NCBI GenBank assembly: GCA_964016885.1
Contig: OZ024753.1
Location: 30,690,001 to 30,754,000, forward strand
Length of the DNA stretch: 64,000 nt
Reading direction: 5' to 3'
Source: Eledone cirrhosa
Taxonomy: Eukaryota
Made by a program: the position numbers and the translations under genes. How positions within the stretch are numbered: the first letter of the stretch is position 1; every line of letters starts with the position of its first letter. Of the stretch, positions 1 through 64,000 are shown in pieces. The notes below the pieces were generated by a model, which saw only the letters and a list, made by a program, of their open reading frames with translations, had not been told where the DNA came from and ran no database searches.

Positions 1-13425: not shown

Positions 13426-13525
13426 TGTTCAAATGATGATAACACCATCTATATTGATGATGGCACAGGCCAAGCCATGGTGCACTGTGGCACTCTCCCA
13501 AGCCAGTGTGTTAGACTTACCACAG
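13426..13525 (+). CDS. RMI2: RMI2 coding exon 2
   Basis: TTTTAG|...CAG|GTGAGT; CSNDDNTIYIDDGTGQAMVHCGTLPSQCVRLTT carries the OB-fold IDDGTG motif; 100 nt, phase 0 to 1, fits both neighbouring exons. Confidence 0.85.
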
Positions 13526-13619
13526 GTGAGTAGCCATTTTATTTTCATATTCAGAATTCCCTTTTCTTTCTTTTTTATTGATACTAACTTAATGTTGGTT
13601 CACCAACAGTTTAAACCAG

Positions 13620-13750
13620 GGAGGTTGTGGAGATGTAGGGGATGCATCAGCCAGGCTCTGCACCGGCCACAGTTGTGATATAAACTCTTCTGGATAGAAA
13701 ATGATGGGGTAGGTGGAGTAGGCATTTTACTAGCTGAGAAGGGGGTAGAT
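13620..13750 (+). mobile_element. RTE APE endonuclease fragment
   Basis: KLFWIENDGVGGVGILLAEKGVD motif. Confidence 0.6.
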
Positions 13751-14303
13751 TAGGAAATTGAGGTAGAGTAAATGACAGAATTGTATAACTCAGAATAGAA
13801 AATTTTTTCAAAACAACATCTAAACAATGTGTTGATTAGCTGTTTCAGCTTATACACAGGGTTTTGATTTTTTTCCCATTTCTCAGATATAAAATAAGGG
13901 GTTGGCTTATATTCGAGTATATACTGTATATATGTATATGTGTCATAATAAAACAGCAGGAATTTGTGTTTAGAAAGTGGTAAGAAGGGCAAAGAAAAAA
14001 AAGTTATTATTACTAATACAGTGATACAAATTTAACCGTTTGAATAGTACTGCTGTCACTATCACTGTTATTGCTGTTGCTATTACTACTACCACTATTA
14101 CTGCCAAGATGAAGAAGACTGATTAAAGTTTGTAATCAAGGAATTTATTAATTTCATATTTTTTTACACTACACTCCATTTTTGCCTGATATTATGCTAG
14201 TATCAAGAGATGTCAACATGAATGGACTTGTTATTTTTATCTAAAGACATTTTCTTCTATTCCAACCCACCTGTCCCCTCAATCTATCTTATTTCTCATT
14301 CTT

Positions 14304-14339
14304 TCTTCTGATGAAGGACTAGCGTCCAAAACGTTAAGA
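14304..14339 (+). ncRNA. degenerate minimal hammerhead (Penelope remnant) in an RMI2 intron
   Basis: TCTT-CTGATGA-AGGAC-TAGC-GTCC-AAAA(for GAAA)-CGT-TAAGA. Confidence 0.6.
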
Positions 14340-14588
14340 CCCTCTTCCTACTATATCAAGCGTTAACTTAATATATCCCTTCCATATACTGTACCGATTG
14401 TGTTGTTATTTCTGTTTACCTTTTACATACATATATATATACAAATATATATATATTTATATTTTAGTCTGATAGTGGGGTTTAAAACCCTCTATCAGGA
14501 TAAAATTTATTTAGTCAAAAATACAGCGATAGCTTCTATTTTTAATAAATTTCAAACTTCACTTGCTGTTTCCATCAAACTTGCTTTG

Positions 14589-14620
<32 letters not shown>

Positions 14621-14684
14621 CAACACCTCTTTATAAATGTGTATTTTCAGCACTTTGTTTGTTTGTTTGTTTGTTTGTTTGTAG

Positions 14685-14848
14685 GTCAGTATGGGATGGT
14701 TATTGGAGAACTGCTGGAGACAGGAGAATGTCCAACAATTAGGGCCATCAAAATGCAAGACCTTGGAACAATACCTAAAGTCAGTGATTTGTGGAAACTG
14801 GAAGTTATTGATATGAATTTGGCTCATCTACAGCATGCAGGTCAATAG
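14685..14848 (+). CDS. RMI2: RMI2 coding exon 3 (terminal)
   Basis: GQYGMVIGELLETGECPTIRAIKMQDLGTIPKVSDLWKLEVIDM aligns with human RMI2 GKYVMVMG...LQAVKMTDL...MWELEVED; acceptor TTTGTAG; total protein 143 aa. Confidence 0.9.
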
Positions 14849-16689
14849 CTGCTGAACTAACACACACACACTATATATATATATATATAAATATATATAT
14901 GTTTGGTTCTGATTAATTAAGAATGAAATGTCCACTTTGAATGTGGCTATTTTGGGAAGGTACTAGAGATAGTCACTCTTTTTGTTTTTGACCTATATTT
15001 TCAATGTGAAAGAGAGGAATTAGCAAAGTCGTTAGAACATCGGATGAAATACTTTGGTATTTGTTCCGATTCTCTACACTCTGAGCTCAAGTACCAGCAT
15101 GATTACTTTTGCTTTTCATTCTTTCAGGGTTTTACAAACAAAATACCAGTTCAGATGTGGTGGATTGGGGAATTCTTAGAATAAGACAGGGTGATTTGCA
15201 GTATCTGTTCTGTACTCAGATCCCACCTTCTGTTATTGGAAAAGTGGTTAAATAGTATCAGCAAATGATACTATCAATGAAATATAGTTTCCTTGGTCCA
15301 ATCTGATAATTAGGTCCTTCCCTTTTTTCCATGTGAAGGTGTGCTGCCTAGTGGTTAGCGTGTTGGCCTCGTGGTCATATGGTTGTGGGTTCAATTGTCT
15401 TGAGCAAGACATTTCATTTTCATGTTACTCCAGTTAGTAGGTGCCAGCAGCAACTCTTGCAATGCACAGACATCCTGTCTAGTAAGGAATGATGCCAATT
15501 AAACCAAGACTAGCTCTGGCCTGATGGCTCCCTGCCATCATCAGCCTCTTGGGCAATGGAGCCTGGGTCTGATGCTAATTTCAGTAGGCTGCCTTTGGAG
15601 AAATTACTGCTACAAGTCACATGAGGGACTTACTACTTCTGAACAGGAAGATTGGTGCTGTCTTGCCTTTTGCCAGCCTTTATAAAGATCAAAATCTTCT
15701 CAGATCCTTATTAACTACTGTCCTCCTGTGGCATGGTACAACTAAGAAAACCTTTCTACAAATCTGTGGTATCATCATTGTCGCTTTTACATTGACTTTT
15801 CCATGCTGGTATGGGTTGGATGGGACTTTTTGAAGCAGTGTTTTATAACCAGATGCCCTTACTGATATCAACCCTTTTAGCCACATCTTAAGACACACAG
15901 GTATATATACCTATTCTAAACCAGATACAGTTACTGTCACTGTGGGTTAATTGTTTGATCATCAACATCATGGTTAGATCCAGTTCAGACTTGATTGAGC
16001 AGACTTATGAAAGGCATTTCAGCTGTGAGTATGCCCCCCCCCCCTTTTTTTTTTTTTTTTTACAATATCTAGGATGGTTATATTGTTCAATCTCTCCTTT
16101 ATCATTATTTTTTTTTATGTATCTTAATCTCTTGATGGTGACACCATTTCTCTATCTCATTGCTGTTACTCTATCAGTTGCTGATAGTAACTCTTCACAT
16201 GTCAAGTTTGAATGTATTGTCTATTATTTTTATTTACTATTTTCTAACAATTAGCTCAATTCAGTCTTTTATAACACTTTACAGTATTGAGAACTAAATA
16301 ATAATTTCAGTTTGTATCAAAATAGTTAATTTTCTAACCTGTGGTGTTGATGTTGGATGCTGGTAGCCAGCTCTACAGGCACCTAGCTGGCTAGCGACTG
16401 TGTTTGTGTGTGTGTGGCTACATGGTGAACTGGGCTGTCTGTATGTTGCAGAGCAAAGAAGTTGACTGTATTAGAAATAGTTTATGTATACTGATTTTTC
16501 TCTTCTGCCACAGCTTCAAAGAAAGCAATAAAATTGTTACAATGTTAGAAGCACAATTCTCTGCTCTGCTACTAAATATTCACTGCAATTTAATAGTGGG
16601 GAAAAATAGAGAGACAATTGTATTGAGAGTGCATGAGGATATAAATACATGTGTGTTTAAATATGCTGGCACATACATGGCTGTTGGTG

Positions 16690-17160
16690 AAAACTGACAT
16701 CCAGGAAAGCCTGGATTCTCACCCTTCTAGATAGAAGTGTTGATATGAGGTCATTCTTTTGACCTGTACTGAGAAAAAATCTTGCCCTCCACACTTCGGA
16801 GTCAGATCGTTCTAAATTGGCTGATGACTGAGGAATTTTTTCTCTGCCCTCTTTCAACATGATAGAATGGTTCCCTTTTACCAGATCATCTCCACTGGTG
16901 AGTTTGCAGGTGCCCAGAGCTTGGTTCCTGAGTGGGTAATTCTGGGTTTCCCTCAAGAACTCCTTTCTGTCTTTTCTGGAGCTGTTCATCTTCCCAGATT
17001 TTGCGTCCTCTAGTAGCGATCTGGTGAATTGAAAGAGGTCTTTAATAAACTGAGCCCTTTTCCTTTCCAGCTCTCTCCTCTGCTTCTGAGTTCTTTTTGC
17101 TCTTCAGGGTCTATAGAAATGTTCCTTGAGTTGACCCGTTAGATGTGTAATGCTTCCTCT
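16690..17160 (-). mobile_element. degenerate HERO/NeSL-like non-LTR retrotransposon fragment
   Basis: RELERKRAQFIKDLFQFTRSLLEDAKSGKMNSS...EFLRETQ resembles the pre-RT region of R2/HERO-type elements; frameshifted. Confidence 0.5.
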
Positions 17161-17399
17161 TTCACAGTCAGGAGCTAAGTTGTACTGCTTATTTTTAACT
17201 TGTATGGCTTTGATTTGTTTTCTCTCAAGCAACATATCCATTCCTGGTTATTATAGTTGTATCTATTTTGAGTCTCCCATTCTTCCCTCACATCTCGGTT
17301 GACTCTGGGGGTATTTCCAGCTATTAATATTTGTAGCTTTATTTTGTGCCCTCTTGTTGCTGAATCCAGTTTGTTGTCAGATTAAAGTTTATGTCTTGT

Positions 17400-17750
17400 C
17401 TTGCAGTATATTACTCAAGATATGCTCCATCTTTCGCTGGGCGACATTGAGTATCTTCTTTGTGGTGTTATTCAGCGTGCAGGTCTCACTGGCAGGATGT
17501 GCTCATTGAAGATTTTCCGCTTTATTCTCATGGTGGCCTAGGGACTCTTCATGATGTTATATACCTTTCCAAAGGCTGCCCATACAAGCGTGATTCTTCT
17601 CTTGATTTCGGGGAAAAGATCACCATCCTTCGTCACCATCTTCCCTAAGTTAACATAACTGTCTACTCCCTCAACAATCTTGCCATTCATGGAGATAGGT
17701 GCTGGTGTGGCATATTTGTTGAACAAACATGACAGTCACTGCAGCCCAAA
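17400..17750 (-). mobile_element. RTE LINE fragment
   Basis: GKIVEGVDSYVNLG..DGDLFPEIKRRITLVWAAFGK (YxYLG / thumb region). Confidence 0.75.
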
Positions 17751-17799
17751 TCTTGACGTTTGATGTGGTGGTGTATAAGGCGAGGAAAAGAAAGTCGAT

Positions 17800-18115
17800 A
17801 TGAGTATTTGATAGTGATTGCCCCTATCACTCTTGCTATCATAAAGAAATAGGGGCTCATGCACTGGTTGCCCGTGGCCCCTGTGGACAGAATAGAGAAG
17901 GCATTTCCCCGGATGTTTTTGAGGGGAGACTCGTTGGAAGAGCCATTCCAGCTTGCGAGGCTCACACATGCGGGGAGCCAATTCCGTACCAATGGTAGTG
18001 AGTAGGGAGGTGGTTCTAGGGCCAAGGATACCAGAAGTCTCCACTGCTATGGGCTCAACTTCAAACCTGTCAGAGAACAACCGATATTTGGAGAATTTAC
18101 CCTCCTTGGCCTGAA
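17800..18115 (-). mobile_element. CRE-clade retrotransposon 3' end (REL endonuclease region)
   Basis: KFSKY..PIAVETSGILGP...WLFQRVS then frameshift to IRGNAFSI; the K--KY / P---ET-G / QR-S----RGNA pattern is typical of CRE. Confidence 0.7.
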
Positions 18116-18218
18116 GTGTATTCATTATGGCAGACACTACAGCATAAATCCTAATTGACTGATGGTGCAACTCCATTATATCTCAAGATAGATGGATGCC
18201 AAATATATATATATATTT

Positions 18219-18343
18219 CATCATCATCATTGTTTAACGTCCATCTTCCACGCTTGCATGGGTTTGGACGGGAGTTTTCCCACTTGAGGCAAGATTTGTT
18301 GTCCTGCTCGTAGGACTGTCTGGCGGGTTTTCTACGGCTGGAT
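18219..18343 (-). mobile_element. RTE family A terminal ~125 nt
   Basis: Matches reverse complement of 32370-32495. Confidence 0.85.
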
Positions 18344-18609
18344 AATACAGAGATAATACAGTAATCGGCTTATGTATTATCTCTTTATCTGGGTCAATTA
18401 CCTCCCTCCCGACCTAGTTGACTTCAAAGAGCAGTGCATATATGCTTTATTTAAAAAAAAAAAAAAAAAAAAATTAGTAGACCAACCGACCTAAAAGGCC
18501 GATTGGTCTACTAATTCTTTTTATTAATTTTATTACGAATTGTACATAAATGAATAATATTATCTCAAAGATATTACAAGTTATACAAATAATGAAAATA
18601 AAAAAAAAA

Positions 18610-19122
18610 TTACAAGTTTTCTTGAAATGGTTCTGGAGAAGTAGCAACTTGGTTTGAGTTCATCAAACGGGCGTATTTTCCTCATCTGTGTTGTTTGGTG
18701 TCGTTTTCTTTGTCTGAGTTATCGTTGTCACTTTCTTCGAATTGCAAAGTGTCCCCGCTTCTATCTGGAGACGGAGTCCGAAATCTGTCTTGTCTTTCTT
18801 TGACTGTTTGTTGAAGTCGTTCGTATTCGTCTAGAATATGAACGAGGTTGTTGTCACTAGAGCAACTGTCTTCATTTACTAAAGCAGAAAAGCAATGTTC
18901 GTAAAACAGAATATTCCATATGAATGGATTCAATTTTTTTTTAACGTATTTTAGGAACGGTGATGCTGAATTGAATGTGTATTCAGTGTAACGCGTCAAG
19001 AATGCAACTTTTTCTGAAAGTGGCACGTTTTGGTCAAATTTATTATTTGAAGTGATAATTAACGGCGTACGATGGACTACTTGGTCTTGTTTGAATTTAA
19101 TCGCTACTTCGGTGTCAACACC
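18610..19122 (-). other. endogenous parvovirus/densovirus-like element: NS1 SF3 helicase C-terminus
   Basis: GVDTEVAIKFKQDQVVHRTPLIITSNN (motif B' and C), AFLTRYTEYTF (Arg-finger region), KKLNPFIW, acidic tail; AT-rich with an abrupt compositional change from the adjoining LINE. Confidence 0.8.
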
Positions 19123-22062
19123 TATGTAAGCGTTCGCCACCTCCGCCCGACCTTTCAGGGATAGTTTGCACTTGGGTCAGTGCCAACACCCTATTCGTCA
19201 CCTCACCCCAGTTTTTCTCCACCTGGAGGTCCAGTCCAAACCAGACCCCAAGCAACTTCACCGGGCCCTCCGTCCACCGTCCGACGATACCGTCGGATGA
19301 CATCGGTTTGCCCCTCCACTCGCCGAGTTGCAAAGCGACTGACTTGTCCCGGTTCAGCTTAGCCCCTGTCAACCTTTCATACTCCTCCAGTAAGGTGCCG
19401 ATTGCTCTGATTTCTGCGGTGGTCGACACCATTACTGTTACGTCATCGGCATAGGCCGACACCGCTTTGCGCAATCCCGGTTCCAAAGGGATGCCCTGCA
19501 CCAATTCCAACTTCCGCAGTAGTGGCTCGAGAGCATTTCTGGACAACTTAAACAGTCCCTATCCTTAATTCTAACTAAGAACCTATCTAGGTACGATCTA
19601 GATTGACCGCTGTGGTTTGTCCAAGTCCAGGTTGACACAGTTGGAAAATCTGGTCAATATCTATCGGCCAGATCAAATCGGCCGATTAACCCTTTGAGGT
19701 TGTTACACCCCCTCTATCGGGACATGTCCCTACATAGTCTCAACGTGCATCTAGGATACCATTCCAGTCCCCCACTAAAAGCAAGGAGCGGGACGTCCCT
19801 AGAAAAGTCTCCAGGATATGGAAGAAGTCCGACCACATTGCCCCAAAAGGGGCGTAAATGGCGACAAGCCTAAAAGCTTAGCCTTCACCACTGCCAAGGT
19901 CCAGAACCACCAGTCGACCCTCCAGGTCCAAGTTTACCGTCTGTGTAGCGAGACCCAGATGTTTTTGCAGCAGAACGACACCCCCACCCCCACCTCCGGG
20001 CTGACAGAGAGATGCGTGCATCTCAAAGTCATCAAAGGTGGGGGCTAGTTGTCGCACGCTGCTGATCCGGGCCTCGCAAATAACCATCACATTTATAGAT
20101 CGTGACTTGAGGTCATTTAGAAGTTTAGCTTGCTTCCAAGGTGAACCCAGGCCACGCGCATTTAGACAACCTACTCTTAACACAGCCATGTTGGTGGTAA
20201 ACAAAGAAGCACTTACCTCTCTGCGTCCCGGGGTCCGGGCTGTTCAGTTTCCATGGGGGTCGGGAGGGGTTGTTGGGTGGGGTGGTGATGTAAGGGTATT
20301 AGTGTGTGGGGTGTGTGGTGGGTGTTTGAAGAGGGAGGCGAAAACCTTTCAGGAGGACGCGGTTGAGTGGCCTGGTGCAGGGTGGCCCCACGTCCTCAGG
20401 GTAAATGTTTTTCAATGTTTTAAAAATGTCAAGTGGGACCTTCACCATTTTCAGGTTAGGGAGTCCCGTTGCCATTGTAACATTCGGCCCTTCGGTTTGT
20501 ACCGAAGGGTTTATTTTGTCTAAGTTTTTATTGTTTTTGTTTATGTATGTGTAGAGTTTTTGTATTGTTTGTTTTTGTTTGTTGTTCTTGAGTGAGCTTG
20601 CGTTTTGTTGTCTGTGTTGTGTTGTCAGGTGGGGTTATTTTTGTTTGTGTGGTGTGTGTACGTTTTTTTCTTTTGACTTTTTGGAAAGGAGCCCTCTCGT
20701 CTTTCGAGGATATGAGCTCCTCTTCCGTATTGGAGGGGAGGGGTATATTGCCAGGTTGTGTTTGCACTGTGTGTGTATTTGTGTTCTGTGGGGAGGGGCT
20801 GGGTGGGACCGTATTTTGGGTTTGTTTTCTTGAGCTGTTGTTGTTGTTGTGGTGGTGTTATTGTTTGTGGTGTTTGTAATAAAGGTTTCTTTTTTATCAG
20901 TTGAGGGCATGCAACCCTCAGGTGACCTCTGCTTGCGCAGTGGTAACACGCGGGTCGCCTACCCTCAACTGAAATGTTTATGTAAGTTTCTCCATCTAAA
21001 TGAATTCTCTGTGGGATCTTCGCTATCCTTTCTGGGCTCATCTGCACCAGAAGTTCTACGCTGGTCCCACTAAAGACCTCTCTGAGGGACTTTCCAACCG
21101 AGATTATAATGTCTTGGTCAAGGTCTAAAACGCCACAAAGTAGCCACCAAGTGTCTACTTTGGGTCTTATGCAGTGGAATTTTATTTTTTGAGACCTTCT
21201 TCCCATGTAAGACGGGAAAAAGGTGAAGTGGGTGGATACAATGGGCACAATGGAATGTTTTTGCACCATTTCTTGGTCCTTCATAAGCACCGAGATGCTA
21301 CCGAAGAGTTTTCCTTTTTGAATGAACAAAATGTTTTCCATTTGGTTCCTTAAAACCAGCTCTATCTCACTCTGAGGCGGTTGTACTGGTTTTTTTGTAG
21401 CATTCGAGATTGTCCTGAACACCACCGTGCTCGTGGCAATTTCTCTTTTTTATTTCTTCAGGGGAATTAATGCTGAATGAACAATCGGGTTCGAAAGTCA
21501 CATACCTTTTTGCTTCTTCCAACTTTTGCTTTGTGTTGGTTAAATCTAAAGGTAGGAACATTTGTGTTTTTTTTTTACAGTTTCCGCAAAGGAAATTTTG
21601 TTGTTGTTGTCTTTCTTGTTATTGTTGTTGTCGCTGTTCAGTTTGGTGTTCGTATTGGTATCGATAATTTTACCGTTGCTGGTATTGTTTCCAATTTGTG
21701 TCTTTTTGGTTGTTGACTGTTGTTCCTTAACGTTTTTCGTTAAAGGAAGGGGGGGGGGGGAGCTGGACTCTTTGTTCTTTCAATTTTCCTCGAAGATTTT
21801 TTTTTTCTTTGGGGAGCGTGGCACCATGGTTTGTATTAATGCCGTCCATTACTATAAGCCGAGTTCACAAAAATGCAAGATGAAAACTTTCACCCCAAAA
21901 AGGGGCGAAAACAATAATAACCCCAACGTCTGCAGGCCCAAACGAGGGGTTTAAACTATATTACAATAGAAAAATAATCCAAAAACTCGCTCTTTACAAG
22001 GTAAAACCAATGTAAAACACAGAGCTCGTTAATACACGTCTACCTCCGTCAACAGACAGACT
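19123..22062 (-). mobile_element. L1/Tx1-clade LINE, 5' end intact, internally deleted, 3' part replaced
   Basis: ORF1 with CYHCASRGHLRVAC zinc knuckle; ORF2 from 20189 with APE (GCLNARGL, ICEAR, TWTN..SYLDRFL) jumping near 19540 to RT (ALEPLLRKL, AYADDVTV, GAKLNRDKS, KLLGVWF, LSLKGRAEVANAYI). Confidence 0.9.
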
Positions 22063-23164
22063 AAAACCCGACTAGCCAATGGTGCCAATTCTGTCACTTA
22101 AGATAGACAGATACCAAGTATTGGCAGGTTACTATCACAATTACAACATTTCATACAATGTATTCTTTATGGCAGTGTTGTCACAATGGTATATTTCCTG
22201 GCTTTTATTCTTTATGGCAAGAGGTTATCAGGCTCTATTATTTCCTTATCCTGTATTTATTATGGCAACCCAGATCCTCACTGACCAATGGAGCCAATGC
22301 CAAAATATTTCATGTTAGACGGATGCCAAAAAGTAATATAAGATATGTTGGCAGATTGTTATCACACTGTTATATTTTCTTATCCAATATTCATTAAGAC
22401 AACCCAAATCCTGACTGACCCATAGTGCAAATGTCAAAGTGTCTTGAGATAGCTGGATGTAAAATAAAAAAAAAATAAAGAGGATATCAAATGCAGTGTT
22501 TATTGATTATCACAGTTAAATTTAATTTCCTAACCTGTATTCATAACATTGATTTTTTTTTTTTAAAAACTTTGATTTATAGTGAAAAATGTGTATCACA
22601 CAAACCGTTTATAGTGAGAGACAAGCTAAAAGGTGTGCATGCAAGGAATGTGAGAGATGGCTTGTCTGTGTCTGGCTGTCCTGAAATGGTCAGCTACCAC
22701 TTGTAGTCCTAGTTGACCATTATGTGGTCGTACAAAATGAAGAGAGAACAACAAGGAACTAGCTCTCTCATTTGTCATTAAAAAGCTAGGGATGACATCA
22801 TGGTGAATTTTCATTATACATGACAAATTTCAAATATGATAGGGAAATATGCCATATATTTGTATAATAACAAAATTCACCAAAGAGTGGTTTTACTCCA
22901 TATAGTTTGCCACTCGTTCAAAGCCAACATATTCAGTGCCTGATACATTTTAAAAATTGACAGATCTGGCGGAGATAATGGAGGATTGAAAATCAGTTTC
23001 ATTCTTGAGTAATTGTTTTTGCTGAATGATTTGATTTAGGGTAGACTTGAAATATCTATTATTTCCCTTACTGCACCCTCTTTTGTGTCATCTGGTTCTT
23101 ATTCACTGCCTTGGTGTTCACCCTGTCACTCTAATACTCCACCTGTGTCTCTGAAAGGAGAGAC

Positions 23165-24090
23165 ATGACCAGTCTATCTATGTTTGCCATTTTTATCATC
23201 TCAATTATGTCCTTCACGCCAGTCTGCTGTCGAATCAAGGTGTTGCTCTTCCTGCCACATAAGGTGATGCCGAGCAACATTCGCTCCGTTTTATGTTGGG
23301 CCGTTGCAAGAGTCTCTGCAGTGGTGGTGTTGAGTGCTCACATTTCACTTCCATGTCATCACCAGCAGAAGATATTTGTTAAACACCTTTCTTTTTTCTT
23401 TTTGGGTTCGATTGTTGACTTTGGACTTCTAATGATGTAATAAGCTTTTACAAAAGCCACCCAGCCAAGCAATAATCTTTCTTCTGACCTCTGGAAGTTG
23501 GGCACCATCTCTTGCAACCTTCTTTCCGAGGTATGTGTAACTCTACTTCCTCAATGGTCTTTCCATCTACAATAACTGGTGATGGTTTAGTGTGGCTGTT
23601 AAGCATGACGTTGGTTTTCCTGAGATGAATGTTAAAGCCTACTGAGCTCACAGTGTGAATAACATTGAGTATCTCCAATTTTTAAGGTGTGTGGGCTCTT
23701 AGGATGATGTCATGTGTGAAATCTAGGTGGTAGAGGAGTTGATACCCTTTTTCTCCCAGTTAACTTTGTTGATGATGACGTCTTACAAATATGATGTAAA
23801 CATTCTCAAGGAAATGTCTTCTTGTCTTGTTCCTCTTTCTAATTTGATCTTGTTGCTGTCTTGGTGTAATCCTAAAGTGTGTGTTGCACCATTGTAAAGA
23901 TCCTTTAGTAATGTGATGTAAGCAGAGTCCACTCCTTGGTTCTTTCAGTGCTGTGAATAATGGGGCAAATTCAAAGGCAAAGCAGAGACAGAAATTGTAT
24001 TCATTTGCCTTCTCTTGTAGTTGACAAACTACCTGGATCTGGTCTATTGTTGAGAATCCTGACCTGAATCCTACCTGCTCTTGCTTGGTG
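23165..24090 (-). mobile_element. degenerate RTE LINE RT fragment
   Basis: QVGFRSGFSTIDQI, QLQEKANEY, GFNIHLRKTNVM..DGKTIEEV; many frameshifts. Confidence 0.75.
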
Positions 24091-24458
24091 CCATTCTAAT
24101 GTACCAAAGACTTACACATCTCTTAATTGTAATAAACTCATTATTTTGAAAGGCTCCAGAAAAAATAGTTTCATCTATTTTTTTTTTCATAAACACACCT
24201 ACTCTCTTTGAGCAGCTCAAATCCTCTGATTGCACTTTTTTTTCTAATTTATCAGCTTATGATAAATATTGATTTCTTGCATCAGGAACATTTGAAAATA
24301 GGAGAATTTATGGCTAAATCTTCTAGAAAAGATGTGTTGGAAAGACAGCCATTCCTGTAGTTTTTTATTTGTAAGAAAAGAAATTTAAATGGTGCTAGAT
24401 AAGTGCACCTTACTGCATTTGTTGATATTAGGCAGCAAACAGCTCACCTTGGTTTTAA

Positions 24459-24654
24459 CCCTTTAGCATTTACATTACTCTATATTTACTATTGTATTTT
24501 CACAGTAAAGCTTTTATCTCGTATAATATCAAATCTATGAGATTTTGATATTATTTATTCGAGAACAATACCTTAACATCTGTATGAGTGACCATTTGAA
24601 CAGAAAGAGGTGAAAGAATTCTGGTGGGATATGGCTGGTTTAAATGCTAAAGGG
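24459..24654. mobile_element. piggyBac-type MITE family 1
   Basis: TTAA target duplication and CCCTTTAGCATT TIRs. Confidence 0.9.
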
Positions 24655-25146
24655 TTAAAGCTTACCAGCATTTAGGGTTTGTAAACAAAATTGTTTTGAT
24701 ATTTTAAAAGATTCCATTTGATTCTTATTCAATTTGTGAAAGATCCTGTCTATATCAATAAATACTTTTAAATGATTCCCTTGTTATATTATTTTTTGAT
24801 CAAATCATCCCAAATAAGTTACAGATGAATGAAGCAGTACCAAATTATGACATTGGGGAAAACATTTTTCATTTTAGCACCCAACTTTGAATCCTTGCCA
24901 AGCAGTATATTTGCTCCATTGAAACAAAATGCAATCAGGTTATTTTACAAATATTTATAAAATCCTGCAAAATACAGGCTTTATGTATTAATTACTGATG
25001 TACCAGCAGTGTTTGTTTTTGATACTTTTGTGTGCTAGAGGACATACTTATAGATTTTAGCTGTTACAGCATGTGTAAATAATTTAAGATTTATTTTCTG
25101 TTCTGCAAATCCATGAAGTTTTCCATATGTTTAATCTCGAAAACGT

Positions 25147-25618
25147 TAGTGCTGCTGCCATAAGAAAATACACTCAGCCCTTTCTGTAAAGTGGTAGTGC
25201 TGGTGCCATAAGAAAATGCACTCAGCTCTTTCTGTAAAGTGGTAGTGCTGCTGCCATAAGAAAATGCACTCAGCTCTTTCTGTAAAGTGGTAGTGCTGGT
25301 GCAATAAGAAAATGCACTCAGCCCATACTGTAAAGTTGTAGTGCTGGTGCCATAAGAAAATGCACTCAGCTCTTTCTGTAAAGTGGTAGTGCTGCTGCCA
25401 TAAGAAAATACGCTCAGCCCTTTCTGTAAAGTGGTAGTGCTGGTGCAATAAGAAAATGCACTCAGCCCATACTGTAAAATTGTAGTGCTGGTGCCATGAT
25501 AAAATACATTCAGCCCACAATGTATAGTGGTAGTGCTGGTGCCATGATAAATGTACCCAGCCTTCACTGTAAAGTGATAGTGTTGGTGCCATAATAAAAT
25601 ACATCTAGCCCACTTTAA
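25147..25618. repeat. 48-bp minisatellite (~10 units)
   Basis: GTAGTGCTGGTGCCATAAGAAAATGCACTCAGCTCTTTCTGTAAAGTG-type units. Confidence 0.95.
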
Positions 25619-39178: not shown

Positions 39179-41664
39179 TTTGATGCTGTTATCAAATTCA
39201 ATTTTTAGGTTATGTTGGTTAAAGAGATTACGTATATTGTTCTTAATAATATTAAGGTTAACTATGTTGCAATTTAAGATAGTAAAGAGTCCATCGTCAC
39301 GATAAATTCCACCGCGAAGTTGAGGAATTTTCCGACTCAAAGAGTTCAAAATAAAGATACCAATTAAATCTGTCAATTGGGATGAATCGGATGCTCCCAT
39401 TGTGATGTCGAAGTTGTTAGAGGTATCGGCTCTGGTCCAATATCCGTTGTTGAACTCTAGGATGGTTTTACGTAATCTCTTTAACCAACATAACCTAAAA
39501 ATTGAATTTGATAACAGCATCAAACTAGCTAATTTCTTGGATGTATCTCTTAATCTTGACACTGGCCTATATTACCCTTACCATAAAAACAATGAGAACC
39601 TAAATTATGTTAACTTTAAATCTAACCATCCTACTAATATCAAGAATGCTATAGTTAGTAATATTGGAAAAAGAATATCTAACCTATCTTCTAATAAAAA
39701 CATCTTTGATGCTAACGCCAATTACTATAATAACGCGCTTTCTAAAGCCGGCTATCCTGATAAAATTAAATATAGTAAAGAAACAAATTCTAGAAGAAAT
39801 TACAGTAGAATAATTAATCATGATCATTCCAATAACTTTAATAAAAGACCTAGATACAAAAACATAATCTGGTATAATGCTCCTTTCTCCATCTCTATTA
39901 ATAACAATATTCCTAAATTATTCTTTAGTGCCTTAAATAAATGCTTCCCTCCCTCACATATCTATAGTAAAATATTTAACAAACACACTATAAAATTTTC
40001 CTATTCTACATCCTCCAACATTTCCAACATAAACAATAAAATACTAAATACTAAATCTCTTCCTTCCAACACTGAATATCATAATAATAGTACTCCCGAC
40101 GTCATTGTAAACCCTAGGCTAATTTCTACAAACCCAAATACAACGTCAAACACAACTTCGCTAAATGTTCTTAATCCCATTCTAAATCAAGAAACTATTA
40201 TTCTTATCGCAAATAACTTCTCCAATCCAATTCCTTCTATAGATAACACTAGGTCACTCATTAATAATCTCTCTAATCGCAATTGCAATTGCCCTATTAA
40301 AAATAAATGTCCTTTCAACAACCATTGTCTTGATAAAAACTTAATTTACGAATGTAAAGTTATAACTGACACCAATTCCTTCACCTATTTTGGCTCCACT
40401 TCCACCTCTTTTAAAGCTCGTCTTTATAACCATCATTCGTCTTTTAAATACAAACTTAAAAGAATCAACATGGCTCTCTCAGAACTCATATGGTCCTTGA
40501 AAGACAAAAATATTAAATATAGCATCTTTTGGAAGAAGGTTTATTCTACGTCTCCATACTTGAACAGTTCTCTATCCAAAATTTGCAATCTCTGCCTAAA
40601 TGAAAAATTTACCATTATTTCTAATTTAGATTCTATAATAAATAGACGCACTGACTTGTTTTCTATCTGCTTGCATAAATTCAATAAAACATTTCACAAA
40701 GTATACAGCTAATATTCAATTCTTTATCAATTTAGAATCTTTTTCTCAAAGGCACATATATATATATATACACTTCTTTTAAAAATATACCCATCTTTCT
40801 ACCTTATTTCAAAGGTTATTATACATTCTATAATACTTGTTACTCATTCTTCTCTTCTTCTTTTAATGTCTAACCCCTAATCTGTACCTTTTCTCACTCT
40901 TGCCTAACATAGAATCAATTATTACATAATACAACACACTCTTACTCTATATCACCTTGTAAAAATCCTTCGTAAACATATACATTTTTTGACGTTAGAT
41001 TATTCATCCTCAATTCATTATTCTTTTCTCCTTTTCATCTAACTCATTCATCTCACAATATTTCCTTACTTAAATAACCTGTTCCTTTTAATAATACATA
41101 TCAACATCTTCTTAACATCGCACATATTATTAAACCCTTAAACATTATTCTCAATACATATTAACATTTTCTTTTTTCATCGCACATATTATCAAACCCC
41201 TCAATATACAAACCTTAACTTTACATTATTTTTCTCTTCGTTAATTTTCAAATTCTTTTAATTTATTCATTATATTCCAATGGTTTTCAACCTCTCTATG
41301 TAAAACAATATATCTTTCTCAGTTATAAAAGCTATCTCTCTCTCTCTATCACCCATCTCTCCTCCTATCTCATCCTTCCTCATTTTACTCCTCCCTCTCC
41401 ACTTTTTACTCTCATCTCCTCCTCTTTTTCATCCTTTCCACCCCCCCCCTCTAAATAAAATATTTTTCCCAATATCACACATCAATCTAAAACTACTTCT
41501 CATATGTTGATTTAAAACTGAACTATCCACAAGTGTTTTTTAACCTTCATATCATGTCTTCATGTTTTATCTGATGAAAACACAAATATTATTGCATGAT
41601 GATATTTGTTTTTGAAATGCGCATAATAAAATACATGGAATTCTTTTAAACATCTTTTGTTCTT
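39179..41664 (+). mobile_element. Penelope-like element, 5'-truncated with 5' inversion
   Basis: Inverted RT core (MGASDS, YRDDG) at 39179-39468; + strand NFLDV, SNHP, Cys-rich CNC..CPF..C linker and GIY-YIG (LIYECK..YFGST..FKARLYNH) to 40712; long 3' UTR, hammerhead and AATAAA. Confidence 0.92.
41561..41636 (+). ncRNA. hammerhead ribozyme at the Penelope 3' end
   Basis: TTTTAT-CTGATGA-AAACACAAATATT..GATATTTGTTTTT-GAAA-TGCGCA-TA-ATAAAA; palindromic stem III. Confidence 0.8.
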
Positions 41665-41949
41665 ATATATATATACGTGTATATATATATATATACGTAT
41701 ATATATATATACATATATATATATATACGTGTGTATATATATATACATATATATATATATACGTGTGTATATATATATACATATACGTGTGTGTATATAT
41801 ATAAATATGCATGTATGTGTATACATACGCACACATATATATATACATATGCATATATATACACACACACATATATACATGCATATATATATATATATAT
41901 ACATACACACATATATACATACACATATATATAGTCTGGCAGTTGGTTT

Positions 41950-42008
41950 ATAACAATGTAAATAGATTTCACAAATCTTTCACAACTTTTTTCATCAGCT
42001 TTTATTAC
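41950..42008 (-). ncRNA. degenerate hammerhead candidate
   Basis: Minus strand CTGATGA-AAAAAGTT..AGATTTGT-GAAA-TCTATTTA with an imperfect stem I. Confidence 0.45.
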
Positions 42009-42034
42009 ATAAAATGTTTTATTGATAGCCAGCA

Positions 42035-42899
42035 ACTCACTCTTCCCTCTCTCCCCCTACCAATGAAGTACTAACTCTACCCTCCCTCACCCTACCAATG
42101 AAGTACTAACTCTTCCCTCCCTCACCCTACCAATGAAGTACTAACTCTTCCCTCCCTCACCCTACCAATGAAGTACTAACTCTACCCTCCCTCACCCTAC
42201 CAATGAAGTACTAACTCTACCCTCCCTCACCCTACCAATGAAGTACTAACTCTACCCTCCCTCACCCTACCAATGAAGTACTCACTCTTCCCTCTCTCCC
42301 CCTACCAATGAAGTACTAACTCTTCCCTCTCTCCCCCTACCAATGAAGTACTAACTCTTCCCTCCCTCACCCTACCAATGAAGTACTAACTCTACCCTCC
42401 CTCACCCTACCAATGAAGTACTAACTCTTCCCTCCCTCACCCTACCAATGAAGTACTAACTCTACCCTCCCTCACCCTACCAATGAAGTACTAACTCTAC
42501 CCTCCCTCACCCTACCAATGAAGTACTAACTCTACCCTCCCTCCCCCTACCAATGAAGTACTAACTCTACCCTCCCTCACCCTACCAATGAAATACTAAC
42601 TCTACCCTCCCTCCCCCTACCAATGAAATACTAACTCTACCCTCCCTCCCCCTACCAATGAAGTACTAACTCTTCCCTCCCTCACCCTACCAATGAAGTA
42701 CTAACTCTACCCTCCCTCAGCCTACCAATGAAATACTAACTCTACCCTCCCTCCCCCTACCAATGAAATACTAACTCTACCCTCCCCCCCCCCCCTACCA
42801 ATGAAGTACTAACTCTACCCTCCCTCACCCTACCAATGAAGTACTAACTCTACCCTCCCTCACCCTACCAATGAAGTACTAACTCTACCCACCCTCACC
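42035..42899. repeat. 35-bp minisatellite (~24 units)
   Basis: CTAACTCTACCCTCCCTCACCCTACCAATGAAGTA units. Confidence 0.98.
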
Positions 42900-43327
42900 A
42901 ATACAGTCAGTAGTGGCACCTGTCTTGTTTCATCACGTAAGAGGAAAATCAGCTTCTGTGTCCAGCTGTCCGACTGTTAGACTGTCTGACACTCGGACAG
43001 TCTGGCCAGTGAATCAATGAATGATTCTAATATCATGAAGTGACAAGAAATAGATTTTATTGTAGACTGAGATTAAAACAAAACAATAAAATATATAAAA
43101 ATAATAAAATAAAATAACACTTGCCGACATGGCCGAGTGGTTAGGGAGTTTGTTTAACACCCTTGTGGTTTCAGGTTCAGTCCCAGTGCCTTGCACCTTG
43201 AGCAAGTGTTCTCTATTATAGCCTCGCGTTGACGAATTTGTGAGGAAAATTTGGTCAGCAGAAGCTGTATGGTGGCCACTCATCTCTCTCTCTCTATATA
43301 TATATATATACATACAGACAGACAGAC

Positions 43328-43468
43328 AGAGGGTGGACCAAAAGTTGTGATACATAGGAAAAATAATTGTTTTTATAAGAAGCAATTTATTCATATAACA
43401 TGCTCTACGTGGAAATTTAAAAATGTAATTATTTTCCCTATGTATTGTGTCTTTTGGTCCACCTTTAT
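43328..43468. mobile_element. Tc1/mariner-type MITE
   Basis: AGGGTGGACCAAAAG / CTTTTGGTCCACCTT inverted ends in TA context. Confidence 0.55.
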
Positions 43469-43603
43469 ATATATATAACAAAGGTGTGGTAACATATGAG
43501 GTAGACCATAATGCACCAGGGTAGTAGAGTGAGTAATAGGAAAAGAGTCAGGATCTAGCTGTCAAAACGGCTGGCGCTCAGCTGTCAGGGTCCAGACACT
43601 TTT

Positions 43604-43644
<41 letters not shown>

Positions 43645-43719
43645 CAAGGAGACAACAAACAGAAGTACAAAAAGAGACAGGATCACAATGTGTGTGTGAA
43701 TGTATATTTATATATATGT

Positions 43720-43910
43720 ATAATTGTTTCTACTTTAGGCACAAGGCCAGCAATTACCCAGTGCATTACTGGTACTTTATTTTATCGACCCCGTAAGGAT
43801 GAAAGGCAAAGTGAACCTCGGCGGGATTTGAACTCAGATCGTAAAGGGCCGTAACTATGCTGGAAAGCATGGCGTCCGACCCTCCACTGATACTGCCAAT
43901 CCACCGCCCT
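43720..43910 (-). mobile_element. SINE family A, full length
   Basis: Reverse-complement homology to 7846-8037. Confidence 0.85.
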
Positions 43911-44864
43911 ACATATATATGTATAATGACTGACATTATAAGTACAAAAATGTTTAAATTGTGCCAGTCATAGTGGAAGTTGCAGGGAGGAGGTGGAGGA
44001 GAACTTTTTTTAATAATCCTGAAGAAAATGGTAGCAGAAGATTGGGAGCAAAATTGGAACAGATCTGCTATTAAAGAAAACCACATTATTAGCAACTGCA
44101 TAAATCCTTAGGAAGGTGATTGATTACTGAGCTGATGAAAGAATCCAAAAGGACCTGCCAATGCCAATCATTGGTCAAGAGTAGCCTGTAATATAGCGAA
44201 ATTCTATATCAGAAATATGGTTATGTTATAACTATAATATATTTGGAGTCAAACTGAGGGAAAAAAATGGAATTTTGACTACAGTAAAAGTATGCAAAAC
44301 TTCTGTGAGAAAACTCAAAAGTTGGTTAGAATTTGGCAGGAATGTAAAAATTAAGTTTTCATGTCTTTCCTAGACTTAATTAAATAATTAATACTCTTGA
44401 TTATTAAATTTGCTTTCTTGCATTAATTACTTACTAGACACTGTCCGTTATAGATTTCTCCCATAATTTATTTGACATTCTACATAGCATTAATTAATTT
44501 CTCTATGTAATTAATGTATGTATGTAATAGTATCTGGTTTCATTATGTAATTTGTACTTTATCTGTCAGAAAGGGGACAGAATATTTCAACTATGTTCTT
44601 TTCCTTTCTGTATAATGGTGAAGATCATAGTATAGACATGGCTCTCTGGTTTAAAAGTTCACTTTGAAATCACCTGATAGCCAGGTTCAGTTCCATTGCT
44701 TGGCACCGAGATGAAGTGTATTCTATGATACAATAGCTTCGGGCTGACCAATGGCTTGTGAGTTGGAAGAGAAATTCATAGACAGAAACAGTACAAAACC
44801 CATTGATTATGTCTGTGTCATCATTAAATATGACGACATAGACGCGCACACATATATCTGTATG

Positions 44865-44902
<38 letters not shown>

Positions 44903-44963
44903 TAATTACTGCCATGACTAAATTATAGCCATCAACATAGTCAAGGTATGTCAGGCATCAACT

Positions 44964-45029
44964 TATTTTATCTGATGAGGACATACTGTTGAAATAGCTC
45001 TGTACCTCTGAAATATGTATAATAAAATA
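44964..45029 (+). ncRNA. Penelope-type hammerhead ribozyme
   Basis: TATTTTAT-CTGATGA-(stem II)-GAAA-TATGTA-TA-ATAAAATA; perfect 8-bp stem I containing AATAAA. Confidence 0.65.
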
Positions 45030-45087
45030 TATTTGATCATATGAATGTCTATATTTATTAATATTTTTAAGAAATATATATATATAC

Positions 45088-45480
45088 ATCACCATCATCA
45101 TCATTTAATGTCAATTTTCCACATTTGCATGGGTAAGATGGGTTGTCATGTTATGAGACAATTCAGGTGAGGTGATCATGTCTTGCTTATACAGATCTGT
45201 ATTTTGACTTGATTTCTGCAGCTGGATGCCCTTCCTAACATCAATCACATTAGTGTGGACTGGGTGCTTTTCATTGTAGCACCGAAACGACCACTTAACA
45301 GGGTGTACTGGGTGTTCTTTGTTGTGTCTCCAACATGACCACCTTACAGGATGAACTGGGTGCTTCTTGTCATGTCACCAGCATGACCACATTACAGGAT
45401 GGACTGGGCGTTTTTGCTATGGCAATGAATCAACATACACGGTGGACTTAGTGCTTTTGTCATGGTAATGGCATTGTGGG
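45088..45480 (-). mobile_element. older V-domain SINE/RTE 3' UTR with expanded ~39-bp internal repeats
   Basis: GCTGGATGCCCTTCCTAACA followed by several ACTGGGTG...GACCAC units. Confidence 0.65.
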
Positions 45481-46642
45481 AGATCAGATGTAGAGTACGC
45501 CCAGCTTTTATGGGTTAGGCAAGCAAGGTGTATCAGGTTTGGAGGAGGGAAGGACAAGTAAGTAAGTACAACGTCAACAAGGTGTGTTGAATATTTAACT
45601 GGTGAGAGCAGGATATTAAAATTGAGGAGGGGTGAAGAGAAGATTGGTGCAGACTATTGTGTCCTCTACATGTTTTTTGCACATGGGAAGGTGGATCTTC
45701 TGCAGTACAGTATGATACCAGAGTATATTAGAAATAGTTTCTAAAATGTTCACAAGGCCAGAGATTTTAGGGGAAGAGAATCATTCATTATAGTGACCCA
45801 AGTATTTAACTGGTACTTCATATTATCAACTCCAGAAAGATGAAAGGCAAAGTTGACCTCAGCAGGGTTTGAAATCAGTACGTAACTAAACACCTCAAAG
45901 TATTTGTTTGATACTCTAATGACTCTGCCAATCTGCCACAAGTAAAAGAATAAAAGAATTTGTGTTTATCTGCTAAGCATATTTCCCAAGGGAGATAACA
46001 CTGACTGAGATGTTTATTTACTATGCCTACTTACTGTTCAGAGGTTCAACATATTTTACATAGTTCATAACTAAACCCCACAAGTACTTCTTATACTATT
46101 GTCATTATTTTATTACTTTTTTGTGGCAGGTAGCACAGTTACAAGAGCAGATTCTTGGTAAGACAAGACTGACCCAGTTTTGATTTCCAGTTGGAGTTTT
46201 AGTTATAAAAGAAAGCTATTAAAAGCCGCAAATTTGCGGTCATTAGAGCGTAGGACAAAATGCCTTGCACTATTTATTCTGGTGATCTGTGTTCTAAGTA
46301 AAATACTGATCCAGAATGATAGATTGATTGAATCATTAGAGTGTAAGACAAAATCATCGTCGTCGTTATTGTTTAAGGTCCGCTCTCCCTGCTAGCAAGG
46401 GTTGGATGGGTTTACATAGACCAAGTCAGTACTGAAGCGGGTCTACTAACCTCCTATTCAGGCTTGGGTTGACCTAAGGCTACAGTAGAATATATATATT
46501 TGAGGTACCATGCAGTGGAACCAAACTCACAACCTCATGTGGCAATTTTGGCAACCTCATGGCACTTTTGTGTATCTCCTAAGTCTTTATAGTGGTTCTG
46601 TATTGGCGCCTATAAAAATGTGAAAATGTCTTTATAGTTTAA

Positions 46643-46847
46643 CCCTTTAGCATTTACATTATTCTATACATACTATTGTATTTTTGTGGCTTTATTTCAC
46701 ATAATTATCACACATAATATCAAATCTATGAGATTTTGATATTATTTATTTTGAGAACAATACCTTAACATCAGAATGAGTAGCCAGTTATGGGTGGTTT
46801 GAAAAGAAAGAGGTGAGAGAATTCTGGCCGGTTTAAATGCTAAAGGG
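46643..46847. mobile_element. piggyBac-type MITE family 1
   Basis: TTAA target duplication and TIRs. Confidence 0.9.
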
Positions 46848-47151
46848 TTAAAAGGGAATGCTGAAAAATTCTTAACTTAACCTTTATACTTTTAAGCTAC
46901 CCGAAACCATCCATGTTTCTGTGATACAAATCTGTTTAGTTTAAAGTGTTTATATTTATCTAAACACTTTCTATCATAATTTTTTGTAAGAACCCATTTT
47001 GATGGGTTCCTATTTAGATTTAAATTTTTCAACAAAATGTTGAAGTTACTATATGTTAAGTTACTACCCTAGTATTGAAATAATTAACAGTTTTCGTAAA
47101 TCCCTGAAAAAATTTTAATTAATTGAAATACAATGTATTTTAAGAGAAATA

Positions 47152-47345
47152 GTCATCATTTTCATCATCATTGTCTTTAAGTCCATATTTCCATGCTTGC
47201 ATGGATGGGGTGGGTCCTTCTCAGCACAGCACCTCTCTAATCACCATGTTCCTTCATCATTTTCTCTGTGAGCCTCAGAAATTTGAGGTCAGCTTTCATC
47301 ACTTCTGCCCAGGTCTTTCTTGGTCTACTTCTACAGCAGCTTCCT
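47152..47345 (-). mobile_element. old RTE 3' end nested in a family 2 MITE
   Basis: [16 protein letters not shown] plus (GAT)n tail. Confidence 0.7.
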
Positions 47346-47974
47346 GACACTCACAAAAGGGTTATGGGTCTTTTTAACTTTCTCAGTAATATTTCGAAGT
47401 TTGTATTGAGAAAATAGGTTGGAGACCACTCATCTAGGCTACATTCACTTTTCATAGTAATAGGCAGAACAGCAAAATCAATAAGGAAATTTTCTGCTCA
47501 ACAAGAACAACAAAAACAACCAAAACTCTAAATACAAAAGTAATATGAACAGACAATAAAAATGAAAGATAATACCATTTAAATTGACCATTAATATTCC
47601 GTAATAAGTATTGTCTGAGTAATTTACCTTTTACATAGCAGATAATCTAACAATGTCAGATTAAGTTATTAATTCTTTTGTTAAGATTTTTTTGCTTATC
47701 ATGAAATCTATTTCCTTGGGAAGAAGTTAACAATGAAATATTGAAATATCAAACACTTTGACTCTAGATATTTATATGAATGTATATATGTATATCATTG
47801 GATATCCATCTAAACCCTCATATATATATATATACATATATATATATACTCACTCACACAGACATATATATATAAATATATATATATTTATATATGTGTG
47901 TGTGTGTGTGTGTGTATATGTCTTACCCTGGTGAGGGCTTTAGACCCCTGATTGAGTTGTATGAGCAGCCTCAT

Positions 47975-48395
47975 TTGAAGGGAAGAGGAAAGTTGATTAA
48001 ATCAATCCCAGTGCATTACTGGTACTTTATTTTATTGACCCTGTTTGCGCAGCATTATAATCATGGCAGTTCGTACATCCCTTTATGATCTGAGTTCAAA
48101 TCCCGCTGAGGTTAACTTTGCCTTTCATTCTTACGGGGTCGATAAAATAAAGTACCAGTAATGTACTGGGTAATTGCTGGCCTTGTGTCAAAAGTAGAAA
48201 CAATTATAATCTTGGCAGTATCGGTAGAGTGTCAAACACAGTGCTTCGCACCAAAGAGTTACGTCCCTTTTCGTTCTGAATTCAAATCCTGCCACGGTTA
48301 ACTTTGCCTTTCATCCTTACAGGGTCGAGAAAATAGAGTACCAGTAATACACTGGGATAATTGCTGGCCTTGTGCTAAAAGTAGAAACAATTATA
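47975..48395. mobile_element. cluster of SINE family A copies
   Basis: One minus-strand fragment and two plus-strand copies with core and tail. Confidence 0.75.
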
Positions 48396-49109
48396 ATCAA
48401 CAATTTATGGTGATGGTAGATATTTATAATCGTAGAAGATCTATATGGATTACCATGCAGATGTAAGAATATTTTATTTCCAATAAAACAAACTGCTCTT
48501 GATATGAAACTAGATGGTAGCCAACATAATGTGGTGTAATATTGTTATTATGTAACTACACAAACACACACATACATACACATGTACACATATATATCTA
48601 TATATATGTGTTTATATATATGTATATATATACTCACACACATAATCATATATATCTATTTATATATGTATGTATATATATATATGTGTGTGAATGTATA
48701 CATACATATATAAATAGATATATATGATTATGTGTGTGTATATAGATAGAGATAGATAGATTGATTTAGATATAATTCTTCTGTGTTAAGTTTCACAGAA
48801 AGAAAGAGAAAGAGAGAGAGAGAGAGACATATATCCTCATTGCATCTATTAACATCATGATAATAATGAATTACTATCATTGTTGTTGTTGTTGCTGTTG
48901 CTACTGCTGCTATTGATGTTGTTGTTGTTGTTGGGTGTGTGGGAGGAATGTTCTGAAAAGAAGAAACAGAAAAATGAAAAAAAAAAAAAAGATCATCTTG
49001 GAATGTCTAATATTTTTCAACAGAAAAATGTAAGAGACAATGGCTATTGTATCGAGTAGAAGTGGAATATGATTCTGTAGATGATGGTAATGATGATGAT
49101 GGTTAAAAA

Positions 49110-49460
49110 GAGATATGAAGAACGGATTGAAAGTGAAATTCCCAGGAAGCATGGGAAACAAAGAAGAGTTGATATGCAATGAGTGGGGAAGAGTCTGCCT
49201 CAGCAAAGCTGGATTAATGTGTCACAACAGGTGCCATGTAAAAAGTGCTGATGCAGATTACATTGATGCATATGGTATAATAATCTGCCATCAATGTGGT
49301 AAAATCTGCCAAACTGCAGGATTGGTGCAGAACATGGAATTACATGGCAACCAGACACCAATTCCTGTTACCGAAAGCCATGTCTATAACATCTGTGTCA
49401 CAGAATGTAGGACTCTTGTTGGCCTACAAAGTCACAACTGTGCTGCACACATGTAGAAGC
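49110..49460 (+). mobile_element. decayed zinc-finger tail of the 35.9-37.1 kb RTE family
   Basis: CLSKAGLMCH, CHQCGKIC, CRTLVGLQSH parallel the three fingers at 36810-37100. Confidence 0.7.
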
Positions 49461-49561
49461 GTGTTTGCAAGAATTTCAAGTGATGACTAAACTTGAGTGC
49501 AAGGTAGTTGCCATCATGTGTATTTATGTGTTGTTACAAGGTCCGTCTCATTTGCATTATA

Positions 49562-49750
49562 TGGCGGTGGATTGGCAGTATCACTAGAGGGTCAGACGCT
49601 TTGCAGCACAGAGCTACGTCCCATTATGGTCTGAGTTCAAATCCCGCTGAAGTTAACTTTGTCTTTCATCCTTATGGGGTTGATAAAATAAAGTACCAGT
49701 AATTCACTGGAATAATTGCTGGCCTTGTGCCAAAAGTAGAAACAATTATA
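49562..49750 (+). mobile_element. SINE family A
   Basis: Full head, core and tail. Confidence 0.85.
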
Positions 49751-50184
49751 TATATATATGATAATAATGATGGGTGCGCGTTGCAAATGGGGTGCATATG
49801 AAAAAGTAAGTCCTTCATCAGTGACTCTCCAACCGTCCCAGGCATTTCATCGCTTTAAGGGCCATATACCTCAGGTTGGTGCGAACAACGGCTAAAAAAA
49901 GTCGTTGGGACACGTAAATAAAGGGGATGGTTGGAGGGGACAGTTGGAGGGTCACTGATGAAGGACTTACTTTTTCATATATATATATATATATATATAT
50001 ATGTATAAATAATTACAACAGTGACATATGACAGGCTAAATGAGTTCAGATCCAGAATCCAATGAAATTTAAGTACCTGTTTATGTCACTGTTGTAATTA
50101 TTTATACTAAACTCGTCTGAGTGCTCTTACTCTTGGATATTTCTACCAAACTTTTACTACAGTATACGAGGTTTTATATATATC

Positions 50185-50507
50185 TCCAGTTTACTCAGCT
50201 GTAGAAATGAGATGATAAGGATTGGGGTCCCTATCATTTCACTGCAAAGTGGTCGTGGAGGTGCCACGGCAAAAAAGCACCCAGCCCACACAGTAAAGTG
50301 GACGTGGAGGGGCCATGGAAAAAAAAGCACCCAGCACTCACTGTAAATGAGGTTGGTGTTAGGAAGGGAATCGAGCTGTAGAAATCAAGCCAGAATCAGT
50401 TCCCGTATGACCAAGGCATGGTCAGCTGACCAGACACTGCCCACAACAGGACAACCCATCTAACCCATGCTAGCGTGGAAGAACGGACATAAAACGGTGA
50501 TGATGAT
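50185..50507 (+). mobile_element. SINE family B variant carrying the RTE family B tail
   Basis: SINE body CTCCAGTTTACTCAGCTGTAGAAATGAG joined to a tail matching 7460-7567. Confidence 0.85.
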
Positions 50508-50667
50508 ATAGCAGTAGTACTTGTTAGGGCCCCATTTATGGATTAAATAACTACCTTGTTCAAGTGGTGCCGGGAAGGTATCATCAGCCTTTGAAAAGAA
50601 ACATATATGTATGTGTGTGTGTGTAACTCTAAAATATACTGGTATACTGGTTTCTATTAAGATTGGG

Positions 50668-50735
50668 TAGAAGAGAGAGAGACACAGAGAGAAAGAAGGG
50701 GATAAAGGGAGAGGGAAGTGAGAGGAAGAGAGATC

Positions 50736-50766
<31 letters not shown>

Positions 50767-50918
50767 AAGAAGGGAATAAAGGGGGAGAGAGAGAAATAGA
50801 TATATAGATAGATAGAGAGAAGGGAAGAAAGAAGGAGTTAGAGAGAGAGAGAGAAATAAACAGAGAGAAAAGACAGAGAGAGAAAGAAGAGAAGAAAGAG
50901 GGAGAGAGAGAGAGAGAA

Positions 50919-50949
<31 letters not shown>

Positions 50950-50955
50950 TGGAGA
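50668..50955. repeat. (GA)n polypurine tract
   Basis: Directly visible. Confidence 0.9.
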
Positions 50956-51471
50956 CAAGTTTCATATTGCTACTCATACTCACACTTATACTCAACCTCA
51001 CACATTTTAATATCACTTCAATTGTTGAGTGTAAAAAGGGTTAAAACTATCAGCTGCAATAATACAGCTGTTAATGTTTTCTTACTTTCTTCTTTTCTTT
51101 ATTCCTTTGTCTTCCCTTTTTTATCTTCCTTGCCAGGGAGGAGCACCACAGATGCATTCTTTTTAGGGAGACAACTACATGAGAAGTTTCTAGCCAAGTA
51201 TAAACCTCTATATCTAGCTTTTGTTGATCCCCCCCCCCCACACACACACACACAGTCTCTGCATATATATATATATAAGAATTAAAATACTAGAGTATGT
51301 TGGAGTTAAACACCCTCTTCGTATTATAGAAATGACAGTAAAAGTATAGCATAGCTCAATGTAATTAAACAGAGCCGAAGAATTATGAAAATAAACCAAA
51401 GAAGCCTTCAATACATCAAAAGTCTTTATTAGCCAACAATGTTTCGTCATATTAAGGACTCATATATATAT

Positions 51472-52381
51472 ATCATCATCATCATCATCATCATCAGGTT
51501 TAGCGTCTGTGTTCCACGCTTGCATGGGTTTGGACGGGGGTTTTCCCACTTGAGGCAAGAGTGGTTGTCTTGCTCGCATAGGACTGTCTGGCGGGTTTTC
51601 TACAGTTGGATGCCCTTCCTAACACCAACCACATTTACAGTGTGGGGCTGGGAGGTTTTTACCGTGTTGCCTACACGGCCACATTACAGCGTGGACTGTC
51701 TGGCGGGTTTTCTACAGCTGGATGCCCTTCCTAACACCAACCACATTTACAGTGTGGGGCTGGGAGGTTTTTACCGTGTTGCCTACACGGCCACATTTAC
51801 AGCGTGGACTGTGTGTTTTTTGTCGTGACACCTACACGATCTCATTTGTTTCGGCCTGGATGTTGTGGGACCAACATAACTTTACATTGAAAGGGGCGGT
51901 GTGGGTGGGGTGGAGGTGGTGGGACGGGGGTGTGTTTTGATAGAGATGCCTACTGACTGTAGTAGGTTTTTACTTTGTATTTAGGTAAGGCGGGTCTTCT
52001 CTATTACTGAGTACCGCCAAAGGTCTCGGTCCAGTGACATTGTCTTGGAGAGGTGTAAGCATGTGAGGTCGGAATTTATCAGCTCGTCCCATGTTTTTCT
52101 AGGTCTGCCTACTCCGTGGCTACCGTCTATCTTTATTGCCCTGCACTTTGTTATACAGCTATCGTCTTTCATGCGCATCACGTGACCGTACCAACGTAGC
52201 CTTCTCTCGAGTAAACAACATCTGATCCCTCTTATTTCTAATTTTTTCCTTAGTTCGTTTATGCTTTGCCGTTCACGTATATTACTATTGCACATCCAGC
52301 GGAGCATGCAAGCTTCGTTCCTCTCTAGTCTGCGTATATCCTCTGCACACAATGCCCAGGTCTCACTGCCATGCAGCATTG

Positions 52382-52383
<2 letters not shown>
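51472..52383 (-). mobile_element. RTE family A 3' end with ~112-bp tandem duplication in the 3' UTR
   Basis: AMLHGSETW...EKTRLT; 51582-51693 repeated from 51694. Confidence 0.92.
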
Positions 52384-52427
<44 letters not shown>

Positions 52428-52776
52428 TAACAGATTAAAGTTTAAGCAAAGAATCGCTGCGGGATTTTCTATTAACGGGATCTTCTGAGACGTATTATTC
52501 GTTTTTTCCCGTTCTTTGCCAGCGAACGTCACCATGAACCAAAGTAACGTCTTCCTGTCTTCCTCCGGTTGCAACGTTTTTTGAAATATCCAGTTCTGCG
52601 TTTACAGATTGACTTTGTTAGTTTCAGAAGATCCCGTTAAGGGTGAAAGCAGCGATTCTTTGCTTAAACTTTAATCTGTTATTTTAATAAATATTTGCTC
52701 TTCGGTTCTTATATATTTGATATATATTTTCCTTATCGAGCCCTCTCTGGATTTTAGTCTTCAATTTTATTATTAT

Positions 52777-52829
<53 letters not shown>

Positions 52830-52833
<4 letters not shown>

Positions 52834-53140
52834 CCTTGCAATCGAAAGGTTGTGAGTTCAATTCTCAGACCGGGTGGTGTGTTGTTTCCTTGAGCAAGAC
52901 ACTTTATTTCACATTGCTTCAGTTTCCTCAGCTGTAGAAATGAGATGATAGGGACTATCATTCCACTGCAAAATGGTCGTGGAGGTGCCACGGCAAAAAA
53001 GCACCCAGCACTCACTGTTAACGAGGTTGGTGTTAGGAAGGGCATCCAGCTGTAGAAATCAAGCCAGAATCAGTTCCCGTCCCATCCTTGCAAGCAGGGA
53101 AAAGCGGATGTGAAATGAAATGATGAAATGATGATGATGA
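52830..53140 (+). mobile_element. SINE family B, slightly 5'-truncated
   Basis: Homology to 58368-58695. Confidence 0.85.
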
Positions 53141-53194
53141 TATATATATATATAGAGATACTAGAGACTCTTAGATGCGAGTCTATATGTGAAC

Positions 53195-53286
53195 ACATAT
53201 CTGAGGAGCTTCCAATTCCAGAGTCAGGATCGATCATTAATCGATTATTCCTCGAGCTGATCAACAGTGAAACATATGTAATATGT
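53195..53286 (+). ncRNA. hammerhead ribozyme with long stem II insertion
   Basis: ACATAT-CTGAGGA-GCT..~55 nt..AGT-GAAA-CATATG-TA-ATATGT. Confidence 0.65.
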
Positions 53287-53516
53287 AATTAAATATGTAA
53301 TTATATATGATGCAACACTGATTCTTTGTTCCCTTATATATTATTATTATTATTATTATTATTACTACGGCCCTTGCCATTCTGAGTTCAAATCCCGCCG
53401 AGGTTAACTTTGCCTTTCATCCTTACAGGGTCGATAAAATAAAGTACCAGTAATACACTGGGTAATTGCTGACCTTGTGCCTAACGTAGAAACAATTATT
53501 ATTATTATTATTATTA

Positions 53517-55357
53517 CAGTTGCATTTATCTTGCTTTATGTTCATACGAATTATCACCAAGTCACAACCAGTGACCTCAAGAGACAACAAGGTCCGCCAT
53601 GTTCAAGAAAGAACATACATACTCACACATGCATCTTTAGTGTTTAGACTTGTGATGTACTTATATTGACAGAATCTTTCTTAGTATATGGGCAGTTCCC
53701 ATTAGTACTATCTTTTGTATTTCTCCTATACGCGGGTTTCCTGGGATTTGCGATAAGTAATCATTAGACCCCTTAGGTATCATTCCCAGAGCGCCCACAA
53801 CCACTGGTATTGTTTTAGTTCTCAATTTTCACATTTTTCCAATTTCTATCTCCAGGTCCTTATACTTGCTCAATTTTTCAAATGTTTTTATAGATACATT
53901 CTTGTCTATTGGAACGGACATATCAATTAGCAGGCATACCCTCTTTTTAAAGTCCTTCAATATTATATCAGGTCTATTTGCATCTATTTTTCGGTCTGTT
54001 TGGATGCTAAAGTTCCACAAGATTAAGATGTGATCTTTTTCAAGTATGGGAGGTGGTTGATGCTCCCACCAATTCTTTTGATGGGGCAGGTCAAAATGCT
54101 TACACATTATCCAATGTATGTATTGTGCAGCTCTGTCATGCCTGTTTAGGTATTCGGTTGGAGCTATAGGACTGCACATTGAAATTATATGGTCAATGGT
54201 CTCTGGTTGTTTTTTGCATACACGGCATAATGGGCTGCATCCATTTTTTATTATGTTGGCTTGGTAATTTTTTGTTGGCAGACACTGATCTTGTGCTGAT
54301 ATAATCAGTCCTTCAGTCTCCGATTTCAGTCCAGAGGATGCCAACCACTGATGGGTTAAAGTTTTGTCAACATCAGGATTGTTAGCTCGTTCTGGGTATT
54401 TTCCATACAGAGGCTTTTCTTGCCATTTCTTAGCCAGTTTCTGTAGCAGTTCTTTCTTTGCTGTTACTTTTACCTGCTTTGCTTTTTCTGTGTTTTCCAT
54501 TTCAGCAGTAAATGGGACTTCTAAAATTTGTAGTCCATTACTGTATCTTTGTGCATCTTTTGTAATGGAATATGATCTTTTGATGCTTTCATGTTTCAAA
54601 ACGAGTTTGATCATCCAATCATGTGATTCCCTTAGATATGTACATAATCCAAGTGTTGCAGTTTTCAACGCAGTGTCTAACTGGACTAACCCATGTCCTC
54701 CTTCTTTCCTAGGGAGATATATTCTATCTATATCTGCCTTAGGGTAATGCATTCTGTGCATGGTTAAGAATTTTCGAATTTTTGTATCGAGCCTACGGAT
54801 CTCTGTGCTTGACCAGTTGATGACATTGTAACTGTAAGTTACTACTGGTATGGCAAGCGTGTTTATGGCATCGATCCTATTCCTTGCATTCAATTCCGTT
54901 CTTAAGATTGCTCTTACTCTGCGGTAACATTCCTTCCTTATCTTTTCCCTCATTGTCGAGTGCTTGATTCCGTCTCCTTCACAAACACCTAAATATTTGT
55001 AAGTTTTTTCTTGATCAAGTTCTCTTATCACGTTCCCCCGATCAAGATTAATGTCTGAACTCTTCAGCAGCTTTCCTCTGGTGAACGTTGCTTTGGCGCA
55101 TTTATCTAGTCCAAACTCCATTTTAATGTCATCACTGAACTGCTCCACAGTGGATAATAGCCCTTGCAATTGTTCTTCATTTTTTGCAAATAGTTTCAGG
55201 TCATCCATGTAGAACAAGTGATTAATGGTTTTGTCATAGACTCTATATCCATGTTTTGTTTCATTGAGCATTTTACTTAATGGTATAAGTGCGATGCAGA
55301 ATAAAAGCGGTGATAAAGAGTCACCCTGAAAAATTCCACAATTAATATTAACTTCTC

Positions 55358-55360
<3 letters not shown>
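53517..55360 (-). mobile_element. R4/Dong-clade non-LTR retrotransposon, 5'-truncated
   Basis: GIFQGDSLSP, HLFYMDDLK, CRVC..ETIDHIISMC, RPDI..IDMSVP..EKLSKYKDL (REL nuclease); premature stop at 53829; flanked by (TAA)n on both sides as expected for Dong. Confidence 0.93.
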
Positions 55361-55405
<45 letters not shown>

Positions 55406-56789
55406 GTATTTTTTCCTGGGTATATTAAACTGCATCCAGTGGCAAAAGTCCAGTTTGGGAATTCAGGAGCTGTGGGGAATGTGGAGTTATCTCTTAGTTG
55501 TTATCACACCCAGTCTGCTCTGGTTCAGGTTAGTAGTACATATTAGGGCCCCATTTATGGATTAAATAACTCGTTTAGTTGAGTGGTGGCGGTAAGGTAT
55601 TATCAGCCATTGAAAAGAAAAGAAAAGATATATCTCTTAATTCAACACTGTAAATGTAGTTGGTGTTAGGAAGGGCATCCAGCTGTCAAAATCCCAGCCA
55701 AAATGTAGTTCTGTTTGAGCAAGACACAGTCCGGCCTGCTGACCAGACTTGTCTCATAATGTGAACAACCTGTCTAACCCATGCAAGTGTGGGACATGGA
55801 TGGTGATCATGATGATGATATGATGGGCTTCGGTGCAGTTTTTCTGTACCAAATTTCACTCAGAAAACCATGGCTGTAATAGTTGCCCAAGGTACCACTT
55901 GAGAGGATAAAACCTGAAACCATGAGGCTGCAAAGTGAATAATTCTTTACTAAATCACACAGTTATACTTGCATCTATTGTGATTACTTTTTCTTTCATT
56001 CTTTTTTTTCTTATTTAAGACAGTAGGATAGGAATTTAAAGAGAATTGGCTGCTATTTCTAGCAGGCAGATGGAGTGACCCTGGCTCATTAACAATTCAG
56101 TAAGTAAGCTCTGGTTACTCTGACACCTCATTTAAAGTGTAAAACTAACTAGGATATTCAACTGCTATCTGACTGTTAGCTAAGACTATAAACTGTTCTT
56201 TGAAACCAAATCTGGTAAATCTTTTATATATGTTCTGTTAGTTTTATACTTACTTAACTCTTAATGTAGCTTGAAGGAAGATATAGATATACAGCAGGCC
56301 TCTGGTGAGTGTTGCTGGATAAATAATATAGGGCAGCACATGAATGGAAATTCTTTCAAGCAATTTGGGATACACCATTGCTTTTGTTCCTCCTTCTGAC
56401 ACTAATATGTGCAATGCTTCATTGACTACTAGTTTATATATATATATATGTATATACATATATATATGTATATATGTATATATGTATATGTACATATATA
56501 TGTGTGTGTGTGTGTGTGTATAAATATATATATATATATATATATATAATAAGGACAAAGTGAAGGTGCTACATAGGAGATATATTGCTCAATCCAGGTT
56601 ACAAATGTTTCTCAAACAGCTGGCTCGTGATCAGGGATGGCACCCTCAGACCAGACTCCAAGTCTACCTGATCCTCAGATCAGTGTTAACACAACAAAAA
56701 TCACACACACACACACACATATATATATATGTACACCAACGTGGATATTCAATTCTTCACTAAACTCACTCCCTACTTTCATTTTACTG

Positions 56790-57550
56790 ACATCACATCT
56801 ATACATGGCTTTCACTGCACTTACAAGACATTCTTCTACATCCAGTTTCCTTAAGATAACAGGTCAGGGTACTTTGTCAAAAGCTTTCTTCAGGTCTACA
56901 AAAGTTAAGTTTAGCAACGTACTCTTAGCCAGGAACTTTTCTTAGCTTTAATAGCTCTATCTGCAGTACTGTACCATCACCAAGACACCTTTTGTCTGGC
57001 TGGTACCTTCCCCCAGTCACAGAACTCATCAGTAGCTTAATCCTTTAGCATTTAAACTGGTCATATCCAGCCAGAATTCTCTCACCTCTTTCTGTTAAAA
57101 CTAGTAATAACCACTCATACTGACGGTATGGTATTGTTCTCAAAATAAATAATATCAAAATCTCATAGATTCAATATCATCTGCAGTAAAGCCTTTACCT
57201 TGAAAATATAATAGTATATATAGAGTAATGCGAATGCTACCAGGTAACCGGTCAGGGTACTTTGTCAAAAGCTTTCTTCAGGTTTACAAAAGTTAAGTTT
57301 AGCAGCTTACTCTTAGCCAGGAACTTTTCTTAGCTTTAATAACTCTATATGCAGTACTGTACCATCACCAAGTCACCTTTTGTCTGGCTGGTATCTTCCT
57401 CCAGTCACAGAACTCATCAGTAGCTTAAAGCAGGTTGTTCAGTAGAAACTTCCAATAGTCCTTTATGTCATACATATTTATCTCCTCTTCCTTCTTGTCA
57501 CACACATAACAGAAATGGTGTGATATCTTTTGGTCAACATTTTGTACTAT
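56790..57550 (-). mobile_element. decayed RTE fragments interrupted by a family 1 MITE (57041-57239)
   Basis: KFLAKS..TFVDLKKAFDKVP remnants; TTAA-TCCTTTAGCATT left TIR. Confidence 0.75.
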
Positions 57551-57629
57551 AGGCTATCAGCATGATTTTATTTCATTTGAATGAAAGATGTAAAGTTTTA
57601 TAATTTGGGAACGGCTTGCAATGAATAGA

Positions 57630-57985
57630 TGTGCATGGCTTAGTGCTAAGGGTGTTGGGCTAATGATCATAATGTTGTGTTCGAATCCTAGGCTGGGTTG
57701 TGAGCAGTGCTGGATTTAGAACAAATGAGGCCCTGTGCTAGTTAAGCAGACCTAAGCACAATGGTAAATTCAGCTCTGGTAGTGAGTTGTGTTCATGATC
57801 AAACATTTCATGTTGCTCCTGTATACTCAGCTGAAAAATGAGTACCAGTAATAACTGGGGGTTTAAACCCGCGATGGACTGGCATCCTGTCCAGGGGATA
57901 AGACTCATACTCTCAGTCACTTCATGCCATGGAAAGTGGGATAAACACTAGCCCGATGAGCATCTGAGCTTGAGACAGACTTCAG
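57630..57985 (+). mobile_element. tRNA-derived SINE family C
   Basis: tRNA head, CTCAGCTGAAAAATGAGTACCAG, GCGATGGACTGGCATCCTGTCCAGGG; second copy on the minus strand at 59550-59770. Confidence 0.7.
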
Positions 57986-58134
57986 ACTTGCAATGAATAC
58001 AGAGAACACTGACTAACCGACAATCAATAGGACATAGAGGTTTGATGGTTGCTGCCACTTTCCAAGTCACTGTTCTTGTACAGCAGGTTTAGTGTTGTTA
58101 GATGTATGCTAACGGTCACATGTGAAAAGTCTCT

Positions 58135-58365
<231 letters not shown>

Positions 58366-58367
58366 GA

Positions 58368-58691
58368 GAGGCACATGGCTTAGTGGTTAGAGCATTGGCC
58401 TTGCAAACAAAAGGTTGTGAGTTCAATTCTCAGACCGGGTGATGTGTTGTTTCCTTGAGCAAGACACTTTATTTCACATTGCTCCAGTTTACTCAGCTGT
58501 AGAAATGGGACTGGGGTCCCTATCATTCCACTGCAAAGTGGTCGTGGAGGTGCCACGGCAAAAAAAAGCACCCAGCACTCACTGTAAATGAGGTTGGTGT
58601 TAGGAAGGGCATCCAGCTGTAGAAATCAAGCCAGAATCAGTTCCCGTCCCACCCTTGCAAGCAGGGAAAAAGCGGACGTAAAATGAAATGA

Positions 58692-58695
<4 letters not shown>
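58368..58695 (+). mobile_element. SINE family B, full length
   Basis: tRNA head, CORE-like and V-like domains, RTE family C tail. Confidence 0.88.
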
Positions 58696-58739
<44 letters not shown>

Positions 58740-58927
58740 CGTAAAATAAGAAAATTATAAAATTAACTTACTAAAATTTTAAATTTTATAATTTTCTTAT
58801 TTTACGTCTCTCATATTATTGTTCTGCAGCCCCATGCATTGAACCACAAAGTTACTAAGACAAAACCTATATATTTGCTAGCATAAGTATGCATCTGCGT
58901 ATATATATGTTACTAGATATACTAATT

Positions 58928-58980
<53 letters not shown>

Positions 58981-58982
<2 letters not shown>

Positions 58983-59066
58983 CAGGGTGTCCCCCAAAAA
59001 TGATTACACACTTCAACAGAATTCTAATAAATATAGCCTGTATACATTTTTTGGGGACACCCTGTA
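58981..59066. mobile_element. 86-bp Tc1/mariner-type MITE
   Basis: TA-CAGGGTGTCCCCCAAAAA ... TTTTTGGGGACACCCTG-TA. Confidence 0.75.
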
Positions 59067-59549
59067 TATATCTATAAATATATAAATATACACACAGATA
59101 TTATAGAGTTGTGCTTGTTTGGCAGGTGACTTGATTTGAGACCGCATGTAGGAACTAAAATAATTGCAATGTGGAAGAGCCATTTTAACATTTAAGAAGA
59201 CAAAAATTAAAACCAAAGAAACTGTTAACTTTACTTTTCAATACAAATACAAACATATTCATAGATAAAAATAAAATTGGGTGTTAGGTTTAAAAAATCC
59301 CATTTGTATTTGTAAAGAAATGTTTATCCTTGCAAACAAAATATACTTAACACTTCAAGTAGGTGTAAAAACAATTTTATTTAAAAAGCACGTATATTAC
59401 AAAAACAATACCCCCCCCCCCCCAAAAAAAATCCAAGAAACATTTCGTTAATTTATAGGTATCTATGTTAAAACGAAAATAGACTTTTTTTTTTTTGTTG
59501 TAAAGACGTTAGCTTAGACGAAACTTCGAAGTAAACGGTCACTAAAAGG

Positions 59550-59770
59550 TCTAAAGTCTGCCTTAAGCCAGAAGGCTCATTTGACCGGTGCTTATCCCAG
59601 CTGTATAATAAGCGACTGAGAGTACAAGACTCCCTCCTGGACGGGACGCCAGTCCATCACAGGGTTAAACCTGGTACTCATTTTCAGCTGAGTATACTGG
59701 AGCAACGTGAAATGAAGTGTTTTGTTCAAGAACACAACATGTAACCCAGGAATCGAACTCAGTCACTATA
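59550..59770 (-). mobile_element. SINE family C
   Basis: Reverse-complement homology to 57810-57960. Confidence 0.7.
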
Positions 59771-59839
59771 TATAAATATATTGACTCTATAAACAATATA
59801 TTAGTCTATGAAGAAGCGTATATATACATATATATATAT

Positions 59840-59892
<53 letters not shown>

Positions 59893-60308
59893 TATATAAA
59901 ACATGTTAAGTGTGACACTTAATAAAAAATAGTTTTTTTTAAAACAATTGACAAAATAATTACAAATAAAAAGAAAAAAATATCTTTTTTGTTGTAGTTA
60001 TTGTTTTGCCTGTGAACGAGGTTCCCATTGTTGACGAATTTCTGGAAAGGGTTATGTTGAAAACACCTTTCCTCCCGCTTCTTTTTTTGTATATACTTTT
60101 ATTTTATTTCAAATATAATAACTATAAAAGCAGTAAAGCCCTGTTTTGTCGCCATGTCCTCACTAATTTGTTTTCTTTTTTTTCCCCACTTTTCTTTCAT
60201 TTTGTTTCGTATGGTTTCGTTAAAGGCTTCAGACCCTTAGATATATTTATTCTTACTGTCGTGTGTGTGCTGCCTTGTGTTGTGAACAGCAGGCTCAACA
60301 AAGGGTAC

Positions 60309-60385
<77 letters not shown>

Positions 60386-60474
60386 TATGGTATAGATTTA
60401 TAAAATATTGAATATTAGGGCTGTTATTTTTGTAATTTCTGTTTACCTTTTACACATGTATATAACAAAGGGTG

Positions 60475-60657
60475 TATATATACATTTATATATATATATA
60501 ATATATATATATAAATATATTATAATATATATATATATATAAATATATTATAATATATATATATATATATAAATTTATATATATATATATATATTATAAT
60601 ATATTTATATATATATATATATATTATAATATATTTATATATATATATATTATAATA

Positions 60658-60696
<39 letters not shown>

Positions 60697-61706
60697 ATAT
60701 ATATATATATATTATAATATATTTATATATATATATATATATTATAATATATTTATATATATATATATATATATTATAATATATTTATATATATAAATAT
60801 ATTATAATATATTTATATATATAAATATATTATAATATATATATATATATTATAATATATTTATATATATAAATATATTATAATATATATATATATATAT
60901 AAATATATTATAATATATATATATATATATAAATATATTATAATATATATATATATATTATAATATATATATATATATATATAAATATATTATAATATAT
61001 ATATATATATATTATAATATATATATATATATATAAATATATTATAATATATATATATATATATAAATATATTATAATATATATATATATATATAAATAT
61101 ATTATAATATATATATATAAATATATTATAATATATATATATATGTATATATAAATGTATATATATATATAAATATATTATAATATATATATATATATAT
61201 ATATAAATATATTATAATATATATATATATAAATATATTATAATATATATATATAAATATATTATAATATATATATATATATATATAAATATATTATAAT
61301 ATATATATATATATAAATATATTATAATATATATATATATGTATATATAAATATATATATATATAAATATATATATATATAAATATATATATGTATATAT
61401 AAATATATGTATAATATATATAAATATATATAATATATATGTATATATAAATATATGTATAATATATATATAAATATATATATAAATATATTATAATATA
61501 TATATAAATATATTATAATATATATATAAATATATTATAATATATATATAAATATATTATAATATATATATAAATATATTATAATATATATATAAATATA
61601 TTATAATATATATATAAATATATTATAATATATATATAAATATATTATAATATATATATAAATATATTATAATATATATATAAATATATTATATATATAT
61701 ATAAAT

Positions 61707-61779
<73 letters not shown>

Positions 61780-61815
61780 AATATATATATAAATATATAT
61801 ATATAAATATATATA

Positions 61816-61901
<86 letters not shown>

Positions 61902-61981
61902 AATATATATATAAATATATATATATATAAATATAAATATATATATATATAAATATATATATATATAAATATATAAATATA

Positions 61982-62015
<34 letters not shown>

Positions 62016-62105
62016 AATATATATAAATATATATATATATATATAATATGTGTATATATATATAAATATATGTGTGTGTATATATATATATATATATATA
62101 ATATA
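60475..62105. repeat. almost pure A/T satellite
   Basis: TATAAATATATTATAATA-type units over ~1.6 kb with only a handful of G/C. Confidence 0.98.
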
Positions 62106-62549
62106 TGTGTGTATAAAGAAGCCGGTATATTCTTAATCCTTGTTCACTCCAACATCACTCCATACCATCATCGCTATTACCGCCACCCAGTACATATCAC
62201 AACCATCAAAGACAGCCTCGTCATGGTCATTCGACTAACTAAAAACAGCAGGCAGCGAAATTCCCTCAAACCGTACCCAACCATCTTGTAAAAGGAAGGG
62301 CACTTTGTATAATGTATTAAAACAGATGGGATGGTCATGAATGGGAGGCCTTTGATCACAAGTCTACTCAGTCAGTGGTGACCCGGCGCTAAACAACAAC
62401 CGTCATTATCACTAACACTATTTTTTTTCACCATCAGAACAATCAACACCACCTTTACATATCACCACCCCCACCATTACCATGAGGACGACCATCGCAC
62501 CCACAACACACCAACATTATCCATTGCAGTCCACCCTTTCATTCACCTA

Positions 62550-62985
62550 CCATCAATGTATGTATGGCGTGGGCAGGTGGTTGTTATAGTTGTCGCCTCG
62601 TATGCAGTGAGGCAGGAGAAACGAGAGCAGGCGACGATGATAACGATGATGATGGTAGAGGCATCGGCGGCGATGAAGCTGAATAACTAACGAGTCGGCG
62701 GTGTTGGCGGCGCATTGACGTTCTTTCTTGGCGTTGGTGGCGGCGAAAACGACGACGACGATGACGACGGCGCCAGTGCGGGCGCTGACGATGTTAGCTG
62801 GGCACGGGCACTCCTTCCTACTGTACAGTAGCAACATTGTTGTTGGCTGGTGCCAACCGCATCGCCGGACTTTTTGACATGTCTGCGGCTTGGTTTAGAA
62901 GCAGCGGAAAGCATTCGAGAAAGATATGTGGAAGTTACTTAAGCGCAAGTTAAAGCAGGTTCGAGGCACGACGCCGAAGTAAGTA
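62550..62985. promoter_or_regulatory. CpG-rich island, probable 5' UTR / first exon of an unidentified gene
   Basis: Dense CpG and (GAC)n/(GGC)n; candidate + strand start MWKLLKRKLKQVRGTTP at 62926 with donor AA|GTAAGT at 62979; a minus-strand donor-like GTAGGT near 62550. Confidence 0.45.
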
Positions 62986-63258
62986 CCCAACTTAAATTAA
63001 TGGCTGATCACCTTTAACACACGTGTAGAGCTGTTTCATTGTTTATGTCTATATCTACGAGGGTTTCCTCTGTCAACCTTACTGCTAACACTTATACCGT
63101 CTAATCAGATACTCATATACTATAACGTCTATTATATAATTTAATATAACATTATATGATATAGAATATGTTGTTAGTAGTGTTAACAATGTCGACCAAT
63201 CTATTCATGAGATATTTGATCGTATCTCGTATGAGACATCGATCTCCCATATTTCAGT

Positions 63259-63355
<97 letters not shown>

Positions 63356-63520
63356 TATATATAATATATATATATATATATTATCGGCAGGGTATATTTT
63401 GTTTAAAGTTTACAATATATCTTTGAAAAGAATATGTAGGAGTCGAAAAAAAATAAGTCCCTTCGTCAATAACGTCTTTAACATATTTCGGCGGATTTTA
63501 ACAATAAGCGATAATGTTAT

Positions 63521-63555
<35 letters not shown>

Positions 63556-64000
63556 AAACGTTTCTCTATATCATTTATGAAATCGTATTAGTATTGTTAC
63601 ATTATACATCTGTAAGATGTAAGGATTTTTTTAATATATATATAAGATTATATTCTTTTAATTTCAAGTAAGTTTCGCGTTCGAATGTCACAGCTGTAAG
63701 CCAAAATCTTATTGTATGTGTTTATGTGGGTGTGAGTTTATTATATTTGATGATTAGGTAGCATTATCGGCAAAACGAACCTCTGAGTCAGTGAAGGGGT
63801 CTCTTTACTAAAAGCTACCTACCTACTTACATGCACGCCCGATCACAATCTGTCTACCTAGCCAAGTCCTAATTATCGTTGTTCCATGAGATAATTTCTG
63901 GATGATCTGGTTCAAATCTCTGGCCACAAATACAGTCCATTACATCCTATTTAACAGTAAGGTTACGCTCAGTGATTTCTAAAGGCATCGCTTTCTCCCC

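Follow-up and report, generated by a model that had tools for sequence, protein, structure and literature searches.

The window, a stretch of 64,000 nucleotides from Eledone cirrhosa, contains a composite block in which the 5' part of a Tx1 element, the 3' end of a parvovirus-like NS1 gene, a non-coding hairpin DNA and the tail of an RTE element lie end to end on the minus strand. The anatomy of this block is confirmed: the four parts adjoin with no host spacer, in the places and the polarity that an initial annotation had given them. The reading of its origin that we favour, tentatively and with more doubt than confidence, is that a break in an older RTE copy was patched by a LINE reverse transcriptase (RT) copying a virus and then Tx1, in an endonuclease-independent insertion of two templates.

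Parts of the composite block

The block and its flanks comprise the following features.

~22054 to 18219, minus strand: the whole block, consisting of Tx1 5' part, NS1 3' end, hairpin DNA and RTE tail, no spacers
18120..18203, no strand: host repeat, left unit (degenerate; flank), matching the right array; nhmmer match 18135-18203
18203..18218, no strand: short TA run, the RTE target, on the tail side only; 14-nt TA alternation
18219..18343, minus strand: RTE-type LINE, last 125 nt of the 3' UTR with (GAT)n tail, 5' side broken; 87-91% to three in-window copies
18341..18361, no strand: RTE/viral junction; GAT (3 letters) fits either side, and a direct duplication of 10 nt comes next
18344..18609, minus strand: AT-rich non-coding DNA after NS1, 266 nt; probable viral genome end
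18345..18388, minus strand: hairpin 2 (inverted repeat I2), 16-nt arms, cut by the RTE junction
18454..18534, minus strand: hairpin 1 (inverted repeat I1), arms of 39 nt, with a sense-strand T20 run at the end
18610..19122, minus strand: parvovirus-like NS1, 3' third (SF3 helicase end and C-terminus), 171 codons; 66% to P0001, 70% to P0002
19123..19534, minus strand: fragment of a Tx1-type RT and thumb, its 3' part lost at the junction with NS1; RVT_1 E 4.4e-05, under the Pfam cut-off
19535..20200, minus strand: Tx1-type APE domain, 3 stops and 1 frameshift; three-frame translation
20245..21827, minus strand: Tx1 ORF1 with CCHC knuckle, stops and frameshifts in simple-sequence tracts; zf-CCHC E 0.0054, under the Pfam cut-off
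21828..22054, minus strand: Tx1 5' UTR, reaching what is probably the 5' end of the family; family depth drops in bin 21944-22174
22055..22465, no strand: host repeat, right array of three degenerate units (flank); nhmmer matches 22055-22117, 22260-22330 and 22394-22464

From their motifs we take the element at 18219-18343 to be an RTE and the other LINE to belong to the L1/Tx1 clade; the APE domain, presumably one by its motifs as well, has no Pfam match, and its sole PDB match is unrelated. Reads were compared from four of seven listed sequencing runs, among them X1, X3 and X4. The RTE tail does break off at GGAT, as had been claimed, because family copies carry on past 18343 with other letters; this holds for its sisters in the window (one of which leads into a 465-aa RT frame, RVT_1) and, in the 24 loose-end rows listed out of 2459, for loose ends in three of the four runs (X1, X3 and X4). 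In a comparison of four copies, 8 substitutions over the 125 nt look private to the tail, against 1-3 for its three sisters; roughly 3-4 would be expected at the divergence of Tx1, and the excess has P 0.015-0.03 if the differences are private. The tail may accordingly be older than Tx1; its age is not fixed, since the extra differences may be subfamily marks, and at position 18310 the variant commoner genome-wide is not that of the in-window comparators.

The ORF1 of the Tx1 copy differs from contigs of its subfamily, which numbers ~15-20 copies (depth 73-101), by 2.2-2.9%, and no homologue of it was found among 239 candidates. The skip from the end of APE to mid-RT is present as annotated, at ~19534 rather than ~19540, with about 2 shared letters and family contigs aligning from 19533 or 19537; a second deletion of about 11 nt lies at 19164-19175, where the family also has loose ends. 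The element is truncated at its 3' end in the thumb region, at 19123-19124, without poly(A) and without a target-site duplication (TSD). Its outer edge with the host repeat had been put at 22061; ~22051-22055 is likelier. A unique contig of X1 starts at 22021, and record 23 of X4 spans 21778-23300.

The NS1 fragment matches P0001, a 547-aa Parvo_NS1 protein, at 66% over 141 aa (E 1.4e-18), while by itself it gives a weak SF3 match; P0001 scores 67 bits to Parvo_NS1 (cut-off 20), and its PDB matches include AAV Rep and a parvoviral NS1. The homology reaches ~18619, beyond one premature in-frame stop at 18682-18684, and the terminal stop is at 18610-18612. Judged by its NS1/SF3 sequence, the fragment appears to be a Parvoviridae-derived EVE, of a lineage that looks parvovirus-like in its NS1 only. 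No capsid (VP) frame was found in the 266 nt after NS1, where the longest ATG-led frames are of 40 codons on the plus strand and 13 on the minus; because the viral piece is partial, the missing VP does not exclude a viral origin. The lack of a capsid gene behind NS1 is a hint that the segment carried NS1 alone. Contigs of 1.86-2.2 kb hold several NS1 relatives, the 547-aa one being on a contig of 2093 nt, and two clusters have multiple copies per long contig; a scan of viral and metagenome contigs for the DNA context of these relatives confirmed no locus, and no capsid segment was found. On our assessment it is improbable that a single reverse-transcription event fused both LINE clades with the hairpin end of a ~2.1-kb segment bearing only NS1, whose source would be a segmented parvovirus lineage (or a Rep element lacking a capsid), so far undescribed, in molluscs and other marine invertebrates; if true, the locus would be a fossil of LINE-made capture of a ssDNA virus, and would suggest that bipartite parvoviruses arose a second time.

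The DNA that follows NS1 folds strongly. Hairpin 1 as RNA has a z of -9.3 and the region of both hairpins (18454-18534 and 18345-18388) one of -6.7, with 0 of 200 shuffles as good in either case; a fold equal to that of the hairpin region occurs in 3 of the 138 comparable 200-nt tiles across the window. We infer that the two hairpins are probably viral, a candidate hairpin telomere. Both G-U pairs of hairpin 1 (2/2) fall on the sense strand, for which the chance is 1 in 4. Three other identities were rejected: as known RNAs, the hairpins gave 11 Rfam matches, every one far under the gathering score; as a high-copy MITE, hairpin 1 would not have a depth near single-copy in bin 18479-18709, nor be alone of its kind in the window; and as the poly(A) tail of a plus-strand transcript, the A20 run lacks an upstream signal and pairs within hairpin 1. 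The bin of hairpin 2 is dominated by depth from RTE copies.

Junctions, copy number and target site

All junctions of the block are seamless, with overlaps of 0-3 nt (0-2 nt between virus and Tx1). At the RTE/viral junction the 10-nt duplication (repeat family D6) occupies 18341-18350 and 18352-18361, and comparison with the other arm of the hairpin shows that it is templated. This is also where an assembly artefact would lie, since among the 24 of 37369 pieces listed no contig bridges 18343/18344, and reads are cut at the A20 run (18442-18484). An artefact is nevertheless very improbable: the same host repeat stands on both outer sides, overlap and duplication at a junction are typical of real joins, and the NS1/Tx1 and Tx1/host junctions are both bridged in a second sample, S2. 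Record 19 of X4 bridges the NS1/Tx1 junction with 49 nt on the Tx1 side.

The NS1 contig has a depth of 6.3 in X1 and 4.6 in X3, unique flanks having 4.9-5.6 and 4.3-4.9, and the viral piece looks single-copy; with a bridged junction, a flank-like depth and a premature stop, it is integrated in host DNA. This dosage also bears on two other ideas, a Tx1-NS1 composite element that recurs in the genome and a fusion brought in as a copy of another source locus. At their junction, NS1 and the Tx1 thumb motif share one frame, and a short match of ~85-90% to 18789-18803 occurs on other contigs; yet NS1 is no deeper than unique flanks, Tx1 family members run on as normal Tx1 sequence at 19122-19124 and the frame is broken upstream at 19164-19175, so that these ideas are highly unlikely. 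A Tx1-NS1 in-frame fusion protein is rejected because of the same break, ~40 nt upstream. Decay affects 1 of 171 codons in NS1 and 5 of 363 in Tx1 (Fisher P 0.67), which is compatible, in a weak test, with NS1 not being measurably younger than Tx1.

The degenerate host repeat does flank the block on both sides, as annotated, the left unit matching the right array better than any of 1000 shuffles. Between the cores of the right array the spacers are 153 and 75 nt, and taking the block out would bring two units together with zero spacer; at least ~55 nt of host repeat were lost at the site. The second half of the TA target is likewise absent at the far end: no TA run of 8 nt or more occurs anywhere in 18219-22600 (background, 159 of 984 windows), while sister RTE copies in TA runs have such a run at both ends in six cases out of eight, the other two comprising one with a short TA-rich end and one with an end that was not located. 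No TSD was found around the whole block, the longest words common to its edges being of 4-7 nt. An empty allele, joining ~18203 to ~22060, does not appear among the 15 of 113 joints listed, from contigs that drop rare variants; a joint of 23142 to 17639 was rejected as one, as it arises from two homologous RTE fragments in the flanks, recognised by their translations.

Origin of the block

Shared polarity, junctions of 0-3 nt, the 10-nt duplication and the like decay of NS1 and Tx1 are compatible with a template-jumping polymerase. The viral piece was most likely caught up in the repair of a chromosome break, and not brought in by a single clean retrotransposon insertion. For the favoured reading, we infer the order of events and the enzyme as follows. 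An RTE copy would already have been resident in the TA run of the host repeat when a double-strand break cut through it. The exposed end, which finishes in GGAT and has a polarity suited to priming, would have annealed by ~3 nt to a parvovirus-like template, either DNA or read-through RNA, at its hairpin end. A LINE RT, most simply Tx1's own, would then have copied ~780 nt after one false start that left the 10-nt duplication, jumped onto Tx1 RNA in mid-RT, skipped twice and reached the Tx1 5' end. The new strand would have been joined to the far side of the break, with the RTE remainder, the TA half and some host repeat lost, and the outcome would be a dead, single-copy viral fossil.

In favour of this patched break are the missing TSD, far TA run and host spacer, the substitution excess of the RTE tail, the equal decay of NS1 and Tx1, and the single polarity of virus and Tx1 with an overlap of 0-2 nt; the 3' truncation, lack of a TSD, loss of target DNA and captured foreign sequence match human non-classical L1 insertions. 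It leaves the co-orientation of the RTE to chance (1 in 2), and the extra differences of the RTE may mark a subfamily; Tx1 has two skips, whereas internal rearrangement is rare in the human set (2/21; PMC1920257), and parvoviral DNA can be captured at breaks without any RT.

This last point leads to an unlikely but weighty alternative, in which the RTE and a complete Tx1 pre-existed, a break caused a multi-kb deletion (RTE 5' part, intervening host DNA and Tx1 3' part) and end joining inserted viral DNA, hairpin end first, with no need to reverse-transcribe the virus. Short templated duplications, typical of polymerase-theta end joining, would fit here too, and the absent TA half, spacer and TSD are accounted for equally well. 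The viral piece passes three sense AATAAA signals (18534, 18525 and 18451) without a sense poly(A), and for this reason was not copied from a mature mRNA ending at them. A hairpin end with a partial genome is the usual form of AAV capture at breaks (PMC6769011), and since an octopus genome is ~66% repeat (PMC13282606), transposable elements are expected as flanks. Such a patch, however, needs two LINEs to have landed in one small host array, all three parts to agree in orientation by chance (1 in 4) and each of the two skips in Tx1 to be an event of its own, and NS1 is not measurably younger than Tx1, in a weak test.

The initial annotation had instead seen a single RTE-primed insertion of three templates: the RTE RT would prime at the TA run, copy the 125-nt tail, jump to the virus and then to Tx1 RNA, and insert everything together, the far junction suffering a deletion. 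It agrees with the shared polarity, seamless junctions, templated duplication and similar decay of NS1 and Tx1, and fails on the absent TSD and the missing far TA half (against 6/8 sister copies). One polarity with a LINE tail at the 3' end is the layout of known chimeric retrocopies; double template switches are on record (PMC2104539), R2 RT jumps back-to-back onto RNA or DNA templates (PMC11581009), and RTE and L1-Tx1 both have young families in Octopus vulgaris (PMC13282606). Nonetheless, the direct repeats that served as grounds for accepting tripartite chimeras do not flank the block, its host spacer is gone, the RTE tail may be older, given the P value above if its differences are private, and a cross-clade LINE jump into the middle of an RNA is required; we consider this course of events distinctly unlikely.

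Parvoviral fossils are usually ascribed to DNA repair, and the route is seldom readable. Because all junctions survive here, one population or sister-species comparison could show whether a LINE RT put a DNA virus into the germline; if end joining of viral DNA is true, what the locus holds is an ordinary viral fossil, in a genome rich in repeats. It also records an unnamed parvovirus-like lineage in octopods, with NS1 and no capsid gene after it.

Comparison with known systems

The closest parallels lie in three kinds of insertion and one virus. Human non-classical L1 insertions (Sen et al. 2007, PMC1920257) are 3'-truncated and free of TSDs, with target DNA deleted in 18/21 and foreign sequence captured, and the block resembles them in its 3'-truncated element, putatively of the L1 clade, without poly(A) or TSD, target loss, end-captured foreign sequence and junction microhomology; it differs in that the capture is viral and of ~780 nt, with two internal skips, and the pre-insertion state was verified for the human cases only (PMC1920257). 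Tripartite LINE chimeras (Gogvadze et al. 2007, PMC2104539) likewise consist of three co-oriented parts with no spacer, the priming side being taken by the 3' end of a LINE; those chimeras, by contrast, have flanking direct repeats of 14-16 bp, absent here, and are made of cellular RNAs, SINEs and one LINE, whereas the block joins a virus and two LINE clades (PMC2104539).

Among AAV integrants the commonest type has one hairpin end and a partial genome (9 of 20 clones), and ITR sequence occurs in 83.5% of junctions formed by capture at breaks (PMC6769011). Endogenous parvoviral elements and AAV captured at breaks are like the block in having a partial genome, one hairpin end (a candidate one in the block), short or no microhomology and transposable elements as neighbours, but here both junctions cut LINEs of the same polarity and NS1 has no capsid gene behind it (PMC5013282, PMC6769011). 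An NS cassette without a capsid gene, with a structured terminus of ~200 nt, is also found in the bipartite segmented densovirus of Acheta domesticus; its NS segment measures 3316 nt, has T-shaped ends and encodes an NS1 of 796 aa, compared with 547 aa on a contig of 2093 nt for the relative of our fragment (PMC10267136).

Anatomy of the composite and its flanks

The initial annotation had placed an RTE tail, a viral NS1 fragment and a Tx1 element on the minus strand of one block, with units of a degenerate host repeat on both outer sides, and a right-to-left reading of the window sequence bears this arrangement out.

Features of the composite and its flanks
22465-22055: host repeat array, right flank, on the outer side of the Tx1-type LINE
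~22054-19123, minus: L1/Tx1-type LINE, probable 5' end to mid-ORF2
19122-18610, minus: 3' third of NS1
Between NS1 and the RTE-type 3' UTR, minus: non-coding DNA, 266 nt
18343-18219, minus: RTE-type 3' UTR, 125 nt, with (GAT)n tail
Beyond the RTE tail, left side: short TA run, then one more host unit

The left-hand host unit aligns with the right array better than any of 1000 shuffles. The RTE-type tail is part of a LINE, since a sister copy runs on into an RVT_1 frame of 465 aa; RTE and Tx1 are provisional clade names, given from sequence motifs. In the sequencing-run contigs, loose ends of family members put the RTE break at 18343 and the Tx1 break at 19122-19124, and they show that Tx1 lost ~11 nt at 19164-19175. 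Diverged family contigs place the large Tx1 skip noted previously at ~19534, where about 2 letters fit both sides. Another RTE copy (51581-51812) has a 112-nt tandem duplication in its 3' UTR, over the motif where the 18343 copy breaks.

A single clean insertion, as first proposed, lacks its usual marks. No target-site duplication was found, the longest words common to both edges being 4-7 nt. A TA run of at least 10 nt stands at the tail in 8 of the 15 other tail copies in the window, which is rich in TA microsatellites. In six of these eight a TA run also begins where the element stops, against a background of 159/984 windows; a seventh has a shorter TA-rich end, and in the eighth the end could not be placed. 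The composite has no TA run of at least 8 nt anywhere in 18219-22600. Intact host units lie 75 and 153 nt apart, whereas excising the block would leave them with next to no spacer; every model therefore has to include a loss of target DNA.

The neighbouring LINE fragments at 17200-18120 and 23100-24000, two putative RTE-like RT ends and a third piece with what we take to be a restriction-like endonuclease motif, share the minus strand, whereas in the rest of the window tail copies occur in both orientations; such a local strand bias would weaken the argument from co-orientation. At 30728-32122 (plus) and 27095-28477 (minus) there are two long RT frames that carry a PHD-finger insert and share 76% identity, each beside long TA arrays, and a 48-nt tandem repeat at 25147-25600 (9.5 copies, long open frames on the minus strand) has a short motif in common with the host repeat, in opposite orientation.

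The viral piece and its relatives

An open stretch of 146 codons shares 66% identity over 141 aa with P0001, a protein of 547 aa with Parvo_NS1 at 67 bits and matches to AAV Rep in PDB; the closest named relative, P0002 (UniRef 'SF3 helicase domain-containing protein', Octopus bimaculoides), reaches 70% over 105 aa and, with the TA microsatellites of the window, suggests an octopod host. Among 1.84 billion representatives 24 relatives turned up, and of 21 clusters looked up three are named (the Octopus protein, a Lamellibrachia hypothetical protein and an uncultured densovirus NS1). Viral and metagenome contig collections yielded no relative with its DNA context. Homology extends to ~18619, beyond the in-frame stop at 18682-18684, which makes one break in the fragment's 171 codons. 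The DNA after the terminal stop has no capsid frame on either strand and no sense poly(A), three sense AATAAA signals, and two hairpins with folds that shuffled sequences do not approach (z -6.7 and -9.3; equally good folds in 3/138 comparable window tiles), from which we infer the end of a viral genome.

Relatives from seven clusters (P0001, P0011, P0046, P0009, P0016, P0023, P0037) lie on contigs of 2093, 2094, 2095, 2063-2202, 1863, 1862 and 1710-1866 nt, and other relatives have contigs that measure 3155-5095 nt or exceed this by far. At 1.7-2.2 kb, three of them 2093-2095 nt, the short contigs have room for NS1 alone. They may represent an NS1-only segment, as in the bipartite parvovirus AdSDV (PMC10267136), and in our locus too NS1 is followed by a structured end with no capsid gene; it is just as likely that they are transcripts or fragments. 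In the P0016 (P0027-P0033) and P0017 (P0048-P0050) clusters several NS1-like copies share a single long contig (168 kb, 836 kb, 1 Mb), one multi-copy cluster taking its name from the tubeworm Lamellibrachia; such copies may be viral fossils that were amplified, or mobile elements that lack a capsid.

Copy number and ages of the parts

The stretch is present in four runs of one study, and four of seven listed runs were compared with the window at 85% likeness. Depth of the NS1 contig resembles that of unique flanks (X1, 6.3 against 4.9-5.6; X3, 4.6 against 4.3-4.9, one short flank contig having depth 2), suggesting a single locus at full dose in runs X1 and X3, which are one sample and may be the assembly's source. 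In X4, a second sample, NS1/Tx1 is spanned by one contig, which differs at 3 of 650 letters, and Tx1/host by a second one. No piece bridging the RTE/hairpin junction occurs among the 24 listed of 37369, nor an empty-allele joint among the 15 listed of 113. X4 contigs total only 88 million letters, against ~1,390 million, and over 17016-23300 their depth is 17.8 at the right flank, then 8.8, 4.9 and 3.8 leftwards. The viral fossil at this locus is real, decaying and apparently single-copy, and its junctions can be read unusually well. Short contigs in X1 (depth ~9) and X3 (~120), together with 74 RAD reads from a further sample, match 18789-18803 in the C-terminal part of NS1 with several differences, perhaps reflecting a second related fossil, perhaps low complexity.

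Tx1 ORF1 differs by 2.2-2.9% from four listed subfamily contigs (depth 73-101, about 15-20 copies), which would correspond to some 6-8 Myr, provided that the O. vulgaris scale holds here, in which 0.09 equals 25 Myr (PMC13282606). Breaks number 1/171 codons in NS1 and, counted by eye, 5/363 in Tx1 APE + RT, with no difference (P 0.67). The RTE tail has 8 substitutions absent from every other of 4 copies, which have 1-3 (P 0.015-0.03 at Tx1's rate), a hint only that it is older, because variant counts at 18310 suggest that the copies used for comparison may be of a different subfamily. The equal age expected of one insertion is compatible with the NS1 and Tx1 figures, but possibly not with the RTE tail.

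Mechanism and comparison with known systems

Shared polarity, overlaps of 0-3 nt, a 10-nt templated duplication and two skips fit a jumping polymerase, as initially envisaged, and serial jumps of non-LTR RTs onto RNA or DNA templates are known from R2 (PMC11581009); the lost target DNA, together with the possibly older RTE, fits a break inside a resident RTE copy. We weigh three testable histories, ranked by judgement rather than computation. That a single event joined RTE tail, virus and Tx1 is unlikely: tripartite chimeras offer precedent (PMC2104539), but those were accepted on flanking repeats, which the composite lacks. Nearly as good as our first choice, if doubtful, is a viral DNA patch between two resident LINEs; the viral piece is no copy of an mRNA with a poly(A) end, and AAV at breaks most often leaves one ITR with partial cargo (9/20 clones; PMC6769011). 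We tentatively rank first a non-classical-L1-like insertion, in which a break would have opened inside a resident, possibly older RTE copy with loss of some target DNA. What these last two readings have in common, that the capture took place at a break within an older RTE, is fairly probable.

Each ingredient is already known: parvovirus-related sequences have been reported beside transposons in many invertebrates including molluscs, in passages of PMC5013282 that do not mention octopus, and RT-made viral copy DNA has been proposed for a shrimp parvovirus (PMC8507497; general background in PMC6007223, PMC11357303 and PMC9707805). Among the papers listed from mostly open-access literature, judged in part by title and opening of the abstract, none described an octopus parvoviral element or a parvovirus-LINE chimera, although hits from cephalopods may stand in the tables of PMC5013282. 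The closest parallel to a break inside a resident RTE copy is the non-classical L1 insertion, which has the same pattern: 3' truncation, no target-site duplication, deletions at 18/21 loci and, at 2 loci, other RNAs captured alongside (PMC1920257).

Follow-up and report, generated by a model that had tools for sequence, protein, structure and literature searches.

A parvoviral genome end joined to a Tx1-type LINE in Eledone cirrhosa and related endogenous copies with the capsid gene ahead of NS1

In the 64-kb stretch of Eledone cirrhosa DNA analyzed here, referred to as the window, the minus strand carries a Tx1-type LINE that breaks off inside ORF2 and continues, without a stop codon, into the last ~780 bases of a parvovirus (18345-19122). 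The features of the locus are listed in Table 1. The insertion site lies ~3.5 kb downstream of the RMI2 gene, exons of which were seen at 11107-11421 and 14549-14845 (+). Elsewhere the window holds a C2H2 zinc-finger frame at 36280-37107 (+) and further LINE reverse transcriptase (RT) frames at 27077-28225 (-), 30728-32122 (+), and 53832-55424 (-), one of them followed by a PHD finger. Repeats occur on both strands across the window with no strand bias.

Table 1. Features of the LINE-virus locus and its flanks (positions in the window)
Feature	Position	Strand	Remarks
Host 5' flank: genome-unique unit of ~135 bp in three copies, the third truncated where the LINE begins	22062..22480	.	single match in genome; repeat families D2-D4
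Start of the Tx1-clade LINE with its 5' UTR and a disrupted ORF1 (zinc knuckle)	20128..22061	-	91.5% identical to L077, a full-length copy, starting at base 22061; ORF1 similarity spread over several frames; weak zf-CCHC match
Endonuclease region of ORF2 (aa ~8-186), interrupted by in-frame stops	19531..20210	-	
ORF2 internal 1.3-kb deletion, aa ~187-632	19531..19534	-	4-base overlap
Final third of the RT domain (ORF2 aa 633-761)	19123..19534	-	93-95% to family copies; RVT_1 145-204 of 205
LINE-virus junction	19122..19123	-	in frame; 1-2 base overlap; covered by a contig from run X4
3' end of parvoviral NS1, from helicase motif B'/C through the acidic tail	18610..19122	-	no Met in fused frame
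Two AATAAA signals	18534-18529 and 18525-18520	-	no poly-A tail after; same place in other copies
Sub-terminal viral hairpin	18454..18534	-	z -7.35; varied stems in other copies
GGGA-repeat stem motif common to both viral termini	18400..18414	-	strict motif in 14/39 viral loci vs 0/39 random stretches
Right terminal hairpin, apex and part	18345..18388	-	z -2.63 here; -16.5 in L021, -11.9 in L034
(ATG)n-tailed repeat, 5'-truncated, RTE/SINE-like 3' end	18218..18343	-	3-base overlap with virus
Host 3' flank: fourth copy of the 5'-flank ~135-bp unit	18100..18213	.	alignment score 83 vs <=47 in 200 shuffles

Tx1, which we take to be a clade of L1-like LINEs ending in a microsatellite, is represented here by a family with an ORF1 bearing a zinc knuckle, an APE endonuclease, an RT, a zf-RVT domain, a (TCTG)n tail, and tandem arrays. 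Such arrays, seen at L077 and L027, are built by insertion into the family's own (TCTG)n tail. The genome contains ~4,000 candidate places for this family, the best 40 of which were scored and show 93-95% identity, and the LINE portion of the window copy diverges by 5-8% from the copies examined. The window copy is doubly deleted and its tail is missing. An earlier note on this DNA had proposed that viral sequence replaces the 3' half of the LINE, but the loss at the 3' end amounts to only ~1.3 of 5.6 kb (23%). A separate 1.3 kb is missing inside ORF2; because this deletion takes two thirds of the RT domain (ORF2 aa 474-718), about one third of the domain remains. In addition, an 11-bp deletion near 19173, 50 bases ahead of the junction, shifts the LINE frame. 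Both outer flanks are made of one genome-unique local repeat, and therefore little host DNA is missing.

Over 141 aa, the viral fragment shares 66% identity with P0001 (residues 378-516), a 547-aa protein that itself matches Parvo_NS1 with an E value of 1e-18. Although the 146-aa fragment alone gave no Pfam NS1 match and nothing useful in a PDB search, this comparison of the 18682-19122 translation supports the identification as parvoviral NS1 made from motifs in the earlier note. A premature stop lies at 18682-18684, 23 codons before the stop shared by the family at 18610-18612. The acidic tail and tandem AATAAA signals that had been pointed out are indeed present, but they do not mark the viral end: viral sequence extends ~175 bases beyond them, through the terminal hairpin, to ~18345, and DNA homology with other copies can be traced past the signals to ~18362. 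The GGGA-repeat stem motif likely represents NS1-binding iterons. No VP gene and no 5' part of NS1 is present anywhere in the 64-kb window, and for this reason the possibility that the LINE inserted into a preexisting viral copy was rejected. At the DNA level, the window piece diverges by at least 25% from every other viral copy. In an NS1 tree built on few columns (93) and containing no named references, its nearest relative is locus L032 (89% at the amino acid level), and it belongs to a supported group made up of 18 genomic and 6 database rows.

At the junction, the frame at 18682-19176(-) runs from the LINE sequence ...LSLKGRAEVANAYI directly into the viral sequence GVDTEVAIKFKQDQVVHRTPLIITSNN..., and the change of origin is accompanied by a shift in GC content from 0.57 on the LINE side to 0.34-0.38 on the viral side. 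The open reading that had been reported across ~19122-19126 is thus confirmed, with the joint placed between 19123 and 19122. At this base, 14 of the 14 other LINE copies fetched carry on with normal ORF2 of the ASVIYY type and not with viral sequence. Furthermore, a short-read contig from sample S2 covers 18523-19172 with 3 differences and reaches 50 bases into the LINE, hence bridging LINE and virus; a contig from sample S1 has just 29 bases on the LINE side and falls below our bridging rule. Across the junction region, 3 of 650 bases are different between the two samples. Organisms B and C contain members of the LINE family and short fragments related to the virus, but no contig bridging the junction was found among those listed, and the reads of a RAD run did not reach it. 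Together, the bridging contig and the 14 normal LINE copies support a real germline junction. Young viral copies elsewhere in the genome imply that virus may be present in the animals, so that an assembly error fusing the LINE to reads of an infecting virus has to be considered; given the bridging contig from a second sample with its three allelic differences, the premature stop in NS1, and the divergence of the piece from all other viral copies, we regard such an error as extremely improbable.

The fused open frame has 164 codons, 146 of them viral, and contains no methionine. As the earlier note had anticipated from the disrupted upstream frames, no fusion protein can be made from this copy: the LINE carries stops and the 1.3-kb and 11-bp deletions described above, and no ATG opens the fused frame. 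The in-frame joint and the run of 146 open viral codons are what one would expect if the locus gave rise to a working RT-NS1 fusion protein or a domesticated piece of NS1, but an in-frame joint is expected one time in three, the Walker A and B motifs are absent from the NS1 fragment, and the fragment carries the premature stop. In addition, another in-frame joint, with a Gypsy integrase, exists at locus L029. Taken with the missing methionine and the damage upstream, this leaves a functional product with hardly any credibility. At L029 (1044-4016 (+), C18 ~15.08 Mb), a Gypsy LTR pol with RT, RNase H, and integrase reads in frame into NS1 residue ~60, and the viral right end abuts a Tx1 ORF1. 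The junction in the window is a real but dead and probably incidental joint. On its own it is an ordinary dead fossil, and its value is as a pointer to the virus family.

A search of the genome with P0001 gave at least 82 matches (79 of 127 candidates were scored), which were merged by hand into ~47 NS1 loci; a VP search gave 78. Ten-kb stretches were fetched around 38 viral matches, making 39 viral loci with the window. The NS1 loci fall into two clades that are ~25-30% identical in NS1. Their NS1 domain matches Parvo_NS1 with E values of 1e-18 and 7e-16, and the top PDB matches are AAV Rep and NS1. A 522-aa frame, here referred to as VP, immediately precedes NS1 on the same strand and has a parvoviral PLA2 domain at its N terminus (PF08398; E value of 1e-13). 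VP resembles the capsid protein of PmMDV (E value of 5e-8), its Atlas neighbors are Cossaviricota, and the top Foldseek matches of its structural model, a low-confidence one with a pLDDT of 40, are all parvovirus capsids. By sequence similarity and predicted fold, VP is thus a parvovirus-type jelly-roll capsid protein. Its best named relative is an Octopus vulgaris protein annotated as "capsid" (37%), which makes an octopus the likely host. We noticed that cluster P0159 consists of five O. vulgaris proteins, annotated as "capsid" or hypothetical, whose neighboring accessions on one chromosome represent an array of related VP copies.

The order of these two genes is VP and then NS1 on the same strand, which is the reverse of the textbook parvovirus order. 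Among 25 loci with both genes, the VP end is adjacent to the NS1 start in 17, with a gap of 58-87 bases in 15, whereas the NS1 end is adjacent to the VP start in none. The second clade has the same VP-NS1 order in 4 loci. One locus, L037, in which a truncated NS1 is followed by a VP fragment, counts against a uniform order. The layout is monosense and not ambisense, a point that bears on the description as densovirus-like in the earlier note. Hairpins are found to the left of VP and to the right of NS1, ~4 kb apart in the endogenous copies; their loops differ, and both contain the GGGA stem. The genome is therefore linear, ~4 kb long, and bounded by terminal hairpins. A circular permutation of concatemers as the source of the gene order was rejected, since the ~60 bases between VP and NS1 are free of hairpins and the hairpins lie outside both genes. 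Because only ~60 bases separate the frames, expression of NS1 would require a promoter within the VP gene, splicing, or a polycistronic transcript.

Several copies carry marks of replication as DNA. Fold-back duplications that pivot on the hairpins were found at five loci (L021, L022, L024, L028, and L034), L034 holding both flip and flop forms of the apex, and long direct repeats flank viral copies, with 78 bases in L041 (oriented 3411-5500) and 370 bases in L026 (oriented 2343-6890). The virus would replicate by a rolling-hairpin mechanism from heterotelomeric ends with shared GGGA stems. Four copies, on contigs C998, C10, C14, and C5, are 99.1-99.9% identical over their shared spans and differ in their flanks and rearrangements; such identity implies very recent infection. 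The young insertions at L021, L024, and L028 abut (TA)n or (TG)n microsatellites, which may point to breaks at fragile repeats as their entry points.

The ~47 NS1 loci and the near identity of copies on four contigs could also be accounted for if the family were no longer a virus but a parvovirus-derived element that spreads within the genome by NS1 nicking. Against this, the copies have no constant ends and no constant duplication length, each being rearranged or cut differently; many lineages are 60-85% apart and are interleaved with database proteins in the tree; the capsid gene with its PLA2 domain has been retained; and an ENA contig of 4,017 bases, which matches the inferred length of the viral genome, carries an NS1 with 38% identity. 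We therefore find such an element quite improbable. This contig may represent a free viral genome. A scan of IMG/VR, where the one match was a false one to a RecA contig, and a scan of JGI metagenomes turned up no free virus, a result that is to be read as a blank and not as absence.

With regard to how virus and LINE came together, we consider it probable that the right end of a virus with VP upstream of NS1 on one strand between two hairpins became attached, through repair of a DNA break, to a Tx1 LINE that was already in place, the last 1.3 kb of the LINE being removed. In the likely order of events, Tx1 would have inserted into the local host repeat array, and viral replicative DNA would then have been end-joined into Tx1 with loss of the target; alternatively, a longer viral insertion beside Tx1 would later have been lost in a deletion that also took the LINE end. 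The arrival of the (ATG)n repeat would be a separate event. Overlaps of 1-3 bases are found at both joints, and the right joint, where the viral end meets host-side DNA, also has a 10-bp direct repeat; overlaps this short do not separate end-joining from RT jumps. The viral 3' end has neither a poly-A nor the (TCTG)n tail of Tx1, and no target site duplication surrounds the whole insert, the longest shared words being 5-8 bases and none of them at the ends. Moreover, the captured part runs past the AATAAA signals into the terminal hairpin, which is untranscribed DNA unless read-through RNA was involved. Tx1 covers 5% of 39 random 10-kb stretches, and a random point lies within 100 bases of Tx1 with a probability of 0.057. 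Contact with Tx1 was seen in 3 of the 38 viral loci other than the window (P = 0.37), a count that includes L025, where the joint is ambiguous (35-190 bases), and excludes L032 (228 bases). LINE contact of viral copies is therefore at about chance level. DNA-level joining is favored because of the hairpin content, the missing tail and duplication, the marks of DNA replication in the family, and the lack of Tx1 enrichment. It counts against this that no empty site was seen and that Tx1, the virus, and the (ATG)n repeat all lie on one strand (chance, 1 in 4), as template jumps would give. All four Tx1-touching viral loci, including the window, are in the same-strand arrangement (P = 0.09 without the window).

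The earlier note had proposed capture of the viral sequence by LINE template switching. In the form that this would have to take, a single retrotransposition event would have jumped from an (ATG)n-tailed RNA (or viral single-stranded DNA or read-through RNA) to the virus, from there to Tx1 RNA, and once more within Tx1. The shared strand of all pieces and the flanks formed by one local array, with little host DNA lost, agree with such a course, and tripartite LINE chimeras are reported to exist (PMC2104539). However, three rare jumps would be needed, the template would include untranscribed hairpin DNA, and neither a tail nor a target duplication is present. The layout is also the opposite of that of known LINE chimeras: as far as the accessible part of a recent preprint describes them (bioRxiv 10.1101/2025.02.02.635956), captured RNA lies 5' of the LINE 3' end and is accompanied by a tail and target duplication. 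Chimeras of U6 with LINE-1 and other LINE chimeras resemble the window locus in that a non-LINE sequence is joined to a LINE in sense orientation, but here the captured part is 3', includes terminal DNA, and has no tail or duplication. Since Tx1 is not enriched at other viral copies either, template-switch capture is not supported, and we hold it to be unlikely at this locus. A case that resembles such a capture, and to that extent speaks for template jumping, is found at L027 (C25 ~7.91-7.92 Mb, oriented 856-7230), where a Tx1 ORF1 is followed by virus ending in AATAAA plus an A-run and then by a complete Tx1 3' end. This structure fits RT capture, and L027 is a better candidate for true LINE capture than the window locus. 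It sits inside the tail of another Tx1. For the window, joining at the DNA level remains our preferred explanation.

Viral copies are clustered in the genome. Thirteen locus pairs lie within 100 kb of each other, compared with 0.07 expected under a uniform distribution, with the qualification that some neighbors may be local duplications, and 15 of the 47 NS1 loci have a neighbor within this distance; the cluster on C12 mixes both clades. Pieces of both clades, mostly on one strand and amid TE fragments, were seen at L025, L026, and L055 (C12 9.00-9.09 Mb) and likewise at C25 7.43-7.46, C18 15.04-15.08, C27 17.61-17.64, and C3 58.11-58.18 Mb, on C841, and at C2 345.37 Mb. Tandem minisatellites derived from a 108-bp NS1 piece and an 80-bp VP piece occur at L046 (C27 17.606-17.610 Mb) and L035 (C27 17.64 Mb), respectively; in the NS1-derived array, the frames are open for >1000 codons. 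According to the available text of PMC6085071, parvovirus-like endogenous viral elements (EVEs) give rise to piRNAs in starfish and sea anemone. These are likewise parvoviral integrations of marine invertebrates, and by analogy it is possible that the clusters of viral pieces described here are piRNA clusters and that the clustered copies could act alike. The window locus, which the earlier note had raised as a possible source of antiviral piRNAs, stands outside any cluster of viral copies, and the repeats around it lie on both strands.

A parvovirus of cephalopods is not in itself new. In the accessible part of the work by Francois (2016; PMC5013282), an endogenous Octopus bimaculoides NS1 of the same family (KOF81493) is reported beside a TE, in addition to Octopus, Sepia, and Euprymna transcripts. 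The earlier suggestion that the locus is evidence of a parvovirus infecting a cephalopod thus stands insofar as a cephalopod host is likely, but it is not the first such sign. KOF81493 and relatives from Lamellibrachia share the NS1 helicase motifs GLPNTGKSMIARS, FKKLAEGTD, and RTPLIITSNN and are likewise endogenous with an adjacent TE, whereas the entries, as given there, are fragments of 246 aa or 515 bases only and say nothing of termini, gene order, number of copies, or young insertions. Octopus parvoviral fragments of this NS1 family have hence been known since 2016; the sources available contained no report of the gene order. Dedicated literature searches on octopus and cephalopod parvoviral EVEs returned nothing relevant, and no VP-first parvovirus was found in the literature searched, subscription journals being mostly outside its reach.

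For placement in a described parvovirus genus, the threshold of NS1 identity to one of its members lies at 35-40% or above. Among 20 of 150 hit clusters looked up, the closest named NS1 is 29% identical. The octopus virus resembles the monosense Parvoviridae (Hamaparvovirinae, Parvovirinae, and Metalloincertoparvovirus/PmMDV) in its ~4-kb size, SF3 NS1, hairpin ends, and placement of both genes on one strand, and its capsid is nearest to those of PmMDV and a pipefish chapparvovirus by sequence and fold. It differs from them in having VP before NS1, as a 2024 review, in the text available, places NS on the left in all parvoviruses (PMC11357303), and in having a PLA2 domain, which PmMDV and the shrimp hamaparvoviruses do not have according to the same text. 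The words "octopus" and "cephalopod" do not occur in the accessible text of this review.

Taken together, these data could point to a living and undescribed lineage of octopus parvoviruses, with two deep clades at the level of a genus or higher, whose hairpin-VP-NS1-hairpin genome is the reverse of that of every described monosense parvovirus, which is still invading the germ line, and whose clustered copies may serve as an antiviral piRNA memory; for this reading as a whole, we see the chances as evenly balanced. Having the capsid gene first would go against what the available text of the 2024 review (PMC11357303) gives as a rule for all parvoviruses, and it raises the question of how early NS1 expression is achieved with the gene at the distal end. 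The near-identical copies on four contigs suggest that a parvovirus is circulating in a cephalopod at present, and the sequences of the young copies could be used for diagnostic screening of wild and cultured octopus. Finally, with dozens of copies of varied ages, frozen replication intermediates, and two-clade clusters in a single genome, the idea that molluscs use EVE-derived piRNAs against DNA viruses becomes directly testable.
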